A stretch of DNA of 64,000 nt from Escherichia coli. Its GTDB lineage: Bacteria > Pseudomonadota > Gammaproteobacteria > Enterobacterales > Enterobacteriaceae. The notes beneath the pieces are model-generated. The model was not told the origin of the DNA. It searched no databases and saw only the letters and a list, made by a program, of their open reading frames with translations. The translations under genes and the position numbers were made by a program. Location of the stretch: assembly GCF_045037415.1 (NCBI RefSeq), contig NZ_CP173438.1. One strand, given 5' to 3'. Within the stretch, counting starts at the first letter, position 1. The number at the start of each line of letters is the position of its first letter. Below are positions 1 to 64,000 of this stretch, piece by piece.

Positions 1-217
1 TAAAGAACTCCAGGTGACGGCGAATAGCTTGTTTACGAGCTTCGTTGTTCTCAGGGTAGAGGCGACGAATTGCCGGTACCATAGAGAAGCAGAAACCCAG
101 TGCCTGCATACGTTCGAAGTTCCATGAACCCTGAAAGAGGTTAGAACGCAGGAAGACGCCACGAATATCACTTTGAGTGAGTTTTTTCTCGGTGGTAGTT
201 TGAGTTGTATCAACCAT
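1..217 (-). CDS. manZ: PTS mannose transporter subunit IID, N-terminal 72 codons only (remainder lies beyond window start)
   Basis: Reverse complement of 1-217 translates MVDTTQTTTEKKLTQSDIRGVFLRSNLFQGSWNFERMQALGFCFSMVPAIRRLYPENNEARKQAIRRHLEFF; starts 12 bp after manY stop. Confidence 0.9.
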   Translation of the reverse strand, partial: MVDTTQTTTEKKLTQSDIRGVFLRSNLFQGSWNFERMQALGFCFSMVPAIRRLYPENNEARKQAIRRHLEFF

Positions 218-229
218 TTCGCTCACCTG

Positions 230-1030
230 TTAGTCCAGTTCGTTATCGAGATCGTTGTTACCAGCAGCCTGAGCAGGCGCACCGGCTACGCGGTTGTATT
301 TCGGGCTAAGTTGGATGTAGAGCACTGCCATAACAGTACCAATCACACCCAGAGCAACCAGGTTAAAGTTGGTGAATGCTGCGGTTACGAAGCCGAGGTA
401 GAAGAACGGCATCAGGTAGCCAGCACGCATCATGTTGATAACCATCGCATAACCAACCACCACGATCATGCCACCGGCGATATTCAGACCATTGGTCACC
501 ACTTCCGGAATCGCATTCAGCATGTTCTGGACTTCGCTGGTACCAACAGACAGCGCAACGATGACGGCCGGAATAGCCACACGCATTGCTTGCAGGAACA
601 GAGAAGAAACGTGGATCCAGGAAATCGCTGTCAGGTTGCCGTTATCAGCAGCCTTATCCGCAGCGTGCTGGAAAGCAACGGTGATAGTACGAACGATGAT
701 GGTCAGTACCTGGCCCGCAGCGGCCAGAGGGATTGCCAGTGCGATACCTGCACCAATGCTCTGATGACCTGCGATAACCAGAATAGTAGAAATGATGGAA
801 GCCAGAGCGGCGTCAGGCGCAACGGCAGCACCGATGTTCATCCAGCCCAGCGCGATCATTTCCAGCGTACCACCGATAATAATACCGGTTTTCATATCGC
901 CAAGAACGATACCCACCAGGGTACACGCGATTAGCGGACGGTGAAACTGAAATTCATCGAGGATTGATCCCATACCTGCGATACAGGCTACGATAAATAC
1001 CAGCACAATTTGAAGAGTGGTAATCTCCAT
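230..1030 (-). CDS. manY: PTS mannose transporter subunit IIC
   Basis: 266-aa ORF MEITTLQIVLVFIVACIAGMGSILDEF... recognised as ManY; multi-pass hydrophobic protein; between manX and manZ. Confidence 0.95.
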   Translation of the reverse strand: MEITTLQIVLVFIVACIAGMGSILDEFQFHRPLIACTLVGIVLGDMKTGIIIGGTLEMIALGWMNIGAAVAPDAALASIISTILVIAGHQSIGAGIALAIPLAAAGQVLTIIVRTITVAFQHAADKAADNGNLTAISWIHVSSLFLQAMRVAIPAVIVALSVGTSEVQNMLNAIPEVVTNGLNIAGGMIVVVGYAMVINMMRAGYLMPFFYLGFVTAAFTNFNLVALGVIGTVMAVLYIQLSPKYNRVAGAPAQAAGNNDLDNELD

Positions 1031-1092
1031 TGTACTTCTCCTGTTTACGTAAGACTTAAGTGTGAAAACTGAGTGATAATCAACACAATACG

Positions 1093-2064
1093 TTACTTAT
1101 CGATTTTGCTGATCAGATCCATCATTTTCAGTTTCGGATCGGTGGAAACCTTACGGACTTCCAGCTCAATACCGCGCGCATTCAGTTTCTTGAACGCCTC
1201 GATATCTTTTTCATCAACCGAAACCGCGTTATTCACCTGGGTTTTACCCTGACGGAATGCCATACCACCGACGTTAACAGAGGTGATTTTCACGCCGCCT
1301 TCAACGAGACGCTCTACATCTGTTGGGTTGGTAAATAACAGCATTACGCGTTCGCCAGCATATTTCGGGTTGTTGTAGACGCGAATCATTTTGGCAACAT
1401 CAACTACGTGTGCTGTTACGCCCGGAGGTGCAACCTGGGTGAGCAGTGTCTTACGAACGGTATCCGCAGCCACTTCATCACTAACAACAATAATACGGGA
1501 GACATTGGTTTCTTTGGTCCAGCGGGTGGCGACCTGACCGTGAATCAGACGGTCGTCGATACGCGCAAGGCCAATAACCATGTAGTCGTTCGGTCCCATT
1601 GGTTTTGCCGGAGTTGGAGCCACTTTGGGTGCTGCGGCAGCGGGTGCTGGCGCGGCTTTTTCAATCGGTTTGGCTTTCAGTGCTTTCACGCCTTCACGGC
1701 CTGTTTCTACTGCCAGTGCCACCAGTTCATCAAAGCTAGGGTCATCATCTCGGGCCATTAACGTTTCCACGAGCATTGGAATGTTAACGCCTGCAATGAC
1801 TTCATAATGCTCTTTGTCGACGACAATGCGGCTGGCAGCATTGAATGGGCTGCCTCCCCATGTATCAACGAGAAACAGCACGCCTTTAGTGGTGTCGAGT
1901 TTTGCCAACTGAGCGTTGTACTTTTCAATCAGCGTTTCGGCATTTTCACCTGGAACGAAATCGATCCAGCCGACGTTTTCCTGCTCGCCTAACAGCATTT
2001 CTGCCGTTTTAAGCAACTGCTCTGCAGCCCAACCATGTGTGCCTATAACAATAGCAATGGTCAC
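1093..2064 (-). CDS. manX: PTS mannose transporter subunit IIAB
   Basis: 323-aa ORF MTIAIVIGTHGWAAEQLLKTAEMLLGEQENVGWIDF... recognised as ManX; Ala/Pro-rich linker AAPAPAAAAPKVAPTPAKP between IIA and IIB; GTG start preceded by AAGGAGG. Confidence 0.95.
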   Translation of the reverse strand: MTIAIVIGTHGWAAEQLLKTAEMLLGEQENVGWIDFVPGENAETLIEKYNAQLAKLDTTKGVLFLVDTWGGSPFNAASRIVVDKEHYEVIAGVNIPMLVETLMARDDDPSFDELVALAVETGREGVKALKAKPIEKAAPAPAAAAPKVAPTPAKPMGPNDYMVIGLARIDDRLIHGQVATRWTKETNVSRIIVVSDEVAADTVRKTLLTQVAPPGVTAHVVDVAKMIRVYNNPKYAGERVMLLFTNPTDVERLVEGGVKITSVNVGGMAFRQGKTQVNNAVSVDEKDIEAFKKLNARGIELEVRKVSTDPKLKMMDLISKIDK

Positions 2065-2149
2065 TTGCTACCTCCTTTATTATCGTTAACACCTCAACGT
2101 GCCAGATGTATTTTTGAATCGTCGTCCACAATCGAATCGATTCAGATAA

Positions 2150-2240
2150 GGGCTACAACCAAAAACCCCCTGCGTTTCGCGATTTATTTTAGATATCGAA
2201 AAAATTATTTTATGTGATGAAGATCCGTAATTTAACTTTC
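2150..2240 (-). promoter_or_regulatory. manX promoter/operator region: AT-rich near-palindrome TTTATTTTAGATATCGAAAAAATTATTT (about 2183-2210) resembling an Mlc/NagC operator, adjacent TGTGA motif (about 2213) as a weak CRP half-site
   Basis: Palindromic AT-rich element about 120-150 bp upstream of manX start; manX is known to be controlled by Mlc and CRP; site assignment is pattern-based only. Confidence 0.3.
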
Positions 2241-2527
2241 GATTAGCAGAAATTTCGAAAGGTAAAATATCCTTGTCACATTCGTTTGCAAAGGAAGGTA
2301 AATCTTTGCCAAATCAGAGGCGTCTCTGATATGTTTAACTCCTGTTTAACAACCATGGAGTATAGGGCAGTAGCCCGCAGTATGGATCGTCACCGACGTC
2401 ATTTCAGCATCAGGCCTTTTAACGCCTGTCTTTCTGGCACTTTATGCCGCACCTTTCGTTTGCATTTTGTCGTTACGCCTGCATTATTTCTGGCGTCGAA
2501 TAGCTATTCCTTAAGCAGGAGCTTGTC

Positions 2528-4084
2528 ATGGAATTCTTAATGGACCCCTCGATTTGGGCGGGGCTACTCACGCTTGTTGTTCTCGAAATTGTGCTGGGTA
2601 TCGATAACCTGGTCTTCATCGCCATTCTTGCTGACAAACTGCCGCCAAAACAACGCGATAAAGCGCGTTTGCTGGGATTATCACTGGCGCTGATTATGCG
2701 TCTGGGGCTGCTGTCGCTGATTTCATGGATGGTCACGCTGACCAAACCGCTATTTACCGTCATGGATTTCTCCTTCTCCGGACGCGACCTGATTATGTTG
2801 TTCGGGGGCATATTCTTGCTGTTCAAAGCAACAACCGAACTGCATGAACGGCTGGAAAACCGCGATCATGATTCCGGCCACGGTAAAGGCTACGCCAGTT
2901 TCTGGGTGGTCGTCACACAGATTGTCATCCTTGACGCCGTCTTTTCGTTGGATGCGGTAATTACTGCAGTAGGGATGGTTAACCATTTGCCGGTGATGAT
3001 GGCGGCGGTAGTGATTGCGATGGCGGTTATGCTGCTGGCATCGAAACCGCTGACGCGATTTGTTAACCAGCACCCCACGGTGGTGGTGCTCTGTCTGAGC
3101 TTCCTGTTAATGATTGGTCTGAGTCTGGTGGCAGAAGGTTTCGGTTTCCACATTCCGAAAGGTTACCTGTATGCCGCGATTGGCTTCTCGATCATCATCG
3201 AAGTGTTTAACCAGATTGCGCGTCGCAACTTTATTCGTCACCAGTCGACTTTGCCGCTGCGAGCGCGTACTGCCGATGCCATCCTGCGTTTGATGGGCGG
3301 GAAACGTCAGGCCAATGTTCAGCACGATGCCGATAACCCGATGCCGATGCCGATCCCGGAAGGTGCGTTTGCCGAAGAAGAACGTTACATGATTAACGGC
3401 GTACTGACGCTGGCGTCGCGTTCTCTGCGCGGGATCATGACGCCGCGCGGTGAAATAAGCTGGGTTGATGCTAATCTCGGGGTCGATGAAATCCGCGAGC
3501 AACTGCTCTCCTCACCGCACAGTTTGTTCCCGGTATGTCGCGGTGAACTGGATGAAATTATCGGCATCGTACGTGCTAAAGAACTGCTGGTGGCGCTGGA
3601 AGAGGGAGTTGATGTGGCGGCGATAGCTTCGGCGTCTCCGGCGATTATCGTCCCGGAAACCCTCGATCCGATCAACCTGCTGGGCGTGCTGCGTCGTGCT
3701 CGCGGGAGCTTTGTTATCGTGACCAACGAGTTTGGTGTGGTACAAGGTCTGGTCACGCCGCTGGATGTGCTGGAAGCCATTGCGGGTGAATTCCCGGACG
3801 CTGACGAAACGCCGGAAATCATTACCGACGGTGACGGCTGGCTGGTAAAAGGCGGTACAGATTTGCATGCCTTGCAGCAGGCGCTTGATGTTGAGCACCT
3901 TGCCGATGACGATGATATCGCGACGGTCGCGGGCCTCGTGATCTCGGCAAATGGTCACATTCCCCGTGTGGGCGATGTGATTGATGTAGGTCCACTGCAT
4001 ATCACCATCATTGAAGCCAATGATTATCGTGTTGATCTGGTTCGCATTGTTAAAGAGCAACCGGCGCACGATGAAGATGAGTAA
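2528..4084 (+). CDS. yoaE: TerC-family membrane protein with C-terminal CBS/CorC-type domains
   Basis: 518-aa [53 protein letters not shown]... recognised as YoaE; AGGAG 7 nt upstream of ATG. Confidence 0.95.
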
Positions 4085-4087
4085 GCG

Positions 4088-5686
4088 TTAACGTAACGGC
4101 ATAACGGGCGTGATATGTCCATTATGCCGGGCGGGCGGCGGTTGGCTGCCCGCCAGCCATTTGGGAAAATCACGTAGCGGCATCGGCTGTGCGTACAAAT
4201 ACCCTTGCAAAATATGCACGCCATGACTGCGCAAATACTTCGCCTGTTCTTGCGTTTCTACGCCCTCCGCCACCAGTTCAATATTCAGTCTTTGCCCCAG
4301 TGCGATGATGATATCGGTCACCGTCGAGTTAACCGCGTCAGAACCTATAGCTGCGGTAAATGACTTATCAATTTTCAGCACGTCAGGACGTAATGTTTCA
4401 AGCCAGGAAAATGAACTGTTGCCGGTGCCGAAGTCATCAATCGCCAGTTTGACGTTTTTACGATGCAGCTCGCGGGCAATCCGGTAATCAACATCCAGTA
4501 AGGCATCGCGTTCGGTGATTTCGAGGATCAGTTGCTGAATCGGGTGAGCGCTAAACCAGTACTGATTGAGATCTTTTATCAGCACACCACGGCGAAAATG
4601 GCTGGGTGCGACGTTAATGCCAACATGAAACTGACTACTCATTGGGAAAACATGGCGCTGACGAATGGTTTCTGCCATCACATAGCGGGTCAGTGGCACA
4701 ATTAAATGATGTTCTTCCGCGATAGGAATAAACACATCCGGTGAAATCCAGCCCTGACGCGGATTGTTCCAGCGCAGCAAAATCTCTACACCAATACATT
4801 GCTGGCTGCGCGCATTAAGCAAAGGCTGACAGAACAATTCGAACTCATGTTGCGCCAGGCCCAGATTGATCTCGCGGGAAAAGCTCATTCGGTAAGCGGT
4901 CGCCAGCCAGGCGATGTAGCCCACCAGTAAACTTAGCAGCACCGCCAGCGGTAATTGTGTTGGAAGATAGTGCCATGCCAGCGCCGTAGCCCCCGGGCCA
5001 TTAACGTTAATGGTAAAAGGAAAGCGTTGCGAAGAAACCTGATAGTTTTCATTGTTTTCAGGTTGCGGAAGGGAATCTACCAGCCCATTACCATAGAGCA
5101 AATGCCGACTGTCCACCGTCAGGCTGGCGCTACTGATTTGCGGCAGTTGTGGTTCAAGGAGCATTGCCGTCAGTAAGTCGATGTTAATCATCTCCATGAC
5201 CCCAGCATTGCTACTGCCCGCTGCAGGCGTCCATTGAATCAAAACCGGACTGCCTTTTATCAGGGCACGGTCGGTCGTCAGTCGTAAAAGTGGTTGCGGT
5301 GCAGGAAGTTCAGCCAGAATGTCCACGACGGGCACATTGCGATAACCAAAAATGCTGGAGCAATAAAGTGTGCCGTCTTGCACCAGGCCAATGGATCGCA
5401 CAGTTTGGAGTTTTGCCGCCTGTTTACGTAATGGCAAATGGGCGACAGAGCAGGGCAGACCAATCAGCGGAAGCAAGACTTCGCTACCTGCCTGTAGGGG
5501 AAGCAGTACTTTATCTAATTCCTCTACAGCGTGATTGGCGAATTGTACTACCCGTTGTTGATTTAAGTTACGCTGTGAAATAAATCGCACGCTCAGGGTC
5601 GAAGCGAGCGTAACGAGTGCGCAAATCGTACAAACAATCATTCGATTACGGCGATAGGTTTTAATGATCCGTTGTGCTTTTTGCAT
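4088..5686 (-). CDS. pdeD: c-di-GMP phosphodiesterase (EAL domain, CSS-type membrane sensor)
   Basis: ORF 4088-5716; K-12-length product (532 aa) begins at MQKAQRIIKTYRRNRMIVCTICALV...; C-terminal EAL domain; convergent with yoaE (3 bp apart). Confidence 0.9.
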   Translation of the reverse strand: MQKAQRIIKTYRRNRMIVCTICALVTLASTLSVRFISQRNLNQQRVVQFANHAVEELDKVLLPLQAGSEVLLPLIGLPCSVAHLPLRKQAAKLQTVRSIGLVQDGTLYCSSIFGYRNVPVVDILAELPAPQPLLRLTTDRALIKGSPVLIQWTPAAGSSNAGVMEMINIDLLTAMLLEPQLPQISSASLTVDSRHLLYGNGLVDSLPQPENNENYQVSSQRFPFTINVNGPGATALAWHYLPTQLPLAVLLSLLVGYIAWLATAYRMSFSREINLGLAQHEFELFCQPLLNARSQQCIGVEILLRWNNPRQGWISPDVFIPIAEEHHLIVPLTRYVMAETIRQRHVFPMSSQFHVGINVAPSHFRRGVLIKDLNQYWFSAHPIQQLILEITERDALLDVDYRIARELHRKNVKLAIDDFGTGNSSFSWLETLRPDVLKIDKSFTAAIGSDAVNSTVTDIIIALGQRLNIELVAEGVETQEQAKYLRSHGVHILQGYLYAQPMPLRDFPKWLAGSQPPPARHNGHITPVMPLR

Positions 5687-5816
5687 GCGGGCCACCCTGT
5701 AAGCGTATGGCGACAAACGCCTGACGCAACAGTGGAAGTGTAGTGGGGAAAATTACAGCAGACGAGAAAGCGGGAATAAATTCGCCCATCCGTTGCAGAT
5801 GGGCGAATAAGAAGTA

Positions 5817-7181
5817 TTAGTCACACTGGACTTTGATTGCCAGACCACCGCGTGAGGTTTCGCGGTATTTAGCGTTCATGTCCTTACCGGTTTCGTACAT
5901 CGTTTCGATGACCTTATCCAGCGAGACGCGCGGTGCACTGGTGCGGCGCAGAGCCATCCGTGCGGCGTTAATCGCCTTCACAGAGGCAATGGCATTACGT
6001 TCAATGCACGGCACCTGAACTTGCCCTGCAACGGGGTCGCAGGTCAGACCGAGGTTGTGTTCCATGCCAATTTCCGCTGCCACACAAACCTGTTCCGGGC
6101 TACCGCCCAACAGCTCGGCAAGGCCCGCAGCAGCCATTGAACAGGCAACACCTACTTCGCCCTGGCAACCGACTTCCGCACCGGAAATAGACGCGTTCAT
6201 TTTATACAGTGCACCAATCGCGCCCGCTGCCATAAAGTAACGGGTATAGATGTCTGGGCTAACTGATTCAATAAAGTGGTCATAGTAAGCCAGCACTGCC
6301 GGAACGATACCGCAGGCACCGTTAGTTGGCGCAGTTACCACACGGCCACCGGCGGCGTTTTCTTCGTTAACTGCCAGCGCAAACATGTTTACCCAGTCAA
6401 TGACATTCATCGGATCGTTAGACAGTTTATCGCTGGAAACCAGCATCCGGCGCAGGGCCGACGCACGACGTGGCACGCGCAACGGGCCTGGCAGTACGCC
6501 TTCGGTATTCATCCCGCGATCGATACATGCCTGCATGGTTTGCCAGACATGCGCGAAATACTCGTCGATCTCTTTCTTGCTGTGCAGCGCCAGTTCGTTT
6601 TGCATAGCGAGACCAGACAGCGAAAAGCCGGTTTCATTACAGTACGCGAGCAGTTCGGTGGCAGATTTGAACGGATACGGCACGCTCACTTCGTTGGCAG
6701 CATCCTGACCAAAGTGTTCTTCATCGACGATAAAACCGCCGCCGATGGAATAATAAGTTTTGCTGTAGACGACTTCATCGCCGTTATAGGCGTGGATTTG
6801 CATACCGTTTTCATGCAGCGGCAGGTTACCGTTATGAAAACGCATCCCGTTGTCGCGCGGGAAATCCACTTCATGCCGTCCCTGTGCCAGCAGCAGACGT
6901 TCGCGCTCTTCTACGTCGCGAATAAAACCGGGAATACTGTCGATATCCACGGTGGCAGGTTCGTTACCTGCAAGACCCATAATAATGGCGATATCGGTGT
7001 GGTGGCCTTTACCCGTCAGCGACAGTGAACCATAAACGTCCACGGCAACGCGAGTAACGCTATCCAGTAAGCCTTTTTCGACCAGATCATCGACGAACTG
7101 TTTACCCGCCTTCATAGGCCCTACGGTATGGGAAGATGAGGGACCAATCCCCACCTTAAACATGTCGAATAGACTAATCAC
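5817..7181 (-). CDS. sdaA: L-serine dehydratase 1
   Basis: 454-aa ORF MISLFDMFKVGIGPSSSHTVGPMKAGKQFVDDLVEKGLLD... recognised as SdaA. Confidence 0.96.
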   Translation of the reverse strand: MISLFDMFKVGIGPSSSHTVGPMKAGKQFVDDLVEKGLLDSVTRVAVDVYGSLSLTGKGHHTDIAIIMGLAGNEPATVDIDSIPGFIRDVEERERLLLAQGRHEVDFPRDNGMRFHNGNLPLHENGMQIHAYNGDEVVYSKTYYSIGGGFIVDEEHFGQDAANEVSVPYPFKSATELLAYCNETGFSLSGLAMQNELALHSKKEIDEYFAHVWQTMQACIDRGMNTEGVLPGPLRVPRRASALRRMLVSSDKLSNDPMNVIDWVNMFALAVNEENAAGGRVVTAPTNGACGIVPAVLAYYDHFIESVSPDIYTRYFMAAGAIGALYKMNASISGAEVGCQGEVGVACSMAAAGLAELLGGSPEQVCVAAEIGMEHNLGLTCDPVAGQVQVPCIERNAIASVKAINAARMALRRTSAPRVSLDKVIETMYETGKDMNAKYRETSRGGLAIKVQCD

Positions 7182-7364
7182 GATAATACTCCTGACAAGG
7201 TGACTGGACTTCCAGTAACGAACTAATAACAGCGCATAGTGTAAGAGGGAACGCGGCGACTGGCTTAACTATTCACATGAATTAAACTAATCAAAAACCG
7301 CGATTTAACTAATATTGCGATGATTGTCTCAAGTAGTGTTTTGTAGATGTAAAGATAAGTATAG

Positions 7365-7943
7365 TCAGGGTTTCACACCAATTTGCAGCGCCAGCTCACG
7401 AATTATGCCTGCGGTCATTCCCCATACAAAATACTGTTCGTACCAGGACAGCCATACCCGATGTGAATCGCCACGGCGGTAGATATCTAAAGGATGATAA
7501 CGACCCAGATGTAATGCCTGGGCGAGCGGCATTTCAAAGACGGCGGAGACTTCACCTTCACTGGCGCGATACGGCAGATCGGGCGGGATAATGCCGACCA
7601 CTGGGGTTACCTGGTAGCCAGTGACGCTATCGACGGGCGGCAGCACGCCGATAACCTCAACGGCGGAAGGCGGTATAGCGACCTCTTCTTCAGCTTCGCG
7701 CAGCGCAGCGGCGATAACTGATGCGTCCGTGTCATCGACTGCGCCTCCAGGGAATGCCACTTGTCCAGCGTGTTTACGCAGATGAATCGAACGCTGAGTC
7801 AGCAACAACCCCGGTTGCGGTCGGCGGACGATGGGGATTAACACGGCAGCCTGACGATGATTTAAGGTTTCCCGGTTAATTTGCGGGCGCAAAAGTTGAA
7901 AGCGCGATAAAAAATCATCAAGCGTCAGGCTACGGTATTCCAC
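7365..7943 (-). CDS. nudL: Nudix CoA pyrophosphatase
   Basis: 192-aa [30 protein letters not shown]... recognised as NudL (YeaB); 3 bp downstream of pabB. Confidence 0.93.
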
Positions 7944-7946
7944 GTC

Positions 7947-9308
7947 TTACTTCTCCAGTTGGCGTAATATCTTATTAACTTTATCAAAAGTTTCCTGATA
8001 TTCCGCTTCTTCCTGGCTATCGGCAACAATTCCACCGCCCGCAGAGCAGTAAATTTGTCCGTTAATGGTAGTCAGCGTGCGGATAGTAATGCTGGTGTCC
8101 ATGTTGCCGCAAAAGCTCAAATAGCCAATGCTGCCGCACCAGGCATTGCGTCGCTGCGGTTCCAGTTCGTCGATAATTTCCATAGCCCGTACTTTCGGAG
8201 CCCCGGTTATTGAGCCACCAGGAAAAGCCGCGCGCAGCAGATCGCTGGCGTGTAACTGTTCTGGTAGTTGCGCCGTTATGGTGCTGACCAGATGATGCAC
8301 GGCAGGGAAGGGTTCCACCACGAACAGCTCTGGTACTTTTACCGAACCTGCTACGGCAACACGACCGATATCATTACGCATTAAATCGACAATCATCAGA
8401 TTTTCGGCACGATCTTTCGTTGAGTTCGCCAGTTTTTCTGCTTGTTTGCTATCTTCCAGAAGATCGGGCAGGCGTGGTAGCGTGCCTTTAATCGGGCGGG
8501 TCTGGATTTCACCATTATCACAAAGAATAAACCGCTCTGGTGAAAGGCTTAAAATAGCAGCCTGTTCAAGACGTAAAAAAGCGCTAAACGGCGCGCGGTT
8601 GGCCTGATTAAGCTGAAGGAATGCCTGCCATTCATCGCCAGAATAGGTCGCATGAAAACGCTGGGCGAGATTCACCTGATAGCAATCACCGCTGTGCAGA
8701 TATTCCTGTACCTGGCGAAATTTTTCGCCGTACTGTTCGCGGGTCATATTGGATTGCCAGTCGGAAGTGAGTGTGAAATCTTCCTGCGGGGAGAATTGCT
8801 GGCTTTCCAGCCAGGCCCGACGGGCATTGACATCATTATGACTCAGCAAAGAAACTGTTTGACGCTGGTGGTCGACAACCAGCGCCCAGTCGTAGATACC
8901 CACTGCCATATCCGGCAGAACGATATCTTGTTCCGCAATTTCTGGCAGTGACTCAAAACGGCGGCCCAGATCGTAGCCAAACAACCCCAGCGCGCCGCCC
9001 TGAAATGGCAAATCTTCGTTATGCGCTGGGCGAATGTCTGCACGATCCAGCACCTGCTGGAGCACCTGTAGCGGGTCATCAGTGGTCGTTGTGCGTTTTT
9101 CGCTTTCACTAACAACGGTTTCTTTACCGAAAGTGGTTAAAGTGCAAATTGGCTCGGCGACCACAATATCAAAGCGGCTATACGGATGATCGGCATAGCC
9201 GGAGTGTAAAAGCATCGCCCACGGCAGGTGGCTTAAGTGGGAGAAATAAAATTCAGCGGCGTCCTGACGCCAGGGTAAAGTAATCACAGCGGGAGATAAC
9301 GTCTTCAT
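7947..9308 (-). CDS. pabB: aminodeoxychorismate synthase component 1
   Basis: 453-aa ORF MKTLSPAVITLPWRQDAAEFYFSHLSHLPWAMLLHSGYADHPYSRFDIVV... recognised as PabB. Confidence 0.96.
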   Translation of the reverse strand: MKTLSPAVITLPWRQDAAEFYFSHLSHLPWAMLLHSGYADHPYSRFDIVVAEPICTLTTFGKETVVSESEKRTTTTDDPLQVLQQVLDRADIRPAHNEDLPFQGGALGLFGYDLGRRFESLPEIAEQDIVLPDMAVGIYDWALVVDHQRQTVSLLSHNDVNARRAWLESQQFSPQEDFTLTSDWQSNMTREQYGEKFRQVQEYLHSGDCYQVNLAQRFHATYSGDEWQAFLQLNQANRAPFSAFLRLEQAAILSLSPERFILCDNGEIQTRPIKGTLPRLPDLLEDSKQAEKLANSTKDRAENLMIVDLMRNDIGRVAVAGSVKVPELFVVEPFPAVHHLVSTITAQLPEQLHASDLLRAAFPGGSITGAPKVRAMEIIDELEPQRRNAWCGSIGYLSFCGNMDTSITIRTLTTINGQIYCSAGGGIVADSQEEAEYQETFDKVNKILRQLEK

Positions 9309-9381
9309 CAGTCCTGACTCTACTGGCTATGTGCCGGGTAGCATGAAATAATTAGCGCCAACAATTTAGCAGGAGTTAACA

Positions 9382-9561
9382 ATGTTTGCAGGTTTACCTT
9401 CACTCACCCATGAACAGCAGCAAAAAGCCGTCGAGCGGATCCAGGAACTGATGGCACAAGGGATGAGCAGCGGCCAGGCAATCGCGCTGGTGGCAGAAGA
9501 GCTGCGTGCCAACCATTCCGGCGAGCGAATCGTGGCGCGTTTTGAGGATGAAGACGAGTAA
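9382..9561 (+). CDS. yoaH: small protein YoaH (UPF0181), 59 aa
   Basis: Not in ORF track (under 60 aa). ATG at 9382 preceded by AGGAG (9371-9375); translates [59 protein letters not shown], stop 9559-9561. Confidence 0.85.
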
Positions 9562-9619
9562 CACACTAATCCGTATCGCTTTCGTTATAGAAGCCGATGA
9601 TTATTTGATTGTGAGAAAA

Positions 9620-9652
9620 AGGACGCTTTTTATATGTGATTAAAAGCGTCCT
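9620..9652. terminator. inverted repeat between convergent yoaH and yoaC (AGGACGCTTTT / AAAAGCGTCCT, 11-nt loop); possible bidirectional terminator
   Basis: Perfect 11-bp inverted repeat in the 120-bp convergent gap; no clean U-tract, so functional assignment is tentative. Confidence 0.3.
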
Positions 9653-9680
9653 GACCCATTTATGCTGATGTGAATTTAAC

Positions 9681-9980
9681 TCAAACCAGTGCTTTTAGTT
9701 CTTCCTGCATATATGTTGAAAAGTATTCAGGATTTTTAATCACAGAGCGTTCACCAGACTCCATTTTTTTTGCCCATCCAACCATTTTTTCCGTGAAACC
9801 AGGGTTCCAGCCTTCCTGGTCAGCTCGCGCCGTAATATCAGCGGCACTCGCGGGTACTCCCAGTTCTTTTAAATATTTAAAGATTCCCTTCGCCGTACTT
9901 TCATTCATCGAACTTGGTGTTGGCGCTGATACATCCATGGCACCAATGAAATCCAGGGCTTTATCTATTACAGCAGGCAT
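9681..9980 (-). CDS. yoaC: DUF1889 family protein
   Basis: ORF 9681-10004; K-12-length product (99 aa) begins MPAVIDKALDFIGAMDVSAPTPSSMNESTAKGIFKYLKELG... Confidence 0.9.
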   Translation of the reverse strand: MPAVIDKALDFIGAMDVSAPTPSSMNESTAKGIFKYLKELGVPASAADITARADQEGWNPGFTEKMVGWAKKMESGERSVIKNPEYFSTYMQEELKALV

Positions 9981-10401
9981 ATTCTTATCCTTAAAATTAA
10001 CCATGTTATCGATAAGGCTATATATGACCTTAATTTGTATCTAATATCAAAGGGATTATAACGATATGGCACGAGTTAACCTATTGACATTCAGGTGTTT
10101 TAAAGGTAGCAGCTCATGGTGTGTTATCCAGTAAGATGGAGAAAATTAATGGTCAGTCCTCACGCTATAACCAGATTGTTCAGGTAAGAAAGAAAACCAG
10201 AGATGCTAATCGAAGGGCGAACATAACGGCATGATTATGTTTATTTATATAGTTAGTTTTATAGATAAAATTGAAATTATAAAAATAAATAATGAATTAG
10301 CAGGAGCATCAACTGTAATATCTTAATCTCTGGTCGATTTTTGCAAAACCGACCAGTATTGTCGATAAATTATCGTCTGACTTATTTTGCTTCGATAAAG
10401 C

Positions 10402-10746
10402 TTACACCGCAGCCACAATCTTAATTTCAACTTTATACTTCGGGTTCATCAAACCTGCTTGTACCGTGCAGCGCACCGGCGCATGACCCGCGACAACCCA
10501 GGCATCCCACGCTTTATTCATCGCCGCGAAGTCGTTTTTATCGGCCAGGAAAATGGTGGCATCCAGAATGCTCGATTTATTGCTGCCCTGTTTTTCCAGC
10601 ACGGCGTCAATCTGCGCCAGCGTGTTGGCGGTTTGCTCAAAGGCATCGGCGTCGAGGTTTTCCGGTACACCAGTGTAGTAGAGCGTGTTGTTGTGGATTA
10701 CCACATCAGACCAGCGGGCTTCGGCATCGATACGAACGATAGTCAT
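10402..10746 (-). CDS. yoaB: RidA/YjgF-family protein
   Basis: ORF 10402-10794; K-12-length product (114 aa) begins MTIVRIDAEARWSDVVIHNNTLYYTGVPENLDADAFEQ...; GAGGA upstream. Confidence 0.9.
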   Translation of the reverse strand: MTIVRIDAEARWSDVVIHNNTLYYTGVPENLDADAFEQTANTLAQIDAVLEKQGSNKSSILDATIFLADKNDFAAMNKAWDAWVVAGHAPVRCTVQAGLMNPKYKVEIKIVAAV

Positions 10747-10877
10747 CATTTTGTCCTCATTATACTTCCATTTTCGTGCTGCAAAGACTGCCACAATGTG
10801 AGGTCGCCGTCACCACTTCAACTGGCGAAAGCGCCCTCATCCTGACATAATCCCTGTTCAAATCAACAGGGGGTAGT

Positions 10878-12788
10878 GTGACGGACGATTTTGCACAAGA
10901 CGGTCAGCTGGCGAAAGCGATACCAGGCTTTAAGCCGCGAGAACCACAGCGACAGATGGCGGTAGCCGTCACCCAGGCGATAGAAAAAGGCCAGCCGCTG
11001 GTGGTGGAAGCCGGAACCGGTACGGGCAAAACCTACGCTTACCTGGCCCCTGCGCTGCGGGCGAAAAAGAAAGTCATAATCTCGACCGGCTCAAAAGCGT
11101 TGCAGGATCAGCTCTACAGCCGCGATTTGCCAACGGTCTCAAAGGCATTGAAATACACGGGCAATGTGGCGCTGCTGAAAGGGCGCTCAAACTACCTCTG
11201 CCTCGAACGTCTCGAACAGCAGGCTTTGGCGGGGGGCGATCTGCCGGTACAAATCTTAAGCGATGTGATCCTGCTGCGCTCCTGGTCTAATCAAACAATC
11301 GATGGTGATATCAGCACCTGCGTCAGCGTGGCGGAAGATTCACAGGCGTGGCCGCTGGTCACCAGCACCAACGATAACTGCCTCGGCAGCGACTGCCCGA
11401 TGTATAAAGATTGCTTTGTGGTCAAAGCACGCAAAAAAGCGATGGACGCCGATGTGGTGGTGGTAAACCATCATCTCTTTCTGGCGGATATGGTGGTGAA
11501 AGAGAGCGGTTTTGGCGAACTGATCCCGGAGGCGGACGTCATGATCTTCGACGAAGCCCACCAGCTGCCCGACATTGCCAGCCAGTATTTTGGTCAGTCA
11601 CTCTCCAGTCGACAACTGCTCGACCTGGCAAAAGACATCACCATCGCCTACCGCACCGAATTAAAAGACACCCAGCAGTTACAAAAGTGCGCGGATCGTC
11701 TTGCCCAGAGTGCGCAGGATTTTCGCCTGCAACTCGGTGAGCCTGGTTATCGCGGTAACCTGCGTGAGCTGTTAGCTAATCCGCAAATTCAGCGGGCATT
11801 TTTACTGCTCGATGACACTCTGGAACTTTGTTATGACGTGGCGAAACTGTCGCTGGGGCGTTCCGCCTTGCTGGATGCGGCATTTGAGCGCGCCACGTTA
11901 TATCGCACACGGCTGAAACGGCTAAAAGAGATCAATCAGCCGGGCTACAGCTACTGGTACGAATGCACTTCGCGCCATTTTACTCTGGCTCTCACGCCGC
12001 TCAGCGTGGCGGATAAATTCAAAGAGTTAATGGCGCAAAAAACCGGTAGCTGGATCTTTACCTCAGCAACGCTGTCGGTGAACGACGATCTGCATCATTT
12101 CACCTCGCGGCTTGGCATTGAACAGGCAGAGTCATTGCTGTTACCCAGCCCCTTTGATTACAGCCGCCAGGCGTTACTCTGTGTGCCGCGCAACCTGCCG
12201 CAAACCAATCAACCGGGTTCCGCACGGCAACTGGCGGCAATGCTGCGACCGATCATCGAAGCTAACAACGGTCGTTGTTTTATGCTTTGTACCTCGCACG
12301 CCATGATGCGCGATCTGGCCGAGCAGTTCCGCGCTACCATGACGCTTCCCGTTTTGTTGCAGGGGGAAACCAGCAAAGGGCAACTGTTGCAGCAATTTGT
12401 CAGCGCCGGTAACGCGCTTCTTGTGGCAACCAGCAGTTTCTGGGAAGGGGTGGACGTGCGTGGCGATACATTGTCATTGGTGATTATCGACAAATTGCCG
12501 TTTACCTCGCCGGATGATCCACTATTAAAAGCACGCATGGAAGATTGCCGTTTGCGCGGTGGTGATCCGTTCGATGAAGTACAACTGCCGGATGCGGTCA
12601 TTACTCTCAAGCAGGGGGTAGGGCGATTGATTCGCGACGCCGACGATCGCGGCGTGCTGGTGATTTGCGACAATCGGCTGGTGATGCGCCCTTACGGCGC
12701 GACGTTTCTCGCCAGTCTGCCGCCAGCGCCGCGCACCCGTGACATTGCCCGTGCGGTTCGTTTCCTTGCGATACCATCCTCCAGGTAA
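10878..12788 (+). CDS. yoaA: DinG-family ATP-dependent DNA helicase
   Basis: 636-aa ORF, GTG start; Walker A GTGTGKT, DEAH box IFDEAHQL, Fe-S cysteine cluster CLGSDCPMYKDCF visible. Confidence 0.95.
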   Translation: MTDDFAQDGQLAKAIPGFKPREPQRQMAVAVTQAIEKGQPLVVEAGTGTGKTYAYLAPALRAKKKVIISTGSKALQDQLYSRDLPTVSKALKYTGNVALLKGRSNYLCLERLEQQALAGGDLPVQILSDVILLRSWSNQTIDGDISTCVSVAEDSQAWPLVTSTNDNCLGSDCPMYKDCFVVKARKKAMDADVVVVNHHLFLADMVVKESGFGELIPEADVMIFDEAHQLPDIASQYFGQSLSSRQLLDLAKDITIAYRTELKDTQQLQKCADRLAQSAQDFRLQLGEPGYRGNLRELLANPQIQRAFLLLDDTLELCYDVAKLSLGRSALLDAAFERATLYRTRLKRLKEINQPGYSYWYECTSRHFTLALTPLSVADKFKELMAQKTGSWIFTSATLSVNDDLHHFTSRLGIEQAESLLLPSPFDYSRQALLCVPRNLPQTNQPGSARQLAAMLRPIIEANNGRCFMLCTSHAMMRDLAEQFRATMTLPVLLQGETSKGQLLQQFVSAGNALLVATSSFWEGVDVRGDTLSLVIIDKLPFTSPDDPLLKARMEDCRLRGGDPFDEVQLPDAVITLKQGVGRLIRDADDRGVLVICDNRLVMRPYGATFLASLPPAPRTRDIARAVRFLAIPSSR

Positions 12789-12845
12789 TTTGTTACGGAG
12801 TATGGTATGATGCGCGCCTTTTTATTGATCTAAGCACGAAGACCC

Positions 12846-13541
12846 ATGCGAATTCTGGCTATCGATACCGCGACAGAGGCCTGCTCTGTCGCCCTGTGGA
12901 ACGACGGTACTGTCAACGCTCATTTTGAGCTTTGCCCTCGTGAACATACTCAACGAATCTTACCGATGGTGCAGGATATCCTGACCACCAGCGGAACTTC
13001 CCTGACTGACATAAACGCTCTGGCTTACGGGCGCGGCCCCGGTAGCTTTACCGGCGTGCGCATTGGTATTGGTATTGCGCAAGGGCTGGCACTTGGCGCA
13101 GAGCTGCCGATGATTGGCGTCTCCACGCTAATGACGATGGCGCAAGGGGCGTGGCGCAAAAACGGCGCAACCCGCGTGCTGGCAGCTATTGACGCGCGAA
13201 TGGGCGAAGTTTACTGGGCCGAATATCAGCGTGATGAAAACGGTATCTGGCACGGTGAAGAAACCGAAGCCGTACTCAAACCCGAACTGGTTCATGAACG
13301 AATGCAACAGCTTTCCGGCGAATGGGTGACGGTAGGGACGGGCTGGCAAGCCTGGCCGGATCTCGGTAAAGAGAGCGGGCTGGTTTTGCACGATGGCGAA
13401 GTGTTACTGCCCGCTGCAGAAGATATGCTGCCGATTGCGTGCCAGATGTTTGCCGAGGGTAAAACGGTGGCGGTGGAACATGCCGAACCAGTTTATTTAC
13501 GTAACAATGTCGCATGGAAGAAACTTCCGGGCAAAGAATGA
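12846..13541 (+). CDS. tsaB: tRNA threonylcarbamoyladenosine biosynthesis protein TsaB
   Basis: 231-aa [49 protein letters not shown]... recognised as TsaB (YeaZ). Confidence 0.95.
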
Positions 13542-13580
13542 ATCTTAAGAGTATGCCCTGAGAAAAAAAGGAGTCGCATC

Positions 13581-14162
13581 ATGGCGGTTCAAAAGAATGT
13601 TATCAAAGGCATACTGGCAGGTACGTTTGCGCTAATGCTGAGCGGTTGTGTTACTGTGCCGGACGCCATTAAAGGCAGTAGTCCCACGCCGCAACAAGAT
13701 TTAGTTCGGGTGATGAGTGCGCCGCAGCTGTACGTTGGTCAGGAGGCTCGCTTTGGCGGCAAAGTGGTTGCTGTACAAAACCAGCAAGGGAAAACCCGCC
13801 TGGAAATTGCCACCGTACCACTGGACAGCGGAGCCAGACCGACGCTGGGAGAACCTTCTCGCGGTCGCATTTATGCCGATGTGAACGGTTTTCTGGACCC
13901 GGTGGATTTCCGCGGACAACTGGTGACGGTAGTCGGGCCAATCACCGGTGCGGTTGACGGCAAAATCGGTAATACGCCCTATAAATTTATGGTGATGCAA
14001 GTAACGGGTTACAAACGTTGGCATTTAACCCAGCAGGTGATTATGCCGCCTCAGCCGATTGAACCATGGTTTTATGGCGGTCGTGGCTGGCCCTATGGCT
14101 ACGGCGGATGGGGCTGGTATAATCCCGGCCCCGCGAGAGTACAAACAGTTGTAACTGAATAA
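13581..14162 (+). CDS. yeaY: Slp-family outer-membrane lipoprotein
   Basis: 193-aa ORF with lipoprotein signal [23 protein letters not shown] (lipobox LSGC); recognised as YeaY. Confidence 0.92.
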
Positions 14163-14183
14163 TTGCTTGTTTTTAAAGAAAAA

Positions 14184-14295
14184 GAAACAGCGGCCGGTCC
14201 GCTGTTTCTGCATTCTTACGGTAAAGATAAAAATAAATAGTGACGCGCTTCGCAACCTTTTCCTTGGGTAATTATCAAGCTGGTAAGATGAGTTA
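14184..14295 (+). promoter_or_regulatory. fadD promoter region with two FadR-operator-like sites (GGCCGGTCCGCTGTTTC at 14192-14208; AGCTGGTAAGATGAGTT at 14278-14294)
   Basis: Both match the FadR operator pattern (CTGGT..GA....TT) and lie within 200 bp upstream of fadD; the upstream site is part of an inverted repeat GAAACAGCGG-CCGGT-CCGCTGTTTC (14184-14208) that could also terminate yeaY. Confidence 0.45.
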
Positions 14296-14366
14296 ATATT
14301 ATGTTAATAGCATGTTTATCACTTGGGGTTGCGATGACGACGAACACGCATTTTAGAGGTGAAGAA

Positions 14367-16052
14367 TTGAAGAAGGTTTGGCTTAACCGTTATCCCGCGG
14401 ACGTTCCGACGGAGATCAACCCTGACCGTTATCAATCTCTGGTAGATATGTTTGAGCAGTCGGTCGCACGCTATGCCGATCAACCCGCGTTTGTGAATAT
14501 GGGGGAGGTGATGACCTTCCGCAAACTGGAAGAACGCAGTCGCGCGTTTGCCGCTTATTTGCAACAAGGGTTGGGGCTGAAGAAAGGCGATCGCGTTGCG
14601 TTGATGATGCCTAACTTATTGCAATATCCGGTGGCGCTGTTTGGCATTTTGCGTGCCGGGATGATCGTCGTAAACGTTAACCCGTTGTATACCCCGCGTG
14701 AGCTTGAGCATCAGCTTAACGATAGCGGCGCATCGGCGATTGTTATCGTGTCTAACTTTGCCCACACTCTGGAAAAAGTGGTTGATAAAACCGCCGTTCA
14801 GCACGTTATTCTGACCCGTATGGGCGATCAGCTATCTACGGCAAAAGGCACGGTAGTCAATTTCGTTGTTAAATACATCAAGCGTCTGGTGCCGAAATAC
14901 CATCTGCCAGATGCCATTTCATTTCGTAGCGCCCTGCACAACGGCTACCGGATGCAGTACGTCAAACCAGAATTGGTGCCGGAAGATTTAGCTTTCCTGC
15001 AATACACCGGCGGCACCACTGGTGTGGCGAAAGGCGCGATGCTGACTCACCGCAATATGCTGGCGAACCTGGAACAGGTTAACGCGACCTATGGTCCGCT
15101 GTTGCATCCGGGCAAAGAGCTGGTGGTGACGGCGCTGCCGCTGTATCACATTTTTGCACTGACCATTAACTGCCTGCTGTTTATCGAACTGGGAGGGCAG
15201 AACCTGCTTATCACTAACCCGCGCGATATTCCAGGGCTGGTAAAAGAGTTAGCGAAATATCCGTTTACCGCTATCACTGGCGTTAACACCTTGTTCAATG
15301 CGTTGCTGAACAATAAAGAGTTCCAGCAGCTGGATTTCTCCAGTCTGCATCTTTCCGCAGGCGGTGGGATGCCTGTTCAGCAAGTGGTTGCAGAACGTTG
15401 GGTTAAACTGACTGGACAGTATCTGCTGGAAGGTTATGGCCTGACCGAGTGCGCGCCGCTGGTCAGCGTTAACCCGTATGATATTGATTATCATAGTGGT
15501 AGCATCGGTTTGCCGGTGCCGTCGACGGAAGCCAAACTGGTGGATGATGATGATAATGAAGTACCACCTGGTCAACCAGGTGAGCTTTGTGTCAAAGGAC
15601 CGCAGGTGATGCTGGGTTACTGGCAGCGTCCGGATGCTACCGATGAAATCATCAAAAATGGCTGGTTACACACCGGCGACATCGCGGTGATGGATGAAGA
15701 AGGATTCCTGCGCATTGTCGATCGTAAAAAAGATATGATTCTGGTTTCCGGTTTTAACGTCTATCCCAACGAGATTGAAGATGTCGTCATGCAGCATCCT
15801 GGCGTACAGGAAGTCGCGGCTGTTGGCGTACCTTCCGGCTCCAGTGGTGAAGCGGTGAAAATCTTCGTAGTGAAAAAAGATCCATCGCTTACCGAAGAGT
15901 CACTGGTGACCTTTTGCCGCCGTCAGCTCACGGGCTACAAAGTACCGAAGCTGGTGGAGTTTCGTGATGAGTTACCGAAATCTAACGTCGGAAAAATTTT
16001 GCGACGAGAATTACGTGACGAAGCGCGCGGCAAAGTGGACAATAAAGCCTGA
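14367..16052 (+). CDS. fadD: long-chain-fatty-acid--CoA ligase
   Basis: ORF 14301-16052; K-12-length product (561 aa) starts at TTG 14367 ([24 protein letters not shown]...) after AGAGGTGAAG; AMP-binding signature [14 protein letters not shown]. Confidence 0.95.
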
Positions 16053-16071
16053 GCGTTAAGTCAGTCGTCAG

Positions 16072-16097
16072 ACGCCGGTTAATCCGGCGTTTTTTTT
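16072..16097 (+). terminator. rho-independent terminator of fadD
   Basis: ACGCCGG-TTAAT-CCGGCGT stem-loop followed by TTTTTTTT, 20 bp after the fadD stop. Confidence 0.7.
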
Positions 16098-16121
16098 GAC
16101 GCCCACTAAAGAGAATACAAT

Positions 16122-17249
16122 TTGAATTACCAAATGATTACCACGGACGATGCGCTGGCTTCTTTGTGTGAAGCCGTCCGTGCCTTTCCGGCGATAGCCC
16201 TGGATACTGAATTTGTTCGTACGCGCACTTATTACCCGCAGCTGGGTTTAATTCAACTTTTTGATGGTGAGCATCTGGCGCTAATCGATCCACTCGGGAT
16301 CACCGACTGGTCACCGCTGAAAGCGATCCTGCGCGATCCGTCCATCACAAAATTTCTCCATGCAGGCAGTGAAGATCTGGAAGTGTTCCTCAATGTCTTT
16401 GGCGAATTACCACAACCCTTGATTGACACGCAAATCCTTGCTGCCTTCTGCGGACGCCCGATGTCATGGGGTTTCGCTTCCATGGTGGAAGAGTATTCCG
16501 GCGTTACGCTGGACAAGAGTGAATCGCGCACCGACTGGCTGGCCAGACCGCTGACCGAACGTCAGTGTGAATACGCAGCGGCGGATGTCTGGTATCTGTT
16601 ACCGATCACCGCAAAGCTTATGGTAGAAACGGAGGCCTCCGGCTGGCTACCTGCGGCGCTGGATGAATGCCGCCTGATGCAAATGCGTCGTCAGGAAGTC
16701 GTTGCGCCGGAAGACGCCTGGCGTGATATCACCAATGCCTGGCAGTTACGCACACGCCAACTGGCCTGTCTGCAACTGTTAGCCGACTGGCGATTGCGCA
16801 AGGCGCGAGAGCGCGATCTGGCGGTGAACTTTGTCGTGCGTGAAGAGCATTTGTGGTCGGTAGCGCGTTATATGCCGGGAAGTCTGGGCGAACTGGACAG
16901 CCTGGGCTTATCCGGTAGCGAAATCCGCTTCCACGGTAAAACGTTGCTGGCGCTGGTGGAAAAAGCGCAGGCATTGCCGGAAGAGGCCTTACCGCAGCCG
17001 ATGCTTAACCTGATGGACATGCCGGGTTATCGTAAAGCGTTTAAAGCGATTAAGTCGCTGATTACTGACGTCAGCGAAACGCACAAGATCAGCGCCGAAT
17101 TGCTGGCATCGCGTCGGCAAATCAACCAACTGCTGAACTGGCACTGGAAACTGAAACCGCAGAACAATTTGCCGGAGCTGATTTCCGGCTGGCGTGGTGA
17201 GCTGATGGCGGAAGCATTACACAATTTATTGCAGGAATATCCACAGTAA
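16122..17249 (+). CDS. rnd: ribonuclease D
   Basis: 375-aa ORF beginning at TTG (rnd is known to use a UUG start); MNYQMITTDDALASLCEAVRAFPAIALDTEFVRTRTYYPQLGLIQLF... Confidence 0.95.
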   Translation: MNYQMITTDDALASLCEAVRAFPAIALDTEFVRTRTYYPQLGLIQLFDGEHLALIDPLGITDWSPLKAILRDPSITKFLHAGSEDLEVFLNVFGELPQPLIDTQILAAFCGRPMSWGFASMVEEYSGVTLDKSESRTDWLARPLTERQCEYAAADVWYLLPITAKLMVETEASGWLPAALDECRLMQMRRQEVVAPEDAWRDITNAWQLRTRQLACLQLLADWRLRKARERDLAVNFVVREEHLWSVARYMPGSLGELDSLGLSGSEIRFHGKTLLALVEKAQALPEEALPQPMLNLMDMPGYRKAFKAIKSLITDVSETHKISAELLASRRQINQLLNWHWKLKPQNNLPELISGWRGELMAEALHNLLQEYPQ

Positions 17250-17255
17250 AATCTT

Positions 17256-17291
17256 CCGAAGCCGGACTGGGCGCGCTCAGTCCGGCTTCGG
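17256..17291. terminator. strong 14-bp perfect hairpin immediately after rnd stop (CCGAAGCCGGACTG / CAGTCCGGCTTCGG)
   Basis: Perfect GC-rich inverted repeat with 8-nt loop 7 bp after rnd stop; no clean U-tract. Confidence 0.5.
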
Positions 17292-17332
17292 CAAACTACA
17301 AATCCAACAGCAGGCGGTTCAAATGAACTTAT

Positions 17333-17665
17333 TTGAGCTTAACGCCAAATGCGCTCGACACCACGACGAGTAAATACCGATTCCTGAATGACGACTTCAT
17401 TCTCTGTTCCTTCATTCACTCTACCGCCTGGCGAGGAATATTCGCCTTCGGTGTTTTTCCGGACCACGTAAAAATCGATGTCGCCAGGCTGTTTCCCGCC
17501 AGTGGTCATTTAGTACAAGTGCTACCGGAATATTACCAGCCAGCGAATGTCTGGGCCGTTTATGTTTCAAAGCTGTCGACGTCAGCGAAAGTGCGGATAA
17601 CGGTAGAATTTTTACGCCAGTATTTTGCCGAGCACTACCCGAATTTTTCACTGGAGCATGCCTGA
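17333..17665 (+). pseudogene. 3'-terminal fragment of a LysR-family regulator gene (dmlR/yeaT-like remnant)
   Basis: 110-codon ORF whose C-terminal two-thirds ([60 protein letters not shown]) has the layout of a LysR effector-domain C-terminus; frame closed by TGA at 17324-17326; no N-terminal HTH domain; sits where K-12 has dmlR upstream of leuE. Confidence 0.4.
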
Positions 17666-17722
17666 TTAATGATTCAATTATCGGGTTGATATCGAGTTAA
17701 AACCTGATTTTCTCCTTTCTAA

Positions 17723-18430
<708 letters not shown>

Positions 18431-18437
18431 TGCTTTC

Positions 18438-18457
18438 AGCCCGCGTTGCCGCGGGCT
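18438..18457 (+). terminator. short hairpin after leuE stop (AGCCCGCG-TTGC-CGCGGGCT)
   Basis: 8-bp GC stem 8 bp after leuE stop; no U-tract, weak assignment. Confidence 0.3.
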
Positions 18458-18513
18458 TCCCACCTGTAATCCTCCCTGATTCTTCTCTGATACGGTGCTA
18501 AAAAGTAACCAAT

Positions 18514-18536
18514 AAATGGTATTTAAAATGCAAATT
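18514..18536 (+). promoter_or_regulatory. NsrR-like operator in the yeaR promoter (AAATGGTATTTAAAATGCAAATT)
   Basis: 11-1-11 AT-rich dyad resembling the NsrR consensus (AAGATGCATTT A AAATACATCTT), about 70 bp upstream of yeaR; the yeaR-yoaG operon is known to be NsrR- and nitrate-regulated. Confidence 0.4.
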
Positions 18537-18602
18537 ATCAGGCGTACCCTGAAACGGCTGGAATAAACCGTTTCCAGCGCATTCACCGAAGGAGGGAAAA
18601 GG

Positions 18603-18962
18603 ATGCTGCAAATCCCACAGAATTATATTCATACGCGCTCAACGCCTTTCTGGAATAAACAAACTGCGCCTGCCGGAATATTCGAACGTCATCTTGATAA
18701 AGGAACGCGCCCGGGGGTTTACCCACGCCTTTCCGTTATGCATGGGGCGGTCAAATATCTCGGCTACGCTGATGAACACAGTGCAGAGCCTGATCAGGTG
18801 ATCCTTATCGAAGCGGGGCAGTTTGCGGTGTTCCCTCCAGAAAAGTGGCACAACATTGAAGCCATGACTGACGATACTTATTTCAACATTGACTTCTTCG
18901 TTGCTCCTGAAGTCCTGATGGAAGGCGCGCAACAACGGAAAGTCATTCATAACGGGAAATGA
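18603..18962 (+). CDS. yeaR: DUF1971 family protein (NO/nitrate-inducible)
   Basis: 119-aa ORF MLQIPQNYIHTRSTPFWNKQTAPAGIFERHLDKGTRPGVYPRLSVMHGAVKY... recognised as YeaR. Confidence 0.93.
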   Translation: MLQIPQNYIHTRSTPFWNKQTAPAGIFERHLDKGTRPGVYPRLSVMHGAVKYLGYADEHSAEPDQVILIEAGQFAVFPPEKWHNIEAMTDDTYFNIDFFVAPEVLMEGAQQRKVIHNGK

Positions 18963-18965
18963 ATC

Positions 18966-19148
18966 ATGGGCAAAGCAACGTATACCGTGACCGTCACCAA
19001 TAACAGCAATGGCGTTTCTGTCGATTATGAAACAGAGACGCCGATGACTTTGCTGGTGCCAGAAGTGGCGGCTGAAGTGATAAAAGATCTGGTGAATACC
19101 GTGCGTTCTTATGACACGGAAAACGAACATGATGTTTGTGGTTGGTAA
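18966..19148 (+). CDS. yoaG: DUF1869 family protein
   Basis: 60-aa ORF MGKATYTVTVTNNSNGVSVDYETETPMTLLVPEVAAEVIKDLVNTVRSYDTENEHDVCGW, 3 bp after yeaR stop. Confidence 0.9.
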   Translation: MGKATYTVTVTNNSNGVSVDYETETPMTLLVPEVAAEVIKDLVNTVRSYDTENEHDVCGW

Positions 19149-19295
19149 TTATCACTGATCGTTGATGGCGCAATTTCTGCGCCATCGCAAAAAATTCCTC
19201 CGTGATGCTCGTCACAAATCTTCCCCTCCCGATGTTGTGCTATGCTTTTTATCAGCGACTAACCCGCTAATGCAAAACAGATAAGTGAGGAAACA

Positions 19296-19544
19296 ATGGG
19301 CATTCTGTCATGGATTATTTTTGGGCTTATTGCCGGTATTCTGGCGAAGTGGATCATGCCAGGTAAAGATGGTGGTGGATTCTTTATGACTATCCTGCTG
19401 GGGATAGTCGGTGCCGTAGTCGGCGGATGGATCAGCACGCTGTTTGGCTTTGGTAAAGTCGATGGCTTCAATTTTGGCAGCTTCGTGGTTGCCGTTATTG
19501 GTGCGATTGTTGTGCTATTTATCTACAGGAAGATTAAAAGTTAA
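19296..19544 (+). CDS. yeaQ: GlsB/YeaQ/YmgE-family small membrane protein
   Basis: 82-aa ORF MGILSWIIFGLIAGILAKWIMPGKDGGGFFMTILLGIVGAVVGGWISTLFG...; AGGAAA upstream. Confidence 0.93.
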   Translation: MGILSWIIFGLIAGILAKWIMPGKDGGGFFMTILLGIVGAVVGGWISTLFGFGKVDGFNFGSFVVAVIGAIVVLFIYRKIKS

Positions 19545-19557
19545 CGCGTAAATTGCA

Positions 19558-19592
19558 CAAAGGCTGCACACAGGCAGCCTTTGCTATTTTTT
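19558..19592 (+). terminator. rho-independent terminator of yeaQ
   Basis: AAAGGCTGC-ACACAG-GCAGCCTTT followed by GCTATTTTTT, 14 bp after yeaQ stop; lies between convergent yeaQ and yoaJ. Confidence 0.6.
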
Positions 19593-19602
19593 AGATGTGA
19601 CG

Positions 19603-19677
19603 TTACCACCATCCCAGCTCAGTGCCGAGTACGACAATAATCGCCACACCCATCATAATAATCGTTGTTTTTTTCAT
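19603..19677 (-). CDS. yoaJ: small membrane protein YoaJ, 24 aa
   Basis: Not in ORF track. Minus strand reads ATGAAAAAAACAACGATTATTATGATGGGTGTGGCGATTATTGTCGTACTCGGCACTGAGCTGGGATGGTGGTAA = MKKTTIIMMGVAIIVVLGTELGWW. Confidence 0.8.
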   Translation of the reverse strand: MKKTTIIMMGVAIIVVLGTELGWW

Positions 19678-19679
19678 CT

Positions 19680-19778
19680 TTATGCTCCCGGGGCAGCATA
19701 GCCGCCAATAAAAAACCATGCTAAAAATACGACCGCTGTAATAAAGATTACAACCGGAAAAATAATACCGATTCGCAT
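19680..19778 (-). CDS. yoaK: small membrane protein YoaK, 32 aa
   Basis: Not in ORF track. Minus strand translates MRIGIIFPVVIFITAVVFLAWFFIGGYAAPGA; its stop lies 2 bp upstream of the yoaJ start codon. Confidence 0.8.
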   Translation of the reverse strand: MRIGIIFPVVIFITAVVFLAWFFIGGYAAPGA

Positions 19779-19810
19779 GTTATCACCAATCAAAAGGATG
19801 TGAATACGCC

Positions 19811-20836
19811 TCAGGAATGTAGCGCTGAATGCGTGACAAAAGGTGTTTTCTGTTTATGTTTTTTCTCCTGATACATCGCGATATCGGCAGCATGCAGGGC
19901 ACTGTCTGCATCGGTCGTTTCAGGATCGACTTCTACTATGCCAAGACTGGCACCAGGATAATACAAATCAACATCACCTAAGTGATATTCTCCGCGTATT
20001 TGTTGTTGAATACGTTCTCGCAGCGACGAAATATCCGCATTCTCGTTGTTCAGTGAAACAACCAAAAACTCATCACCGCCGAGACGACCAATAACTTCGC
20101 CATTTTGCTGGAGCGTATTAAGGCGCTCGCCAACCTGAATGAGAAACAGATCGCCACTATTATGACCAAAACGATCATTGATTAATTTGAAGTTATCCAG
20201 ATCGATAAACGCGATCATTATCTTATGGTTAAGATGCCGGGCGAGAGAAAACAGCGTCGTCAGATTTTCAAAAATCGCCCGCCGATTCGGTAGCCCGGTT
20301 AACGAGTCGGTATACGATTGCGCAATCAGCGCAGCATTAGCTTCGCGCAGCTGTTCAACCAGTGCCTCTTTTTGAATATATTGTGCAATCAGTCCGGCGA
20401 ATAACTGTAAGACCTGTTCCGCGCGTTCACTCCACTGGCGCTTCTCACTGCTGGCGGCGCAAAGCGTGCCATAGAATGATCCATCCGGTAAGTGAATTGG
20501 CGTGCTCAGAAATGTGGTGATGCCAAGATTGCGTGCCGCAATACAGTCGCCCCAACGGTCGGGGACTTCATCGCTGAAAAAACAGTTTTCATCAATGGCG
20601 CGTTTGCATAACGAGTAATCCCACGAGACGGTAAAATTCTCCGGGATGTGCATTTTCTGGCTATTACGGGCAAACATTATATGCTGCAGGCGCGCTTCGA
20701 CATCCACTTTGGTCAGGTAGGTTGACTCCATATCAGTGACCATTTCCAGCATCTCCAGAAGCTGTCGAACCAGACTTTCCAGTGACTGTTCTTTGGCAAG
20801 GGATTGCGAGACGCGGGCGATAATCTGATCTGACAC
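19811..20836 (-). CDS. dgcP: diguanylate cyclase with N-terminal GAF domain
   Basis: ORF 19811-20965; K-12-length product (341 aa) starts at GTG 20836 (SDQIIARVSQSLAKEQSLESL...); intact RLGGDEFLVVS GGDEF motif. Confidence 0.9.
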   Translation of the reverse strand: MSDQIIARVSQSLAKEQSLESLVRQLLEMLEMVTDMESTYLTKVDVEARLQHIMFARNSQKMHIPENFTVSWDYSLCKRAIDENCFFSDEVPDRWGDCIAARNLGITTFLSTPIHLPDGSFYGTLCAASSEKRQWSERAEQVLQLFAGLIAQYIQKEALVEQLREANAALIAQSYTDSLTGLPNRRAIFENLTTLFSLARHLNHKIMIAFIDLDNFKLINDRFGHNSGDLFLIQVGERLNTLQQNGEVIGRLGGDEFLVVSLNNENADISSLRERIQQQIRGEYHLGDVDLYYPGASLGIVEVDPETTDADSALHAADIAMYQEKKHKQKTPFVTHSALHS

Positions 20837-21018
20837 GAAACAACTCCAGGATACGGCGGGTAAATGCTGATTATTTAATCTTTGCAGGCATGATAAAACA
20901 TCATCAACAAAGATGAAACAAGGCGTAATATGTTTTGAGTGAATGTAATAAAAATAGTGCTGCAAAACAAAACGATACCGCGATACTCTAAGCCTGGATA
21001 AATATGTGAGATCAATAA

Positions 21019-21273
21019 ATGAAAATTATCAGTTTTGTTCTGCCTTGCTTGCTGGTCCTGGCTGGTTGTTCAACCCCTTCTCAGCCAGAAGCACCTAAAC
21101 CGCCGCAGATTGGTATGGCAAATCCGGCGTCGGTCTATTGCCAGCAGAAGGGCGGGACGCTCATTCCTGTGCAGACAGCGCAAGGGGTCAGCAACAATTG
21201 CAAATTACCGGGCGGTGAAACGATTGATGAATGGGCATTGTGGCGACGGGACCATCCGGCTGGTGAAAAATAA
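21019..21273 (+). CDS. yoaF: DUF333 lipoprotein
   Basis: 84-aa ORF MKIISFVLPCLLVLAGCSTPSQPEAPKPPQIGMANPASVYCQQKGG...; lipobox LAGC. Confidence 0.92.
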   Translation: MKIISFVLPCLLVLAGCSTPSQPEAPKPPQIGMANPASVYCQQKGGTLIPVQTAQGVSNNCKLPGGETIDEWALWRRDHPAGEK

Positions 21274-21294
21274 CCGCCGGATGCTGTACTAAAA

Positions 21295-21642
21295 TCACAA
21301 GCTACGTAGCCAGTCTGCCAGCACCAGCGCATGGTTCTGCGTGGTGTTTTTTGCTGAGTAGAGCAGGGTCAGCGGCTGTTTTTTGGCGATGTCTGCCAGC
21401 CGCTTTCCTTCTTGCTCGTGTTGCGCCAGTTCTGCAAGATATTGCTCGCGAAAGGTTGCAAAATCGACGACTTCGCCGTGAAAGGCTTTGCGCAGCTCCG
21501 TTGACGGCGTGATTTCTTTATTCCACTCATCAAGGGCTAAATCGGTTTTTTTGATACCGCGTGGCCAGAGGCGGTCGACCAGTACGCGATAACCATCGCT
21601 CTGTTCAGCCGGATCATAAACGCGTTTGCACTGAATATTCAT
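21295..21642 (-). CDS. yeaO: DUF488 family protein
   Basis: ORF 21295-21663; K-12-length product (115 aa) begins MNIQCKRVYDPAEQSDGYRVLVDRLWPRGIKK... Confidence 0.9.
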   Translation of the reverse strand: MNIQCKRVYDPAEQSDGYRVLVDRLWPRGIKKTDLALDEWNKEITPSTELRKAFHGEVVDFATFREQYLAELAQHEQEGKRLADIAKKQPLTLLYSAKNTTQNHALVLADWLRSL

Positions 21643-21696
21643 CGTATTTGTTCTCCCTTTCACGCATGATTTGTCACGTCACTATAGCACCGGATA

Positions 21697-22878
21697 TTAG
21701 CGAATTTCTTTGTCTCTCCCGGCGCAAAGTCCGAAAATCGCCATCAGTAGTGAAAGTATTGCAACACCCATCAGTGGTACGGACCAGTCACCGTTAGCAT
21801 CGTGTATTTTACCCATCAGCGGCGGCCCACAGGCTGCCAGCAAATACCCGACGGATTGTGCCATCCCCGAGAGTGCCGCCGCCTGATGCGCAGAACTTGC
21901 CCGAAGACCAATGAACGTCAACCCCAGTATCATTGTTGCGCCGGAACCAAAACCGAAAAGCAGAGTCCAGGTGATCGCGTGTGCTGGCATAAAGCAGAGC
22001 CCAACCGCGCCCACTGCGCACATCAAGGCAACGAACGCTGCAATACCACGCTGATCTTTCACATGATGTAAGAAAAGTGGGATCAGCAAACCGGGAGCTG
22101 CTGTGGCTAGTTGCAGCAAACCATGCAGTGAACCCGCCTGTGCTTCGCTATAGCCTTGACTGATGAGGATCGCCGGAAGCCAGCCAATAATCACGTAATA
22201 GACCAGTGAGTTGATCCCAAGAAACAATGTTACCTGCCAGGCAAGCGGCGAACGCCAGATACCCCGAGTATGTAAGGCGCGTGAGGTACTCAAATTTGCA
22301 TGTTGTTGACTTCGCCACTGTGGCAGCCATAAAAAAAGAGCCAGCAGAGGAAAACACATCAGCATGAGCAACGCGCCTTGCCAGCCAAAACCGTTCAAAG
22401 CCAGCGGCACTACCATCGCCGATCCCAGTGCCGCCGCAGCTCCCATTGTCAGGGAATATGCGCCGGTAAGTCTGGCGACGGAATGAGGGAAATCGCGTTT
22501 AATTAATCCTGGCAGTAAGACATTGCCTAATGCAATCCCACCGCCAATGACCGCTGTACCGCCAAATAATAAGTAAGGCGAAGGGAGAGAGCGAATTGCG
22601 ATACCTGCACAGATCAAAAGTAACGCGGCAAACAGGCTACGTTCCATACCAAAACGTCGCGCCACCGGGGCGGCCAGCGGTGAGATCAGCGCAAAGGCTA
22701 ATAATGGCAGGGTGGTCAATAAGCCGGTTTGCGCCGTCGTTAGCGAGTAAGCGGAACGAATCGTATCCAGTAACGGTGCTGCGCCGGTAAAGGTGACGCG
22801 TAATGTTGTGGCAATCATCAGAATGCCAGCGATAAGGAAAATCCTGTTTTTACCGCTTAATGAAGTTGAACAGGTCAT
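21697..22878 (-). CDS. yeaN: MFS transporter (2-nitroimidazole exporter NimT)
   Basis: 393-aa ORF MTCSTSLSGKNRIFLIAGILMIATTLRVTFTGAAPLLDTIRSAYSL...; 12-TM MFS architecture. Confidence 0.93.
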   Translation of the reverse strand: MTCSTSLSGKNRIFLIAGILMIATTLRVTFTGAAPLLDTIRSAYSLTTAQTGLLTTLPLLAFALISPLAAPVARRFGMERSLFAALLLICAGIAIRSLPSPYLLFGGTAVIGGGIALGNVLLPGLIKRDFPHSVARLTGAYSLTMGAAAALGSAMVVPLALNGFGWQGALLMLMCFPLLALFLWLPQWRSQQHANLSTSRALHTRGIWRSPLAWQVTLFLGINSLVYYVIIGWLPAILISQGYSEAQAGSLHGLLQLATAAPGLLIPLFLHHVKDQRGIAAFVALMCAVGAVGLCFMPAHAITWTLLFGFGSGATMILGLTFIGLRASSAHQAAALSGMAQSVGYLLAACGPPLMGKIHDANGDWSVPLMGVAILSLLMAIFGLCAGRDKEIR

Positions 22879-22974
22879 ATGCTTCTCATTGTTACAAACG
22901 AGGCTGTACCTTACCGTTTTTATTGTTATGTTGAATCAAGCTAAAATGACAAAATATCGCTAAATTCGGACAAA

Positions 22975-23796
22975 ATGATGCACAGGTTGAATCTCAATGG
23001 CTATGAACCCGACCGACACCATGAAGCCGCGGTCGCATTTTGTATTCACGCCGGAACGGATGAGTTAACCAGTCCTGTACATCAGCACCGCAAAGGGCAG
23101 TTGATACTGGCACTACATGGTGCAATTACCTGTACGGTAGAAAATGCTTTGTGGATGGTGCCGCCACAATATGCGGTTTGGATACCGGGCGGGGTGAAAC
23201 ATAGTAATCAAGTGACAGCTAACGCCGAACTCTGTTTTCTGTTTATCGAGCCCAGCGCAGTGACAATGCCGACAACATGTTGCACATTGAAAATATCGCC
23301 CTTATGCCGGGAATTAATTTTAACCCTGGCAAACAGGACGACGACTCAGCGTGCTGAGCCGATGACCCGCAGATTAATTCAGGTCCTGTTTGATGAACTC
23401 CCTCAGCAACCACAACAACAGCTGCACTTGCCCGGTTCTTCTCATCCTAAAATCCGCACGATGGTGGAGATGATGGCGAAAGAGCCCGTCGAGTGGGGCT
23501 CATTGAGGCAATGGGCTGGCTTTTTTGCGATGAGTGAACGCAATCTTGCCCGGCTGATAGTGAAAGAGACGGGGTTGAGTTTTCGCCAGTGGCGTCAGCA
23601 GTTACAGCTGATTATGGCGCTTCAGGGATTAGTGAAAGGCGATACTGTACAGAAAGTTGCTCATACACTGGGGTATGATTCAACAACGGCCTTTATTACT
23701 ATGTTTAAGAAAGGCCTGGGGCAAACGCCAGGCCGATATATTGCGGGATTAACTACTGTTTCCCCACAATCAGCGAAACCAGACCCGCGGCAATAA
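22975..23796 (+). CDS. yeaM: AraC-family transcriptional regulator (NimR)
   Basis: 273-aa [52 protein letters not shown]...; C-terminal AraC HTH; divergent from yeaN. Confidence 0.93.
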
Positions 23797-24199
23797 GCGG
23801 GCCAACCGGTACGCCGCGAAACAGCGCCACGCCTAAAACAGTGCCCACCAGCAGCCCGGCGACCAGTTGCGGCTGGCTGCCCATTAACGTCACGCCGCGC
23901 CCCCCCAGCCAGGAGACAATAACGCCGACTGCAATTGCCACCAGCGATTTCCAGTTCAGAAACGAGTGAATCAGGGTTGAGGGCGGTAGCGTCCCGCTGG
24001 CGATGGGGGCCATAACGCCAATCGTCAGAATGATTATCCCGATACTTAGCCCCTGTTTTTCAATCCACGGGAAAAAGGTGCTTAACGGTGTGACGCGGAC
24101 AATAATCAACACCAGAATTGAAACGGCGACAGTGGTGTTATGACTGATAAAGCCCAGCGCAGCTAACCCGAGCAGGATCAGCAAAGTGACATCAAACAT
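23753..24199 (-). CDS. yeaL: UPF0756 inner-membrane protein
   Basis: 148-aa [54 protein letters not shown]...; 3' end overlaps yeaM 3' end by 44 bp. Confidence 0.92.
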
Positions 24200-24300
24200 C
24201 GTGGTTTCCTTGCCAAAAAATAATAAGCCTGCTTACTTTACGCTTGCTGCAGGCAGGAAGTAGAAAATCTTTACGTTTTTTGCATAAAAAATCAGACGAA

Positions 24301-24318
24301 CTGTCATCAAACTGCCAT
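24301..24318 (+). promoter_or_regulatory. Pho box (PhoB binding site) upstream of yoaI: CTGTCAT-CAAA-CTGCCAT
   Basis: Two direct 7-bp repeats spaced 4 bp, matching the Pho-box consensus CTGTCAT-N4-CTGTCAT at 13/14 positions, about 50 bp upstream of the yoaI ATG. Confidence 0.5.
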
Positions 24319-24368
24319 TTGTGTACGTTAACAATAACGTGAAAACAGCTATCTCCCGGGGGCATACT

Positions 24369-24473
24369 ATGAACGATCAAATGTTCGTCGAGACACTGAT
24401 TATCACGTCATCGTTTTTTGCCATTGCTGCTGTGCTGGTTTTGTCCGTTCTGCTTATTGAACGGACAGGCTAG
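24369..24473 (+). CDS. yoaI: small membrane protein YoaI, 34 aa
   Basis: Not in ORF track. ATG 24369 to TAG 24471-24473 translates [34 protein letters not shown]; single predicted TM helix. Confidence 0.8.
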
Positions 24474-24977
24474 TTACGCAGTGCGGCGGAAATTGACCAG
24501 TTCTGGTTGCGCAATACGCAAATAATCCGCGGTTTTCAAAATAACGGATTTATCCAGCATGCCTGCATTGAAGGCGATTTCATCAAATCGTTCGAAGAGT
24601 AGGGGGTCGGCAACCAGTTTGAGTTTTGGATGGAAGCTGAAAGGGGGGATCGCGCCGAAGACACAGCCTGTGAGTTCATCGACTTCCGCCGGGCTGGCCA
24701 ACGAAGCGCGTAATCCGCCTATATGGCTGGCGAGTTGGCTCAGATCGGCCTGTTGATCGGCAGCGAGGATCGCCAGAACATGTTGATTTACGCCATTGCC
24801 TTTGACTTTACATACCAGTGCCTTAGCCCCCTGGCCTAAAGCGGTGCCACGAATTTCTGACACTGCTTCACATTTACCTACCGCTTCATGGGTAACGACG
24901 CGGAAGTTAGCACCTTCTTGTGATAATAAAGCGATTAACCGCTGATGCGTCACGCTTCCTTTAGCCATTTCAGTCAT
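24474..24977 (-). CDS. yeaK: YbaK-family mischarged aminoacyl-tRNA deacylase
   Basis: 167-aa ORF MTEMAKGSVTHQRLIALLSQEGANFRVVTHEAVGKCEAVSEIRGTALGQG...; its stop codon abuts the yoaI stop. Confidence 0.93.
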   Translation of the reverse strand: MTEMAKGSVTHQRLIALLSQEGANFRVVTHEAVGKCEAVSEIRGTALGQGAKALVCKVKGNGVNQHVLAILAADQQADLSQLASHIGGLRASLASPAEVDELTGCVFGAIPPFSFHPKLKLVADPLLFERFDEIAFNAGMLDKSVILKTADYLRIAQPELVNFRRTA

Positions 24978-25019
24978 TTCATGCTCCTGAGATTACAAGC
25001 AAACAACCACAGAAGGTTA

Positions 25020-26510
25020 TCATGAACGGCTGTTTTTGTTCTGCTTATTGACATATAAACGCTCATCGGAAGCTTTATACGCATCATGTAACGTATCGTT
25101 TTCTTTCATCGCGTAAATACCGGAAGAGAAGCCGATCTCTTTCTGCGGCGCGATATGTTGCAGACGTTTTTCGATACGTTCAGGCAGTTGTGCTGCAATT
25201 TGCGGCGTCGAATCGACAAGAATGATGCAGAATTCATCGCCACCGAGTCGGATGGCATAATCACTTTTACGAATCGACTGTTTAATCGCCTGAGCTAATA
25301 ACGTAATCGCTAAATCCCCCTCCTGATGACCGAGGGTGTCATTTATTTGCTTTAACTTGTCCATGTCAATAGCAATAAACATCACCGAAGAACCGGATTG
25401 CACCAGTTTCTGCAACCGCTGCTCCAGTTCAGGGGTTAAAATTTTGCGATTATAGAGTCCAGTCATCGCATCACTAATATTTTCTCGCGACACATTTTGG
25501 TATAAGCGGAAGTGCATCCGCACCATATTCAGCAAAATTAACGCCGTCAAAATCCAGAACAGAACGCTTTTCCACGAAGACGTGATAAAGTAAAGAATAT
25601 CAATGGATAACGAGACACGAATGCCGCCCGGTAAGTCATGGACGTAACTGACATACTGGAACAGATTATCTTCGCTCTGGTTGATGATAATGTCGCGCCC
25701 CGAATCTGTATCGGTTAGCGTGACATTGAGAAAACGCCAGAGGAGAGGGCGGTCATGAGTGTAAAAGATATTCCGCAGATTGTTTTTGTTAATATCCAGC
25801 AGCACAATCCCTTTTAGCTGCCCTGCGACATATACCGGCGTCAGCAAACTCATCACGTTCTGTTTAGTACGCTGATCCTGGTAAATGCTCGATAATACGG
25901 TACGCCCGGTAAATACTTTTTCAATATCTTTGCGATCGATACCAATACTTCCTGATTGCAGGAAGGACCAGTTATTCATCGCAAAGTATTCAACATTAAC
26001 CGGCTCATAAAAATAGACATAGCGGTCATTGAGATCGAGATAATAGTGAAATTTCTCTTCGGCCATCCCAAGACCTGAACCGTAATCATCCTGGTGGCGG
26101 TTGCCTTCCACTGCCTGATCAAAAGCGGGTAATAGTGCTGCAGCTTCCACAATTGTGTCGCAGTCAGTGGATGCGGTTTGTAGTGTGCCGCGTAAGCCCT
26201 GGTATTTATGAGCAGTCAGGTTTAAGCCATGGGTATTATTGGCAGACTCAAAAGCCTCGCAGATAGCGCGCCGTTGTTCTGGCGGTACTTCCGACTGCTC
26301 AGCAGCGAGAGCGCGCATCACATGCGCGGCAATACTCTGATTCTGATACTTATCATAAAGAAAGGAAGAGTCTGCTCTCTGCACGATATAGCGCAGATAG
26401 GCACTCATTGCTCTGTCGCTGGCGACAAGTTCAAAAATAAGGAAGGAAGATGTCAGCACAATGACACTTGCGGCGATAAAATGCCGGAGCATTCTATGGT
26501 GCAATTTCAT
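25020..26510 (-). CDS. dgcJ: membrane-bound diguanylate cyclase
   Basis: ORF 25020-26690; K-12-length product (496 aa) begins MKLHHRMLRHFIAASVIVLTSSFLIFELVAS...; intact AIRLGGDEFCIILVD GGDEF motif. Confidence 0.9.
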   Translation of the reverse strand: MKLHHRMLRHFIAASVIVLTSSFLIFELVASDRAMSAYLRYIVQRADSSFLYDKYQNQSIAAHVMRALAAEQSEVPPEQRRAICEAFESANNTHGLNLTAHKYQGLRGTLQTASTDCDTIVEAAALLPAFDQAVEGNRHQDDYGSGLGMAEEKFHYYLDLNDRYVYFYEPVNVEYFAMNNWSFLQSGSIGIDRKDIEKVFTGRTVLSSIYQDQRTKQNVMSLLTPVYVAGQLKGIVLLDINKNNLRNIFYTHDRPLLWRFLNVTLTDTDSGRDIIINQSEDNLFQYVSYVHDLPGGIRVSLSIDILYFITSSWKSVLFWILTALILLNMVRMHFRLYQNVSRENISDAMTGLYNRKILTPELEQRLQKLVQSGSSVMFIAIDMDKLKQINDTLGHQEGDLAITLLAQAIKQSIRKSDYAIRLGGDEFCIILVDSTPQIAAQLPERIEKRLQHIAPQKEIGFSSGIYAMKENDTLHDAYKASDERLYVNKQNKNSRS

Positions 26511-26690
26511 GATAAATGGCACTCCTTCGGTTAGTGAAACGAGAAAACCAGATAAAGTTCGATTGCGGCCTGGCACAGGGGCGCTAATTATACTCATCTC
26601 TGCGCCGCTGGGGAGGGGAAATTTAGGGGTAATAGTAATAAATTGTATGCAAAAGCCACGCAAAAAGCATGGCTGTGAATATTTTTGCAC

Positions 26691-28166
26691 TTAAATATGA
26701 TGAATAATCACTTTGTTGCCCCCCTCGCTTTTCGCTTCGCGTAAGGCTTTATCTGCTTCCGTCATGACAAGCGAGATATTATGCGTGTCACCCGTTGAAA
26801 AAACCGTGCCAATACTGATGGTCATTTGTTCAGGAACATCATATCTGTTACTAAAGCCGGTCAGGAGTTCGACATTTTTACGCATACGTTCCGCAATGAT
26901 TTTTGCCTGGGCACTATTGAGTTCGGTAAATAGCAAGCCAAACACCTCACCCTCCAGTCGCGCTAAAATATCATCGGGGCGGATGCTTTGCTGGATAATA
27001 TCGACAATTGATACCAGCACTTTATCACCCACACGATGTCCCCATTGGGCATTGATGCGTTTGAACTGATTAATATCAACCAGCATGACACAAAAGTCCT
27101 TAACAACAGGTCGCGACAATAATGACTCTACGCTGTTGAAAAAGTAGCGCCGATTATAAATATTGGTCAGCACATCATGAACTGCCAGTTTGCTGGAGAG
27201 TTGCAGTTCCTGAAAAATGTTATAAATCAGAAAAGACACAACAAACAGTTTACTGGAAACTTCAATCCCGCGACTGATATACCAGATGGTGTAATTATAC
27301 TCATCCAGAGTCAGTAGAAGTAAGTTGCAGCATAGCGATGCCAGACATAATAATGCTATTAACGGCCATAGTTCGCTGGCTAATCGTGTACGCATGATAA
27401 TAAAGAACAGTAAAAATGCCCACAAACAAACCAATATTTTTGTATAGTTGATTCCCCAGGTCGCAGTATGGTTGTCCGGGCAGTAATCGACGACATACAA
27501 AGAATAGTCAGCGTTATAACTGCTCAGATTGTGTGCCAGAAGGGGAAAAACTAAAAAAGGAATCAGCGCCAGCAACAGAATGCCAGTTTTTTTCTTATTG
27601 TTGTCAAGGATGTTGTCTTTCCCATAACAAAAGAGCGCCAGCGAGGTTAAACAAATGAAACTGAGTTGGCGGAAAATATAGAAAATAGAAACATCATTCG
27701 ACTTTGTCTGGATCAGTGTACTGCCGTTGATTGGTTTATGGATAATTACAATGGTTTCAACTAAATAGATAAGGCCACTTAAAAATGCAAGGCTTAAAAT
27801 GAGTGTTGGTAAAATTTGTTTGTTAGTGAAATACTTCATTAACATGAAAAGAAAAATGACGGCGTTAAGGAAAAACAAAGCCACAACAACCATCAGGTAA
27901 TTCATCTGTGGGATGAGTTTTACATTCGTGTTTTCGTTATATAAGGTAGTAATGCAAAATAAAATTAACGTCAGCAATAAGCTGAAAATAAAAAAGCCTT
28001 GAGCTTTTAATTTTTGTGTACCCATAGAAGCCATAAAAAGGAGAGCAATGTGAGTGCTGGATTTTATTGATGGCAGAGATATATAGTTTTGACCAAGATC
28101 AATTTTCGTTAACGATAAAAAATAATTAAAGAATAACCCCAGGGAAATACGTGTTGACCGAATCAT
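26691..28166 (-). CDS. dgcI: membrane GGDEF-domain protein with degenerate active-site motif (EGEVF)
   Basis: 491-aa ORF recognised as YeaI; N-terminal multi-TM region, C-terminal GGDEF fold with ...ILARLEGEVFGLLF...; coding sequence is conspicuously AT-rich. Confidence 0.9.
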   Translation of the reverse strand: MIRSTRISLGLFFNYFLSLTKIDLGQNYISLPSIKSSTHIALLFMASMGTQKLKAQGFFIFSLLLTLILFCITTLYNENTNVKLIPQMNYLMVVVALFFLNAVIFLFMLMKYFTNKQILPTLILSLAFLSGLIYLVETIVIIHKPINGSTLIQTKSNDVSIFYIFRQLSFICLTSLALFCYGKDNILDNNKKKTGILLLALIPFLVFPLLAHNLSSYNADYSLYVVDYCPDNHTATWGINYTKILVCLWAFLLFFIIMRTRLASELWPLIALLCLASLCCNLLLLTLDEYNYTIWYISRGIEVSSKLFVVSFLIYNIFQELQLSSKLAVHDVLTNIYNRRYFFNSVESLLSRPVVKDFCVMLVDINQFKRINAQWGHRVGDKVLVSIVDIIQQSIRPDDILARLEGEVFGLLFTELNSAQAKIIAERMRKNVELLTGFSNRYDVPEQMTISIGTVFSTGDTHNISLVMTEADKALREAKSEGGNKVIIHHI

Positions 28167-28312
28167 TTTTCCGAATGATTGTTTTCTGGAACTAAATTGT
28201 GTAAAGGTTATGCTGTCATATTTAAAGCGATTGTAAGCTAATGTATGTAATAAAAGAGATAATTTACAGTGAGCTAAAAATCAGCCAGGCGATAATGACC
28301 CGGCTGACAGTT

Positions 28313-29608
<1,296 letters not shown>

Positions 29609-29676
29609 CTACATTTGCCAACGGTATGCTACGCTTGTGTTGCCGCTTCTCTGGCCCACGGTTCGCTGTCGTTGTA

Positions 29677-29701
29677 GGCCCGGTAGCATGTGTACCGGGC
29701 C
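29677..29701 (-). other. intercistronic stem-loop between yeaG and yeaH (GGCCCGGTA-GCATGTG-TACCGGGCC)
   Basis: Perfect 9-bp GC-rich inverted repeat in the 112-bp yeaG-yeaH spacer; possible RNA processing/stability element or attenuator. Confidence 0.3.
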
Positions 29702-29708
29702 AGGGTTG

Positions 29709-31643
29709 TTAAGACGATTTACGTACGCGCAAATACCATTCGCACAGTAAACGCACCTGTTTACGGGTGTAGCCTTTTTCCATCATACGGTCGACAAAGT
29801 CGTCGTGTTTCTTCTGCTCGTCGGTTGACGTTTTGGCGTTAAACGAAATAACCGGCAACAGCTCTTCGGTATTGGAGAACATTTTCTTCTCGATAACCGT
29901 GCGCAGTTTTTCATAGCTGGTCCAGTTCGGATTGCGTCCGCTGTTATTCGCTCTGGCTCGCAGTACGAAGTTAACAATCTCGTTGCGGAAATCTTTTGGA
30001 TTACTGATCCCCGCCGGTTTCTCGATTTTCTCCAGCTCGGCGTTAAGAGACTCGCGGTCAAACAGCTGCCCGGTATCCGGATCGCGATACTCCTGATCCT
30101 GAATCCAGAAATCCGCGTAGGTAACATAACGGTCGAAAATGTTTTGCCCATATTCTGAATAGGATTCAAGGTAGGCCGTCTGGATCTCTTTGCCGATAAA
30201 CTCGGCATATTTCGGGATCAGATAACCTTTCAGGAACTCCAGATAGCGTTCAGCCTGCTCTTGCGGGAACTGCTCGCGCTCGATCTGCTGTTCCAGGACG
30301 TAGAACAGATGGACCGGGTTTGCCGCCACTTCTACATGATCGAAGTTGAACACGCGGGAGAGGATCTTAAACGCAAAACGCGTCGACAGACCGTTCATCC
30401 CTTCATCGACACCGGCGTAGTCACGATATTCCTGATACGACTTGGCTTTGGGATCAGTGTCTTTCAGACTTTCACCATCATAAACGCGCATCTTTGAATA
30501 AATGCTGGAGTTTTCTGGCTCTTTCAGACGCGAAAGAATAGAAAAACGTGACAGCGTTTCCAGCGTGCCAGGGGCGCAGGGGGCGTGAGTCAATTCACTG
30601 TGATTAAGCAATTTCTCGTAGATTTTGATCTCTTCGGAAATGCGCAAGCAATACGGCACCTTCACGATGTAAACACGGTCGAGGAAGGCTTCGTTGTTTT
30701 TGTTATTACGGAAAGTGACCCATTCGGATTCGTTCGAGTGGGCGAGAATAATCCCGTTGAACGGCAGGGCGGAGATACCTTCCGTCCCGTTGTAGTTACC
30801 TTCCTGGGTGGCGGTTAACAAGGGATGCAGCACTTTTATCGGTGCTTTAAACATCTCGACAAATTCCATGATCCCCTGATTGGCGCGGCACAGCGCACCG
30901 GAATAGCCGTAGGCGTCCGGGTCATTCTGCGCGTAGTGTTCGAGTTTACGAATATCGACTTTCCCTACCAGGGCGGAGATGTCCTGGTTGTTCTCATCTC
31001 CGGGTTCCGTTTTGGCGATGGCAATTTGTTGCAGAATTGACGGCCAGACCTTCACTACCCGGAACTTAGTGATATCGCCACCAAATTCATGCAGGCGCTT
31101 TGCCGCCCACGGCGACATGATGGTGCCGAGATAACGGCGAGGAATGCCGTACTCTTTTTCCAGAATCTGCGCATCTTCCTGCGGATTGAAAAGACAGAAC
31201 GGATGATCGTTGACCGGGCTACGCTCACCGTTGGCGCTCAATACATAAATCGGTACGAGCTGCATTAATGATTTCAGTCGCTCAGCAAGTGATGATTTAC
31301 CCCCACCCACAGGCCCCAGCAGATACAGAATTTGTTTCTTCTCTTCCAGCCCCTGAGCCGCGTGTTTCAGATAAGAAACAATCTGTTCAATCGCGTCTTC
31401 CATGCCGTAAAACTCTTCAAACGCCGGATAACGTGCAATGACCCGGTTAGAAAAGAGTCGAGAAAGTCTGGGTTCCTGGGCTGTATCGACCATGACAGGC
31501 TCACCAATAGCCATCAATAGCCGCTCAGCCGCGTTGGCATAAGCACTGCGATCTTGCCGACAAGTGGTAAGAAACTCCTGCAGTGTGAACTCTTCGTCCT
31601 TGGCAGCTTCATATCGCTGGCGATAGTGATCGAATATATTCAT
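29709..31643 (-). CDS. yeaG: PrkA-family serine protein kinase
   Basis: 644-aa ORF MNIFDHYRQRYEAAKDEEFTLQEFLTTCRQDRSAYANAAERLLMAIGEP...; Walker A-like LLGPVGGGKSSLAERL. Confidence 0.95.
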   Translation of the reverse strand: MNIFDHYRQRYEAAKDEEFTLQEFLTTCRQDRSAYANAAERLLMAIGEPVMVDTAQEPRLSRLFSNRVIARYPAFEEFYGMEDAIEQIVSYLKHAAQGLEEKKQILYLLGPVGGGKSSLAERLKSLMQLVPIYVLSANGERSPVNDHPFCLFNPQEDAQILEKEYGIPRRYLGTIMSPWAAKRLHEFGGDITKFRVVKVWPSILQQIAIAKTEPGDENNQDISALVGKVDIRKLEHYAQNDPDAYGYSGALCRANQGIMEFVEMFKAPIKVLHPLLTATQEGNYNGTEGISALPFNGIILAHSNESEWVTFRNNKNNEAFLDRVYIVKVPYCLRISEEIKIYEKLLNHSELTHAPCAPGTLETLSRFSILSRLKEPENSSIYSKMRVYDGESLKDTDPKAKSYQEYRDYAGVDEGMNGLSTRFAFKILSRVFNFDHVEVAANPVHLFYVLEQQIEREQFPQEQAERYLEFLKGYLIPKYAEFIGKEIQTAYLESYSEYGQNIFDRYVTYADFWIQDQEYRDPDTGQLFDRESLNAELEKIEKPAGISNPKDFRNEIVNFVLRARANNSGRNPNWTSYEKLRTVIEKKMFSNTEELLPVISFNAKTSTDEQKKHDDFVDRMMEKGYTRKQVRLLCEWYLRVRKSS

Positions 31644-32078
31644 GGTATGCCGTCCTTTCGTTTTTTAGCACAGGTTAAGAGCCGTTCATATGAATAGTAG
31701 AGGCTCCCGGAAGAGGTAAACTGAACGACGTCTCTTGCTAAAACACAGCAACTCTCATGCCATTTTATTGACGATGAGAACAACGTGCCCGGTGATACAC
31801 CTTCAAAATTAAGCGTAGATGGCAAATGGAAAACTTGCCTGCACGGCTTTCTTAATTTCAATGGCATATCAACAACTCATCCATAAATTTTGCATAATTA
31901 ATGTAAATAATAGGGTCGCCGGTAACGCTAAATTCATTTGGCTGTAAGCGTGGTGTCATCTGCGTCAGGAAAATTAAACAGTTACTATAAAAAATGAAAA
32001 CGTAAAAAGGTTGGGTTTCGATGTATTGACGGGTAAACTTTGTCGCCCGCTAAACATTTGTTTAAGGAATGATTAATT

Positions 32079-32825
32079 GTGACCAAACTCAAACTTCTGG
32101 CACTTGGAGTGCTTATCGCAACGTCTGCAGGCGTAGCGCACGCTGAAGGTAAATTTTCCCTGGGCGCAGGCGTAGGTGTCGTTGAACACCCATATAAAGA
32201 TTACGATACCGATGTTTACCCAGTACCGGTAATCAACTATGAAGGCGATAACTTCTGGTTCCGTGGCTTAGGTGGTGGTTACTACCTGTGGAATGACGCG
32301 ACGGACAAACTTTCAATTACCGCTTACTGGTCGCCGCTTTACTTCAAAGCTAAAGACAGTGGCGATCACCAAATGCGTCACCTCGATGACCGTAAGAGCA
32401 CCATGATGGCTGGTCTGTCTTATGCTCACTTTACCCAGTACGGTTACCTGCGTACCACCCTGGCTGGCGATACCCTGGATAACAGCAACGGCATCGTCTG
32501 GGATATGGCCTGGTTGTATCGTTACACCAACGGTGGCCTGACCGTGACTCCGGGTATTGGTGTGCAGTGGAACAGCGAAAACCAGAACGAATACTATTAT
32601 GGCGTATCGCGCAAAGAGTCCGCTCGCAGCGGTCTGCGTGGCTATAACCCGAACGACAGCTGGAGCCCTTACCTGGAGCTGAGCGCCAGCTACAACTTCC
32701 TCGGCGACTGGAGTGTTTACGGTACCGCGCGCTACACCCGTCTGTCTGATGAAGTTACTGACAGCCCAATGGTGGATAAATCCTGGACTGGCCTGATTTC
32801 TACCGGGATCACCTACAAATTCTGA
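32079..32825 (+). CDS. mipA: MltA-interacting outer-membrane protein
   Basis: 248-aa ORF with signal peptide MTKLKLLALGVLIATSAGVAHAEGKFSLGAGVGVVEHPYKDYDTDVYP...; C-terminal YKF. Confidence 0.94.
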   Translation: MTKLKLLALGVLIATSAGVAHAEGKFSLGAGVGVVEHPYKDYDTDVYPVPVINYEGDNFWFRGLGGGYYLWNDATDKLSITAYWSPLYFKAKDSGDHQMRHLDDRKSTMMAGLSYAHFTQYGYLRTTLAGDTLDNSNGIVWDMAWLYRYTNGGLTVTPGIGVQWNSENQNEYYYGVSRKESARSGLRGYNPNDSWSPYLELSASYNFLGDWSVYGTARYTRLSDEVTDSPMVDKSWTGLISTGITYKF

Positions 32826-32855
32826 TAATGCATCTTTCCAGGGCATTTTGTGCAT

Positions 32856-32883
32856 AAAAACAGGGCGTAATGCCCTGTTTTGC
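32856..32883 (+). terminator. rho-independent terminator of mipA
   Basis: AACAGGGC-GTAAT-GCCCTGTT followed by TTGCATT, about 30 bp after mipA stop. Confidence 0.6.
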
Positions 32884-32914
32884 ATTACGGTGGTGCAATA
32901 CCTGGGAGGAAACA

Positions 32915-33769
32915 ATGCAACAAAAAATGATTCAATTTAGTGGCGATGTCTCACTGCCAGCCATAGGGCAGGGAACATGGTATATGGGCGAAGATGCCAG
33001 TCAGCGTAAAACAGAAGTTGCTGCACTACGCGCGGGCATTGAACTCGGTTTAACCCTCATTGATACCGCCGAAATGTATGCCGATGGCGGTGCCGAAAAA
33101 GTGGTTGGGGAAGCATTAATCGGTCTGCGTGAGAACGTCTTTCTCGTCTCTAAAGTCTATCCGTGGAATGCTGGCGGGCAAAAAGCGATAAATGCATGCG
33201 AAGCCAGTTTACGCCGTCTCAATACTGATTATCTCGATCTCTACTTATTACACTGGTCTGGCAGTTTCGCTCTCGAAGAGACTGTCGCAGCGATGGAAAA
33301 ATTGATCGCCCAGGGAAAAATCCGCCGCTGGGGCGTTTCTAACCTTGATTATGCCGATATGCAGGAACTCTGGCAGCTGCCGGGGGGAAATCAGTGTGCC
33401 ACTAATCAGGTGCTTTACCATCTCGGTTCACGAGGGATTGAGTACGATCTACTTCCCTGGTGCCAGAAACAGCAGATGCCGGTGATGGCTTACAGTCCAT
33501 TAGCCCAGGCCGGGCGGTTGCGCAATGGACTGTTAAAAAATGCGGTAGTCAACGAAATTGCACATGCTCACAATATCAGTGCGGCACAAGTATTGTTGGC
33601 GTGGGTAATCAGCCATCAGGGTGTGATGGCGATTCCAAAAGCGGCAACTGTCGCACATGTCCAACAAAATGCGGCTGTGCTTGAGGTTGAACTTTCGTCA
33701 GCGGAATTAGTTATGCTGGATAAAGCGTATCCGGCACCAAAAGGAAAAACTGCGCTGGATATGGTGTGA
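32915..33769 (+). CDS. yeaE: aldo-keto reductase
   Basis: ORF 32870-33769; K-12-length product (284 aa) begins MQQKMIQFSGDVSLPAIGQGTWYMGED...; GGAGG upstream. Confidence 0.92.
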   Translation: MQQKMIQFSGDVSLPAIGQGTWYMGEDASQRKTEVAALRAGIELGLTLIDTAEMYADGGAEKVVGEALIGLRENVFLVSKVYPWNAGGQKAINACEASLRRLNTDYLDLYLLHWSGSFALEETVAAMEKLIAQGKIRRWGVSNLDYADMQELWQLPGGNQCATNQVLYHLGSRGIEYDLLPWCQKQQMPVMAYSPLAQAGRLRNGLLKNAVVNEIAHAHNISAAQVLLAWVISHQGVMAIPKAATVAHVQQNAAVLEVELSSAELVMLDKAYPAPKGKTALDMV

Positions 33770-33777
33770 TGTTGATT

Positions 33778-33804
33778 CGTGCCGGATGCATCGCACCCGG
33801 CACA
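33778..33804. terminator. REP-like inverted repeat between convergent yeaE and yeaD (GTGCCGG ... CCGGCAC)
   Basis: 7-bp GC inverted repeat with GCCGGATGC core in the 50-bp convergent gap. Confidence 0.3.
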
Positions 33805-33819
33805 CAATATTAACGCAAA

Positions 33820-34704
33820 TTAACGTTTAGCAACGCGAATGGATTGCGCCAGATGTGCAGGTTTCTCTTTGGTGACTTTTTGCGTTTCTGAAGCGTAAGC
33901 CGTTTCTACACAAACAAAGGTCTTGTAGCCATCATCCGGCATATCGCCCATGCTAACTGAAAGCGCCGGTCCTGGGTTCCAGCCTACAACGTTCAGATGA
34001 TGCTGGTGGCCTACGGCGATAATACGATTCAGCGCTTCGTCATTAATTACGCTGCAATCTTGCGGATTCAGATACACGCGATCGGTACGGTCAGGGAAGG
34101 TCTGAATACCGTCGGTCAGTACATCTTCTTTCGCGTCATTTACTTTATCAATGAAGCGATCGCCTAGTCCACTGACGCTTACCTTAGCGATATCACCCAC
34201 GTTAAAGTAGGTATGCAGAGCAGAGGTAGTTTCAAATTCGCCGTGTGCTTCAAGATCGATTTCACAGGTTTTACCCACGTGGAAATGCGCTAACAGCGTA
34301 AAGTCGTGCGGCCAGAATTTTTTCGTCTCTTCGCTTTGTGTCAATTCAAAAGTCAGCGCTACACCATCAGCATCTTCACGATGTGATTTCAGCGTCCACG
34401 GCAGGTTGCGGGCAAAACCGTGCGCAGGCAGACCTTGTTGTGCAGCCGGACCAAACCACGGCCAGCAAACCGGTATGCCACCGCGAATGGCGACGCCATT
34501 TTTGAACGGTGTGTTGTTACTCAACCACAGAACTTCTTCTTCACCCGCAGGTTTCCACGAGAGAAGGTGTGCGCCCTGTAATGCAAAAGAGGCTTTTACC
34601 TGGGGATGATCGACCACAATGAGGTCCAGTTCATCCAGTTTACGACGGGAGAGGACAGGGGAGATTTGTTCGATGACCGGAAGGGCAAAAATTTTCTTAA
34701 TCAT
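33820..34704 (-). CDS. yeaD: glucose-6-phosphate 1-epimerase (aldose-1-epimerase family)
   Basis: ORF 33820-34725; K-12-length product (294 aa) begins MIKKIFALPVIEQISPVLSRRKLDELDLIVVDHPQ... Confidence 0.92.
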   Translation of the reverse strand: MIKKIFALPVIEQISPVLSRRKLDELDLIVVDHPQVKASFALQGAHLLSWKPAGEEEVLWLSNNTPFKNGVAIRGGIPVCWPWFGPAAQQGLPAHGFARNLPWTLKSHREDADGVALTFELTQSEETKKFWPHDFTLLAHFHVGKTCEIDLEAHGEFETTSALHTYFNVGDIAKVSVSGLGDRFIDKVNDAKEDVLTDGIQTFPDRTDRVYLNPQDCSVINDEALNRIIAVGHQHHLNVVGWNPGPALSVSMGDMPDDGYKTFVCVETAYASETQKVTKEKPAHLAQSIRVAKR

Positions 34705-34732
34705 GACGCAGTCCTTTAACTTCATTTTATCA

Positions 34733-34766
34733 GGTAAAAAAAAGAGCGACCGAAGTCGCTCTTTTT
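34733..34766 (-). terminator. rho-independent terminator of gapA
   Basis: On the minus strand AAAGAGCGAC-TTCG-GTCGCTCTTT followed by a U-run, about 20 bp after the gapA stop. Confidence 0.6.
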
Positions 34767-34787
34767 AGATCACAGTGTCATCTCAAC

Positions 34788-35795
<1,008 letters not shown>

Positions 35796-36124
35796 CTATT
35801 TGTTAGTGAATAAAAGGTTGCCTGTAAAATTACAAAAACCTTACGCAGCGTCAAGCGGAATCGTGTCAATCATTGCGACAAATCAATCCTGTGCCTAAGC
35901 ATTACGCGACTGACTCGCCTCACTCTTCCTTTGGGCTTGAGACCACATGGGGTCGGCGCCCCGAATTTTAAAGGGCAATTACGATAAAAATGTGATTTTC
36001 ATCACGATTTAGGTGCAGCCATTTCGTCGAGATCAAGTTTAGGACAAAATTTTGCCAGTTGGTGTTAATGTTTTGTTAGAATCAGTCACGTAATGTGAGC
36101 ACGATTAAAGTGAGATGTGAGCAA

Positions 36125-36538
36125 ATGGCTAATAAACCTTCGGCAGAAGAACTGAAAAAAAATTTGTCCGAGATGCAGTTCTACGTGACGCAGAATCATG
36201 GGACAGAACCGCCATTTACGGGTCGTTTACTGCATAACAAGCGTGACGGCGTATATCACTGTTTGATCTGCGATGCCCCGCTGTTTCATTCCCAAACCAA
36301 GTATGATTCCGGCTGTGGCTGGCCCAGTTTCTACGAACCGGTGAGTGAAGAATCTATTCGTTATATCAAAGACTTGTCACATGGAATGCAGCGCATAGAA
36401 ATTCGTTGCGGTAACTGCGATGCCCATCTGGGCCATGTCTTTCCTGACGGGCCGCAGCCAACGGGCGAACGTTATTGTGTTAACTCTGCTTCTTTACGCT
36501 TCACTGATGGCGAAAACGGCGAAGAAATCAACGGTTGA
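36125..36538 (+). CDS. msrB: peptide methionine sulfoxide reductase B
   Basis: ORF 36095-36538; K-12-length product (137 aa) begins [33 protein letters not shown]...; zinc CxxC pairs ([16 protein letters not shown]). Confidence 0.94.
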
Positions 36539-36579
36539 AAAAACGATTCAGCAACTTATTCCACAGGAGCGGAAAAATT

Positions 36580-36852
36580 ATGAATCTTGATGACATTATC
36601 AACAGCATGACGCCTGAGGTATACCAGCGTTTGTCGACCGCCGTTGAACTGGGGAAATGGCCTGATGGCGTTACGTTGACCGAGGAACAAAAAGAGAACT
36701 GCCTGCAACTGGTGATGCTGTGGCAAGCCCGCCATAATACCGAAGCACAGCATATGACAATTGACACAAATGGTCAGATGGTCATGAAGAGCAAACAGCA
36801 GTTAAAAGAAGATTTTGGTATCTCAGCAAAGCCTATTGCCATGTTTAAGTAA
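36580..36852 (+). CDS. yeaC: DUF1315 family protein
   Basis: ORF 36535-36852; K-12-length product (90 aa) begins MNLDDIINSMTPEVYQRLSTAVELGKWPDG...; AGGAGCGG upstream. Confidence 0.9.
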   Translation: MNLDDIINSMTPEVYQRLSTAVELGKWPDGVTLTEEQKENCLQLVMLWQARHNTEAQHMTIDTNGQMVMKSKQQLKEDFGISAKPIAMFK

Positions 36853-36859
36853 GTGGTTT

Positions 36860-36891
36860 ATCCCCTTTTTGCCGCGGTTATAAAGGGGATA
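36860..36891 (+). terminator. hairpin after yeaC stop (ATCCCCTTTT / AAAAGGGGAT, 12-nt loop)
   Basis: 10-bp inverted repeat 8 bp after yeaC stop; no clear U-tract. Confidence 0.3.
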
Positions 36892-37221
36892 GCCAACAAT
36901 GACCCCACGACTCATCTCAATTATCTCGCCCCGACCTGGCTAAGTCCCAGTCCGATCTCTTGCAGTCGCGTTCACACCTGAATGACTTCTCCTGAACTTA
37001 AGTCTCAGGCCTATTTGGCCGGGAATCCCTCTCGAATTTGCTCTTTTTGCGTCCCGCCTTCCATCAACCTGTAACAACCCCAGCCATTTTCTGCGTAATT
37101 GTGATCTAAGTTGTAAAACGCAGATCATTATCTGTGTTTTACAGATTTAATGTTGACCTCAAAAATCATGTGGGTAAGTATGATGACCATCTAAGCAAAA
37201 CAAAACACAGAGGATGACGCA

Positions 37222-38298
37222 ATGAAAGCACTGGCTCGGTTTGGCAAGGCTTTTGGTGGCTACAAGATGATTGATGTCCCACAACCCATTTGTGGCCCGG
37301 AAGATGTCGTGATTGAAATTAAAGCCGCGGCAATCTGCGGCGCAGACATGAAGCACTACAATGTCGATAGCGGTTCGGATGAGTTTAACTCTATCCGCGG
37401 CCATGAGTTCGCAGGTTGTATTGCGCAGGTTGGTGAAAAAGTCAAAGACTGGAAAGTGGGGCAACGCGTCGTGTCGGATAACAGCGGTCACGTTTGCGGC
37501 GTTTGCCCGGCCTGTGAACAAGGTGATTTTCTGTGTTGTACAGAAAAAGTAAACCTTGGTCTGGATAACAATACCTGGGGCGGTGGTTTTTCCAAATATT
37601 GTCTTGTTCCTGGTGAAATTCTCAAAATTCATCGTCATGCGTTGTGGGAAATCCCTGATGGTGTTGATTATGAGGACGCAGCCGTACTTGACCCTATCTG
37701 TAATGCCTATAAATCCATCGCGCAGCAATCGAAATTCCTTCCAGGTCAGGATGTGGTCGTCATCGGCACTGGCCCACTCGGGCTGTTCTCCGTACAAATG
37801 GCGCGGATTATGGGGGCGGTAAATATCGTCGTCGTTGGTCTGCAAGAAGATGTAACGGTCCGCTTCCCGGTTGCAAAAGAACTGGGTGCGACGGCAGTAG
37901 TAAATGGTTCTACCGAAGATGTGGTGGCACGCTGCCAGCAAATTTGTGGCAAAGACAATCTGGGGCTGGTGATTGAATGCTCCGGTGCCAATATCGCATT
38001 GAAACAAGCCATCGAAATGCTCCGCCCGAATGGGGAAGTAGTACGCGTTGGAATGGGCTTCAAACCTCTTGATTTCTCGATTAATGACATTACCGCCTGG
38101 AACAAAAGCATCATTGGGCATATGGCCTATGACTCCACTTCATGGCGTAACGCTATCAGGCTATTAGCCAGCGGCGCTATCAAAGTCAAACCGATGATCA
38201 CGCATCGTATCGGCCTGTCGCAATGGCGCGAAGGGTTTGATGCGATGGTCGATAAAACTGCAATCAAAGTGATCATGACTTACGACTTTGATGAATAA
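37222..38298 (+). CDS. ydjL: zinc-dependent medium-chain alcohol/sugar dehydrogenase
   Basis: 358-aa ORF MKALARFGKAFGGYKMIDVPQPICGPEDVVIEIKAAAICGADMKHYN...; GHEFAG zinc motif and GTGPLG Rossmann motif. Confidence 0.94.
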   Translation: MKALARFGKAFGGYKMIDVPQPICGPEDVVIEIKAAAICGADMKHYNVDSGSDEFNSIRGHEFAGCIAQVGEKVKDWKVGQRVVSDNSGHVCGVCPACEQGDFLCCTEKVNLGLDNNTWGGGFSKYCLVPGEILKIHRHALWEIPDGVDYEDAAVLDPICNAYKSIAQQSKFLPGQDVVVIGTGPLGLFSVQMARIMGAVNIVVVGLQEDVTVRFPVAKELGATAVVNGSTEDVVARCQQICGKDNLGLVIECSGANIALKQAIEMLRPNGEVVRVGMGFKPLDFSINDITAWNKSIIGHMAYDSTSWRNAIRLLASGAIKVKPMITHRIGLSQWREGFDAMVDKTAIKVIMTYDFDE

Positions 38299-38324
38299 CT
38301 ACTCTCCTGAAGGAACGTTATCGC

Positions 38325-39704
38325 ATGGAACAGATAACAAAACCGCATTGTGGTGCACGGCTGGATCGCTTACCGGATTGCCGCTGGCATTCGTCGATGT
38401 TTGCCATCGTCGCGTTTGGCCTGCTTGTCTGCTGGAGTAATGCCGTTGGTGGCTTGATCCTCGCGCAGCTGAAAGCGTTGGGCTGGACAGATAATTCCAC
38501 CACTGCCACATTCTCAGCAATCACGACCGCCGGAATGTTTCTCGGTGCGCTGGTGGGCGGCATCATCGGTGACAAAACCGGTCGCAGAAATGCGTTTATC
38601 CTCTATGAGGCCATTCATATTGCCTCGATGGTTGTCGGTGCTTTCTCACCGAATATGGATTTCCTTATTGCCTGCCGTTTTGTGATGGGCGTTGGGCTGG
38701 GAGCTTTACTGGTTACACTGTTTGCTGGTTTCACCGAATATATGCCCGGAAGAAATCGCGGAACGTGGTCCAGTCGGGTTTCCTTTATTGGTAACTGGTC
38801 ATATCCGCTCTGTTCATTGATTGCGATGGGACTCACGCCGCTGATTAGTGCAGAGTGGAACTGGCGGGTACAACTGCTTATCCCTGCAATATTGTCACTT
38901 ATCGCTACGGCGCTGGCCTGGCGCTACTTTCCTGAATCCCCGCGCTGGCTGGAATCGCGCGGACGTTATCAGGAAGCCGAGAAAGTCATGCGGAGTATAG
39001 AAGAAGGCGTCATACGCCAGACGGGTAAACCTTTGCCGCCTGTGGTTATTGCTGATGACGGTAAAGCACCACAAGCGGTGCCGTATTCAGCCTTACTGAC
39101 AGGAGTATTACTGAAACGCGTGATATTAGGCTCTTGTGTGCTGATTGCCATGAACGTTGTGCAGTACACACTAATTAACTGGTTGCCAACGATATTCATG
39201 ACCCAGGGAATTAATTTAAAAGACTCGATTGTTTTAAATACCATGAGTATGTTTGGCGCGCCATTTGGTATTTTTATTGCCATGCTGGTGATGGATAAAA
39301 TTCCGCGTAAAACAATGGGTGTGGGGCTATTAATCCTGATTGCGGTGCTCGGATATATCTATTCACTGCAAACCAGTATGTTGCTCATAACGCTGATTGG
39401 TTTCTTCCTGATTACTTTCGTCTATATGTACGTTTGCTATGCCTCGGCAGTGTATGTCCCTGAGATCTGGCCGACAGAGGCCAAACTCCGTGGCTCCGGT
39501 CTGGCGAATGCGGTAGGGCGAATCAGTGGTATTGCCGCACCTTATGCCGTTGCAGTGCTGCTCAGTAGTTATGGCGTAACGGGAGTCTTTATTCTTCTGG
39601 GGGCTGTTTCAATTATTGTCGCAATTGCTATCGCCACCATTGGAATTGAAACCAAAGGTGTCTCCGTTGAAAGTTTAAGTATTGATGCAGTAGCCAATAA
39701 ATAA
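38325..39704 (+). CDS. ydjK: MFS sugar-family transporter
   Basis: 459-aa ORF MEQITKPHCGARLDRLPDCRWHSSMFAIVAFGLLVCWSNAVGG...; 12-TM profile. Confidence 0.93.
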   Translation: MEQITKPHCGARLDRLPDCRWHSSMFAIVAFGLLVCWSNAVGGLILAQLKALGWTDNSTTATFSAITTAGMFLGALVGGIIGDKTGRRNAFILYEAIHIASMVVGAFSPNMDFLIACRFVMGVGLGALLVTLFAGFTEYMPGRNRGTWSSRVSFIGNWSYPLCSLIAMGLTPLISAEWNWRVQLLIPAILSLIATALAWRYFPESPRWLESRGRYQEAEKVMRSIEEGVIRQTGKPLPPVVIADDGKAPQAVPYSALLTGVLLKRVILGSCVLIAMNVVQYTLINWLPTIFMTQGINLKDSIVLNTMSMFGAPFGIFIAMLVMDKIPRKTMGVGLLILIAVLGYIYSLQTSMLLITLIGFFLITFVYMYVCYASAVYVPEIWPTEAKLRGSGLANAVGRISGIAAPYAVAVLLSSYGVTGVFILLGAVSIIVAIAIATIGIETKGVSVESLSIDAVANK

Positions 39705-39720
39705 TACTGGTGGATTCAAA

Positions 39721-40764
39721 ATGAAAAATTCAAAAGCAATGTTGCAGGTGCCGGGCACAATGAAAATTATTTCAGCAGAAATACCTGTACCTAAAGAAGA
39801 TGAAGTTTTGATTAAAGTGGAATATGTCGGTATTTGTGGTTCAGATGTACATGGTTTTGAATCAGGCCCGTTTATTCCTCCTAAAGACCCAAATCAAGAA
39901 ATTGGCCTGGGTCATGAATGCGCCGGGACGGTTGTGGCTGTGGGAAGCCGCGTGCGCAAATTTAAACCGGGGGATCGGGTAAATATCGAACCTGGCGTTC
40001 CTTGCGGTCACTGTCGTTACTGTCTGGAAGGCAAATATAACATCTGCCCGGACGTTGATTTTATGGCGACACAACCCAACTACCGCGGCGCATTAACGCA
40101 CTATCTGTGTCATCCGGAGAGCTTTACTTACAAACTGCCAGACAATATGGACACGATGGAAGGGGCGCTGGTGGAGCCTGCCGCAGTCGGGATGCATGCC
40201 GCGATGCTGGCAGATGTTAAACCGGGTAAGAAGATAATTATTCTGGGAGCGGGTTGTATTGGTTTGATGACGTTGCAAGCGTGCAAATGCCTGGGAGCAA
40301 CGGAAATTGCCGTCGTTGATGTGCTGGAAAAACGTCTGACAATGGCGGAACAGCTCGGCGCGACAGTGGTTATTAACGGCGCAAAAGAAGACACTATTGC
40401 ACGCTGTCAGCAATTTACCGAAGACATGGGCGCAGATATTGTTTTTGAAACAGCGGGTTCTGCGGTCACCGTTAAACAGGCACCTTATCTGGTCATGCGC
40501 GGCGGTAAAATTATGATTGTTGGTACTGTACCCGGCGATTCGGCAATCAATTTCCTCAAAATCAATCGCGAAGTCACTATCCAGACGGTATTCCGCTATG
40601 CCAATCGTTATCCGGTCACGATTGAAGCTATTTCTTCAGGGCGATTCGATGTGAAATCGATGGTGACGCATATTTACGATTATCGGGATGTACAACAGGC
40701 ATTTGAAGAGTCAGTTAACAACAAACGCGACATTATTAAAGGCGTTATTAAAATTAGCGATTAA
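39721..40764 (+). CDS. ydjJ: zinc-dependent alcohol/sugar dehydrogenase
   Basis: 347-aa ORF MKNSKAMLQVPGTMKIISAEIPVPKEDEVLIKVEYVGICGSDVHGFESG...; GHECAG and GAGCIG motifs. Confidence 0.94.
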   Translation: MKNSKAMLQVPGTMKIISAEIPVPKEDEVLIKVEYVGICGSDVHGFESGPFIPPKDPNQEIGLGHECAGTVVAVGSRVRKFKPGDRVNIEPGVPCGHCRYCLEGKYNICPDVDFMATQPNYRGALTHYLCHPESFTYKLPDNMDTMEGALVEPAAVGMHAAMLADVKPGKKIIILGAGCIGLMTLQACKCLGATEIAVVDVLEKRLTMAEQLGATVVINGAKEDTIARCQQFTEDMGADIVFETAGSAVTVKQAPYLVMRGGKIMIVGTVPGDSAINFLKINREVTIQTVFRYANRYPVTIEAISSGRFDVKSMVTHIYDYRDVQQAFEESVNNKRDIIKGVIKISD

Positions 40765-40784
40765 TTAATACGGGAGAACAGAAC

Positions 40785-41621
40785 ATGCTCGCAGATATCA
40801 GATATTGGGAAAACGATGCCACAAATAAACATTATGCAATTGCCCATTTTAACGTATGGAATGCAGAAATGTTGATGGGCGTTATCGACGCAGCCGAAGA
40901 AGCGAAATCACCGGTTATTATTTCTTTTGGCACAGGTTTTGTCGGCAACACCTCATTTGAAGATTTCTCTCACATGATGGTATCAATGGCACAAAAAGCA
41001 ACGGTGCCGGTAATAACTCATTGGGATCATGGTCGGAGTATGGAGATTATTCATAACGCCTGGACTCATGGTATGAATTCATTAATGCGTGATGCTTCTG
41101 CATTTGATTTCGAAGAAAATATTCGTTTAACCAAAGAGGCTGTTGATTTCTTCCATCCGCTGGGTATTCCGGTAGAGGCGGAATTAGGGCATGTCGGTAA
41201 TGAAACCGTTTATGAGGAAGCGCTGGCAGGCTATCACTATACCGATCCTGACCAGGCGGCTGAATTTGTTGAACGTACGGGCTGTGACTCATTGGCTGTC
41301 GCCATCGGCAACCAGCATGGGGTTTATACGTCAGAGCCACAATTGAACTTTGAGGTCGTCAAACGCGTACGCGATGCTGTTTCTGTTCCGCTGGTTTTGC
41401 ATGGCGCATCAGGGATCAGTGATGCCGACATTAAAACTGCAATTTCGTTGGGTATTGCGAAAATCAACATTCATACGGAGCTCTGTCAGGCCGCAATGGT
41501 AGCAGTGAAAGAAAACCAGGATCAGCCTTTCCTGCATTTAGAACGTGAAGTGCGTAAAGCTATAAAAGAACGGGCATTGGATAAAATTAAACTGTTCGGT
41601 TCTGATGGCAAAGCGGAATAA
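40785..41621 (+). CDS. ydjI: class II (metal-dependent) ketose-bisphosphate aldolase family protein
   Basis: 278-aa ORF MLADIRYWENDATNKHYAIAHFNVWNAEMLMGVIDAAEEAKSPVIISF... Confidence 0.93.
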   Translation: MLADIRYWENDATNKHYAIAHFNVWNAEMLMGVIDAAEEAKSPVIISFGTGFVGNTSFEDFSHMMVSMAQKATVPVITHWDHGRSMEIIHNAWTHGMNSLMRDASAFDFEENIRLTKEAVDFFHPLGIPVEAELGHVGNETVYEEALAGYHYTDPDQAAEFVERTGCDSLAVAIGNQHGVYTSEPQLNFEVVKRVRDAVSVPLVLHGASGISDADIKTAISLGIAKINIHTELCQAAMVAVKENQDQPFLHLEREVRKAIKERALDKIKLFGSDGKAE

Positions 41622-41625
41622 TAAT

Positions 41626-42573
41626 ATGGATAATCTCGACGTTATTTGTATAGGTGCCGCTATTGTTGATATTCCATTGCAACCGGTCAGTAAAAATATC
41701 TTTGATGTGGATTCTTATCCTCTTGAAAGAATCGCAATGACCACCGGGGGTGATGCAATAAATGAAGCAACAATTATTTCTCGTCTGGGCCATCGCACAG
41801 CATTAATGAGTCGTATTGGTAAAGATGCCGCAGGGCAATTTATTCTCGACCATTGCCGCAAAGAGAATATTGATATTCAAAGCCTGAAGCAGGACGTCAG
41901 CATAGATACCTCTATTAACGTTGGACTGGTGACGGAGGATGGCGAGCGGACCTTTGTCACAAACCGTAACGGCAGTCTGTGGAAATTGAATATTGACGAT
42001 GTTGATTTTGCGCGGTTTTCTCAGGCGAAATTATTATCACTGGCCAGTATTTTCAACAGTCCTCTATTGGATGGTCGAGCGCTAACAGAAATTTTTACGC
42101 AAGCTAAAACCCGGCAGATGATTATCTGTGCCGATATGATCAAACCGCGGTTGAATGAAACGCTGAATGATATTTGCGAAGCATTGAGTTATGTCGATTA
42201 TCTGTTTCCTAATTTTGCCGAGGCAAAATTACTCACCGGGAAAGAGACACTGGATGAAATTGCTGACTGCTTTCTTGCGTGCGGCGTAAAAACGGTGGTG
42301 ATTAAAACGGGTAAAGACGGCTGCTTTATCAAGCGTGGTGACATGACGATGAAGGTGCCGGCGGTCGCAGGAATAACCGCTATCGACACCATTGGTGCGG
42401 GCGATAACTTTGCTTCAGGTTTTATTGCAGCACTGTTAGAAGGCAAAAATCTGCGAGAATGCGCACGCTTTGCCAATGCAACGGCGGCTATCTCGGTTCT
42501 AAGCATCGGCGCCACCACCGGTGTAAAAAACAGAAAGCTGGTCGAACAATTGCTGGAAGAATACGAAGGATAA
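41626..42573 (+). CDS. ydjH: PfkB-family sugar kinase
   Basis: ORF 41605-42573; K-12-length product (315 aa) begins MDNLDVICIGAAIVDIPLQP...; C-terminal GAGDNF motif. Confidence 0.92.
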   Translation: MDNLDVICIGAAIVDIPLQPVSKNIFDVDSYPLERIAMTTGGDAINEATIISRLGHRTALMSRIGKDAAGQFILDHCRKENIDIQSLKQDVSIDTSINVGLVTEDGERTFVTNRNGSLWKLNIDDVDFARFSQAKLLSLASIFNSPLLDGRALTEIFTQAKTRQMIICADMIKPRLNETLNDICEALSYVDYLFPNFAEAKLLTGKETLDEIADCFLACGVKTVVIKTGKDGCFIKRGDMTMKVPAVAGITAIDTIGAGDNFASGFIAALLEGKNLRECARFANATAAISVLSIGATTGVKNRKLVEQLLEEYEG

Positions 42574-42582
42574 TGAAGGCAA

Positions 42583-43563
42583 ATGAAAAAGATACCTTTA
42601 GGCACAGCGGATATAACGCTTTCGCGAATGGGGTTGGGTACATGGGCTATTGGCGGCGGTCCTGCATGGAATGGCGATCTCGATCGACAAATATGCATTG
42701 ATACGATTCTTGAAGCCCATCGTTGCGGCATTAACCTGATTGATACTGCGCCAGGATATAACTTTGGCAATAGTGAAGTTATCGTTGGTCAGGCGTTAAA
42801 AAAACTGCCCCGTGAACAGGTTGTAGTAGAAACCAAATGCGGCATTGTCTGGGAACGAAAAGGAAGTTTATTCAACAAAGTTGGCGATCGGCAGTTGTAT
42901 AAAAACCTTTCTCCGGAATCTATCCGCGAAGAGGTAGAAGCCAGCTTGCAACGTCTGGGTATTGATTACATCGATATCTACATGACGCACTGGCAGTCGG
43001 TGCCGCCATTTTTTACGCCGATAGCTGAAACTGTTGCAGTGCTTAATGCGTTAAAGGCCGAAGGGAAAATTCGCGCTATAGGCGCTGCTAACGTCGATGC
43101 TGACCATATCCGCGAGTATCTGCAACATGGTGAACTGGATATTATTCAGGCGAAATACAGTATTCTCGACCGGGCGATGGAAAACGAACTGCTGCCGCTA
43201 TGTCGTGATAATGGCATTGTGGTTCAGGTTTATTCCCCGCTAGAGCAGGGATTGTTGACCGGCACCATCACGCGTGATTACGTTCCGGGCGGCGCTCGGG
43301 CAAATAAAGTCTGGTTCCAGCGTGAAAACATGCTGAAAGTGATTGATATGCTTGAACAGTGGCAGCCACTCTGTGCTCGTTATCAGTGCACAATTCCCAC
43401 TCTGGCACTGGCGTGGATATTAAAACAGAGTGATTTAATCTCCATTCTTAGTGGGGCTACTGCGCCGGAACAGGTACGTGAAAATGTCGCGGCACTGAAT
43501 ATCAACTTATCGGATGCAGACGCAACATTGATGAGGGAAATGGCAGAGGCCCTGGAGCGTTAA
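42583..43563 (+). CDS. ydjG: aldo-keto reductase (NADH-dependent)
   Basis: 326-aa ORF MKKIPLGTADITLSRMGLGTWAIGGGPAWNGDLDRQICIDTILEAHR... Confidence 0.93.
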   Translation: MKKIPLGTADITLSRMGLGTWAIGGGPAWNGDLDRQICIDTILEAHRCGINLIDTAPGYNFGNSEVIVGQALKKLPREQVVVETKCGIVWERKGSLFNKVGDRQLYKNLSPESIREEVEASLQRLGIDYIDIYMTHWQSVPPFFTPIAETVAVLNALKAEGKIRAIGAANVDADHIREYLQHGELDIIQAKYSILDRAMENELLPLCRDNGIVVQVYSPLEQGLLTGTITRDYVPGGARANKVWFQRENMLKVIDMLEQWQPLCARYQCTIPTLALAWILKQSDLISILSGATAPEQVRENVAALNINLSDADATLMREMAEALER

Positions 43564-43699
43564 ATACTCAACACGATTCACCTCTGTTTCTGTGAAAACT
43601 GTGATGAAAATCTGTGATTCAAACAGGTTATTTTGAAAGTAAACATCGGTTATGCGATAATTGCGCTAATGTGATGTAAAAAGATACAGGGGTGTAATC

Positions 43700-44458
43700 G
43701 TGGCGGCAAAAGACAGGATTCAGGCAATTAAGCAAATGGTTGCCAACGATAAAAAGGTGACAGTCTCAAATTTGAGTGGGATTTTTCAGGTAACCGAAGA
43801 AACCATTCGCCGCGATCTTGAGAAGTTGGAAGATGAAGGCTTTTTGACCAGAACCTATGGTGGTGCTGTTTTAAATACAGCGATGTTGACGGAGAATATC
43901 CATTTTTATAAGCGCGCTTCATCGTTTTATGAAGAGAAGCAGCTTATTGCACGCAAGGCACTACCCTTTGTCGACAATAAAACCACCATGGCAGCCGATT
44001 CCAGTAGTACCGTAATGGAATTGCTCAAATTGTTACAGGACCGTAGTGACCTGACGTTGCTAACCAACTCGGCGGAAGCGATTCATGTTCTGGCTCAGTC
44101 AGAAATTAAAGTCGTTTCAACGGGTGGGGAACTAAACAAAAATACACTTTCACTGCAAGGAAGAATTACTAAAGAGATCATCAGCCGCTACCATGTCGAT
44201 ATCATGGTAATGAGTTGTAAAGGTCTTGATATTAACAGCGGCGCGCTGGACTCTAATGAAGCGGAAGCTGAAATCAAAAAGACAATGATCCGTCAGGCGA
44301 CAGAAGTTGCGTTATTGGTTGATCACTCTAAGTTTGATCGCAAAGCTTTTGTCCAGTTAGCTGACTTTAGTCATATTAATTACATAATAACTGATAAATC
44401 ACCGGGTGCAGAGTGGATAGCATTTTGCAAAGACAATAATATCCAGCTGGTGTGGTAA
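43700..44458 (+). CDS. ydjF: DeoR-family transcriptional regulator
   Basis: 252-aa ORF, GTG start; MAAKDRIQAIKQMVANDKKVTVSNLSGIFQVTEETIRRDLEKLEDEGFLTRTYGGAV...; N-terminal HTH, C-terminal sugar-binding domain. Confidence 0.93.
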   Translation: MAAKDRIQAIKQMVANDKKVTVSNLSGIFQVTEETIRRDLEKLEDEGFLTRTYGGAVLNTAMLTENIHFYKRASSFYEEKQLIARKALPFVDNKTTMAADSSSTVMELLKLLQDRSDLTLLTNSAEAIHVLAQSEIKVVSTGGELNKNTLSLQGRITKEIISRYHVDIMVMSCKGLDINSGALDSNEAEAEIKKTMIRQATEVALLVDHSKFDRKAFVQLADFSHINYIITDKSPGAEWIAFCKDNNIQLVW

Positions 44459-44575
44459 TTTAAGCACACATTGTCAATATTATTTGTTCCTGCGCCTGGA
44501 AATAAAATGATGATAAAGATGCGGCAAGTGAATTTGCCGCAATTGCTACCTTTTTTAGCAAATCCGAGGCACCCA

Positions 44576-45934
44576 ATGGAACAATATGATCAAATTGGCG
44601 CAAGACTGGACCGCTTGCCTTTGGCCCGGTTTCATTATCGTATATTTGGTATAATAAGCTTTAGTCTGTTATTAACGGGGTTTTTGAGTTACTCCGGTAA
44701 TGTCGTCTTAGCAAAGCTGGTAAGCAATGGATGGTCAAATAATTTCCTCAATGCCGCCTTTACCTCGGCATTAATGTTTGGTTATTTCATCGGCTCTCTT
44801 ACCGGTGGGTTTATTGGTGACTACTTTGGGCGGCGCAGGGCGTTTCGCATAAATCTTCTCATCGTCGGTATTGCGGCAACAGGGGCCGCTTTTGTCCCTG
44901 ATATGTACTGGCTCATCTTCTTTCGCTTCCTGATGGGAACAGGAATGGGGGCGCTGATTATGGTTGGCTATGCCTCATTTACGGAGTTTATCCCCGCGAC
45001 GGTGCGTGGAAAATGGTCCGCGCGGCTCTCATTTGTTGGAAACTGGTCGCCCATGCTGTCTGCGGCGATAGGCGTGGTGGTTATCGCTTTTTTTAGTTGG
45101 CGGATAATGTTTCTGCTGGGCGGTATTGGCATACTGTTAGCCTGGTTTCTCTCAGGTAAATACTTTATTGAGTCGCCACGATGGTTGGCAGGGAAAGGGC
45201 GAATCGCAGGTGCAGAAAGCCAACTTCGTGAAGTAGAGCAGCAAATTGAAAGAGAGAAGAGTATTCGTTTACCCCCGCTTACTTTGAACCAGAGCAACAG
45301 CAAGGTTAAGGTAATCAAGGGTACCTTCTGGCTCCTGTTTAAAGGGGAAATGTTACGACGTACATTAGTCGCGATTACTGTTTTAATTGCAATGAACATT
45401 TCGCTTTATACCATCACCGTATGGATGCCGACCATATTTGTTAACTCCGGCATTGATGTCGATAAATCAATATTAATGACCGCTGTTATTATGATTGGCG
45501 CTCCGGTAGGGATATTTATTGCGGCATTAATTATTGATCATTTCCCTCGTCGATTATTTGGTTCCGCCTTACTTATTATTATTGCCGTGTTAGGCTATAT
45601 CTATTCAATTCAGACAACAGAGTGGGCGATTTTAATCTATGGCCTGGTGATGATCTTCTTTTTATACATGTATGTTTGCTTCGCGTCGGCGGTTTATATC
45701 CCGGAACTTTGGCCAACGCATTTACGCCTGCGTGGTTCGGGTTTCGTTAATGCCGTAGGACGGATCGTCGCAGTCTTCACGCCCTATGGCGTTGCGGCAT
45801 TATTAACACATTATGGGTCGATCACGGTGTTTATGGTGCTTGGTGTCATGTTAGTGCTCTGTGCGCTGGTTCTCTCCATTTTTGGCATCGAAACGCGGAA
45901 GGTGTCGCTGGAAGAGATTTCTGAGGTGAATTAA
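44576..45934 (+). CDS. ydjE: MFS transporter
   Basis: ORF 44471-45934; K-12-length product (452 aa) begins MEQYDQIGARLDRLPLARFHYRIFGIISF...; paralogous to ydjK (same N-terminal motif). Confidence 0.9.
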   Translation: MEQYDQIGARLDRLPLARFHYRIFGIISFSLLLTGFLSYSGNVVLAKLVSNGWSNNFLNAAFTSALMFGYFIGSLTGGFIGDYFGRRRAFRINLLIVGIAATGAAFVPDMYWLIFFRFLMGTGMGALIMVGYASFTEFIPATVRGKWSARLSFVGNWSPMLSAAIGVVVIAFFSWRIMFLLGGIGILLAWFLSGKYFIESPRWLAGKGRIAGAESQLREVEQQIEREKSIRLPPLTLNQSNSKVKVIKGTFWLLFKGEMLRRTLVAITVLIAMNISLYTITVWMPTIFVNSGIDVDKSILMTAVIMIGAPVGIFIAALIIDHFPRRLFGSALLIIIAVLGYIYSIQTTEWAILIYGLVMIFFLYMYVCFASAVYIPELWPTHLRLRGSGFVNAVGRIVAVFTPYGVAALLTHYGSITVFMVLGVMLVLCALVLSIFGIETRKVSLEEISEVN

Positions 45935-45984
45935 ATCTTTCGTTGATGGCGTCAATTACCAGATGTATCACTGATGTGTTTTAT

Positions 45985-46019
45985 CTGGCCTACAATGCCA
46001 GTACAGAATTGTAGGCCAG
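45985..46019. terminator. 12-bp perfect inverted repeat between convergent ydjE and pncA (CTGGCCTACAAT / ATTGTAGGCCAG)
   Basis: Stable hairpin in the 92-bp convergent gap; flanked by T-rich (upstream) and A-rich (downstream) stretches on the plus strand. Confidence 0.4.
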
Positions 46020-46026
46020 CGTAAAA

Positions 46027-46668
46027 TTACTCCTGCGTTTCTTCCCAGTCTGCCAGCGTATATAGCGTTGCCCCAGCTGCTGACATTTCCATAAACGCGT
46101 GCGCACTGTCCTGTGGCTGGATATTTACGCCACGACAACCATCGGTAATCACGTTCACCTTATAGCCTAACTGTAAAGCGTCCAGCACGGTAAACTTAAC
46201 GCAATAGTCAGTAGCCAGACCCATAACGATCAATTCATTGATTACATGAGCGCGCAACCAGTCATCGAGCGCAGTTTTCTGCCGACGACCGTTATCAAAA
46301 AAGGCACTGTAACTGTCAACTAAAGGATTTTCGCCTTTATGGAACACCGCTGCGATCGCTTTTTGCTTCAGTAACGGATGTAATTGTGCGCCTTCACTGT
46401 TCTGCACACAGTGATCGGGCCAGAAGGTTTGTGGCAAACCGTCGAGTTGGCCTGGCGTATAAGGCTCTACACCGTGCTGACTGGCAAAACTGCCGTGATT
46501 CGCCGGATGCCAGTCCTGACTGGCGATAACTGCTTCACCGCGCGACTGGCACCAGTCAATCAGGCGGTTAGCGACATCCACCGTACTGTCACCTTCCGGC
46601 ACGGCGAGCGCGCCACCAGCACAGAAATCATTTTGTAAATCGACCAGTAACAGGGCGCGAGGGGGCAT
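46027..46668 (-). CDS. pncA: nicotinamidase/pyrazinamidase
   Basis: ORF 46027-46686; K-12-length product (213 aa) begins MPPRALLLVDLQNDFCAGGALAV...; catalytic-Cys region ATDYCVKFT; AGGAG upstream. Confidence 0.94.
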   Translation of the reverse strand: MPPRALLLVDLQNDFCAGGALAVPEGDSTVDVANRLIDWCQSRGEAVIASQDWHPANHGSFASQHGVEPYTPGQLDGLPQTFWPDHCVQNSEGAQLHPLLKQKAIAAVFHKGENPLVDSYSAFFDNGRRQKTALDDWLRAHVINELIVMGLATDYCVKFTVLDALQLGYKVNVITDGCRGVNIQPQDSAHAFMEMSAAGATLYTLADWEETQE

Positions 46669-46678
46669 TGCAGTCTCC

Positions 46679-47695
46679 TTAATCATCCGGCGTCAGTTCG
46701 CCACGCAGGTTTTGGCTCATGGCCTTGCGAATGGTTTCAGTATCAAGTTTCTGGCTAAGCAGGTAATGCAGTTTGGTTAGCGTGGCTTCTACAGTCATAT
46801 CTGCACCGCCAATAACGCCGGCATGGGCGAGGGCGTTACCGGTGGCATAACCACCCATGTTCACTTTACCGGACATACATTGTGTCAGGTTGACCACCAC
46901 AATACCGCGATCGCTGGCTTCTTGTAATTCCTGCAGGAAGGCTTTGTTTTGTGGCGCATTACCCACGCCATATGAGCGCAGAATCAATGCTTTCACAGGT
47001 TGGCGCAGAAAATTGCGCACGACGTCAGCAGAAATCCCCGGATAAATCGTCACTACGCCAATTGGTTGCGGCGTGATTGGATGAACGATCAATTCCCCTT
47101 CGCCGTGCGGGGCGGGTGGCGTATTCAAACGACGAATATGGATACCTGCTTCCAGTAACGGAGGAAGGTTTGGAGAGGCAAACGCATCAAAACCATCGGC
47201 ATGGGCTTTGGTGGTTCGGTTGCCACGATACAGTCGATTATTAAAAAAGAGAGTTACTTCGTTGATAGGATAATTCGCCGCAACGTACAACGCATTCAGC
47301 AGATTAATTTGTCCGTCAGAGCGTAACTCAGCCAGCGGGATTTGTGACCCTGTCACAATGACCGGTTTACTGAGATTCTCGAGCATGAACGACAGTGCAG
47401 AGGCGGTATACGCCATCGTGTCTGTGCCGTGCAGAATGACAAAACCATCATAGTCGTCATAGTGCGCTTTAATATCTTCAGCAATATGCTGCCAGTCTTC
47501 TGGCGTCATATCAGAAGAATCCATCAATGGCGTATATTCATGAATGGTGAAATCTGGCATCTCCGGGCGATGGAATTCCGGCATCAGCGCCAGTTGGCGC
47601 TGTAGATGACCTGACACCGGAATATAACCCTGCTCGGAACGCTGCATCCCGATGGTCCCGCCCGTGTAGGCGACGTAAATTGATTTCTTTTGCAT
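46679..47695 (-). CDS. ansA: cytoplasmic L-asparaginase 1
   Basis: 338-aa ORF MQKKSIYVAYTGGTIGMQRSEQGYIPVSGHLQRQLALMPEFHRPEMP...; 10 bp upstream of pncA. Confidence 0.96.
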   Translation of the reverse strand: MQKKSIYVAYTGGTIGMQRSEQGYIPVSGHLQRQLALMPEFHRPEMPDFTIHEYTPLMDSSDMTPEDWQHIAEDIKAHYDDYDGFVILHGTDTMAYTASALSFMLENLSKPVIVTGSQIPLAELRSDGQINLLNALYVAANYPINEVTLFFNNRLYRGNRTTKAHADGFDAFASPNLPPLLEAGIHIRRLNTPPAPHGEGELIVHPITPQPIGVVTIYPGISADVVRNFLRQPVKALILRSYGVGNAPQNKAFLQELQEASDRGIVVVNLTQCMSGKVNMGGYATGNALAHAGVIGGADMTVEATLTKLHYLLSQKLDTETIRKAMSQNLRGELTPDD

Positions 47696-47826
47696 GATAT
47701 TGATATGAATGATATCGAAAGAGCAAAAGTATATACGTGAGGGGCAGCGAGCGCACCTGGATACTCTGTGGATATGAGAAAAGTCCGGCAGAACGGAGGG
47801 ATTAGTGTCCCGCCGGAGAAAAGTGG

Positions 47827-48549
47827 TTAATCCTGCAACGCATAGGTTACGGTGGTGACTACGCGTACCGTTTTATTAATCGCCGTAGGATCATCTTCAT
47901 CACTGCCACTGGCGAAGATCTGGAACACGCCTTGTGAGGCATCGCTAATTGACCCCACCTGGCTACCTGAGTCCGTTGCAAATTGTAATGCTGCGTTGCG
48001 TGCATCTTTGGTGGCGGCGGCAATCATCTCAGCGCGCAGTGCGCCAATACCATTAAAGCGATAGGCGACTTTGCTCTCAGCGATAGCGCCCTCCGTAGCG
48101 ACTTGCAGTTCGTTTAATTTCGCGACGACTTTTTCGACAGCAGCAACATTATGGGTTTTTATCGTCACTGACCCGTCTGCGTTATAGCGTGGCATTGTGG
48201 GATCATCTTTCAGATAAAAGGAATCTGTTCGCTTGCTTGTCCATTGGCCCAGGGTTATCTCTTTCTCGTTAATCCCCTGAGCATTGAGTTCGGCAACAAT
48301 TTTTTTCTGCGCGTCTTCCAGTTTCGGGAACAGTTCGCCGGGAATATTACCCTTAAAGTTAATCGCAATTGTTAATTCTGCCGTATCTGCGCGAACTTCT
48401 TTTTCAGAAAGCCCACGCACATTTACATAACGGTTATTGGTTTTTAAATGTTTAACACCATCGCCAACAAAATAACCACAGGCGCTAATCCCCAGTCCGA
48501 GGACGATAGCGGCAATTAAAGAGGGGGCCTTATTCACTGATGACTCCAT
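47827..48549 (-). CDS. predicted lipoprotein with SIMPL/DUF541-like periplasmic domain (not at this position in K-12 as I recall it)
   Basis: Open frame 47827-48639 (270 codons); most plausible start ATG 48549 gives 240 aa MESSVNKAPSLIAAIVLGLGISACGYFV... with a signal peptide and lipobox (ISA|C); C-terminal ALRAEMIAAATKDARNAALQFATDSGSQVGSISDAS resembles the SIMPL (YggE-like) fold; no strong Shine-Dalgarno seen. Confidence 0.65.
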   Translation of the reverse strand: MESSVNKAPSLIAAIVLGLGISACGYFVGDGVKHLKTNNRYVNVRGLSEKEVRADTAELTIAINFKGNIPGELFPKLEDAQKKIVAELNAQGINEKEITLGQWTSKRTDSFYLKDDPTMPRYNADGSVTIKTHNVAAVEKVVAKLNELQVATEGAIAESKVAYRFNGIGALRAEMIAAATKDARNAALQFATDSGSQVGSISDASQGVFQIFASGSDEDDPTAINKTVRVVTTVTYALQD

Positions 48550-48615
48550 ATCAGATGCTAAATGAGCAAGGGAATGTAGTGGAGAGAGGGAGTGAAAGAC
48601 AGTCCGATTCAGGAG

Positions 48616-48645
48616 TGTGGCCGACAGCATATCGGCCACATTTTT
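48616..48645 (+). terminator. canonical intrinsic-terminator-like hairpin + T5, oriented for the plus strand (TGTGGCCGA-CAGCATA-TCGGCCACA-TTTTT)
   Basis: 9-bp GC-rich stem, 7-nt loop, five T on the plus strand, 8 bp from the sppA stop; no annotated plus-strand gene upstream; in the minus direction it has an A-tract before, not a U-tract after. Confidence 0.4.
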
Positions 48646-48652
48646 GCAGGAC

Positions 48653-50509
48653 TTAACGCACGTTGGCGCAGGTCAGGCAAAACGCATAACGGTTTTGTGG
48701 GTCGTTAAACGCGGCCAGCTTGTCGCTTTCACTTTTAACGGTAGAGGCTACCGAGGCCAGCGGTGCAGGTAACATGGCCTGGAACGCATCTGGCAACATT
48801 GCCCGGACAGAACCAGACATGTTGTCCATCACTTTGTCGAAGAAGGTCGGTTCATCAACGTAGTATTCCAGATGCCACTGTTTCACTTTTGCCAGCTCTG
48901 CTGCTTTGGCGACCGCATCATCGAAATCCCCGAGACTATCGACCAGCCCGTTAGCTTTTGCATCCTGACCGGTCCAGACGTGGCCCTGGGCGATTTTATC
49001 AATCTGCTCCGGCGTTGAATGACGCGCATCAGCAACCAGCGTGATAAAGCGTTTATAGCCATTCTCAATGCTTAACTGCATCATCTGCTGCACTTCCGGC
49101 GGCAGTGCCCTGGTGATAGAAACATCCGCCAGCGGTGAAGTTGAGACACCATCAGTATGAACACCAATCGAATCCAGACTATTTTCTACGGTGGTGATCA
49201 CGCCGAAGATACCGATAGAACCGGTCAGGGTGCTGGGGTTAGCCACAATGTAATTAGCTGGTGTGGAAATCCAGTAACCACCAGATGCCGCCATGCCACC
49301 CATCGATACAACCACAGGCTTACCCGCTGCCCGGGCTGCTGCCAGTTCAGCGCGAATCACTTCAGACGCGGTAACGCTGCCGCCGGGACTATTAACACGC
49401 AGAACAATCGCTTTCACTTTCGGGTCAAGGCGAGCGTCGCGGATTTGTGCCGCAGTGGTATCACCGCCAACATTCCCCTGAGTTTCCTCGCCATCCATAA
49501 TTGCGCCATTAGCGAAGACGACACCGATACTGTCACCGGTATCTGCCGGCGTTTTCAATGCGTAATCGTAATAACTGATGGCGCGATAATTTTTATCAGT
49601 TTTACTCCAGCCGAACTCTTTGGTCAGAGTTTTTTCGATTTCGGCACTCGATGCCAGTGCATCGACCAGCTTGTTTTCCAGCGCATATTTCGCGGTATCG
49701 CCACCGGTTTTGGTTAAACCCTCAAGCAACCCTTGCGCGCCAGGGAATACCTGCTGAGCAGGGATCTGGCGGTTAGCGGCAACAGTATTCAGATAGTTTT
49801 GCCACAGCTCACCAATCCAGCGGCTGTCAGCTTCGCGGGCTGCCGGCGACATATCATCACGAATAAACGGTTCAACGGCAGATTTATACGTACCCACGCG
49901 GAACACATGGGTGGAAACTTTCAGCTTATCCAGTAACGATTTGTAGTACAGACCGTTGGTGGCAAAGCCGTGCAGATCAACCACGCCTTGCGGAGACAGC
50001 CAAATTTTATTGGCGAAACTGGCGAGATAATATTGCCCCTGGCTGTAGTTCTCGCCAACGGCATAAACCGGTTTCCCGCTGTCACGAAACTCTTTCAGAG
50101 CTTTGCCGATGTACTGCATAGACGGCTGGTCGCCGCCTGCGAAGTTTTTCAGATCCATCACAATACCGGTGATATTGCGGTCGTCCTTCGCCTGGCGAAT
50201 GGTGTTGACGATATCAAACAGTGAGTTTTCCTGAAGACGATCGGAACTGGCACCAAGCAGCTGGCGGCTTAATTTACTAAACCGCTGAGAACTGTCGGGT
50301 TTATCGACGATCACACCAGAAATGTCCAGCAGCAGTGCGCCACGACTGGCCGTTTCTTTCGAATCACCACCACTGACCTGCATCCAGATCCCCACACCAA
50401 CCAGCACGAGAAAAATAAAGAACAGGTTAAGTACCATTTCACGGACGAAATTCAGCAGACGCCACGTCCATTTAAAAAATCCGGCAATAAATCGCCAAAG
50501 GGTTCGCAT
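48653..50509 (-). CDS. sppA: signal peptide peptidase A (protease IV)
   Basis: ORF 48653-50521; K-12-length product (618 aa) begins [45 protein letters not shown]... Confidence 0.95.
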
Positions 50510-50669
50510 GTATTCTCCCAACTTAAGGTCACACCTGTTTCAGGCGCAATAGATGTGGTTATCGTAATGACCCAACCGGCACTTGTCAGCAGGAATTGCG
50601 GACTGGGCTGTAACAAAATCCACTCTCGTGTTAATTTTGTGAATAAATATCATGACAGGAGTTAATCAA

Positions 50670-51221
50670 ATGGATGCACTCGAACTATTGATCAATCGCC
50701 GTAGCGCCTCCCGCCTGGCTGAACCCGCGCCAACGGGTGAACAACTGCAAAACATCCTGCGTGCGGGTATGCGTGCGCCGGACCATAAGTCCATGCAACC
50801 GTGGCATTTCTTTGTGATTGAAGGGGAAGGGCGCGAGCGTTTCAGCGCCGTACTGGAGCAGGGGGCGATTGCTGCCGGTAGTGATAACAAAGCAATCGAC
50901 AAAGCGCGTAATGCGCCGTTCCGCGCACCGCTCATCATAACGGTGGTGGCGAAATGTGAAGAAAATCATAAAGTCCCGCGCTGGGAACAGGAAATGTCTG
51001 CGGGATGCGCGGTCATGGCGATGCAAATGGCAGCAGTTGCCCAGGGGTTTGGCGGCATCTGGCGCAGTGGTGCATTAACTGAAAGTCCGGTAGTGCGTGA
51101 AGCATTCGGTTGCCGTGAGCAGGATAAAATTGTCGGTTTTCTCTACCTCGGTACGCCGCAGTTGAAAGCATCTACGTCGATAAACGTCCCGGACCCGACG
51201 CCGTTTGTGACTTATTTCTGA
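50670..51221 (+). CDS. ydjA: nitroreductase-family protein
   Basis: ORF 50652-51221; K-12-length product (183 aa) begins [39 protein letters not shown]... Confidence 0.93.
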
Positions 51222-51337
51222 TAATTGTCGCGAAACTGTCTGGATTGTGAGCAAAGGCGCAGGAATTCAGACACTCTCACTTATCACTTCATGGAATGAG
51301 GGTTACCATACCCGGATTGCATTGACAGGAGATGTCC

Positions 51338-52381
51338 ATGAGCGAGAACTCGATTCGTTTGACCCAATACAGCCACGGCGCTGGTTGCGGCTGTAAAATT
51401 TCCCCAAAAGTGTTGGAAACCATCCTGCACAGTGAGCAGGCGAAGTTTGTTGATCCGAATTTGCTTGTGGGTAATGAAACCCGCGACGATGCGGCGGTGT
51501 ACGATCTGGGCAATGGCACCAGCGTTATCAGTACCACCGACTTCTTTATGCCGATCGTTGATAATCCTTTCGATTTTGGCCGCATTGCGGCGACTAACGC
51601 CATCAGCGATATCTTTGCTATGGGCGGCAAACCGATTATGGCGATTGCGATCCTCGGCTGGCCGATTAACAAACTTTCCCCGGAAATTGCCCGCGAAGTG
51701 ACCGAAGGTGGACGCTATGCATGCCGTCAGGCGGGTATTGCGCTGGCTGGCGGTCACTCCATCGATGCGCCGGAGCCGATTTTTGGTCTGGCGGTAACGG
51801 GGATCGTACCGACCGAGCGGGTGAAGAAAAACAGTACCGCACAAGCCGGATGCAAACTGTTCCTGACGAAACCGCTGGGGATTGGCGTTCTTACCACGGC
51901 TGAGAAAAAATCACTGCTGAAACCAGAACATCAGGGACTGGCGACGGAAGTGATGTGCCGGATGAACATCGCAGGCGTGTCCTTTGCCAACATCGAAGGC
52001 GTAAAAGCGATGACCGACGTTACGGGTTTTGGTTTACTGGGGCATTTAAGCGAAATGTGTCAGGGCGCAGGTGTGCAGGCGCGCGTCGACTATGACGCGA
52101 TCCCGAAATTGCCGGGGGTTGAAGAGTACATTAAGTTGGGCGCAGTGCCTGGCGGCACCGAACGTAACTTTGCCAGCTACGGTCATCTGATGGGTGAAAT
52201 GCCGCGTGAAGTGCGCGATCTGCTGTGCGATCCGCAAACTTCTGGCGGTTTGCTGCTGGCGGTCATGCCGGAAGCAGAAAATGAGGTCAAAGCTACAGCC
52301 GCCGAGTTTGGCATTGAACTGACGGCGATTGGCGAACTGGTGCCAGCGCGCGGCGGTCGTGCCATGGTTGAGATCCGTTAA
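51338..52381 (+). CDS. selD: selenide, water dikinase (selenophosphate synthetase)
   Basis: ORF 51332-52381; product begins [30 protein letters not shown]... (Cys in GAGCGCK active-site loop). Confidence 0.95.
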
Positions 52382-52385
52382 TTCA

Positions 52386-54341
52386 ATGCGGTTGTTTATT
52401 GCCGAAAAACCGAGTCTGGCGCGCGCCATTGCTGATGTCCTGCCTAAACCGCACCGGAAAGGCGATGGCTTTATCGAGTGCGGTAATGGTCAGGTGGTGA
52501 CCTGGTGTATCGGTCACCTGCTTGAGCAGGCGCAGCCAGACGCCTACGACAGCCGCTATGCGCGCTGGAATCTTGCGGATTTGCCAATTGTCCCGGAAAA
52601 GTGGCAATTACAGCCCCGACCCTCCGTGACTAAACAACTTAATGTCATCAAACGCTTCCTGCATGAAGCCAGCGAAATCGTTCACGCCGGAGACCCGGAT
52701 CGCGAAGGGCAACTGCTGGTGGATGAAGTGCTGGACTACCTGCAACTGGCACCGGAAAAGCGCCAGCAGGTACAGCGTTGTTTGATAAACGACTTGAACC
52801 CGCAGGCGGTTGAGCGGGCGATCGATCGTCTTCGCTCCAATAGCGAGTTTGTACCGCTGTGCGTTTCTGCACTGGCGCGGGCGCGGGCTGACTGGCTGTA
52901 CGGCATTAATATGACCCGTGCGTATACCATTCTCGGCCGCAATGCCGGTTATCAGGGTGTGCTTTCCGTGGGACGCGTGCAGACGCCCGTACTCGGACTG
53001 GTGGTGCGCCGCGACGAAGAGATTGAAAACTTCGTGGCGAAAGACTTCTTTGAAGTCAAAGCACATATCGTGACACCTGCCGATGAGCGGTTTACCGCTA
53101 TCTGGCAACCGAGCGAAGCGTGTGAACCGTACCAGGATGAAGAAGGGCGCTTGTTACATCGTCCACTGGCGGAGCATGTGGTTAACCGTATTAGTGGTCA
53201 ACCAGCTATTGTCACCAGCTATAACGATAAACGGGAATCAGAATCCGCGCCGCTGCCTTTTTCGCTTTCGGCGTTGCAGATTGAAGCGGCTAAACGTTTT
53301 GGTCTGAGCGCGCAGAACGTGCTTGATATCTGCCAGAAGCTGTACGAAACGTACAAGCTAATCACTTATCCGCGTTCCGATTGCCGCTATTTGCCAGAAG
53401 AACATTTTGCCGGACGCCACGCGGTGATGAATGCTATCAGCGTTCATGCACCGGATCTGTTGCCGCAGCCAGTGGTAGATCCAGATATACGCAACCGCTG
53501 TTGGGATGACAAAAAGGTCGATGCGCACCACGCCATCATTCCGACCGCACGGAGTTCTGCGATCAACCTGACGGAGAACGAAGCGAAGGTCTATAACCTG
53601 ATTGCCCGTCAGTACTTGATGCAGTTCTGCCCGGATGCGGTGTTCCGCAAGTGTGTTATCGAACTGGACATTGCCAAAGGCAAATTTGTCGCTAAAGCCC
53701 GTTTTCTTGCTGAAGCAGGCTGGCGCACGCTGTTAGGCAGCAAAGAGCGCGATGAAGAAAACGACGGCACGCCGCTGCCTGTGGTGGCGAAAGGCGATGA
53801 ATTGTTGTGCGAAAAAGGCGAAGTGGTAGAGCGGCAAACCCAGCCGCCGCGCCATTTTACCGATGCAACACTGCTTTCGGCGATGACCGGGATCGCGCGC
53901 TTTGTGCAGGACAAAGATCTGAAAAAGATCCTTCGTGCGACCGATGGTCTGGGGACAGAAGCAACGCGTGCCGGGATTATTGAACTGTTGTTCAAGCGGG
54001 GTTTCCTGACCAAAAAAGGGCGCTATATCCACTCCACCGACGCCGGAAAAGCGCTATTCCATTCGCTGCCAGAAATGGCGACGCGACCGGACATGACCGC
54101 GCACTGGGAATCGGTGCTGACGCAAATCAGCGAAAAGCAGTGTCGCTATCAGGACTTTATGCAGCCGCTGGTGGGGACATTGTACCAGTTGATTGATCAG
54201 GCAAAGCGCACGTCGGTAAGGCAGTTTCGGGGAATAATGGCTCCCGGCGGTGGAGAAGGGAAGAAAAAGGATTCGCCACGCAAGAGAGCGCCGAAAAAAA
54301 GCCCGCCATCAGAAGAGGCGGGCAATGGAGTGATAATATAA
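52386..54341 (+). CDS. topB: DNA topoisomerase III
   Basis: ORF 52329-54341; first ATG after selD stop at 52386 ([49 protein letters not shown]...), 651 codons; Lys-rich C-terminus. Confidence 0.94.
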
Positions 54342-54377
54342 AGGTTCTTTCAACCATCTGATACTGAAGATTTTTAT

Positions 54378-54410
54378 GGCCGGATAAGGCGTTTGCGCTG
54401 TATCCGGCAC
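54378..54410 (-). repeat. REP (repetitive extragenic palindrome) element
   Basis: Minus strand reads GCCGGATACAGCGCAAACGCCTTATCCGGCC, matching the E. coli REP family (GCCGGATGCGGCGTAAACGCCTTATCCGGCC); lies in the 76-bp gap between convergent topB and gdhA. Confidence 0.55.
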
Positions 54411-54417
54411 AATTGTC

Positions 54418-55761
54418 TTAAATCACGCCCTGGCTTAACATCGCATCCGCAACCTTCACAAAACCGGCAATGTTCGCGCCCTGCACGTAGTTGGTTTGCT
54501 CACCTTCACCACCATGCTCAACACAGGCATGGTGGATATCCAGCATGATGTGATGCAAACGTGCGTCAACTTTCTCGGCTTTCCAGCCCAGGCGCGCAGC
54601 GTTTTGCGCCATTTCCAGGCCCGATGTTGCTACACCGCCAGCATTAGCCGCTTTACCCGGTGCAAACAGTACGCCTGCCTGCTGGAACAGTTCAGTCGCT
54701 TCGATGGTGGTCGGCATATTTGCCCCTTCGGCGACGGCTTTAACGCCATTGGCGATAAGCTGATGCGCGGCGTCAACATCCAGTTCGTTCTGGGTGGCGC
54801 AAGGCAGGGCGATATCAACCGGTACAGACCACGGTTGTTGGCCTTCGAGATAGACCAGACCAAATTCTTTGGCGTAATCTGCCACTCGACCATCGCGGCT
54901 GGCTTTGATTTCGATAAGGCGCGCCAGTTTCTCTTTCGTGAATCCGCTTTCATCAACTACAGTGCCGCTGGAGTCTGACGCAGTGATCACTCGAGCACCA
55001 AATTCCATCGCTTTTTCGATAGCGTACTGGGCGACGTTGCCGGAGCCAGAAACGGAAACGCGCATCCCTTCAAAACCCATACCGTGGCGTTTTAGCATTG
55101 CTTCTGTGAAATAAACCAGACCGTAGCCGGTAGCTTCCGGGCGAATAAGACTGCCGCCAAATGAAAGGCCCTTACCGGTGAAGACGCAGGCGGTATTGTT
55201 GGAGAGCTTTTTCATCATCCCCGCCATAAAGCCGACTTCACGACCACCAACGCCGATATCACCTGCCGGAACGTCAGTATCCGCGCCCAGGTGGCGATAC
55301 AGTTCAGTCATCAGCGCCTGGCAGAAACGCATAACTTCGCCTTCGCTTTTCCCTTTCGGATCAAAGTCGCTGCCGCCTTTACCACCACCCATCGGCAGAG
55401 TAGTCAGGGCATTTTTAAAGGTTTGCTCGAAGCCGAGGAATTTGAGAATGGAAAGGTTTACTGAAGGGTGGAAGCGCATACCGCCTTTGTACGGACCGAT
55501 GGCGGAGCTGAATTGCACACGCCATGCACGGTTGACCTGCACCTGGTTGCGATCATCAACCCATACTACGCGAAATTGGATCACGCGCTCCGGTTCAACC
55601 AGACGCTCCAGTAATGACATCTGACGATATTTGGGATTTTGTTCAAGAAAAGGCCAGAGTGTGGTCATTACTTCACGAACGGCTTGCGCGAACTCGGTTT
55701 GATTCGGGTCGCGCTTTTGGACATGGTTGAGGAATGACTCCAGAGAATATGTCTGATCCAT
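54418..55761 (-). CDS. gdhA: NADP-specific glutamate dehydrogenase
   Basis: 447-aa ORF MDQTYSLESFLNHVQKRDPNQTEFAQAVREVMTTLWPFLEQNPKYRQ...; KGGMRFHP motif. Confidence 0.97.
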   Translation of the reverse strand: MDQTYSLESFLNHVQKRDPNQTEFAQAVREVMTTLWPFLEQNPKYRQMSLLERLVEPERVIQFRVVWVDDRNQVQVNRAWRVQFSSAIGPYKGGMRFHPSVNLSILKFLGFEQTFKNALTTLPMGGGKGGSDFDPKGKSEGEVMRFCQALMTELYRHLGADTDVPAGDIGVGGREVGFMAGMMKKLSNNTACVFTGKGLSFGGSLIRPEATGYGLVYFTEAMLKRHGMGFEGMRVSVSGSGNVAQYAIEKAMEFGARVITASDSSGTVVDESGFTKEKLARLIEIKASRDGRVADYAKEFGLVYLEGQQPWSVPVDIALPCATQNELDVDAAHQLIANGVKAVAEGANMPTTIEATELFQQAGVLFAPGKAANAGGVATSGLEMAQNAARLGWKAEKVDARLHHIMLDIHHACVEHGGEGEQTNYVQGANIAGFVKVADAMLSQGVI

Positions 55762-55996
55762 AGATATAAAACCCTTATATATTAATACGATTATGCTTAT
55801 GTTGTTTATGTCATGTGCTTTTGCAGTTTTCGACTATACCATCAAGAATGTGACGGTAAGCAAGAAAAAAATGACCCAGGAAAGCAAATTAATAACGAGA
55901 GTAATCTCATAACCAAATGCGATAACTCAGACGCTAAAGTTTTGCCGCCCGGCTACCGTTATCTGTAGAAGAGACAATAACGTTAAGGAGTTCCCT

Positions 55997-56269
55997 GTGA
56001 GTCGAGCATTGATCGCCGTAGTATTAGCATTTCCATTAATTACACTGGCTAACCCGCATTATCATCCGGACGTGGAGGTAAACGTACCGCCAGAAGTGTT
56101 CAGTTCAGGCGGGCAGTCAGCGCAGCCCTGTACTCAGTGCTGCGTTTATCAGGATCAAAATTATTCTGAAGGGGCAGTAATTAAAGCCGAAGGAATACTG
56201 CTGCAATGCCAACGGGATGACAAAACCCTAAGCACTAATCCGCTGGTCTGGCGGCGCGTGAAGCCATAA
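55997..56269 (+). CDS. ynjH: DUF1496 family secreted protein
   Basis: 90-aa ORF, GTG start after AAGGAG; MSRALIAVVLAFPLITLANPHYHPDVEVNVPPEVFSSGG...; signal peptide. Confidence 0.88.
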   Translation: MSRALIAVVLAFPLITLANPHYHPDVEVNVPPEVFSSGGQSAQPCTQCCVYQDQNYSEGAVIKAEGILLQCQRDDKTLSTNPLVWRRVKP

Positions 56270-56642
56270 ACGCCTCTAATAATGGAATGTCAGCAGGGGC
56301 CAGCGGATATCGCAGCGCCTCTTCAGGTGAGCACCAGACCAGCGCCTGATGTTCATGTGCCTGTAACGTCCCGTGGAAGTCGGGTACGTGCCAGGCATGA
56401 AGATGGATAATCCGCCCCGAAACTTCTCGCTGATGGCTGGCAACATAGTCACCAACAGTTGCTTCGATGCCCAGTTCTTCGTTTAACTCACGCACCAGCG
56501 CCTGCCGCTGGCTTTCATCCGGCTCGATTTTACCACCGGCAAACTCCCATAATCCCGCCTGATCGCTCTGGGCAGGGCGTTGCGCGAGTAAAATTTTGCC
56601 ATCACGTTCGATGATGGCGGCAACAACTTCAATCATTTTCAT
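56235..56642 (-). CDS. nudG: Nudix CTP pyrophosphohydrolase
   Basis: 135-aa ORF MKMIEVVAAIIERDGKILLAQRPAQSDQAGLWEFAGGKIEPDESQRQALVRELNEELGIEA (Nudix box visible); 3' end overlaps ynjH by 35 bp. Confidence 0.94.
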   Translation of the reverse strand: MKMIEVVAAIIERDGKILLAQRPAQSDQAGLWEFAGGKIEPDESQRQALVRELNEELGIEATVGDYVASHQREVSGRIIHLHAWHVPDFHGTLQAHEHQALVWCSPEEALRYPLAPADIPLLEAFMASRAARPAD

Positions 56643-56722
56643 AAATTACACACGGGCAGATAAGCGAAAAATGCCATAATATCCGCACTGTTGCTCAATC
56701 AGAAAGGCTTTATATTTAAGGA

Positions 56723-57349
56723 GTGCCTGTGCTAGACCGCCATCTTCATCCCCGGATTAAACCGTTGTTGCATCAGTGCGTGCGGGTTCTTGATAAACCG
56801 GGCATTACGCCAGATGGTTTAACATTAGTGGGATTTGCCATCGGCGTGCTGGCACTGCCTTTTCTGGCGCTGGGCTGGTATCTGGCGGCACTAGTCGCCA
56901 TTTTGTTGAACAGGCTGCTTGATGGTCTGGACGGTGCGCTGGCGCGGCGCAGAGGGCTTACCGACGCGGGCGGCTTTCTCGATATTTCTCTCGATTTTCT
57001 TTTTTACGCGCTGGTGCCTTTTGGGTTTATCCTCGCCGCACCGGAGCAAAACGCCCTGGCAGGCGGCTGGCTGCTGTTTGCGTTTATCGGCACGGGCAGC
57101 AGTTTTCTCGCTTTTGCTGCGCTGGCGGCGAAACATCAGATTGATAATCCTGGTTATGCGCATAAATCGTTTTATTATCTGGGCGGCTTAACCGAAGGCA
57201 GCGAGACGATTTTGCTGTTTGTTCTGAGTTGCCTCTTTCCGGCCTGTTTTCCGTGGTTTGCGTGGGTATTTGGTGCGTTGTGCTGGATGACGACCTTTAC
57301 GCGGGTGTGGAGTGGGTATCTGACGCTGAAGTCGCTCCAGCGTCAGTAA
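56723..57349 (+). CDS. ynjF: CDP-alcohol phosphatidyltransferase-family membrane protein
   Basis: ORF from GTG 56723 (alternative GTG 56729 gives 206 aa); ...LDRHLHPRIKPLLHQCVRVLDKPGITPDGLTLVGFAIGVLALPF...; DG..AR motif (DGLDGALARRRG). Confidence 0.88.
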   Translation: MPVLDRHLHPRIKPLLHQCVRVLDKPGITPDGLTLVGFAIGVLALPFLALGWYLAALVAILLNRLLDGLDGALARRRGLTDAGGFLDISLDFLFYALVPFGFILAAPEQNALAGGWLLFAFIGTGSSFLAFAALAAKHQIDNPGYAHKSFYYLGGLTEGSETILLFVLSCLFPACFPWFAWVFGALCWMTTFTRVWSGYLTLKSLQRQ

Positions 57350-57357
57350 TTGCAATG

Positions 57358-58665
57358 TTATTTACTGCTGTCCGGGCCGCGTTCACCGGTTGCTACCGGA
57401 TTTTTTGGATCGCTGCTCCATTCGTACCAGCCACCGTCGTAAACGGAGACGTTATTCCAGCCCATTGCGCGTGCGTACATAAAGGTTTCTGACGCGCGCC
57501 AGCCAGTGCCGCAGTAGAATGAAACTTGCTGATCTGGTTTGATATTCCATGCTTTCCACATAGCGGTTATATCATCGGCGCTGCGCATGGTGCCATCCGG
57601 GTTATGGAAATCTTCCATATGCGTCGAGTCGCTACCTGCGTGTCCCCAACGTGCTCCGGCTATTTCACCTTTTGGTTTAATATAGCTGTAACCGCTGGTC
57701 GTACCGATAAATTCTGGCCACGAACGAATGCTCACCAGCGATGCATCCTGGCGATGCAGCAGTCCACGCGCTTGTTCCATATCAAGCATCAGTTGCGGTT
57801 GTGCCGGGATCTTCACGCCGAAATCCGGTTCCGCTTTCACTTTCGGTGGCGTACCGCGCTCAACGGGCAGACCCGCGTCGGACCAGGTTTGCCAGCCTCC
57901 GTCCAGCAGGCGCACATCTTTCACGCCGGCATAAAGCATAATTTGCGCCACACGCGCTGCAGCGTATACGTCACGCCCGTACAGAATGACCGTGGTGTCA
58001 TGGCGAATGCCGTGTTTTGCCAGCATCGCTTTCAGTTGTTCATCAGAAACTTTGTTCCACAGCGGTTCGCTTTCCACTTCGTTGGTGTCGATGTAGTCAG
58101 CGCCGGGAATATGGCTGATAAGGTAAAATTTTGGAGCGCCCCAGGCCGCTTCAATGACTTTCCAGTCACCGGCAGGTTTCGCCGTAACCTCTTTACCTTG
58201 TTGCAGGTCATGCAGCCACTGCGGATATACCAGCTGTTCAAAGTGCGGCAGTTTTTGCAGACGGGAAGGTTCGCTTAGCGCGTCACTCAGGATGGAGATA
58301 TGCGTAAAACCTGCTTTTTGCAGTCGCGTTTTGACGGCGTCGACATCTTTGTCATTACCGTACAGTGCCACCGGGGCATCGGCTTTCAGGTTATGTTGCT
58401 TGATCCACTCGTTGAGCTGTTCGGTGCTCATTTTGTCGAGCCAGCTAGCAGAGAGGTTTAAGGCGGCAGGTTCATGACCGGAAGGGCCATTTAAGGTTTG
58501 TGGCCAGCCGTTATAAAACGCGCTGGGGCGAGTATCTATCGCTTTGCCATTTTGTTGTTGAAGCTGGTCAAGTGTAAGAGGCTTCGCCAGTTCAGCGGCC
58601 CACGAAGAAGCGCAAGCCAGCCCTAAAGCCATTGCCAGCGCGGTCATTTGAGAAACACGTTTCAT
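57358..58665 (-). CDS. ynjE: periplasmic thiosulfate sulfurtransferase (multi-rhodanese)
   Basis: ORF 57358-58680; K-12-length product (435 aa) begins MKRVSQMTALAMALGLACASSWAAELAKPL...; CGTGWR rhodanese active-site loop. Confidence 0.92.
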   Translation of the reverse strand: MKRVSQMTALAMALGLACASSWAAELAKPLTLDQLQQQNGKAIDTRPSAFYNGWPQTLNGPSGHEPAALNLSASWLDKMSTEQLNEWIKQHNLKADAPVALYGNDKDVDAVKTRLQKAGFTHISILSDALSEPSRLQKLPHFEQLVYPQWLHDLQQGKEVTAKPAGDWKVIEAAWGAPKFYLISHIPGADYIDTNEVESEPLWNKVSDEQLKAMLAKHGIRHDTTVILYGRDVYAAARVAQIMLYAGVKDVRLLDGGWQTWSDAGLPVERGTPPKVKAEPDFGVKIPAQPQLMLDMEQARGLLHRQDASLVSIRSWPEFIGTTSGYSYIKPKGEIAGARWGHAGSDSTHMEDFHNPDGTMRSADDITAMWKAWNIKPDQQVSFYCGTGWRASETFMYARAMGWNNVSVYDGGWYEWSSDPKNPVATGERGPDSSK

Positions 58666-58731
58666 CGAAAATCCCGACATTGTAGTTTTGAGAGCGCCAT
58701 TCTGAACTGACGCATCGGGAAAAACTTTGCG

Positions 58732-59385
58732 TTATCGCAGTTTGTTGTAATTTTCTGACCACTGCGCCATATCCAGAACGGGGCTATCAGGAGGAACATC
58801 CTGAAGATCGTGCGTCACCTGCACAACAGGGATCGCCATGGCGCGAATTTCGCTGAACACCCAATGGCGAAAATTATCGCGCAGGGCCACATCAAGACGG
58901 CTGAATGGCTCATCCAGTAGCAACGCTTTTGGCTGAGCGAGAAGGGCGCGAAGCAGAGCAACGCGCGCTCGCTGACCGCCAGACAAAGTGGCAGGATCCT
59001 GATGGAACGCTCCGTCAAGGCCTGAACGCTCAAGTGCATCATTCACGGCATTACGTCGGGCATTCCCCTTAAGTGTCGCCGGTAGCGCCAGCAGTAAATT
59101 TTGCCCGACGCTGAACTGGTCAAATAACAGTGCATCCTGGAAAAGAATGCCAATCTGACGCTGTGCGGTGGGTAGCATGTCAATCCGTTGCTCATTAAGC
59201 CATAGCTCCCCTGTACAAGAAAACTGTCCGGCCAGCGCACCAATCATCCACGAAAACAGAGTGGATTTCCCGCAGCCGGATGGTCCCATTAACGTGACAA
59301 TGTCACCTTTATCTACTGTAAAGTTAACGTTTGTCAGCAAGCGGCTTTCTGGTAAACGTAGCGAAACATTTTTCACGCAGAGCAT
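58732..59385 (-). CDS. ynjD: ABC transporter ATP-binding protein
   Basis: ORF 58732-59472; K-12-length product (217 aa) begins MLCVKNVSLRLPESRLLTNVNFTVDKGDIVTLMGPSGCGKSTL...; Walker A GPSGCGKST, signature LSGGQRARV. Confidence 0.92.
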   Translation of the reverse strand: MLCVKNVSLRLPESRLLTNVNFTVDKGDIVTLMGPSGCGKSTLFSWMIGALAGQFSCTGELWLNEQRIDMLPTAQRQIGILFQDALLFDQFSVGQNLLLALPATLKGNARRNAVNDALERSGLDGAFHQDPATLSGGQRARVALLRALLAQPKALLLDEPFSRLDVALRDNFRHWVFSEIRAMAIPVVQVTHDLQDVPPDSPVLDMAQWSENYNKLR

Positions 59386-60920
59386 TAGCGGAGTCCTTGT
59401 CTGACATAACCTACCCATTTTACGACTAACGCGGTCAGGGCAAAAATAATAAGCGGTAACAGCAGTTGCCATAAAGCCTGGGCGGCGAGAATACCGTTGC
59501 TGCCGCCGCTGCTTAATGCCACCGCTTCAGTGGTGAGCGTCGGAAAACGCCCCGCGCCCAGCCACAGCGTCGGCATATACTGCGCAATACTGACTGAAAA
59601 TCCCACCGCGAAGGCAATCAGCGCAGGGCGCAACATGAGTGGGCATTTTACGTAAAAGAAGATTTTGGCCCGCGACCAGCCCAGTGTTTGCGCAATCAAA
59701 ATTAACCGTGAATCAATGCGCTGCCAGGCGGGTTGCAGGATAAACAGCATCCACGGCATTACCCACAGCAGATGCCCCCAGACCACCGCCGTCCAGCTTC
59801 CATCCAGGTTCAGCCATAGCGCCAGCGTGTACTGGCCCGCCACCAGCGGCAGAGCGGGTAATAAAATGGGCAACCATAGCCACAACTGGCGACGCTGTGG
59901 CCCCCATTCCAGCCACAGCAGTAACAAGAGCAAAGCGATGAATGCCGCCACCAGCCCCATTGTCAGGCTGTTGATGAGCGCTTGACTATTGATCGTCGAC
60001 TGATCCGCGAGGATCGCCAGCAGAACCACACACAGCACACCGGTTAAGGGTAAAAAACTCGCCAGCGTATTGCTTGGCAATAAAGGCGTGGCAGGCTTAC
60101 GAACGCCATCTACGCGGGGAATAGTACGCCGCCAGCCACGCCATAGCAGATAGCCCAGCAAAACGTAGGCGGCGAGTAACAGCATCAGCAGCAGGCTGGC
60201 GAGTGCGCCTTTCGTTTGTTGATCGGCGTCGCCCTGAGTTAACCACTGCCAGCTAATTACCGCCAGCGTCGGGGGATTACCTGGCCCAAGAATAATCGCC
60301 ACATCCACGACCGACAGCGACCAGGCGACAATCGCCAGCATCGCCATTGCTAACGCAGACGCGACGGAGGGCAACAGCAGCCAGTTCAGGCATTGCCAGC
60401 GGCTGTAGCCCAGCGAATCCAGCACAATGAGTTGCTGCAACAGCCGTTTTTCGCTCAATACTGCCGCTAAGATCCACAGCAGAAATGCGCTTTCTTTCAC
60501 CGCCAGGGTGAGGCCCAGCCCAATACCCAATTTGTCCATTGGCGGAGTGAAATACGGGAAATAGTCATAAAGCAGCCCTCCGTCAGCAAAGAGCAGAAGG
60601 GCGCTGGTGGCAAAAGCCACATGGGGAATGGCGAGCAGCCACGGCAGACGGGCGCACATACGCTGCCATTTCGGCCCTGGCCACAACGCCACAATCACCA
60701 GCAGGGCAATCAACAACGCCCCGACCGCCGCAATGGTTGTCGACACCAGCGTCGCCAGTAATGCCTGCGGTAACTGTGGATCGGCAAATAACGCCTGCCA
60801 GTGCGTCAACGACAAAGCAGGCGATATCAGCGTGAGAGCTGCCGGGATCAGCGGTGCATAAATCACCGCTATCATCGCCCACAGCAAAAAGATTAATGCG
60901 TACCGTAACGGTGTAGCCAT
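59385..60920 (-). CDS. ynjC: ABC transporter permease (fused double permease)
   Basis: ORF 59385-60944; K-12-length product (511 aa) begins MATPLRYALIFLLWAMIAVIYAPLIPAAL...; stop overlaps ynjD start (ATGA). Confidence 0.92.
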   Translation of the reverse strand: MATPLRYALIFLLWAMIAVIYAPLIPAALTLISPALSLTHWQALFADPQLPQALLATLVSTTIAAVGALLIALLVIVALWPGPKWQRMCARLPWLLAIPHVAFATSALLLFADGGLLYDYFPYFTPPMDKLGIGLGLTLAVKESAFLLWILAAVLSEKRLLQQLIVLDSLGYSRWQCLNWLLLPSVASALAMAMLAIVAWSLSVVDVAIILGPGNPPTLAVISWQWLTQGDADQQTKGALASLLLMLLLAAYVLLGYLLWRGWRRTIPRVDGVRKPATPLLPSNTLASFLPLTGVLCVVLLAILADQSTINSQALINSLTMGLVAAFIALLLLLLWLEWGPQRRQLWLWLPILLPALPLVAGQYTLALWLNLDGSWTAVVWGHLLWVMPWMLFILQPAWQRIDSRLILIAQTLGWSRAKIFFYVKCPLMLRPALIAFAVGFSVSIAQYMPTLWLGAGRFPTLTTEAVALSSGGSNGILAAQALWQLLLPLIIFALTALVVKWVGYVRQGLR

Positions 60921-62059
60921 TCTTGTTCCAGCGCATTTACCCAACCTGCGTGCGGTTCAGCCAGTACCGGCGGCAGATCCTGCGGCATTCTCGATTGCAA
61001 TGTTTCGCGCTGCCCGTCAGGCAGTTTTTGCGGGTCGAGAACAGAAGGATCGCCCCAGACAGCAGGATCTGCTTTACGCAGTTGCGCATCGGGTGAGAGC
61101 AGGAAATTGGCAACTACCTTCGCCGCAGCACTGGCATTCGCGTTGGCAGGAATGGTGACGAAATGGACGTTGCCAATCATCCCCTCGCGAAAACCAAAAC
61201 TGTAACTGCTTGCAGGCAAATCGCCGCTGGCGATTTTTTGCTGCGCATGCGCGGGGTTAAAGGTCAGCGACAGGCGCAATGTGTTAGCTTTCAGCAGAGC
61301 ATCCATCCGCGCGGGCGAAGGCGGGAAATCCTTTCCTTCGCGCCACAAATACGGATGCAGTGCATCAAGATATTGCCACAAGGGCGCAGTGACGCGGGCG
61401 AAAGTGGCATCGTCCGGCGCTTCTTTTAATGCTGTGGGATCTGGCGTTAGCATAATCAGCAACTGTTCAAGAAACGCCGTGCCGGTAAAGTCCGGTGGGC
61501 GCGGATAGGTAACCGTGCCGGGATTGGCTTTAGCAAACTCCAGTAAGGCTTGCGGCGTTTGTGGTGGCTGTAGCGTAACATCGCGGCGGGCGATAAACGT
61601 CAGTTGTGCGCCGCCCCAGGGCGATTCAGCCCCTTCTGTAGGCACTGAAAAATCTTCCCGCACCGGAAGCTGTGTGTCGACATAGCGCCAGTTGGGCAGA
61701 GTCTCCGCCCAGCCGGTTTGTAATAAATTGGCCTCTTTTAAGGTGCGGAAGTTTTCGCCGTTCACCCAGAGCAGATCCACCGAACCGCCCGTTTTACGTC
61801 CGGCAGCAACTTCGGTCTGAATGCGTTTCACCGCGTCTGCGGCATCCGCGAGACGAACAATCTTCAGGTTTATAGCGTAATGGGTTTTCATCTCGCCGCT
61901 AACCCAGTCGAGATAGCGGTTAATTGCGGTATCGCCGCCCCAGGCGTTAAACCAGACGGTTTGTCCTTTGGCCTCATTTTTTATTTCCTGCCAGTCACTG
62001 GCATGTGTTGCCAAAGAAAACAGCGATAACAATCCCAGCAACCACCCACAATGGCGCAT
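60893..62059 (-). CDS. ynjB: ABC transporter periplasmic substrate-binding protein
   Basis: 388-aa ORF MRHCGWLLGLLSLFSLATHASDWQEIKNEAKGQTVWFNAWGGDTAINR...; signal peptide; 3' end overlaps ynjC start by 28 bp. Confidence 0.93.
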   Translation of the reverse strand: MRHCGWLLGLLSLFSLATHASDWQEIKNEAKGQTVWFNAWGGDTAINRYLDWVSGEMKTHYAINLKIVRLADAADAVKRIQTEVAAGRKTGGSVDLLWVNGENFRTLKEANLLQTGWAETLPNWRYVDTQLPVREDFSVPTEGAESPWGGAQLTFIARRDVTLQPPQTPQALLEFAKANPGTVTYPRPPDFTGTAFLEQLLIMLTPDPTALKEAPDDATFARVTAPLWQYLDALHPYLWREGKDFPPSPARMDALLKANTLRLSLTFNPAHAQQKIASGDLPASSYSFGFREGMIGNVHFVTIPANANASAAAKVVANFLLSPDAQLRKADPAVWGDPSVLDPQKLPDGQRETLQSRMPQDLPPVLAEPHAGWVNALEQEWLHRYGTH

Positions 62060-62068
62060 CTTCTCTCC

Positions 62069-62617
62069 TTAAGAACGTTTTTCAGGAATACGGCACAGCC
62101 CCTGAGCGGGAATGTCCATGGCAGAATTAAAACGGGCTGACAGATTTTGCAGGCCTATCAATGCCGTCAGTTCGGTGAGCGCCTGAGCGTCAAAATGCGT
62201 AGCCAGTCGGGCGCGCAGAGCATCATCGACCGTTGGCGGCGTTACGCTTGCGGCTTCGGCGTACTCCAGCGCCAGCCGTTCTTCATCGCTAAAGAGCGGG
62301 CTTTGCCGCCAGTCAGCCACTGCCAGCAGTTTATCGGTGCTGCCGGTACGCTCGGCGACTTTCATACTGGTGATATCCACGCAAAACTCACACAGGCACA
62401 TTTGCGCAATGCGCGCGCTGACAAGCGATCGTACTACCGGATCGAGCGGTGAGCGTTTGCGCTCCAGCCAGCCGACAAACATCGACACCAGATAAAAGAT
62501 AAACGGGATCCGCCCCCACCAGCGAATCGGGCTTAGCACCTCGCCGTAATGGCGACGATGCAGCCACGCCTGCGGACGTAAAATGAAAGGAATTTTGCTA
62601 AGCGGCGGTAAACCCAT
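62069..62617 (-). CDS. ynjA: carboxymuconolactone decarboxylase (AhpD-like) family protein
   Basis: 182-aa ORF MGLPPLSKIPFILRPQAWLHRRHYGEVLSPIRWWGRIPFIFYLVSMF...; CxxC-type motif (CLCEFC). Confidence 0.92.
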   Translation of the reverse strand: MGLPPLSKIPFILRPQAWLHRRHYGEVLSPIRWWGRIPFIFYLVSMFVGWLERKRSPLDPVVRSLVSARIAQMCLCEFCVDITSMKVAERTGSTDKLLAVADWRQSPLFSDEERLALEYAEAASVTPPTVDDALRARLATHFDAQALTELTALIGLQNLSARFNSAMDIPAQGLCRIPEKRS

Positions 62618-63324
62618 CAGGCATTCCTCTTCTGGCGCTCAAGCCATATTTTCTTCGCCATAAAAATCACCACGGTCAGGGCAAACAGAATAAACAGTCC
62701 GGTGACAAACCAGAAAGTACCGCCTGTTAACATGCTGCCCGCCCAGGAATAAACAATAGTCGCCGGTAATTGACCAAGCCCGGTGGCGATAAAAAACGAG
62801 CGAAAACGTATTGAAGTCAAACCGGCAGCATAGCTGATTGGATCGAAAGGGACAAAAGGCAATAACCGACATACCAGGATGGTGTGTTTGCCGTAGCGAG
62901 TGAAAAAGCCGTCCATACTGTCAAGTACGGTTTTGCCGGTTAATTTTTCCACCACTTCGCGGCCCATCACTCTGGCGATAAAAAAGCACAGCGCCGCGCC
63001 GGCCATCGAACTGGTCCACGACAGTAAGCCGCCCCAGAACGCGCCAAACAGCGACGCATTGGCAAAGGTGATCAAAAACGCAGGTAGCGGTGCAGCAATG
63101 GCCTGTAAAATCATCAACAAGAACGAGACAACTGCCGCTAGTGCGCCGTAAGACTGAATAAAGCGTTCTATACCCTGTTGGTCCACGGCGGCAAACGCCG
63201 CAACGCTGCGATTGATAAACTCATGGACGCCGGGAAGCAGCGCCCATGCCAGCAGCACAGCGAACAACAGGATGATGAGGGTTATACGGTAGTACCAGAT
63301 TTTACGCGATTGCATCTTCATCAT
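62617..63324 (-). CDS. ydjZ: DedA/TVP38-family inner-membrane protein
   Basis: 235-aa ORF MMKMQSRKIWYYRITLIILLFAVLLAWALLPGVHEFINRSVAAFAAV...; stop overlaps ynjA start. Confidence 0.92.
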   Translation of the reverse strand: MMKMQSRKIWYYRITLIILLFAVLLAWALLPGVHEFINRSVAAFAAVDQQGIERFIQSYGALAAVVSFLLMILQAIAAPLPAFLITFANASLFGAFWGGLLSWTSSMAGAALCFFIARVMGREVVEKLTGKTVLDSMDGFFTRYGKHTILVCRLLPFVPFDPISYAAGLTSIRFRSFFIATGLGQLPATIVYSWAGSMLTGGTFWFVTGLFILFALTVVIFMAKKIWLERQKRNA

Positions 63325-63337
63325 CCTTTATCCTGCT

Positions 63338-63997
63338 TTATTCGGTGATTTTAAAGGTAACCGTTGCCAGCGTGTTATCCGCCGGGAGAACTGAGGCATT
63401 GCCTTTGAATTTCACTTCGCCGCGTTTTTCCACCGCACCATAAGTGTATGTTGCATTGCTGACGATGCCGACCGGGCAGCTATCCAGACACACCAGGCAA
63501 CCCGTTTTCTTCTCTTCTGCTGCCGTTAAATTACCGCCAAAGCGCATGTCCAGTTTCTTGCCATTACTGTCAACAATCACTTCATCGAAGGAATACGCTT
63601 TTGCCGCCCCTTGCCAGTTGACCGAAATATCCAGTTTGCTGCCTGTGACATGAGTCGTTTCTTTATTATCCATTGTCATGTTTTCGCCCGGCGTACCACC
63701 TGCCTCTTTCAGGGCTTCATAAAATGCTTTCGGGGTCGCATAACCCATAAACAGCGATTTATGTCCGTTGGAGCCATCTTTAAACACAATACCGTGACGA
63801 GTGTCGTCGGTGAGGAAACGACCATTAATTTGCACCAGCATGGTTACCGTATGGTTATTGGCATCGACACGCAGCGGTTGGCTGTTCGAAAGTCCGTCGT
63901 ATTCCACTTTTGCAGCCGCATTCTCTTTTTGATCGCAGCCGCTAAGCCCAGCAACAGCCAGTAAGCAGAGTGCAGCCAGTCCTTTTTTCCATGACAC
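63338..63997 (-). CDS. ydjY: putative lipoprotein YdjY (start may lie at or just beyond the window end)
   Basis: ORF MSWKKGLAALCLLAVAGLSGCDQKENAAAKVEYDGLSNSQ... with lipobox LSGC; first in-frame Met is 3 nt from the window edge, so N-terminal truncation cannot be excluded. Confidence 0.85.
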   Translation of the reverse strand: MSWKKGLAALCLLAVAGLSGCDQKENAAAKVEYDGLSNSQPLRVDANNHTVTMLVQINGRFLTDDTRHGIVFKDGSNGHKSLFMGYATPKAFYEALKEAGGTPGENMTMDNKETTHVTGSKLDISVNWQGAAKAYSFDEVIVDSNGKKLDMRFGGNLTAAEEKKTGCLVCLDSCPVGIVSNATYTYGAVEKRGEVKFKGNASVLPADNTLATVTFKITE

Positions 63998-64000
63998 TGA

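What the first reader, a model, noticed from the sequence alone, without database searches (positions are those of the whole stretch)
9309..9680. yoaH (59 aa) is real while the listed 66-aa minus-strand ORF across it is an artifact
The track lists a minus-strand ORF 9366-9566 but omits the plus-strand 59-codon gene 9382-9561, which has a strong AGGAG Shine-Dalgarno 6 nt upstream and translates to the conserved UPF0181 protein YoaH. This shows how the length cut-off mis-assigns this locus.
Basis: partly seen in the sequence, partly recalled or inferred. Interest (0 to 1): 0.2.

Follow-up and report, generated by a model that had tools for sequence, protein, structure and literature searches.

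The report
yoaH gene with antisense shadow ORF
The 59-codon plus-strand ORF is the well-known, conserved E. coli small-protein gene yoaH, and the longer 66-codon ORF on the opposite strand is an ordinary chance "shadow" of it, so the finding is correct but routine.

Summary
The observation and its interpretation both hold. The window is E. coli chromosome (100% identical to strain SK1144). An ORF list cut at 60 aa shows only the minus-strand ORF 9366-9566 (66 aa, GTG). It hides the plus-strand ORF 9382-9561 (59 aa, ATG), which has AGGAG 6 nt upstream. The plus ORF is YoaH: Pfam UPF0181 E 2.8e-29, and NCBIfam YoaH equivalog 114 bits against a cut-off of 72. RefSeq annotates it as yoaH. It is open, with ATG and CAGGAG, in all 80 Enterobacteriaceae species sampled, at dN/dS about 0.06. 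The minus ORF matches no family. Its exact product is absent from 15 billion called proteins. It carries stops in 74 of 80 species and in one of five further E. coli strains examined.

It cannot separate the two frames, because they share the same wobble positions. The shadow frame even shows a misleading dN/dS of about 0.13. Stop codons are what decide the case. About 12% of synonymous recodings of yoaH leave this frame open, so the ORF is expected by chance.

YoaH's function remains unknown. The model is a helical hairpin with an acidic tail, and the Vibrio homologue occupies the vxrE position. This is already known and of low interest.

The parts
9382..9561 (+). yoaH coding sequence (59 codons plus TAA), UPF0181/YoaH family small protein
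   Evidence: Pfam PF03701 E 2.8e-29. NCBIfam NF003476 equivalog 114 bits against cut-off 72. RefSeq annotates yoaH at this position in SK1144 and K-12. The ORF is open with ATG in 80/80 species. dN/dS 0.058.
9371..9375 (+). Shine-Dalgarno AGGAG, 6 nt before the ATG
   Evidence: Read directly from the sequence. CAGGAG lies at the same spacing in all 80 orthologous loci.
9344..9352 (+). TGaAATAAT, likely extended -10 promoter element of yoaH (inferred)
   Evidence: A nearly invariant block GC(A/G)TGAAATAAT appears in the alignment of 81 intergenic regions. It matches TGnTATAAT at 7 of 8 specified positions. The strict -35/-10 scan did not report it. No transcription-start data were examined.
9379..9381 (+). 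ACA directly before the start codon (reported MazF cleavage site of yoaH mRNA)
   Evidence: Sequence. Table 1 of PMC5001579 lists yoaH with a cleaved ACA 3 nt from the start, among polysome-associated mRNAs.
9620..9652 (.). 11-bp stem / 11-nt loop hairpin between the convergent genes yoaH and yoaC. On the minus strand it is followed by UUUUUCUC (9619-9612), so it is an intrinsic terminator of yoaC and probably a weak bidirectional one for yoaH.
   Evidence: RNA folds of both strands. The minus strand gives -25 kcal/mol, z -4.6, with 0 of 200 shuffles as good. The plus strand gives z -2.2.
9366..9566 (-). 66-aa GTG-initiated shadow ORF antisense to yoaH (not a gene)
   Evidence: No Pfam or NCBIfam hit. 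Stops in 74/80 species, and the GTG is lost in E. albertii. A stop in E. coli CT282 and start loss in 2020CK-00188. The exact product is absent from 15 billion called proteins. No promoter-like site was found, and the yoaC terminator lies upstream of it.
9400..9564 (-). 54-aa GTG ORF in the other antisense frame (not a gene)
   Evidence: No family hit. Stops in 80/80 species in that frame. Not in the protein collection.
7947..9308 (-). pabB, divergently transcribed neighbour (73-bp intergenic region 9309-9381)
   Evidence: RefSeq annotation. pabB lies divergent and adjacent in 80/80 loci, with a 61-99 bp gap.
9681..9980 (-). yoaC (DUF1889), convergent downstream neighbour
   Evidence: Pfam PF08986 E 1.6e-48. 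RefSeq annotation gives 99 aa. Present in only the 5 Escherichia loci of 80.

Best explanation
Window 9382-9561 (+) is the E. coli gene yoaH. It is transcribed away from pabB, probably from a conserved extended -10 element (TGaAATAAT, 9344-9352; inferred). It is translated from ATG 9382 using AGGAG 9371-9375, and is followed by a hairpin shared with the convergent yoaC. The minus-strand ORF 9366-9566 is a non-coding shadow. It lies in the antisense frame whose stop codons can only arise where a yoaH codon ending in T (or C) precedes a CA- or TA-initial codon. YoaH has no Tyr, and in this strain none of the codons before its His/Gln codons ends in T, so the frame happens to stay open. A 60-aa length filter then keeps the 66-aa shadow and drops the real 59-aa gene. 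The protein itself is predicted (moderate confidence) as two antiparallel helices (residues 10-25 and 30-44) around an invariant G27 turn, with a disordered acidic tail. Most likely it is a cytoplasmic protein-binding modulator rather than an enzyme. This step is inferred only. Its Vibrio homologue sits in the vxrE position, as the last gene of the vxrABCDE envelope-stress two-component operon.
For: Family membership above curated cut-offs applies to the plus ORF only. RefSeq annotates yoaH here, and nothing on the minus strand, in every record examined. The locus is present in 5424 of 5426 complete E. coli genomes. Across 80 species the plus ORF is open with ATG and CAGGAG in 80/80, while the minus-66 frame carries stops in 74/80. 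127 substitutions that are synonymous in yoaH are nonsense in the minus frame. In E. albertii, E. whittamii and a divergent 'E. coli', YoaH stays 100% identical despite 12-18 substitutions, while the minus frame gains 1-3 stops. Within E. coli, CT282 has a stop and 2020CK-00188 lacks the GTG. dN/dS is 0.058. The exact YoaH sequence occurs on at least 1000 contigs, and the minus products have never been called. The chance of the frame staying open is 11.7% by simulation, against 7/81 observed. yoaH mRNA was polysome-associated in PMC5001579. A Salmonella yoaH transposon mutant had a fitness defect in PMC12767474. AF2 model: mean pLDDT 78, above 90 over residues 11-40. Vibrio synteny is HK(DUF3404)-RR-DUF2861-TraF_2-UPF0181 downstream of pntAB, matching the vxrABCDE description in PMC4441509.
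Confidence: 0.97

Rival explanations
1. Both strands code: the 66-aa minus ORF is a young, Escherichia coli-specific antisense overlapping gene embedded in yoaH.
For: The ORF is intact in the window, in K-12, O157 and several other E. coli strains. A weak GGA lies a few nt upstream of its GTG. Its frame shows an apparent dN/dS of 0.13.
Against: The low dN/dS is inherited from yoaH through the shared wobble positions. There are stops in 74/80 species, including all five other Escherichia lineages sampled. Within E. coli there is a stop in CT282 and start loss in 2020CK-00188. There is no family hit, and the product has never been called. The product is Ser/Cys/Trp-rich low complexity with no internal Met. 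An 11.7% chance expectation matches the observed frequency. The yoaC terminator lies directly upstream and no promoter-like site was found.
Confidence: 0.02
2. Neither ORF codes: the conservation reflects a structured RNA or regulatory DNA next to pabB.
For: The protein is very short and has no known function. The region lies close to the pabB promoter.
Against: Variability has a strict three-base period: 25/17/52 variable columns at codon positions 1/2/3. There are 0 stops in 80/80 species. Start and SD are conserved. dN/dS is 0.058. Protein homologues down to about 45% identity occur in Vibrionales, Pasteurellales, Thorsellia and an Arsenophonus endosymbiont in unrelated genomic contexts. 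There is no Rfam match.
Confidence: 0.01

Closest known systems
YoaH / UPF0181 family (Pfam PF03701, NCBIfam NF003476; E. coli K-12 b1811, UniProt YOAH_ECOLI)
   Same: The protein is identical to the K-12 protein. It has the same neighbours (pabB, yoaC, yoaB, yoaA) and the same length, and scores above both curated cut-offs.
   Different: Nothing of substance: 6 nucleotide differences from K-12 across 9309-9680, of which the 2 inside the CDS are synonymous.
Vibrio cholerae VxrE (VCA0569), last gene of the vxrABCDE operon
   Same: Vibrio UPF0181 proteins (about 50% identical to YoaH over the core) occupy the fifth position of a pntAB-HK(DUF3404)-RR-DUF2861-TraF_2-UPF0181 cluster. This matches the published operon layout (PMC4441509).
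   Different: E. coli has no adjacent two-component system, and yoaH stands alone, divergent from pabB. The VCA0569 sequence itself was not compared here. VxrE's role is also unknown: a minor colonisation defect with CI 0.70 and a Tn-seq signal in tobramycin.
Antisense 'shadow' ORFs of bacterial genes (known gene-finding artefact; own knowledge)
   Same: It is a long stop-free frame opposite a real gene. It lies in the relative frame that is commonest for shadows in this window (47 of 96), and its apparent purifying selection is inherited from the sense gene.
   Different: Here the shadow is longer than the real gene, so a pure length filter inverts the call. That is unusual only because the real gene is so short.

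Membership tests
YoaH / UPF0181 (PF03701; NF003476 equivalog) | Score above the curated whole-protein cut-off of the family models | tested here: met
   PF03701: 100.9 bits against 23.5. NF003476: 114.2 bits against 72, aligned 1-59 to model positions 1-60.
YoaH / UPF0181 (PF03701; NF003476 equivalog) | Small size (about 50-65 aa core) with the conserved core L-(T/S)-H-E-Q-Q-x-A-V-E-R-I-x-x-L-M-x-x-G-M-S-S-G-x-A-I-x-x-V-A-x-E-(L/I)-R | tested here: met
   In an alignment of 30 diverse members, M1, I20, G27, A33, I34 and R42 are invariant. Q13, A16, E18, L23, V37 and A38 are at least 90% conserved. All are present in the window protein.
YoaH / UPF0181 (PF03701; NF003476 equivalog) | Orthologous position in Enterobacterales (divergent from pabB) | tested here: met
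   pabB is divergent and adjacent in 80/80 Enterobacteriaceae loci and in a 64%-identical, more distant Enterobacterales homologue. RefSeq labels it yoaH.
YoaH / UPF0181 (PF03701; NF003476 equivalog) | The protein is actually produced | not testable with these tools
   Only indirect evidence is available: dN/dS 0.058, yoaH mRNA polysome-associated in PMC5001579, and a mutant fitness effect in Salmonella in PMC12767474.
Genuine antisense overlapping gene (for the minus ORF 9366-9566) | Reading frame kept open in related genomes | tested here: not met
   Stops in 74/80 species, in all 5 other Escherichia lineages and in E. coli CT282.
Genuine antisense overlapping gene (for the minus ORF 9366-9566) | Conserved start codon and ribosome-binding site, and its own promoter | tested here: not met
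   The GTG is replaced in E. albertii, Escherichia sp. E1V33 and E. coli 2020CK-00188. No promoter-like site was found in 9150-9800, and the yoaC terminator lies just upstream.
Genuine antisense overlapping gene (for the minus ORF 9366-9566) | Homologues or family membership of the product | tested here: not met
   No Pfam or NCBIfam hit at E of 1 or less. The exact sequence is absent from the 15-billion-protein collection.
Genuine antisense overlapping gene (for the minus ORF 9366-9566) | Selection on its own frame beyond that imposed by the sense gene | tested here: not met
   At the shared wobble sites, 225 changes that are synonymous in yoaH are missense in the minus frame and 127 are nonsense. 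Only 65 changes show the reverse pattern. Amino-acid identity is 0.82 against 0.89 for YoaH.
VxrE (Vibrio vxrABCDE operon member) | Encoded as the last gene of an operon with the VxrA/VxrB two-component system | tested here: not met
   In the window and in all 80 Enterobacteriaceae loci the neighbours are pabB and yoaC/yoaB, with no histidine kinase or response regulator. The family is shared but the operon context is not.

The most novel reading that the evidence does not exclude
YoaH is the orphaned enterobacterial counterpart of Vibrio VxrE. It would be a small acidic helical-hairpin protein that modulates an envelope or antibiotic stress response by binding a partner protein. Its invariant coupling to the pabB promoter region in Enterobacterales (61-99 bp, 80/80 loci) would then reflect shared regulation. 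Much less likely, the minus ORF is a translated, E. coli-restricted proto-gene.
Probability: 0.1. Interest if true: 0.35.

Novelty: already known. Interest (0 to 1): 0.06.

Why it matters
For biology it matters little: yoaH is annotated in essentially every E. coli genome. It is useful as a worked example for the scan itself. A fixed 60-aa ORF cut-off can drop a real small gene and keep its longer antisense shadow. Codon periodicity or naive dN/dS cannot rescue the call when the shadow shares wobble positions with the real gene. Cross-species stop codons and profile-HMM hits can. YoaH/VxrE remains an uncharacterised small protein that is conserved across Enterobacterales, Vibrionales and Pasteurellales and kept even in an Arsenophonus endosymbiont.

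Tried and rejected
1. Codon-position variability as a frame discriminator. It was rejected because the minus-66 frame has the same wobble columns as yoaH.
2. NG86 dN/dS in the minus frame. It gives 0.13 even with stop codons skipped, so it is misleading rather than informative.
3. Rfam scan of 8900-10900 at E of 1 or less found nothing.
4. The consensus sigma-70 scan found no promoter. Its only terminator-like hit lies inside pabB (9272-9257, minus strand). It missed the 9620-9652 hairpin because that loop is 11 nt.
5. The PDB sequence search gave only insignificant hits: designed helical proteins, and 4-OT-type tautomerases at E 0.4-1. NCBIfam tautomerase scored E 0.028 but far below its cut-off. 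These were rejected as helical-composition noise, and YoaH lacks the catalytic N-terminal proline.
7. Long multi-repeat proteins hit by phmmer (P0139, P0206, P0154, P0202, P0210) match dozens of unrelated Pfam families at similar scores. They were treated as low-complexity cross-matches.
8. pabB linkage as a functional clue fails outside Enterobacterales.
9. Literature searches for yoaH and UPF0181 returned mostly noise. No functional study was found.

Full report
**What is at the coordinates.**

- With the default 60-aa cut-off, only the minus-strand ORF 9366..9566 (66 aa, GTG start) is listed across the locus.
- With a 30-aa cut-off, the plus-strand ORF 9382..9561 (59 aa, ATG) appears.
- AGGAG lies at 9371-9375, six bases before the ATG.
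- An in-frame TAG at 9367-9369 excludes any longer N-terminus.
- The interval 9309-9680 is the whole space between pabB (minus strand, start codon 9306-9308) and yoaC (minus strand, stop codon at 9681-9683).

**Identity of the locus.**

The 572 bases around the locus are 100% identical to E. coli SK1144. They are present in 5424 of 5426 complete E. coli genomes. RefSeq annotates sdaA-nudL-pabB on one strand, then yoaH, yoaC, yoaB and yoaA, and nothing antisense to yoaH. K-12 MG1655 has the same arrangement (b1808-b1814). Across 9309-9680 it differs at 6 positions, and the 2 inside the CDS are synonymous.

The plus-strand product matches Pfam UPF0181 (PF03701, E 2.8e-29). It also matches the NCBIfam equivalog 'YoaH family protein' (114 bits, cut-off 72). 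The 66-aa and 54-aa minus-strand products match nothing at E of 1 or less. The exact YoaH sequence is on at least 1000 contigs of the 15-billion-protein collection, under the name YOAH_ECOLI. The exact minus-strand products have never been called, although the same DNA is in thousands of assemblies.

**Comparative test of the two frames.**

Eighty loci from different Enterobacteriaceae species were fetched.
- The plus frame is open, starts with ATG and is preceded by CAGGAG at constant spacing in 80/80.
- Variable alignment columns fall 25/17/52 (of 54 each) on codon positions 1/2/3.

Its periodicity profile (17/25/52) is therefore equally 'coding-like'. A Nei-Gojobori estimate gives an apparent dN/dS of 0.13 for it, against 0.058 for yoaH. 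So 'synonymous-site conservation' as proposed does not discriminate.

Four other observations do:
- The minus frame carries stop codons in 74 of the 80 species.
- At the shared wobble sites, 127 substitutions that are silent in yoaH are nonsense in the minus frame and 225 are missense. Only 65 show the opposite pattern.
- In E. albertii, E. whittamii and a divergent 'E. coli', YoaH is 100% identical despite 12-18 substitutions within the CDS. Meanwhile the minus frame gains one to three stops, and in E. albertii it also loses its GTG.
- Within E. coli proper, strain CT282 has a silent GCA to GCT change at 9456 that puts a stop in the minus ORF. Strain 2020CK-00188 lacks the GTG.

**Why the shadow exists.**

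In this relative frame a stop can arise only where a yoaH codon ending in T (or C) precedes a codon starting with CA or TA. YoaH has no tyrosine. There are only five sites where a silent change to T would create a stop: T9, I20, A25, G31 and N44, each before a His or Gln codon. In this strain none of them carries T.

Sampling synonymous codons with the window's own codon usage leaves the frame open in 11.7% of 20,000 trials. That is close to the 7 of 81 sequences where it is open. Shadows are abundant in this window. 96 of the 220 ORFs of at least 60 aa lie antisense inside ORFs of at least 200 aa, and 47 of those are in this same shared-wobble frame. The only unusual thing here is that the true gene is shorter than its shadow and shorter than the cut-off.

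**Anatomy of the gene.**

- *Promoter.* The 73-bp pabB-yoaH spacer contains a block, GC(A/G)TGAAATAAT, that is almost invariant across the 81 aligned sequences. It reads as an extended -10 element (TGnTATAAT, 7 of 8 specified positions) at 9344-9352. This would give a leader of about 20 nt. It is an inference: the strict -35/-10 scan reports no promoter, and no transcription-start data were examined.
- *MazF site.* An ACA lies directly before the ATG (9379-9381). A Poly-seq study lists yoaH among MazF-processed, polysome-associated mRNAs with a cleaved ACA 3 nt from the start (PMC5001579).
- *Terminator.* Downstream, an 11-bp stem with an 11-nt loop (9620-9652) is followed on the minus strand by UUUUUCUC. 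It folds far better than shuffles (z -4.6), so it is the yoaC terminator. It probably also serves, more weakly, for yoaH. Its position between yoaC and the GTG of the shadow ORF means read-through from yoaC is unlikely to supply an mRNA for the shadow.
- *Other RNA.* No Rfam family matches the region.

**What YoaH does.**

This remains open.
- *Distribution.* An exhaustive profile-free search found 94 representative clusters. The family occurs in Enterobacterales, Vibrio/Photobacterium, Actinobacillus, Thorsellia and an Arsenophonus endosymbiont.
- *Conservation.* An alignment of 30 diverse members shows an invariant G27 between two conserved amphipathic segments, plus invariant I20, A33, I34 and R42.
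- *Structure.* AlphaFold2 on that alignment gives helices 10-25 and 30-44, short terminal strands and a disordered acidic tail. Mean pLDDT is 78, and above 90 in the core.
- *Genomic context.* It is informative only in part. pabB is the divergent neighbour in 80/80 Enterobacteriaceae loci and in a more distant Enterobacterales locus, but not elsewhere.
- *Vibrio link.* In Vibrio the homologue is the fifth gene of pntAB-HK(DUF3404)-RR-DUF2861-TraF_2-UPF0181. This matches the published vxrABCDE operon, so YoaH corresponds to VxrE. That equivalence is inferred from gene order and from the description of VxrD as resembling an outer-membrane transport protein (PMC4441509).
- *Phenotypes.* VxrE has only minor reported phenotypes. 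A Salmonella yoaH transposon mutant lost fitness in competition assays (PMC12767474).

My best guess, at roughly 25% confidence, is a small cytoplasmic protein-binding modulator connected with stress responses. It is not an enzyme or a DNA-binding protein.

**Verdict.**

This is an already known gene and a textbook shadow ORF. The interest is low and mainly procedural.

Noticed in passing
window 9670-10044 (+): A second ORF kept by the 60-aa filter (124 aa, GTG) is another shadow. It lies antisense to yoaC (9681-9980, minus strand) and in the same shared-wobble relative frame as the yoaH shadow.
   Followed up: partly
window 9681-10004 and 10402-10794 (-): The longest-ORF rule over-extends both neighbours. 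yoaC is listed as 107 aa against 99 aa in RefSeq (start 9980). yoaB is listed as 130 aa (GTG) against 114 aa in RefSeq.
   Followed up: partly
window 9600-10400: An AT-rich stretch (GC 0.30-0.36 around 10000-10400) holds yoaC and a roughly 400-bp gap (10005-10401) with no annotated gene. yoaC occurs in only the 5 Escherichia loci of 80, whereas yoaB occurs in 65. This looks like a lineage-specific insertion between yoaH and yoaB.
   Followed up: partly
window 9344-9352 (+): TGaAATAAT is almost invariant across 81 Enterobacteriaceae pabB-yoaH spacers, although the spacer length varies from 61 to 99 bp. It is a likely extended -10 promoter of yoaH, and the consensus scan missed it.
   Followed up: partly
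L088 2750-7165; L090 2767-7177: In Vibrio metschnikovii and V. chagasii the UPF0181 gene is the last of five co-oriented genes after pntAB: DUF3404 histidine kinase, response regulator, DUF2861, TraF_2, then UPF0181. This is the vxrABCDE layout, so YoaH would be the counterpart of VxrE.
   Followed up: partly
P0166, P0187 (metagenomic proteins): These are 365-368-aa products with DUF2861 fused to a C-terminal UPF0181 domain. They are either real fusions of vxrC-like and vxrE-like genes or gene-calling read-throughs.
   Followed up: no
L089 10100-12786: In V. metschnikovii CP101478, filamentous-phage-like genes (Zot, secretin, DUF5455) lie a few kb downstream of the UPF0181 gene. Several V. cholerae papers found with the term VCA0569 deal with CTX prophage or V. 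cholerae genome comparisons, but I did not read them.
   Followed up: no
L091 4001-4456: Actinobacillus delphinicola has a 63-aa UPF0181 gene followed about 150 bp later by a 35-aa ORF with a weak UPF0181 hit. This may be a degraded tandem duplicate.
   Followed up: no
L094 (E. coli 2020CK-00188) 362-423: In this strain yoaC is replaced downstream of yoaH by a different, co-oriented hypothetical gene (WP_032184407.1), and similarity to the window ends right after the yoaH stop codon.
   Followed up: no
P0139, P0206: These proteins carry 3-6 tandem copies of an approximately 55-aa unit (LTPEQRQQV..KELREQGKTPQEIRAAIAEMLKGWG) that resembles the YoaH core. P0206 begins with a signal-peptide-like segment. 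They also hit many unrelated Pfam models, so homology is doubtful.
   Followed up: no

Follow-up and report, generated by a model that had tools for sequence, protein, structure and literature searches.

The window analysed here, the whole 64,000-nt stretch of an Escherichia coli chromosome segment (NZ_CP173438.1, GCF_045037415.1), carries the small genes yoaC and yoaB on either side of a long AT-rich interval. The locus is arranged as follows in window coordinates, with yoaC and yoaB placed by the RefSeq annotation of matching E. coli genomes and K-12.

7947-9308, minus strand: pabB
9382-9561, plus strand: yoaH
9562-10401: AT-rich islet of 840 bp and 37% GC, comprising the yoaH-yoaC spacer, yoaC, and the yoaB-yoaC spacer
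9681-9980, minus strand: yoaC
9981-10401: yoaB-yoaC spacer, 421 bp
10402-10746, minus strand: yoaB
10878-12788, plus strand: yoaA

The gene layout of K-12 is the same as that of the window, and RefSeq annotates no feature in the yoaB-yoaC gap of K-12 or the matching E. coli genomes. A preliminary description of this DNA had identified the two genes as yoaB and yoaC and placed them in the same direction, in agreement with RefSeq. It had also described the gap as a strongly AT-rich spacer of 421 bp that is unusually long, and both properties held up when measured. The spacer has 32.3% GC versus 49.8% for the whole window, which places it in the lowest 0.3% among 421-bp windows, and it ranks as the third longest of 34 co-directional gaps (median 71.5 bp) in the 50-kb K-12 neighbourhood. 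The A/T-rich string quoted in that description was located at 10240-10301, within a core (10236-10330) having 18.9% GC. We found the spacer in 5423 of 5426 complete E. coli genomes, with 5352 of these carrying it intact. The window's only other place as AT-rich as the spacer is a patch at ~27531-28420, where GC reaches a minimum of 31.6% in 421-bp windows.

The length and composition of the spacer can be attributed to the insertion of the 840-bp islet between the yoaH and yoaB stop codons. GC content is 52.5% in yoaB and 56% in yoaH, versus 37% in the islet. The YoaH-encoding contigs of Salmonella, Citrobacter, and Klebsiella have no such insert, and their called yoaH and yoaB genes face each other across a gap of just 0-7 bp. 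Alignment of the junction showed that the Escherichia-specific DNA falls exactly between the two stop codons. A search for YoaC relatives in one genome of each species yielded 19 loci, among which yoaC lies between yoaB and yoaH at the Escherichia loci only. Its contexts in Buttiauxella, Citrobacter, and Lelliottia are unrelated. The 421-bp spacer is the upstream arm of a foreign-looking islet that brought yoaC into Escherichia, and the islet appears to have been inserted in the Escherichia lineage with yoaC already aboard. Since insertion explains the long gap, no hidden gene is needed to account for it.

A mobile-element origin of the islet was considered and rejected. Neither the YoaC protein nor the spacer DNA showed similarity to phages, a repeat analysis detected no terminal repeats at the islet flanks, and the islet carries one 99-codon gene with no mobility genes or repeats seen. 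In a plasmid collection, the only matches to the spacer were in four E. coli records (0.42-4.9 Mb), each at this same locus. YoaC matched these four E. coli records and three Klebsiella records (0.69-5.4 Mb) bearing a DUF1889 gene of 68-70% identity. All seven records are predicted to be non-mobilizable and most are chromosome-sized.

To describe conservation within the spacer, we aligned seven Escherichia spacers and measured identity by segment relative to the other Escherichia species.

9681-9980: yoaC coding sequence, identity 84-96%
9981-10110: yoaC-proximal ~130 bp of the spacer, identity 77-90%
10111-10401: distal ~290 bp of the spacer, identity 1-67%
10236-10330: extreme AT core, 44-63% identity between species and 1% in Escherichia sp. 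MOD1-EC7003 (L003)

The distal spacer is fast-evolving and rich in indels, with a stem-loop at 10330-10356 standing out as preserved. Escherichia sp. MOD1-EC7003, whose yoaB and yoaC are 98% and 96% identical to those of the window, has a spacer of ~271 bp (L003:2727-3000) from which the AT core is deleted. E. coli R32_14_1F (hit H90) matches the yoaC-proximal 121 nt of the query alone. These two genomes show the distal spacer to be dispensable or replaceable.

The yoaB side of the spacer contains the following features related to the 3' end of the yoaB transcript.

10330-10356, minus strand: stem-loop in the yoaB 3' UTR, CUGGUCGGUUUU-GCA-AAAAUCGACCAG, 46 nt past the yoaB stop codon
10326, minus strand: dominant yoaB mRNA 3' end (K-12 1893787(+)), 4 nt past the stem
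10111-10311, minus strand: untranslated C-rich, G-poor (rut-like) tract
10094, minus strand: bicyclomycin-sensitive (Rho) termination region (K-12 1894019(+))

As RNA, the inverted repeat forms a stem-loop at the 3' end of yoaB. It had been described as CTGGTCG-N13-CGACCAG at 10331-10357; the repeat is real and lies one base lower, at 10330-10356. The repeat extends to 12-nt arms that are 92% complementary around a 3-nt centre, and the predicted fold of the sense-strand RNA has a 12-bp stem capped by a 3-nt loop. Two pairs of the stem have compensatory changes (U-A to C-G and G-C to A-U), as judged from 8 related Escherichia sequences only. Across these 8 sequences, 87% of stem cells were paired, versus 20-50% when the partner was slid. 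Published Term-seq data (Adams et al. 2021, PMC7815308, supplementary file 1) place the yoaB 3' end at K-12 1893787(+) under each of the three growth conditions.

No U-tract follows the stem in E. coli, where the sequence is AGAGAUUAAG, and a terminator scan of 9500-10900 returned 0 sites. Further downstream, the sense-strand C/G ratio is 2.5-3.7 at 10311-10202 and remains >1.2 down to 10052, with a plus-strand GC skew of +0.29 at the rut-like tract. Bicyclomycin sensitivity was reported at K-12 1894019(+) with a Rho score of 3.15 (P = 2.4e-6), a coarse signal obtained with 800-nt windows (Adams et al. 2021, PMC7815308, supplementary file 2). The best Rho position (10094) is 2 nt from the mapped yoaC start (10096). 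Because the two nearly coincide, the bicyclomycin effect may represent induction of the yoaC promoter rather than yoaB read-through.

A hairpin without a U-tract and with a C-rich, G-poor tract and a bicyclomycin-sensitive region downstream is the arrangement expected of Rho-terminated transcripts whose ends are trimmed back to a hairpin. Given that the yoaB hairpin has no U-tract, and that a C-rich tract and a bicyclomycin-sensitive region lie downstream, Rho termination further down followed by trimming is the most likely origin of the 3' end. The yoaB 3' end resembles Rho-dependent terminators having a protective stem-loop in its hairpin without a U-tract, its untranslated C>G tract downstream, and its bicyclomycin-sensitive region ~230 nt further on. 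It differs from them in that the Rho signal, which is of low resolution, falls together with the yoaC start, and in that trimming is something we infer. With canonical intrinsic terminators it shares a stem-loop followed within a few nucleotides by an RNA 3' end, whereas the yoaB hairpin has no U-tract and the upper part of its stem is A-U rich.

On the yoaC side, the spacer contains the promoter and leader of yoaC, and a weak start site on the opposite strand lies near its yoaB end.

10096, minus strand: yoaC transcription start (K-12 1894017), giving a 5' UTR of 116 nt
10108-10103, minus strand: candidate -10 element TACCTT, weak and read from the sequence
10130-10125, minus strand: candidate -35 element TGGATA, likewise weak and separated from the -10 element by a 16-bp spacer
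10060-10055, minus strand: perfect TATAAT, invariant in all 7 Escherichia spacers, with a poor -35
9981-10110, minus strand: conserved block of yoaC promoter and 5' UTR, with Shine-Dalgarno AAGGA at 9992-9988
10369, plus strand: weak transcription start, antisense to yoaB

The mapped yoaC start derives from a single study, in which 21 reads supported position 1892041 of NC_000913.2 (Kim et al. 2012, PMC3415461, supplement). The TATAAT predicts a start near 10048 (K-12 ~1894065), differing from the mapped start at 10096, and no start site for it was found among the mapped starts. In Citrobacter, Lelliottia, and Buttiauxella, the sequence aligned with the TATAAT is a -10-like element with CTTTGA after it, and GGTTAATTTTAAGGATAAGA ahead of the yoaC ATG is also conserved across genera. 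A promoter scan returned 2 promoter-like sites versus 3.3 expected, and its failure to pick up either the mapped promoter or the conserved TATAAT is due to the weak -35 elements of both. The stability of the yoaC 5' UTR fold was ordinary relative to shuffles (z = -0.35). There is no entry for yoaB or yoaC in the SMRT-Cappable-seq supplement. The weak plus-strand start corresponds to 1891768(-) of NC_000913.2, which was supported by 12 reads and which Kim et al. 2012 (PMC3415461) attributed to yoaA, with a leader of 509 nt.

The start codon of yoaC is itself ambiguous. RefSeq places it at the ATG at 9980 (99 aa), and starting from a further ATG in the same frame, at 10004, would make the protein 107 aa long. 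The ATG of an older K-12 annotation (119 aa) is ATA in the window (10040). We favour the start at 9980 because neither Citrobacter FP75 nor Lelliottia V86 has the upstream ATG. A four-codon frame (ATG TCA ATA GGT TAA, 10076-10090, minus strand) begins 6 nt after the mapped yoaC start and is open in all seven Escherichia spacers despite internal substitutions.

The preliminary description had taken the interval for promoter or regulatory DNA. This was borne out by the mapped yoaC start inside it and by two LysR-type regulators, YhaJ and YeiE, bound there in vivo. The features related to YhaJ and to the nucleoid protein H-NS are as follows.

10322-10340: centre of the YhaJ ChIP-seq peak in two UPEC replicates (10340 and 10322), with a replicate-1 peak window of 10121-10550
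10259-10274, plus strand: T-N11-A motif assigned to YhaJ by the ChIP-seq authors, TTATAGATAAAATTGA, 65-66 bp off the peak centre
10362-10371, plus strand: exact H-NS high-affinity motif tCGATAAATT, within the palindrome CGATAAATTATCG (10363-10375)

YhaJ peaks at yoaC were reported in both EHEC and UPEC, and yoaC was named among the known YhaJ-regulated genes (Connolly et al. 2019, PMC6765310). In CFT073 the peak centres are at 2045445 and 2045463 (PMC6765310 SI Table S4), with yoaB ending at 2045383. The rows of Table S3 considered here give EHEC peak shape scores of 10.4 and 21.1 and likewise place the EHEC peak 65 bp from the same assigned motif (PMC6765310). Among these rows, only yhhW, ybiJ, and yqjF have a higher replicate-1 peak shape score than yoaC. 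Among the regulation papers cited by PMC6765310 that were consulted, yoaC goes unmentioned in the main text. For YeiE, Gao et al. 2018 (PMC6237786) report ChIP-exo binding upstream of yoaC, and use yoaC to illustrate the upstream mode of binding, which is more often linked to activation.

The YhaJ peak centre falls on the hairpin/palindrome region, ~230-245 bp upstream of the mapped yoaC start. LysR-type regulators usually occupy -35 to -80. The peak is far from this position relative to the yoaC start, which counts against a model of yoaC regulation by YhaJ. Alternatively, the binding could act on the weak plus-strand start (10369) or represent non-functional occupancy of AT-rich DNA. We built a YhaJ weight matrix from 11 published sites (PMC6765310) and found no YhaJ box above chance in the spacer. 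The best score in the spacer was 6.6, obtained by TTATAGATAAAATTGA, a level expected by chance ~1.5 times per 500 bp of the window. The yoaC locus is similar to the YhaJ regulon promoters (yqjF, ybiJ, yhaK, and yhhW) in having a YhaJ ChIP-seq peak in two pathotypes and in being listed as regulated. However, those promoters have a clear TCA-N7-TGA box that lies both near the promoter and close to the peak centre. The best box at yoaC scores no better than chance and is separated from the peak centre by 65 bp and from the mapped start by >160 bp. A separate sequence, TTAAAACACCTGAATG (10088-10103, minus strand), is identical at 13/16 positions to the YhaJ site listed for yhaJ's own promoter (TCAAAATTCCTGAATG). 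This sequence spans the mapped yoaC start inside the conserved block and lies outside of the ChIP-seq peak window.

The H-NS motif (Lang et al. 2007, PMC2094087) at 10362-10371 is the sole exact match in 64 kb (P ~0.005 by composition-matched shuffles), and alignment showed that it is kept at 9-10 of 10 positions in 4/5 other Escherichia species. Near-matches with up to 2 mismatches are also enriched, with 5 in the spacer versus 1.18 in composition-matched shuffles (P = 0.009). The preliminary suggestion of H-NS-bound DNA thus has its support at the level of sequence, in the AT-richness, the exact motif, and the lineage-specific insertion origin of the spacer, and H-NS may bind here. AT-rich islets silenced by H-NS are re-activated by resident regulators through counter-silencing, as with LeuO, SlyA, and Ler. 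The yoaC islet resembles such acquired islets in its low GC content (32-37% versus 50%), its lineage-restricted insertion, its exact H-NS motif with excess near-matches, its LysR-type regulators bound far upstream of the promoter, and its recurrent IS1 insertion. It differs from them in being tiny and without mobility genes or repeats, and its silencing by H-NS and counter-silencing by YhaJ or YeiE would be predictions.

Two alternative explanations concern the palindromic DNA at the yoaB end of the spacer. In one, yoaB transcription would end independently of Rho, with the inverted repeat serving as a non-canonical terminator and polymerase stopping at the hairpin. The strong Term-seq end 4 nt past a stable, covarying stem in all three conditions fits this explanation, as does the coarseness of the Rho signal, which may reflect yoaC promoter activity. 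Nonetheless, we consider it unlikely in view of the missing U-tract, the empty terminator scan, and the C-rich, G-poor tract and bicyclomycin-sensitive region downstream, which favour Rho-dependent termination. In the other, YhaJ or YeiE would use the palindrome region (10330-10375) as an operator in the DNA, instead of or besides its being an RNA element. A regulator bound there would govern yoaC at long range or act on the plus-strand promoter starting at 10369. Here the ChIP-seq centres are telling, as they fall on the palindrome rather than on the authors' motif 65 bp away, and relative to the start at 10369 the peak centre would be at about -30 to -47, where LysR-type regulators typically bind. 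We consider an operator less probable still. The compensatory substitutions preserve pairing rather than a fixed recognition sequence, the palindrome has no YhaJ-box match, ChIP-seq resolves only tens of base pairs, and the plus-strand start rests on 12 reads. The preferred reading of the inverted repeat remains a hairpin that acts as RNA.

The remaining alternatives would have the spacer encode a product. One short frame had been singled out in the preliminary description.

10066-10134, plus strand: 22-codon frame, MARVNLLTFRCFKGSSSWCVIQ, not a gene

This frame does open with the ATG at 10066, although it has 22 codons rather than the 21 first counted. The judgement that it could not be supported as a gene was sound: in all five other Escherichia species (L003-L007) its ATG is lost and in-frame stops are present. 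It also runs antisense over the yoaC -10 element and start, and the start-site data examined contain no plus-strand start upstream of it. Sense-strand frames of 14 and 11 codons exist as well and are not conserved. K-12 annotation includes other small proteins discovered by ribosome profiling, yet leaves this gap empty. Hence, a small protein encoded on either strand is the least plausible of the explanations weighed here, to the point of being negligible. A long structured yoaC leader, whether riboswitch-like or a small RNA, is only slightly less improbable and would be very surprising. It would have counterparts in nearby long co-directional gaps that hold such leaders, for instance the riboswitch in the 428-bp gap before mntP, and the proximal 130 nt of the spacer are highly conserved. 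However, an Rfam 15 scan of 9000-11500 with E up to 10 gave two chance hits only (E = 2-9), whose 15-18 bits compare to gathering scores of 65-95. Furthermore, shuffled versions of the 5' UTR fold about as stably, the distal part is poorly conserved and indel-rich, and the mapped start leaves a leader of just 116 nt. The spacer encodes no protein or structured RNA.

The yoaB-yoaC interval is well documented but is ordinary regulatory DNA of a known kind, and nothing at the spacer contradicts current understanding. We consider it likely that the spacer is a composite on an acquired islet, consisting of the yoaB 3' UTR with its hairpin, an AT-rich region bound by regulators, and the yoaC promoter with its leader. 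Under this reading, 10401-10326 would be the yoaB 3' UTR, where the conserved stem-loop fixes a stable 3' end. Transcription would terminate through Rho in the untranslated spacer, followed by exonucleolytic trimming back to the hairpin, and termination downstream of yoaB would also shield yoaC from yoaB read-through. The stretch from 10326 to ~10110 would constitute the fast-evolving and very AT-rich upstream DNA, which published data show to be occupied by YhaJ and YeiE in vivo. This upstream region is probably silenced, and YhaJ and YeiE may open it to activate yoaC. Finally, 10110-9981 would form the conserved yoaC core promoter and 5' UTR.

A more specific proposal is that YhaJ and YeiE dock on the region of the hairpin and H-NS motif, ~235 bp upstream of the yoaC start, and act from there as distant counter-silencers. 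We regard this proposal as doubtful and offer it tentatively. If true, recently acquired and fast-evolving AT-rich DNA a few hundred bp long would double as an RNA 3'-end signal for yoaB and as a switch for yoaC, and the switch would wire the acquired gene into a regulon for quinone and aromatic stress.

These results unite scattered genome-wide data on an unstudied locus, namely the 3' end, the Rho region, the start sites, and the occupancy by YhaJ and YeiE. The resulting map may help work on YoaC, a protein of unknown function; E. coli becomes more sensitive to boric acid when it is deleted (PMC11502571). It may also help users of the YhaJ regulon, which is employed in explosives biosensors, as well as the study of chromosomal mcr-1 capture mediated by IS1 and Tn6330, which has been reported at the yoaB-yoaC site.

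The spacer is a recurrent IS1 target. We observed IS1 at three islet sites in three strains, each with a 9-bp duplication, one of which (9624-9632) lies on the yoaH side of yoaC and two of which lie in the spacer.

10393-10401: 9-bp IS1 target duplication in strain AVS0790
10251-10259: independent 9-bp IS1 target duplication in strain 360D-1

A published isolate has Tn6330 (mcr-1) and IS1 between yoaB and yoaC (PMC9045152). In addition, 84 genomes (~1.5%) match the spacer in two separate places, as an interrupted spacer would. The IS1 sites all fall within the AT-rich flanks of yoaC, and the yoaC of 360D-1 is also annotated as frameshifted.

On the other side of yoaC, its spacer to yoaH holds a bidirectional terminator hairpin (window 9615-9656), with arms AGGACGCTTTTTAT / ATTAAAAGCGTCCT at 9620-9652. 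Term-seq 3' ends were reported on both strands at this hairpin, at K-12 1894457(-) with very high reads and at 1894498(+) (PMC7815308). A Rho-dependent region was also reported antisense to yoaC at K-12 1894397(-), corresponding to ~9716 on the plus strand, with a Rho score of 3.16 (PMC7815308). The position of this region suggests that Rho stops yoaH read-through into the antisense strand of yoaC.

Follow-up and report, generated by a model that had tools for sequence, protein, structure and literature searches.

A conserved FadR operator and a weak distal site on a yeaY-sense 3′ hairpin upstream of Escherichia coli fadD

Of the two FadR-type sites that precede fadD in this E. coli window (the whole 64,000-nucleotide stretch of DNA that we analysed), the proximal one is very probably the working operator, and the distal one a weak OD2 lying on a conserved 3′ hairpin of yeaY-sense RNA. 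This joint reading draws on sequence identity, position weight matrix (PWM) ranks, conservation, covariation, and allele counts from our analysis, and on FadR binding, the fadD transcription start site, and CRP binding from the literature. The two operators are already known, and the promoter is that of K-12 with two common single-base alleles. There is thus little discovery value in the sites themselves, which were described as early as 1992 and later included in regulatory databases. The overlap of the hairpin with the distal site, and the lack of conservation of the distal core, are not stated in the fadD literature that we surveyed, and we regard them as small, modest refinements. They bear on the puzzling FadR site near -100, whose apparent conservation is accounted for by the stem of the yeaY-sense hairpin and not by the FadR core. 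That core varies between genera and is polymorphic within E. coli, where natural T and C alleles are found.

The window carries the E. coli chromosomal locus yoaA-tsaB-yeaY-fadD-rnd. A 401-bp region around both sites is 100% identical to several E. coli chromosomes (for example, that of strain SK1144) and finds a match in 5425/5426 complete E. coli genomes; over the yeaY-fadD locus, identity to K-12 MG1655 is 98%. In the RefSeq annotation of matching loci, yoaA, tsaB, yeaY, and fadD share one orientation, which is plus in the window. From the list of open reading frames and the annotation of the identical and K-12 loci, the yeaY coding sequence, for an Slp-family lipoprotein, occupies 13581-14162 (+) and ends with a TAA stop codon at 14160-14162. 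The fadD coding sequence, which begins with TTG, occupies 14367-16052 (+) according to the annotation of the identical locus and the same list. The 204-bp gap between these genes contains both FadR sites, and with few exceptions among 80 enterobacterial loci its length is 202 to 208 bp; the intergenic region is unusually indel-free. In the mechanical list of open reading frames, fadD is extended upstream to an ATG at 14301 (14301-14366), giving 583 aa. We take the true start, on the basis of annotation and N-terminal sequencing, to be the TTG at 14367. Because the ATG at 14301 precedes the published transcription start (14307), the extension could not be translated from the fadD promoter.

A first-pass annotation of this DNA had proposed two FadR-type operators before fadD, at 14192-14208 (GGCCGGTCCGCTGTTTC) and 14278-14294 (AGCTGGTAAGATGAGTT), and both positions proved exact. 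These are the published fadD FadR sites on the plus strand: the former is the distal site (OD2, or ‘site 2’), which reads GGCTGGTCCGCTGTTTC in K-12, and the latter is the proximal operator (OD1, or ‘site 1’), which reads AGCTGGTATGATGAGTT in K-12. Alignment shows a one-base difference from K-12 in each 17-mer. The K-12 versions of both lie within electrophoretic mobility shift (EMSA) probes of Feng & Cronan (2012, PMC3460868), in which the probe ‘fadD-FadR-site1’ (GTAATTATCAAGCTGGTATGATGAGTTAATATTATG) corresponds to the proximal site and ‘site2’ (GAAACAGCGGCTGGTCCGCTGTTTCTGCATTCT) to the distal hairpin site, equivalent to window positions 14184-14216. The fadD FadR probes reappear in PMC4259882.

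The binding data for these sites come from K-12. Feng & Cronan describe two fadD sites 68 bp apart, with FadR binding to site 1 resembling that to the fadL sites and binding to site 2 being >10-fold weaker in vitro (PMC3460868). Oleoyl-CoA, a long-chain acyl-CoA, released FadR from 4/4 sites tested, and both FadR binding and acyl-CoA release are reported for the K-12 alleles of the two fadD sites. Their EMSA results agree with earlier DNase I footprints at both K-12 sites, and repression of fadD by FadR is modest (PMC3460868). The site 2 probe, GAAACAGCGGCTGGTCCGCTGTTTCTGCATTCT, includes a complete hairpin with 10-bp arms; because it holds the whole hairpin, the oligonucleotides can self-fold during annealing, which might add to the low apparent affinity.

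Relative to K-12 OD1 and OD2 (Black et al. 1992, J Biol Chem 267:25513; Feng & Cronan 2012, PMC3460868), the present promoter has the same locus, positions, CRP box, and TTG start codon, and differs in that OD2 has C instead of T within its CTGG core and OD1 has A instead of T at a central, non-consensus position. Among the other fad genes, it is fadL that also has a pair of FadR sites, and its repression is likewise modest (PMC3460868). The fadL sites, however, are 8 bp apart, both at the promoter, and of equal affinity (PMC3460868), whereas those of fadD are ~68-69 bp apart and >10-fold apart in affinity, with the distal one located in the 3′ hairpin of the upstream gene.

Transcription of fadD starts 60 bp upstream of the start codon (PMC3460868). 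In the window, this published start corresponds to an A at 14307 (+), which places the proximal site at -29 to -13 and the distal site at -115 to -99. The 1992 abstract by Black et al. is said to give footprints of -13 to -29 and -99 to -115, an exact match to the coordinates derived from the published start. The proximal site fills the promoter spacer: judging from the distance to the start, the candidate -35 hexamer is TTATCA (14272-14277, +), and the candidate -10 element (14294-14302, +) is TAATAT at 14294-14299 or TATTAT at 14297-14302. A consensus scan did not call TTATCA as a -35 hexamer, as expected for a weak CRP-dependent promoter. The proximal site at -29 to -13 overlaps the core promoter, and the distal site at -115 to -99 does not. 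Between them lies a CRP box, AGTGA-N6-TCGCA (14239-14254, +), which is centred at about -60.5, a class I position, and is covered by the published CRP probe for fadD, which corresponds to window positions 14221-14268. A class I CRP site has been described between the two fadD FadR sites, along with an ArcA site that overlaps FadR site 2 by 1 bp (PMC3460868). In the mechanism established by the literature, with which the present sequence agrees, a FadR dimer on the proximal operator occupies the promoter spacer, flanked by the -35 and -10 elements, and excludes RNA polymerase; long-chain acyl-CoA releases it. Activation of fadD by CRP-cAMP takes place from about -60.5, and ArcA is an anaerobic repressor of the gene.

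To score both sites against the FadR pattern, we built a PWM from five non-fadD sites taken from published probes (fadL1, fadL2, fadBA, fabA, and fabB). The published consensus is a 17-bp pseudo-palindrome resembling aaCTGGTCnGACC(T/A)Gtt (PMC9329746). With so small a matrix the ranks are rough, and on this scale the proximal site reaches 11.3 to 12.0 bits, which puts it at rank 3 to 11 among the ~64,000 positions of the window (top 0.02%). For the distal site the score is 3.3 bits (-0.8 once the matrix is palindromised) and the rank 606 to 1222 of ~64,000; about 1% of positions score at least as high, which is chance level. The K-12 distal allele reaches 6.7 bits. Only the left half of the distal site resembles the FadR consensus, and a T in that half is replaced by C in this strain. 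The earlier proposal that both sites fit the FadR pattern, for which PWM scores were to be the check, thus holds for the proximal site but not for the distal one, where the T of CTGGT, otherwise conserved, is missing in this strain. Our knowledge of the distal site is owed to footprinting alone.

The same division appears across species. A search with YeaY, keeping one genome per species, yielded 80 loci ranging from Escherichia to Cedecea, Kosakonia, and Klebsiella. An equivalent of the proximal operator is present in 80/80 species, with every column at least 90% identical, and it reads AACTGGTACGCTGAGTT in 71 of the 80. Hardly any variation is seen in the CRP box, the proximal operator, or the -10 region, and the sequence TTAATAT(T/A)ATGTTAA at the -10 region is conserved in the species alignment. 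The near-invariance of the CRP box (14239-14254) includes its flank, AGTGACGCGCTTCGCAACC, in ~80 enterobacterial species. The median PWM score of the equivalents across species is 10.3 bits for the proximal site versus 2.1 bits for the distal one, and the FadR recognition core is conserved at the former and not at the latter. At the proximal position, the operator is both genuine and conserved.

At the distal position, the conserved element is a stem-loop of the intrinsic-terminator type in yeaY-sense RNA (14183-14209, +). Its 11-bp stem joins 14183-14193 to 14199-14209 around a 5-nt loop, CCGGT (14194-14198). The first-pass annotation had seen here a 10-bp inverted repeat directly after yeaY, with the distal operator as one of its arms. 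The repeat is real, though its perfect arms are 11 nt long and start 21 nt past the stop codon. To call the distal site one arm is slightly too simple: it begins with the final 2 nt of the left arm, runs through the entire loop, and takes in 10 nt of the right arm. The predicted folding energy of the hairpin is -16.1 kcal/mol, and the RNA fold z-score is -3.6 against dinucleotide shuffles, with 0/200 shuffles folding as well. The sequence CAGCGG-N5-CCGCTG occurs in 80/80 fetched loci that extend far enough past yeaY.

Covariation in an ungapped alignment of 81 sequences (68 distinct) points to selection on pairing. Within the 11-bp helix, 99.1% of cells are paired and 24 cells are compensatory; compensatory change affects three pairs, as at columns 13/33, where A-U has become G-C in 17 sequences. 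The helix measures exceed 500/500 shuffles, except for the count of pairs changed on both sides (51/500), and all covariation measures exceed every slid control. Among the inner ten pairs, 17/17 non-Watson-Crick cells are G·U when read on the plus strand, and none is A·C; these cells come from about ten separate lineages. This asymmetry argues for an RNA structure on the yeaY-sense strand, and against both a palindrome in DNA and an RNA from the minus strand. Being invariant, the six core stem pairs are uninformative on whether the constraint acts on RNA or DNA.

We also considered whether the hairpin belongs to a known element. A REP-like repeat was rejected, as the 39-mer occurs once per genome. 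Rfam scans of 13400-16300 and 14100-14300 returned only sroD above threshold. Matches over the hairpin to Ysr190, EF3314_EF3315, and tpke11 were far below gathering scores and were set aside as generic terminator resemblance; that to the Yersinia sRNA Ysr190 (14136-14253, -) reached 26 bits against a gathering score of 66.

We regard the element as a yeaY 3′ hairpin of the terminator type and, from its sequence, infer that it terminates yeaY transcripts. It shares with Rho-independent terminators, including bidirectional ones with an A-tract and a U-tract, a GC-rich stem, a short loop, a position ~20 nt past the stop codon, and stem covariation. As in bidirectional terminators, its 5′ side is A-rich and its 3′ side T-rich. 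Unlike in typical Rho-independent terminators, the plus-strand U-tract is degenerate in E. coli: the tail, GCAUUCUU, has 4 U in 8 and is weak. If the stem is taken as the invariant GC core only, the plus-strand tail becomes UUUCUGCAUU. Enterobacter and Lelliottia have the hairpin followed by GUUUUUUU (7 of 8 in Enterobacter), a canonical intrinsic-terminator architecture, and tails are poorer in E. coli, Salmonella, and Citrobacter. The hairpin would be a strong terminator in Enterobacter-like species, and the yeaY terminator is probably leaky in E. coli. A terminator scan called the hairpin on the minus strand only, with no call on the plus strand, and a secondary role as a bidirectional terminator is possible.

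Published maps of RNA 3′ ends bear on this question in K-12. In the tables of the Term-seq study by Adams et al. (2021), there is a fadD/sroD 3′ end and no yeaY entry, perhaps because yeaY is too weakly expressed; the interval from the fadD/sroD end to 1,893,787 is free of listed 3′ ends. The SMRT-Cappable-seq supplements make no mention of yeaY or fadD. The idea that the distal DNA serves as the yeaY terminator is favoured by covariation and by strand-specific G·U pairing, but the weak E. coli U-tract and the missing yeaY 3′ end in the Adams et al. tables count against it.

These same observations could be accommodated if the hairpin were not a terminator. It might act as a protective 3′ stem-loop after Rho-dependent termination or processing, or as a leaky attenuator, with yeaY reading into fadD. 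Such roles would fit the 47/81 sequences that have only 2 to 4 T in the 8 nt past the stem (E. coli, Salmonella, and Citrobacter being poor in this respect), the Term-seq tables, and the fact that the stem is nonetheless strongly conserved on the sense strand. In the other 34/81 sequences, however, 5 to 7 T in 8 follow the stem, as in canonical intrinsic terminators, and with the stem limited to the invariant GC core, a tail beginning with UUUCU or UCUCU is seen in every species. We consider a non-terminator role possible but unlikely. We also rejected the notion that FadR compensates for a leaky terminator: weak U-tracts do not correlate with CTGGT, CTGGT loops are found with good and poor tails, and tails in the Citrobacter freundii group are poor yet come without CTGGT.

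The columns of the distal 17-mer that belong to the stem are 100% conserved, versus only 40-78% for the four positions of the FadR core. The five-base loop comes in 22 variants, and just 12/81 sequences have CTGGT. Both fadD sites have been called ‘largely conserved’ in Citrobacter, Klebsiella, and Enterobacter (PMC3460868); given the column values, this 2012 remark reflects the stem and not the FadR core.

Variation within Escherichia affects the same core. At window position 14195, the C allele (T to C in the CTGG core) is carried by 1023/5426 E. coli genomes (19%) and the T allele by 4393/5426. The T of the CTGG core is present in 5/5 reference FadR sites, and the C allele should lower FadR affinity, a prediction made from sequence. 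Because the outgroups E. albertii, E. whittamii, and Salmonella carry T at the distal site, the C allele is derived. A cryptic-clade Escherichia genome has the loop CAGGC, a second, independent disruption of the core in the genus. In the proximal operator, the A allele at 14286 (T to A, at the central non-consensus position) is found in 852/5426 genomes (16%) and the T allele in 4536/5426. The carrier sets of the distal C and proximal A alleles differ in size, indicating that the two single-nucleotide polymorphisms are imperfectly linked.

These data can be set against a model in which both sites are functional and jointly repress fadD, either because FadR dimers whose centres are 86 bp apart cooperate or form a loop, or because FadR at the distal site stops read-through from yeaY, with the same DNA serving as terminator and operator. 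The K-12 sites both show DNase I footprints and EMSA binding (PMC3460868), the ArcA site abuts the distal site, and 65/80 species have exactly 86 bp between hairpin and proximal operator. This constant spacing is nonetheless explained by the indel-free region with its conserved CRP box and promoter. Moreover, the core half-site is absent in 69/81 sequences, and it has been disrupted twice within Escherichia, by the C allele (19% of E. coli) and by CAGGC in the cryptic clade. To our knowledge, FadR occurs only as a dimer. The >10-fold weaker distal binding in vitro and the only modest repression of fadD also speak against joint repression. A 2022 review calls the site near -100 ‘surprising’ for a repressor and reports no in vivo test of it (PMC9329746). 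We judge joint repression from two functional operators to be distinctly improbable. A conserved second operator at the distal position is unlikely, and the variation described here argues for an incidental or lineage-specific weak site.

A third possibility, that the palindrome acts on the minus strand or as DNA, either as a terminator for antisense or divergent transcripts originating at the fadD promoter region or as the site of another dimeric protein, would agree with the sole scan-positive terminator being on the minus strand (tail TTTTTCTTTAA), with the conserved A-tract upstream of the hairpin (minus-strand reading TTTTTCTTT), and with a minus-strand tail of 7 T in 8 past the core stem in 38/81 sequences, but we hold it to be quite remote, as each plus-strand G·U, if read on the minus strand, would become a mismatched A·C (17 vs 0), compensatory changes keep pairing and not base identity, against a protein recognition sequence, and no minus-strand promoter was called downstream of the hairpin. 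The G·U asymmetry likewise disfavours termination on the minus strand as the primary function.

Under the joint reading, with a working proximal operator and a weak OD2 on the yeaY hairpin, selection at the distal position would keep a yeaY-sense RNA hairpin made up of the core CAGCGG/CCGCUG, an extension of A/U pairs, and a U-containing tail. The distal footprint would come from a single half-site, CTGGTCCG, in the loop of this hairpin. That half-site is specific to certain lineages (Escherichia, Salmonella, and a few others), and the T-to-C change in its CTGG core should degrade it further in the present strain. The first-pass suggestion that one piece of DNA serves as both yeaY terminator and FadR operator is literally correct for K-12 in vitro, although evolution supports the two roles very unequally.

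Since FadR both footprints and shifts the K-12 distal site in vitro, an auxiliary role in strains with the T allele is possible. One conceivable form, which we consider highly speculative, is that FadR bound to the yeaY-hairpin DNA of such strains acts as a roadblock that modulates termination or read-through, the C allele then being a natural loss of this function. Were this so, read-through from tsaB-yeaY into fadD would be coupled to fatty-acid availability, and the T-to-C allele, at 19% of E. coli, would lead to lineage-specific basal fadD expression.

Elsewhere in the window, the PWM gave other high-scoring matches at 38793-38809, 25957-25973, and 32786-32802 (e.g. AACTGGTCATATCCGCT and TGCAGGAAGGACCAGTT); all three were checked and lie inside long open reading frames, and they are probably chance matches. 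Downstream of the fadD promoter, the sRNA sroD (Rfam RF00370, 115 bits) maps to 16011-16096 (+), across the last part of fadD and the gap that separates it from rnd, and a 3′ end matching sroD appears at K-12 positions 1888017-1888020 in the Term-seq tables of Adams et al.

Follow-up and report, generated by a model that had tools for sequence, protein, structure and literature searches.

Two consecutive genes of Escherichia coli, fadD and rnd, both appear to initiate at TTG, and the locus raises the question of whether each of these starts is genuine and whether their pairing is more than chance. The window analyzed here is a stretch of 64,000 nucleotides of E. coli DNA, with 2 mismatches to SK1144 across 64 kb; all features described below lie on its + strand. 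In the K-12 MG1655 annotation fadD (b1805) measures 1686 nt and rnd (b1804) 1128 nt, lengths that fit both TTG starts. We compared the locus with a set of 120 loci from other species, in which the fadD start was scored in 79 and the rnd start in 116. Both TTG assignments made in the preliminary description of this DNA are borne out by the K-12 annotation, by the literature and by this comparison, and fadD and rnd are very probably two separate, well-characterised genes, each truly started at UUG.

Promoter and start of fadD

The coding sequence of fadD (14367..16052) encodes a long-chain-fatty-acid--CoA ligase of 561 aa, the same length as in K-12. Its TTG start was assigned from the open reading frame, the annotation and the homologous starts, and TTG 14367 is also the start used by PGAP. 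The K-12-length product had been described as lying behind a good Shine-Dalgarno and this is the case: AGAGGTGA (14355..14362), separated from the TTG by a 4-nt spacer and therefore at functional spacing, forms a duplex of -7.1 kcal/mol with the 3' end of the 16S rRNA, and in relatives the element is found as AGAGGTGA or CAGGAGT. Translation of fadD would start from UUG 14367, with the strong Shine-Dalgarno making up for the weak codon. The original source of this TTG start is reportedly Black et al. 1992.

FadD (EG11530) is one of the 862 proteins in EcoGene's N-terminally sequenced set, and protein sequencing in that set places its N-terminus at the TTG-encoded position (PMC1805508). The preliminary description had named N-terminal peptides from upstream in-frame codons of fadD as the evidence that would speak against TTG, a point that this sequencing in effect answers. 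No FadD peptide was present in recent N-terminomics supplements, and neither fadD nor rnd has an entry in the accessible parts of TRAINSPOTTER (E. coli N-terminomics), of the Salmonella riboproteogenomics work and of the Ribo-RET preprint.

The fadD frame indeed stays open upstream as far as ATG 14301, from which a product of 583 aa would be read, and the position of this codon has to be considered in relation to the promoter. FadR operator site 2 (14192..14208), which corresponds to the fadD-FadR-site2 probe in PMC3460868, overlaps the yeaY terminator hairpin detected by a terminator scan; at 14195 within it the window has C and K-12 has T. FadR operator site 1, read from the sequence as AGCTGGTAAGATGAGTT (14278..14294), appears as aaCTGGTacgcTGAGTT throughout the aligned Enterobacterales and differs from K-12 by a single base at 14286; single-base variation with respect to K-12 also occurs in the early fadD leader. 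The distance between the two sites is 69 bp as counted here and 68 bp in PMC3460868. The hexamer TAATAT (14295-14300), conserved as TAATAT/TAAAAT in the alignment, is likely the -10 element of fadD; because a simple sigma-70 promoter scan missed the known fadD promoter, this assignment is based on conservation and on the position of the published start site. The published transcription start is A 14307, where transcription from the FadR/CRP/ArcA-controlled promoter would begin. ATG 14301 falls between the -10 and A 14307 and is therefore outside the fadD mRNA; preceding the published transcription start and lacking a Shine-Dalgarno, it was rejected as the start of fadD.

A second in-frame upstream ATG, which the preliminary description did not mention, is located in the fadD 5' UTR (14334..14336), 11 codons before the TTG. 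It is preceded by GGGG and 5 nt, with a Shine-Dalgarno duplex of -5.4 kcal/mol, and the resulting FadD form of 572 aa would begin MTTNTHFR. The segment 14323-14467, which contains this ATG, the Shine-Dalgarno and the TTG, shows no differences from the K-12 sequence. The codon is present in 43 of 43 evaluated loci of Enterobacteriaceae, Erwiniaceae and Pectobacteriaceae and in one Serratia; other families are without it, and it is absent from Yersinia, Rahnella, Photorhabdus, Xenorhabdus, Providencia, Edwardsiella, Budvicia, Vibrio and Aeromonas.

This distribution raises the alternative that fadD has dual in-frame starts in those three families, with GRGG-N5-ATG (14325-14336) as a functional second site that either produces a minor proteoform of 572 aa, 11 residues longer, or modulates ribosome loading at TTG 14367. 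The ATG lies within the mRNA, whose transcription start is at 14307, and is preceded by GGGG or GAGG and 5 nt; moreover, the 12-nt block maintains a constant 33-nt spacing and an open frame in all 43 loci, neighbouring leader positions being variable, and conserved RNA structure does not account for it (alifold -2 kcal/mol). Gene callers often choose this ATG, the 572-aa form being found on at least 1000 contigs, and fadD is among the candidate multi-start genes in PMC1805508. The same study, however, places the FadD N-terminus at the TTG by protein sequencing, and there a predictor's rival fadD site 11 codons upstream counts as a false positive against the N-terminally verified set (PMC1805508). 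In addition, the 11-residue extension is poorly conserved, with codon-phase entropies of 0.95/0.85/1.24 vs 0.21/0.08/1.20 in the coding sequence, the ATG is missing outside the three families, one Serratia excepted, and the block could alternatively be a protein- or sRNA-binding site. A functional second site is thus unlikely in our judgment, and a start at TTG 14367 is the preferred reading; the conserved ATG and its moderate Shine-Dalgarno are the reason why a minor longer FadD form keeps some small probability. If the second site were real, the TTG-started FadD would be joined by a proteoform longer by 11 residues or be regulated by ribosomes loading there.

Other explanations of the conserved block were tried and discarded. 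RNA structure was rejected as its cause, since the single-sequence fold of the fadD leader was no better than that of shuffles (z = +1.1) and the alignment gave no conserved fold. A CRP site in the block was rejected after a check by eye, its second half-site being mismatched.

The start of rnd and its leader

The coding sequence of rnd (16122..17249) encodes RNase D of 375 aa and begins directly at its TTG, as originally described: TTG 16122 is the first ATG, GTG or TTG past the in-frame TAA of the open reading frame. UUG initiation had also been said to be known for rnd, in agreement with the literature, where a review describes the rnd mRNA as initiating at UUG and carrying a translational enhancer (PMC7769764). 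A native RNase D started at this TTG would have the N-terminal peptide (f)MNYQMITTDDALASLCEAVR. The PDB chain 1YT3_A has 375 aa and begins MNYQM, and the window RNase D differs from the crystallised 1YT3 at two residues. The SD-like sequence before the start, AAGAG (16109..16113), is weak (duplex -2.9 kcal/mol) and stands 8 nt before the TTG; a purine SD-like motif at -18 to -5 of rnd was found in 89 of 96 loci. Translation of rnd would proceed from UUG 16122 with just this weak element.

RefSeq and PGAP place the start elsewhere, at an in-frame ATG (16134..16136) that encodes Met5 of RNase D, giving a protein of 371 aa (WP_001296131.1). If rnd truly started there, the TTG would be merely an upstream in-frame codon. 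ATG is the stronger initiator, PGAP uses ATG 16134 in SK1144, and in the protein collection the 371-aa RNase D occurs on at least 1000 contigs vs 639 for the 375-aa form. On the other hand, ATG 16134 has no Shine-Dalgarno (duplex +0.4 kcal/mol vs -2.9 kcal/mol before the rnd TTG), and among 96 loci having an upstream TTG or GTG, 42 carry ATG at this position and 54 a codon for Leu, Ile or Tyr; where the ATG is replaced, the N-Y-Q residues ahead of it are retained, as is the TTG/GTG. Moreover, 37 of the 96 loci contain no in-frame ATG ahead of the catalytic Asp28 (DEDD motif) of RNase D, and a non-ATG start is therefore obligatory there. The K-12 curation and the crystallised 1YT3 both have 375 aa, and a UUG start is what the review describes (PMC7769764). 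A true start at ATG 16134 is very improbable, and the RefSeq/PGAP start, four codons short, is most likely a mis-call.

The SroD sRNA (Rfam RF00370; 16011..16096) comprises the last 42 nt of fadD and the terminator hairpin; its covariance-model match covers model positions 1-86 of 86 with 115.2 bits (gathering score 50; E = 5e-24), and sroD has been described at the fadD 3' end in the literature. The hairpin, G+C-rich and of the form AGACGCCGG-TTAAT-CCGGCGTTT (16070-16092), was found by the terminator scan as the fadD/SroD terminator and is located in the rnd leader. Eight T in a row (16090-16097) follow it, hairpin and T-run together spanning 16070..16097, and the 35-nt segment that holds it (16066-16100) folds with -16.2 kcal/mol (z = -4.5). 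Both the fadD transcript and SroD would terminate at this same hairpin.

A hairpin and then a U-run just 5' of the SD-like sequence constitute the rnd-type enhancer leader architecture, which is thus present in the window; in 61 of 96 loci the 60 nt ahead of rnd contain five or more consecutive T. The rnd U-run is a translational enhancer needed for 30S binding and translation according to Zhang & Deutscher 1992, as cited in PMC7769764, and going by that published work rnd translation would depend on the U-rich tract after the hairpin. Across hairpin, T-run, AAGAG and TTG, the window and K-12 are a single base apart, at 16116.

Start codons across relatives and the TTG pair

In the comparative set fadD starts at TTG in 56 of 79 loci, at GTG in 20 and at ATG in one, and rnd at TTG in 79 of 116 loci and at GTG in 18. 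TTG is used by both genes in 47 loci, which belong to 22 named genera of Enterobacterales; Vibrio has GTG in both genes, and Aeromonas has GTG in fadD and ATG in rnd. For fadD of Yersinia, Photorhabdus, Xenorhabdus and Vibrio no in-frame start-type codon exists between the upstream stop and the TTG/GTG, and in several loci of Photorhabdus, Xenorhabdus and Vibrio the in-frame stop lies just 5-6 codons before the start. The first base of the fadD start codon has an entropy of 0.16 bit vs about 1.2 bit at third codon positions (42 distinct sequences).

These patterns suggest that purifying selection may have maintained both weak starts from a time before Enterobacterales diverged, the Vibrio and Aeromonas relatives using GTG, or ATG in the case of Aeromonas rnd, and we infer selection for low expression at the two starts. 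In rnd an ATG was gained several times (Aeromonas, Edwardsiella, Shimwellia, one Pantoea and one Vibrio); the weak start is therefore not indispensable.

The preliminary description considered two adjacent UUG-initiated genes uncommon. Within the window, TTG starts are found in 2 of 65 annotated genes, with rnd taken at the K-12 curated start, and two TTG genes among 65 would be adjacent with a frequency of 64/2080, about 3%. In the K-12 annotation TTG accounts for about 3% of starts. It is used by 10 of 688 genes in an N-terminomics set and represents 1.9% of the starts of 858 N-terminally verified genes (PMC1805508). With about 4300 genes at 1.5-3% TTG, chance alone would produce roughly 1-4 such neighbouring pairs in a genome. 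The term "uncommon" therefore needs qualifying, because at least one such pair per genome is expected: it holds for any given pair, but somewhere in the genome an adjacent pair is to be expected.

It could still be that fadD and rnd form a coordinated pair, co-tuned via UUG initiation by IF3 level, polyamines or growth phase. The conservation of TTG/TTG in 47 loci of 22 genera and the GTG/GTG of Vibrio would fit such coordination, but the start codons have also changed independently (for fadD/rnd, TTG/GTG in 5 loci, GTG/TTG in 3 loci and GTG/ATG in Aeromonas), and across the taxa no co-variation of the two was seen, independent changes being the only ones. Moreover, a terminator stands between the genes, their functions are unrelated, their initiation regions are unlike (a strong Shine-Dalgarno in fadD vs a weak one with a U-tract in rnd), and an adjacent TTG pair is chance-expected in a genome. 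No evidence for a shared mechanism of the two TTG starts was found, and we regard co-tuning as very unlikely. The reading of two separate genes accounts for the arrangement: conservation of the gene order and of both start codons has left the fadD and rnd TTGs next to each other.

Significance and comparison with known systems

That UUG limits translation, as had been stated for this locus, is consistent with reporter experiments in which UUG gave expression six- to eight-fold lower than AUG or GUG (PMC3592434), and the weak start codon of each gene may help to hold translation at a low or moderate rate. The biological weight of the locus is small, as both K-12 UUG starts and the rnd enhancer leader have been known for decades; the comparative support is new, and it settles both gene starts without experiments. 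Public annotation of the two proteins is inconsistent, listing FadD as 561, 572 and 583 aa and RNase D as 371 and 375 aa, and in thousands of E. coli genomes the 371-aa RefSeq/PGAP RNase D probably lacks its first four residues. Weak starts retained throughout an order also provide a clean natural case of purifying selection on non-AUG initiators.

The closest known systems are the K-12 genes themselves. K-12 fadD, with its EcoGene-verified TTG start, is the same gene with the same product length; unlike it, the window fadD differs by single bases in each of the two FadR operators and in the early part of the leader. The K-12 rnd initiation region, with its UUG and a U-rich enhancer after a hairpin, reportedly described in Zhang & Deutscher 1988-1992, is likewise the same gene with the same architecture, and nothing of substance differs; what is new is the cross-species conservation and the PGAP start four codons downstream. 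The full-length match to SroD at the fadD 3' end and terminator is relevant here since its hairpin and U-tract sit in the rnd leader.

Beyond this locus, infC with its AUU, cdsA with its TTG and the UUG/GUG genes of the polyamine modulon resemble fadD and rnd in retaining a weak initiator in a conserved gene. In that group the non-AUG start serves to control expression; fadD and rnd are not known to be autoregulated or polyamine-dependent. For cdsA, PMC11448367 describes alternative in-frame starts that lead to annotation ambiguity, just as in fadD and rnd.

The TTG starts of fadD and rnd

The 2.1-kb stretch around the starts of fadD (14367-16052, plus strand), which encodes the long-chain-fatty-acid--CoA ligase FadD, and of rnd (16122-17249, plus strand), which encodes RNase D, is shared at 100% identity with many E. 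coli chromosomes; of 5426 complete E. coli genomes, 5425 contain it. Over all 64 kb, 2 bases separate the window from strain SK1144 (NZ_AP018784.2), and positions 14101-16300 differ from K-12 MG1655 by 48 substitutions and 0 indels. The 65 complete CDS of the window are started by PGAP at ATG (53), GTG (11: manX, sdaA, nudL, yoaA, leuE, dgcP, mipA, ydjF, a SIMPL-domain gene, ynjH and ynjF) and TTG (1).

As the preliminary description had proposed, TTG 14367-14369 opens a frame of 561 aa behind a good Shine-Dalgarno (SD) sequence, AGAGGTGA (14355-14362, plus strand), which lies 4 nt from the TTG and forms a computed duplex of -7.1 kcal/mol with the 16S 3' end; this length agrees with that of the K-12 MG1655 gene (b1805, 1686 nt), and RefSeq/PGAP also calls fadD at the TTG in SK1144. 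The frame is indeed open upstream as far as ATG 14301 (583 aa) and includes a second in-frame ATG, 14334 (572 aa), absent from that description; the SD duplexes of these two codons are computed at -2.8 and -5.4 kcal/mol, respectively. The N-terminus of FadD was reportedly determined by protein sequencing by Black et al. in 1992. Transcription of fadD starts at A 14307 (PMC3460868), immediately 3' of a conserved TAATAT/TAAAAT hexamer, and ATG 14301 is therefore outside the fadD mRNA and ATG 14334 inside it. An N-terminus derived from the upstream codons had been named as the observation that could overturn the TTG assignment; protein sequencing (EcoGene set, PMC1805508) favours the TTG, and in the same paper a program missed the true fadD (EG11530) site, taking ATG 14334 instead, 11 codons further 5'. 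In the fadD promoter, each FadR operator differs from K-12 by one base: site 2 reads CCGGTC instead of CTGGTC (14195) and site 1 GGTAAGA instead of GGTATGA (14286). Site 2 doubles as part of the yeaY terminator hairpin (14183-14209).

Between TTG 16122 and the in-frame TAA 5' of it lies no other start-type codon, in agreement with the earlier statement that the rnd frame begins directly at this TTG; it gives a product of 375 aa (MNYQMITTDD...) and is preceded, 8 nt 5' on the plus strand, by a weak SD-like AAGAG (-2.9 kcal/mol). RefSeq/PGAP calls the SK1144 gene at the in-frame ATG 16134 (371 aa, WP_001296131.1), for which no SD was found (computed duplex +0.4 kcal/mol). The TTG is supported over this ATG by K-12 curation (b1804, 1128 nt, the length from the TTG), by the crystallised RNase D (PDB 1YT3), which is the 375-aa form, and by cross-species conservation. 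According to Zhang and Deutscher, RNase D expression reportedly increases when the UUG is changed to AUG. The claim that UUG initiation is known for rnd is borne out by a review which describes this mRNA as having UUG as its alternative initiator, together with a translational enhancer (PMC7769764, citing Zhang & Deutscher 1992). In reporter measurements, UUG gave expression six- to eight-fold below that from AUG or GUG (PMC3592434, which cites Zhang & Deutscher 1989).

Every N-terminal variant of the two proteins is in circulation in public databases: FadD of 561, 572 and 583 aa and RNase D of 371 aa on at least 1000 contigs each, and RNase D of 375 aa on 639 contigs. The comparison across species supports a FadD of 561 aa and an RNase D of 375 aa.

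The SroD sRNA (16011-16096, plus strand; full-length match to Rfam RF00370, 115 bits) comprises the last 42 nt of fadD and a terminator, detected by a terminator scan as a hairpin (16070-16092, plus strand) followed by T8; the 35-nt stretch holding this hairpin (16066-16100) folds at -16.2 kcal/mol (z = -4.5). The SroD hairpin and U-tract are the element 5' of the rnd SD that the review calls the rnd translational enhancer (PMC7769764). Directly 3' of rnd, the window has no more than fragments of two genes, one for a tartrate dehydrogenase (17342-17497, minus strand) and one for a LysR regulator (17498-17665), then leuE; the K-12 neighbours are yeaX, yeaW and yeaV (carnitine monooxygenase and putative transporter), and compared with K-12 the 17342-17665 region looks like a deletion or rearrangement.

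Start codons in other species

Loci were searched in one genome per species with a single degenerate DNA pattern representing the RNase D motif DTEFVRTRTYYP; the matches listed, at least 120 loci, come from Enterobacterales, Vibrio, Aeromonas and a few Alteromonadales. Among the matches listed, 116 were evaluable for the homologue of TTG 16122, which is TTG in 79, GTG in 18 and ATG in 2, and N-Y-Q after the start is conserved. At the 96 TTG- or GTG-start loci of this list, the codon of E. coli Met5, the PGAP start, is ATG in 42 and encodes Leu, Ile or Tyr in 54; moreover, 37 of these 96 have no in-frame ATG from the upstream stop to the catalytic Asp28, and intact RNase D therefore needs a non-ATG start there. 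Five or more T in a row lie within 60 nt 5' of rnd in 61 of 96 listed loci, and 89 of 96 have a purine motif resembling an SD. The conserved starts have exceptions: in Acerihabitans arboris (locus L013) fadD has ATG and rnd an apparent GTG one codon upstream; at two Xenorhabdus loci (L084 and L121) the rnd start position holds a non-start codon; and in Ca. Pantoea persica (locus L023) stops fall within the N-terminal region of rnd, which may be a pseudogene.

Wherever both starts could be placed among the matches listed, fadD lies 5' of rnd on the same strand, with 1703-1982 nt from start to start. The homologue of TTG 14367, read in 79 of the listed loci, is TTG in 56, GTG in 20 and ATG in 1. 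The listed Yersinia, Photorhabdus, Xenorhabdus and Vibrio loci have no in-frame ATG, GTG or TTG before the fadD start, several of them having an in-frame stop just 5-6 codons 5' of it; TTG or GTG is therefore the sole possible start at these loci. At the first base of the start codon, 42 distinct fadD sequences give an entropy of 0.16 bit, versus a mean of ~1.2 bit at the third positions of the next 14 codons, so the weak codon has been retained while neutral sites are saturated. TTG is found at both genes in 47 of the listed loci, from 22 named Enterobacterales genera.

A conserved ATG in the fadD leader

A GRGG-N5-ATG block (14325-14336, plus strand) in the fadD 5' UTR places ATG 14334 in frame 11 codons 5' of the TTG, with GGGG or GAGG and 5 nt ahead of it and exactly 33 nt, open throughout, to the TTG. 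Among the matches listed, this ATG is found in 43 of 43 evaluated Enterobacteriaceae, Erwiniaceae and Pectobacteriaceae loci and in one Serratia, and is missing from Yersinia, Rahnella, Rouxiella, Photorhabdus, Xenorhabdus, Providencia, Edwardsiella, Budvicia, Vibrio and Aeromonas. The leader around the block (-42 to -31) is far less conserved than the block itself, and folding of the leader alignment found no conserved RNA structure accounting for the block. Dual initiation of fadD, at this ATG beside the TTG, appears improbable; the sole protein data favour the TTG. The 11-residue extension is poorly conserved, with codon-phase entropies of 0.95/0.85/1.24 versus 0.21/0.08/1.20 in the CDS. 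The block may act as a minor second start or as a ribosome-loading site, or a protein or sRNA may bind there.

Adjacency of the two TTG starts

The evidence points to the two TTGs not being linked. Among the matches listed, the fadD/rnd start states change independently (TTG/GTG at 5 loci, GTG/TTG at 3, GTG/GTG in Vibrio and GTG/ATG in Aeromonas); an intrinsic terminator stands between the genes; and the initiation regions differ in build, one having a strong SD and the other a weak SD and a U-tract. The pair had been described as uncommon, which holds in part: two TTG genes out of the window's 65 annotated genes would be neighbours by chance with a probability of 3%, but with TTG at 1.5-3% of starts and ~4300 genes, roughly 1-4 adjacent pairs are expected per genome. 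The adjacency is most simply explained by conserved synteny together with two independently conserved start codons.

Cross-species conservation, the PGAP discrepancy at the rnd start and the conserved fadD leader ATG are minor additions; the paired TTG starts are real and were rightly interpreted, and the facts concerning them are already known for K-12.

What the first reader, a model, noticed from the sequence alone, without database searches (positions are those of the whole stretch)
19603..19778. Tandem small hydrophobic proteins yoaK (32 aa) and yoaJ (24 aa) between yeaQ and dgcP
Two back-to-back minus-strand minigenes, invisible in the ORF track, encode single-helix peptides (MRIGIIFPVVIFITAVVFLAWFFIGGYAAPGA and MKKTTIIMMGVAIIVVLGTELGWW). 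The yoaK stop is 2 bp from the yoaJ start, suggesting translational coupling. The yeaQ terminator hairpin (19558-19592) sits immediately 3' of yoaJ and may act bidirectionally.
Basis: partly seen in the sequence, partly recalled or inferred. Interest (0 to 1): 0.25.

Follow-up and report, generated by a model that had tools for sequence, protein, structure and literature searches.

The report
Known small membrane proteins YoaK and YoaJ
These are the already-annotated, experimentally detected E. coli minigenes yoaK (32 aa) and yoaJ (24 aa), two tightly linked single-helix membrane peptides downstream of the diguanylate cyclase gene dgcP; the finding is correct but ordinary, and their function remains unknown.

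Summary
Both are already annotated in RefSeq. This stretch is present in at least 5,402 of 5,426 complete E. coli genomes, and both genes were labelled in the 11 full-length records I inspected. Both peptides match curated NCBIfam models, and the literature reports them as tagged, membrane-associated proteins and RseP substrates of unknown function.

My own comparative test supports real coding. Across 24 orthologous loci in 5+ genera, dN/dS is 0.05 for yoaK and 0.16 for yoaJ, against 1.1-3.6 in the off-frame controls.

The stop/start junction stays between -4 and +2 nt in every locus that has both genes, and a Shine-Dalgarno for yoaJ lies inside the last yoaK codons. This fits translational coupling but does not prove it. 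The hairpin shared with convergent yeaQ is conserved and flanked symmetrically in most genera. In this window the U-tract on the yoaJ side is weak.

Seen in passing:
- Salmonella keeps yoaK-yoaJ without dgcP.
- Divergent YoaK relatives sit directly after the cI repressor gene in lambdoid phages and prophages. HK106, mEp234 and mEp506 carry the ORF unannotated.
- One relative follows a non-orthologous GGDEF gene.

Verdict: already known, low interest.

The parts
19811..20836 (-). dgcP (yeaP), a GAF-GGDEF diguanylate cyclase; the upstream gene of the operon
   Evidence: RefSeq annotation; Pfam GGDEF 140 bits plus GAF; RNA-seq operon yeaP-yoaK-yoaJ reported in PMC4620388
19782..19787 (-). GGTGAT Shine-Dalgarno-like motif for yoaK, 3 nt before the ATG
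   Evidence: Sequence; duplex with the anti-SD is -2.8 kcal/mol; a GGTGA/GGTGG/GGGGA motif is conserved at this position in orthologs; E. coli/Salmonella homology begins here
19680..19778 (-). yoaK, a 32-aa single-pass small membrane protein (stop codon included)
   Evidence: NF033821 69.1 bits against a cut-off of 32; dN/dS 0.048 against 2.9/3.6 off-frame; 30 of 32 third positions variable; KD 2.79 over residues 6-24
19685..19689 (-). GGGAG Shine-Dalgarno for yoaJ, embedded in the yoaK Pro-Gly-Ala codons, 7 nt before the ATG
   Evidence: duplex -6.6 kcal/mol here and -5.6 to -8.6 in most orthologs (Salmonella -2.5)
19603..19677 (-). yoaJ, a 24-aa single-pass small membrane protein (stop codon included)
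   Evidence: NF011343 60.4 bits against a cut-off of 54; dN/dS 0.160 against 1.1/1.9 off-frame; the upstream in-frame extension is closed by a stop in the Enterobacter-type loci, so ATG 19677 is the start
19558..19593 (.). GC-rich hairpin (19558-19583) shared by convergent yeaQ and yoaJ, with a T-run on the + strand (19584-19593); a candidate bidirectional intrinsic terminator
   Evidence: Scan; fold -18 to -21 kcal/mol on either strand; conserved, with 3 compensatory pairs across 18 sequences; symmetric A5/T5 flanks in Enterobacter and Lelliottia
19296..19544 (+). yeaQ, a convergent GlsB/YeaQ/YmgE-family membrane protein gene
   Evidence: Pfam Transgly_assoc; convergent in nearly all orthologous loci

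Best explanation
This is the known E. coli dgcP-yoaK-yoaJ locus.

Transcription. The two minigenes are transcribed with dgcP, as reported from RNA-seq. DgcP is reported to be under vegetative sigma-70 control. The transcript probably ends at the hairpin shared with convergent yeaQ (inferred).

Translation. yoaK initiates at ATG 19778 behind a weak GGUGAU SD. Its stop lies 2 nt before the yoaJ ATG, and yoaJ's GGGAG SD sits inside the last yoaK codons. yoaJ synthesis is therefore geometrically tied to yoaK translation. I put about 0.6 on coupling contributing measurably. Independent initiation at yoaJ's own SD is the alternative.

Membrane insertion. Both peptides insert as single N-in/C-out helices in the inner membrane. 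This is experimentally confirmed for YoaJ according to the literature. For YoaK it is predicted from Arg2 and the hydrophobic core.

Function. Function is unknown. My best guess (about 0.5, inferred by analogy to characterised small membrane proteins) is that they act as accessory or modulating helices of a larger membrane protein, with turnover partly through the S2P protease RseP.
For: - Identity: 100% match to E. coli with both genes annotated; NCBIfam equivalog hits above cut-off.
- Real coding: both ORFs are intact in all Escherichia, Citrobacter, Enterobacter, Lelliottia, Pseudenterobacter, Klebsiella and Salmonella loci examined. dN/dS is 0.048 and 0.160, against 1.1 or more off-frame.
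- Coupling geometry: the junction is +2, 0, -1 or -4 nt in all 26 loci with both genes, and the SD lies inside the yoaK 3' codons.
- Operon: a 32-nt dgcP-yoaK spacer with no terminator call, plus the RNA-seq operon in PMC4620388.
- Expression and localisation from papers: chromosomally tagged YoaK was detected (bioRxiv 511675). YoaJ is integral to the membrane, its type II topology is confirmed, and it co-precipitates with RseP (PMC4597795). Both are cleaved by purified RseP as 'class II' substrates (PMC10470546). YoaJ is induced by diamide (cited in PMC12542507).
- Regulation: DgcP is sigma-70-controlled (PMC5635695).
- Hydropathy and charge placement.
Against: - No function or phenotype is known. 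A yeaJ-yeaV deletion that removes both genes left growth rate and competitive fitness identical between the two strains compared, in M9-glucose (PMC9769844).
- Coupling is unproven. The yoaJ SD is stronger than yoaK's, and the yoaJ RBS is not sequestered in significant structure (z = -1.0 and -1.6), so independent initiation is possible.
- The pair is not obligate. yoaJ occurs alone in Kosakonia and Enterobacter sp. EA-1. yoaK-like genes occur alone in Buttiauxella and in all phage copies.
- The pair does not depend on dgcP: Salmonella lacks dgcP.
- RseP cleavage depends on the tag used, and was not seen with chromosomal RseP for either protein.
- The minus-strand U-tract after the hairpin is weak in this window.
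Confidence: 0.9

Rival explanations
1. yoaJ is translated independently of yoaK. The tight junction simply reflects compaction, and the two peptides act separately.
For: yoaJ has its own good SD (-6.6 kcal/mol), and no significant structure masks its RBS. yoaJ exists without yoaK, with a strong private SD, in Kosakonia and Enterobacter sp. EA-1. yoaK-like genes exist without yoaJ.
Against: Four different junction solutions (+2, 0, -1, -4 nt) all keep stop and start nearly touching across at least 7 genera. In Salmonella the SD has decayed to -2.5 kcal/mol while the 2-nt junction is retained, which argues for reliance on upstream ribosomes.
Confidence: 0.35
2. YoaK, with or without YoaJ, is functionally linked to c-di-GMP signalling, for example by tethering or modulating the adjacent diguanylate cyclase at the membrane.
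For: yoaK lies directly after dgcP in Escherichia, Citrobacter, Enterobacter, Lelliottia and Klebsiella. In Buttiauxella a yoaK-like gene lies 11 nt after a non-orthologous MASE5-GGDEF cyclase, 32% identical over the GGDEF domain only. L033 and L032 are also convergent with further GGDEF genes.
Against: Salmonella keeps yoaK-yoaJ with no dgcP. The phage copies follow cI, not a cyclase. DgcP is a soluble GAF-GGDEF protein. There are only two independent cyclase contexts, and I know of no interaction data.
Confidence: 0.12
3. YoaK belongs to a phage-associated family of small membrane proteins expressed in lysogens (for example for superinfection exclusion or membrane protection). The chromosomal yoaK would be a domesticated copy, or else the source of the phage copies.
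For: YoaK-like ORFs lie 3-104 nt after the CI-type repressor gene in phages HK106, mEp234 and mEp506, in a Klebsiella phage, and in Enterobacter, Klebsiella, Serratia and E. coli prophages. This is the slot that lambda uses for rexAB. The phage copies are under purifying selection (dN/dS 0.16 against 0.84 and 1.9 off-frame).
Against: No functional data. No PHROG or PADLOC family matches. Phage and chromosomal copies are diverged, and the direction of transfer is unknown. Two prophage copies have ATT or ATA at the called start.
Confidence: 0.12
4. The two ORFs are chance open frames in the dgcP 3' UTR, or are type I toxin-like peptides controlled by an antisense RNA.
For: Short ORFs are abundant by chance: 283 of 20-40 aa in the window. 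Hydrophobic peptides resemble type I toxins.
Against: Frame-specific purifying selection. Curated family matches. The proteins have been detected. There is no Rfam hit at this locus and no convincing antisense promoter: 3 promoter-like sites against 4.4 expected. The papers group them with ordinary small membrane proteins, not with the Hok toxins.
Confidence: 0.02

Closest known systems
YoaK family small membrane protein (NCBIfam NF033821; Pfam PF28021 in precomputed annotations)
   Same: Full-length match, 32/32 positions, 69 bits. The exact sequence sits in a 141-member cluster named YoaK across Enterobacteriaceae.
   Different: Nothing; it is the type member. The family is narrow: 51 clusters at E<=1e-3 among 1.84 billion representatives, many of them frameshifted calls.
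Protein YoaJ (NCBIfam NF011343 / PRK14760)
   Same: Full-length 24/24 match, 60.4 bits against a cut-off of 54. The exact sequence is named YOAJ_ECOLI.
   Different: Nothing; it is the type member.
Characterised E. coli small inner-membrane regulators (AcrZ, MgrB, CydX, MgtS and similar)
   Same: Fewer than 50 aa, a single TM helix, discovered by the same comparative-genomics and tagging approach, and screened together as RseP substrates.
   Different: Those have defined partners (AcrB, PhoQ, cytochrome bd, MgtA; from my own knowledge). No partner is known for YoaK or YoaJ beyond the YoaJ-RseP co-precipitation.
Lambda rexA/rexB and other lysogen-expressed genes downstream of cI
   Same: Applies to the phage branch of the YoaK family only. 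Same position, after cI and before PL, downstream of an annotated PRM-like promoter in HK106. It encodes a membrane protein, as rexB does.
   Different: No sequence similarity was tested or claimed. It has one 32-aa helix, whereas RexB is a multi-pass protein (my own knowledge). Function is untested. The chromosomal yoaK in this window is not in a prophage.

Membership tests
YoaK family (NF033821) | Score at or above the curated cut-off over the full-length model | tested here: met
   69.1 bits against a cut-off of 32, positions 1-32 of 32
YoaK family (NF033821) | A protein of about 32 aa with one hydrophobic helix and the conserved FP...W-F...GGY motif | tested here: met
   21 invariant columns, including F7 P8 W21 F22 G25 G26 Y27, in 17 distinct orthologs; KD 2.79 over residues 6-24
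YoaK family (NF033821) | Protein is made and is membrane-associated | not testable with these tools
Protein YoaJ (NF011343) | Score at or above the curated cut-off over the full-length model | tested here: met
   60.4 bits against a cut-off of 54, positions 1-24 of 24
Protein YoaJ (NF011343) | Type II (N-in/C-out) single-pass topology | not testable with these tools
   Consistent with K2 K3 at the N-terminus and a hydrophobic 4-22 stretch. Experimental confirmation is attributed to Fontaine 2011 in PMC4597795; the primary paper is not held.
Translationally coupled gene pair | The upstream gene's stop within a few nt of, or overlapping, the downstream gene's start | tested here: met
   +2 nt here; +2, 0, -1 or -4 nt in all 26 loci with both genes
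Translationally coupled gene pair | The downstream RBS lies inside the upstream coding sequence | tested here: met
   GGGAG at 19689-19685, within the yoaK Pro-Gly-Ala codons; conserved as GGGAG, GGGGG, GGAG or GGTGG
Translationally coupled gene pair | Downstream translation depends on upstream translation | not testable with these tools
   Needs yoaK start or stop mutants with a YoaJ readout. No RBS-masking structure was found.
Bidirectional intrinsic terminator | A single GC-rich hairpin between convergent genes | tested here: met
   10-11 bp stem at 19558-19583, about -18 kcal/mol on both strands; conserved, with 3 compensatory pairs
Bidirectional intrinsic terminator | A U-tract following the hairpin on both strands | tested here: inconclusive
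   The + strand has CTATTTTTTA and was called. The - strand has UGCAAUUUACG and was not called. Orthologs in Enterobacter, Lelliottia and some Escherichia have clear T-runs on the yoaJ side.
Bidirectional intrinsic terminator | Transcript 3' ends map to both sides in vivo | not testable with these tools
   Needs Term-seq or SEnd-seq data
Type I toxin-antitoxin peptide | A cis- or trans-encoded antisense RNA, and toxicity | tested here: not met
   No Rfam family at this locus at E<=1. Promoter-like sites are not above expectation. Toxicity was not tested.

The most novel reading that the evidence does not exclude
The YoaK family is not just an enterobacterial chromosomal orphan. It also has a phage-borne branch placed immediately after the cI repressor gene, in the lysogen-expressed rexAB slot, in lambdoid phages and prophages of Escherichia, Klebsiella, Enterobacter and Serratia. 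Chromosomal copies recur next to non-orthologous diguanylate cyclase genes. If the 32-aa helix is a lysogen-expressed membrane effector (for example phage exclusion, or modulation of a conserved membrane partner), then the long-uncharacterised E. coli YoaK would gain a testable function.
Probability: 0.15. Interest if true: 0.5.

Novelty: already known. Interest (0 to 1): 0.12.

Why it matters
For the window itself it matters little. The analysis adds three things:

- An independent, quantitative confirmation that both are under strong purifying selection.
- A comparative argument that the stop/start junction is itself selected, since four different solutions all fall within -4 to +2 nt.
- Leads for the still-unknown function. 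The pair is independent of dgcP (Salmonella). yoaK and yoaJ can each occur alone. A YoaK branch rides in the cI operon of lambdoid phages, where it is unannotated in the reference phage records.

Tried and rejected
- **Homolog search:** I used a YoaK profile against the 1.84-billion representative library instead. YoaJ (24 aa) could not be searched that way.
- **Primary papers:** Hemm 2008 and 2010, Fontaine 2011 and the EcoSal review are not held. Experimental claims therefore come from papers that cite them.
- **Ribosome profiling:** the supplements are not held, and no other paper with start-site data for these genes was found.
- **Family libraries:** the local Pfam copy gave no significant hit. 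PHROGs and PADLOC gave none. Rfam gave nothing at this locus.
- **Internal promoter for yoaK-yoaJ:** only one weak site, whose -10 overlaps the yoaK ATG, and the total number of sites is below the shuffle expectation. Rejected.
- **RBS masking as the coupling mechanism:** no significant structure. Rejected.
- **Longer yoaJ start** (the 38-aa ORF from ATG 19719): rejected, because the extension is closed by an in-frame stop in the Enterobacter-type loci.
- **YoaK-YoaJ fusion proteins in the database** (P0018, P0037 and others): these are frameshifted calls, not real fusions.
- **yoaJ-internal hairpin (19593-19652):** z = -4.4 here, but not conserved outside the close E. coli lineage. I do not count it as a functional element.
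- **Structure prediction:** not run. A single 24-32 aa helix would be uninformative, and the tool cannot model heteromers.

Full report
**Observation.** On the minus strand, an ATG at 19778 opens a 32-codon frame that ends with TAA at 19682-19680 (MRIGIIFPVVIFITAVVFLAWFFIGGYAAPGA). Two bases later, an ATG at 19677 opens a 24-codon frame ending at 19603 (MKKTTIIMMGVAIIVVLGTELGWW). The hairpin CAAAGGCTGC/GCAGCCTTTG lies at 19558-19583, with a T-run after it on the plus strand. Short ORFs are not evidence in themselves, because the window has 283 ATG-ORFs of 20-40 aa. Only one of those reaches a GRAVY of 1.5, and YoaK scores 1.88.

**Identity.** The 901-bp region is 100% identical to an E. coli chromosome, and it is present at 80% coverage or more in 5,402 of 5,426 complete E. 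coli genomes. In the 11 full-length records I inspected, RefSeq annotates yeaQ, yoaJ ('protein YoaJ'), yoaK ('YoaK family small membrane protein') and dgcP in this order. Both peptides match curated NCBIfam equivalog models over their full length and above the cut-off: NF033821 at 69.1 bits against 32, and NF011343 at 60.4 against 54. Both exact sequences are in named clusters. The finding is therefore already known.

**What the literature says.**
- The primary discovery papers are not held, so I rely on the papers that cite them.
- YoaK was detected with a chromosomal tag and is described as uncharacterised (bioRxiv 511675).
- YoaJ is integral to the membrane, with type II topology 'confirmed experimentally'. 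It co-precipitates with RseP, but HA-MBP-YoaJ is not cleaved (PMC4597795).
- Both are 'class II' RseP substrates: cleaved by the purified enzyme, but inconsistently in vivo (PMC10470546).
- YoaJ is reported to be induced by diamide (cited in PMC12542507).
- RNA-seq identified a yeaP-yoaK-yoaJ operon (PMC4620388).
- DgcP is under vegetative sigma-70 control and is present in all growth phases (PMC5635695).
- A deletion spanning yeaJ-yeaV left growth rate and competitive fitness identical between the two strains compared, and the functions of yoaK and yoaJ 'remain unknown' (PMC9769844).

**Independent comparative test.** I fetched orthologous loci using DgcP as the query, so that the presence of the minigenes was not a selection criterion.
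- Both ORFs are intact, at constant lengths of 32 and 24 codons, in Escherichia (5 species), Citrobacter, Enterobacter, Lelliottia and Pseudenterobacter.
- Pooled Nei-Gojobori estimates over 24 sequences give dN/dS of 0.048 for yoaK and 0.160 for yoaJ. The two shifted frames give 2.9/3.6 and 1.1/1.9 respectively.
- In yoaK, 30 of 32 third positions vary, against 11 first and 8 second positions.
- The longer 38-aa reading of yoaJ is excluded, because the Enterobacter-type loci have a stop directly in frame before the start.

**Translational coupling.**
- The yoaK stop and yoaJ start are +2 nt apart in Escherichia, Citrobacter and Salmonella.
- They are 0 nt apart in Enterobacter, Lelliottia and Pseudenterobacter, -1 in Klebsiella, and -4 (ATGA) in one further relative.
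- A purine-rich SD (GGGAG, GGGGG, GGAG or GGTGG) sits inside the conserved Pro-Gly-Ala codons of yoaK. Its anti-SD duplex energy is -5.6 to -8.6 kcal/mol, and -2.5 in Salmonella.
- yoaK's own SD is weaker here (GGUGAU, -2.8).
- I found no significant mRNA structure masking the yoaJ RBS (z = -1.0 and -1.6).
- The geometry is that of a coupled pair, and the junction looks selected. Actual dependence of yoaJ on yoaK translation remains an inference, which I rate at about 0.6.

**Terminator.**
- A single hairpin occupies the 47-64 nt between the yoaJ and yeaQ stops in nearly all loci.
- Its AAAGGC...GCCTTT core is invariant, and three stem pairs show compensatory changes.
- In Enterobacter, Lelliottia and some Escherichia it is flanked by A5 on one side and T5-7 on the other, so it reads as a canonical terminator in both directions.
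- In this window the yeaQ-side tail is strong (CTATTTTTTA).
- The yoaJ-side tail is UGCAAUUUACG, which the scan did not accept.
- Bidirectional use is plausible, and probably less efficient on the yoaJ side in this strain.

**Context beyond the finding.**
- *Salmonella.* It has yoaK and yoaJ with the same 2-nt junction between yoaF and yeaQ, but no dgcP. Nucleotide homology with E. coli begins exactly at the yoaK SD (window 19787). The pair is therefore a self-contained module.
- *yoaJ alone.* It occurs in Kosakonia and in Enterobacter sp. EA-1, with a private SD.
- *Family size.* A YoaK profile finds only 51 clusters among 1.84 billion representatives, and many of those are frameshifted calls.
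- *Next to cyclases.* One genuinely divergent member lies after a dgcP homolog, with yoaJ (L033). Another lies 11 nt after a non-orthologous MASE5-GGDEF cyclase in Buttiauxella, without yoaJ.
- *In phages.* Unexpectedly, others lie immediately after CI-type repressor genes in lambdoid prophages of E. coli, Enterobacter, Klebsiella and Serratia. The same is true in the isolated phages HK106, mEp234 and mEp506, where the ORF is unannotated. It also holds in a Klebsiella phage, where the ORF is mislabelled 'CI transcriptional regulator'.
- *HK106 layout.* The ORF sits between cI, which has an annotated PRM-like promoter, and a hicAB-like pair, upstream of PL. This is the slot lambda uses for rexAB.
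- *Selection.* The phage copies are under purifying selection: dN/dS 0.16, against 0.84 and 1.9 off-frame.
- *Databases.* They match no PHROG or PADLOC family.
- *Frequency.* The HK106-type copy is in 6 of 5,426 complete E. coli genomes, where PGAP labels it YoaK family.

**Mechanism, with status.**
- Shown by sequence and comparison: two conserved coding minigenes, an embedded SD, a tight junction, a shared conserved hairpin, and single hydrophobic helices with N-terminal positive charges.
- Shown in the literature: the proteins are made, YoaJ is a type II membrane protein, the genes are co-transcribed with dgcP, and purified RseP cleaves both.
- Inferred: translational coupling, bidirectional termination, N-in/C-out topology for YoaK, and a role as accessory helices of a larger membrane protein.

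Because yoaK and yoaJ each occur alone in some lineages, an obligate heterodimer is unlikely.

**Verdict.** The phage-borne YoaK branch and the recurrent cyclase adjacency are modest new leads to a function, not established findings.

Noticed in passing
L034:2501-2599 (phage HK106, NC_019768.1 30464-30559); also mEp234 and mEp506: A 32-codon YoaK-family ORF (MRIGIVFPILVFIVAMGFMAWFIIDGYATPSG) lies between cI and the hicAB-like genes, in the slot lambda uses for rexAB. It is unannotated in the phage GenBank records. The same arrangement, directly after a CI-type repressor, is seen in prophages of E. coli (L031), Enterobacter (L036, L037), Klebsiella (L038) and Serratia (L030, L039, L040). The copies are under purifying selection, and no PHROG or PADLOC family matches.
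   Followed up: partly
L035:1980-2099 (Klebsiella phage ST974-OXA48phi18.2, MK448237.1): The CDS annotated 'CI transcriptional regulator' (39 aa) actually contains a YoaK-like small membrane protein (MRIGIAFPASVFIIAVAFLAWFILGGYATPGT). The real repressor is probably the upstream gene labelled 'putative repressor Cro'.
   Followed up: partly
L028:2805-3238 (Salmonella enterica): Salmonella has yoaK-yoaJ with the same 2-nt junction but no dgcP. Homology with E. coli begins exactly at the yoaK Shine-Dalgarno. The 190-nt yoaF-yoaK spacer matches nothing in the E. coli dgcP region and gave no sigma-70 promoter hit. The yoaJ SD is degraded to GGGCG.
   Followed up: partly
L032:1383-2635 (Buttiauxella brennerae): A YoaK-like gene lies 11 nt after a membrane-bound MASE5-GGDEF cyclase that is not a DgcP ortholog (32% identity, GGDEF domain only). 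It is convergent with a further dCache-GGDEF gene, and no yoaJ is present. This is a second, independent adjacency between YoaK and a diguanylate cyclase.
   Followed up: partly
window 19593-19652 (minus strand): The 3' half of yoaJ plus 10 nt beyond its stop folds into a 26-bp hairpin (-27.6 kcal/mol, z = -4.4, 0 of 200 shuffles as stable). It is strong only in this E. coli lineage (z = -3.8 in the closest relative), weaker in other Escherichia, and absent in other genera. It is probably not a conserved element.
   Followed up: yes
L036:2501 and L038:2501: The Enterobacter and Klebsiella prophage YoaK-like genes are called with ATT and ATA at the start position, and have no in-frame ATG, GTG or TTG. 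Either initiation is non-canonical or these copies are decaying.
   Followed up: no
L023 (Kosakonia cowanii) and L027 (Enterobacter sp. EA-1), downstream of the dgcP homolog: yoaJ is present without yoaK, with a strong private SD (GAGGAG / GAAGGAG). Symbiopectobacterium (L024) has neither gene.
   Followed up: partly
L034:2420-2500 (HK106): Between lambda-type cI and the YoaK-like ORF lie short stretches that resemble the 3' ends of other repressor genes: 'cggattaagggtgatgccgagtaac', compare L036 and L038; and 'caggaagcatgggtag', compare L031. This suggests the small gene moves together with a repressor 3' end by recombination.
   Followed up: no
P0018, P0037, P0017, P0019 and similar (protein database entries): Apparent 52-63 aa 'YoaK-YoaJ fusions' and long C-terminal extensions are frameshifted gene calls across the tight junction, not real fusion proteins.
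   Followed up: yes
window ~17342-17665: RefSeq marks two adjacent pseudogene fragments (tartrate dehydrogenase and a LysR-family regulator, both partial) between rnd and leuE in the identical E. coli record. Coordinates are converted from L001 643-966.
   Followed up: no
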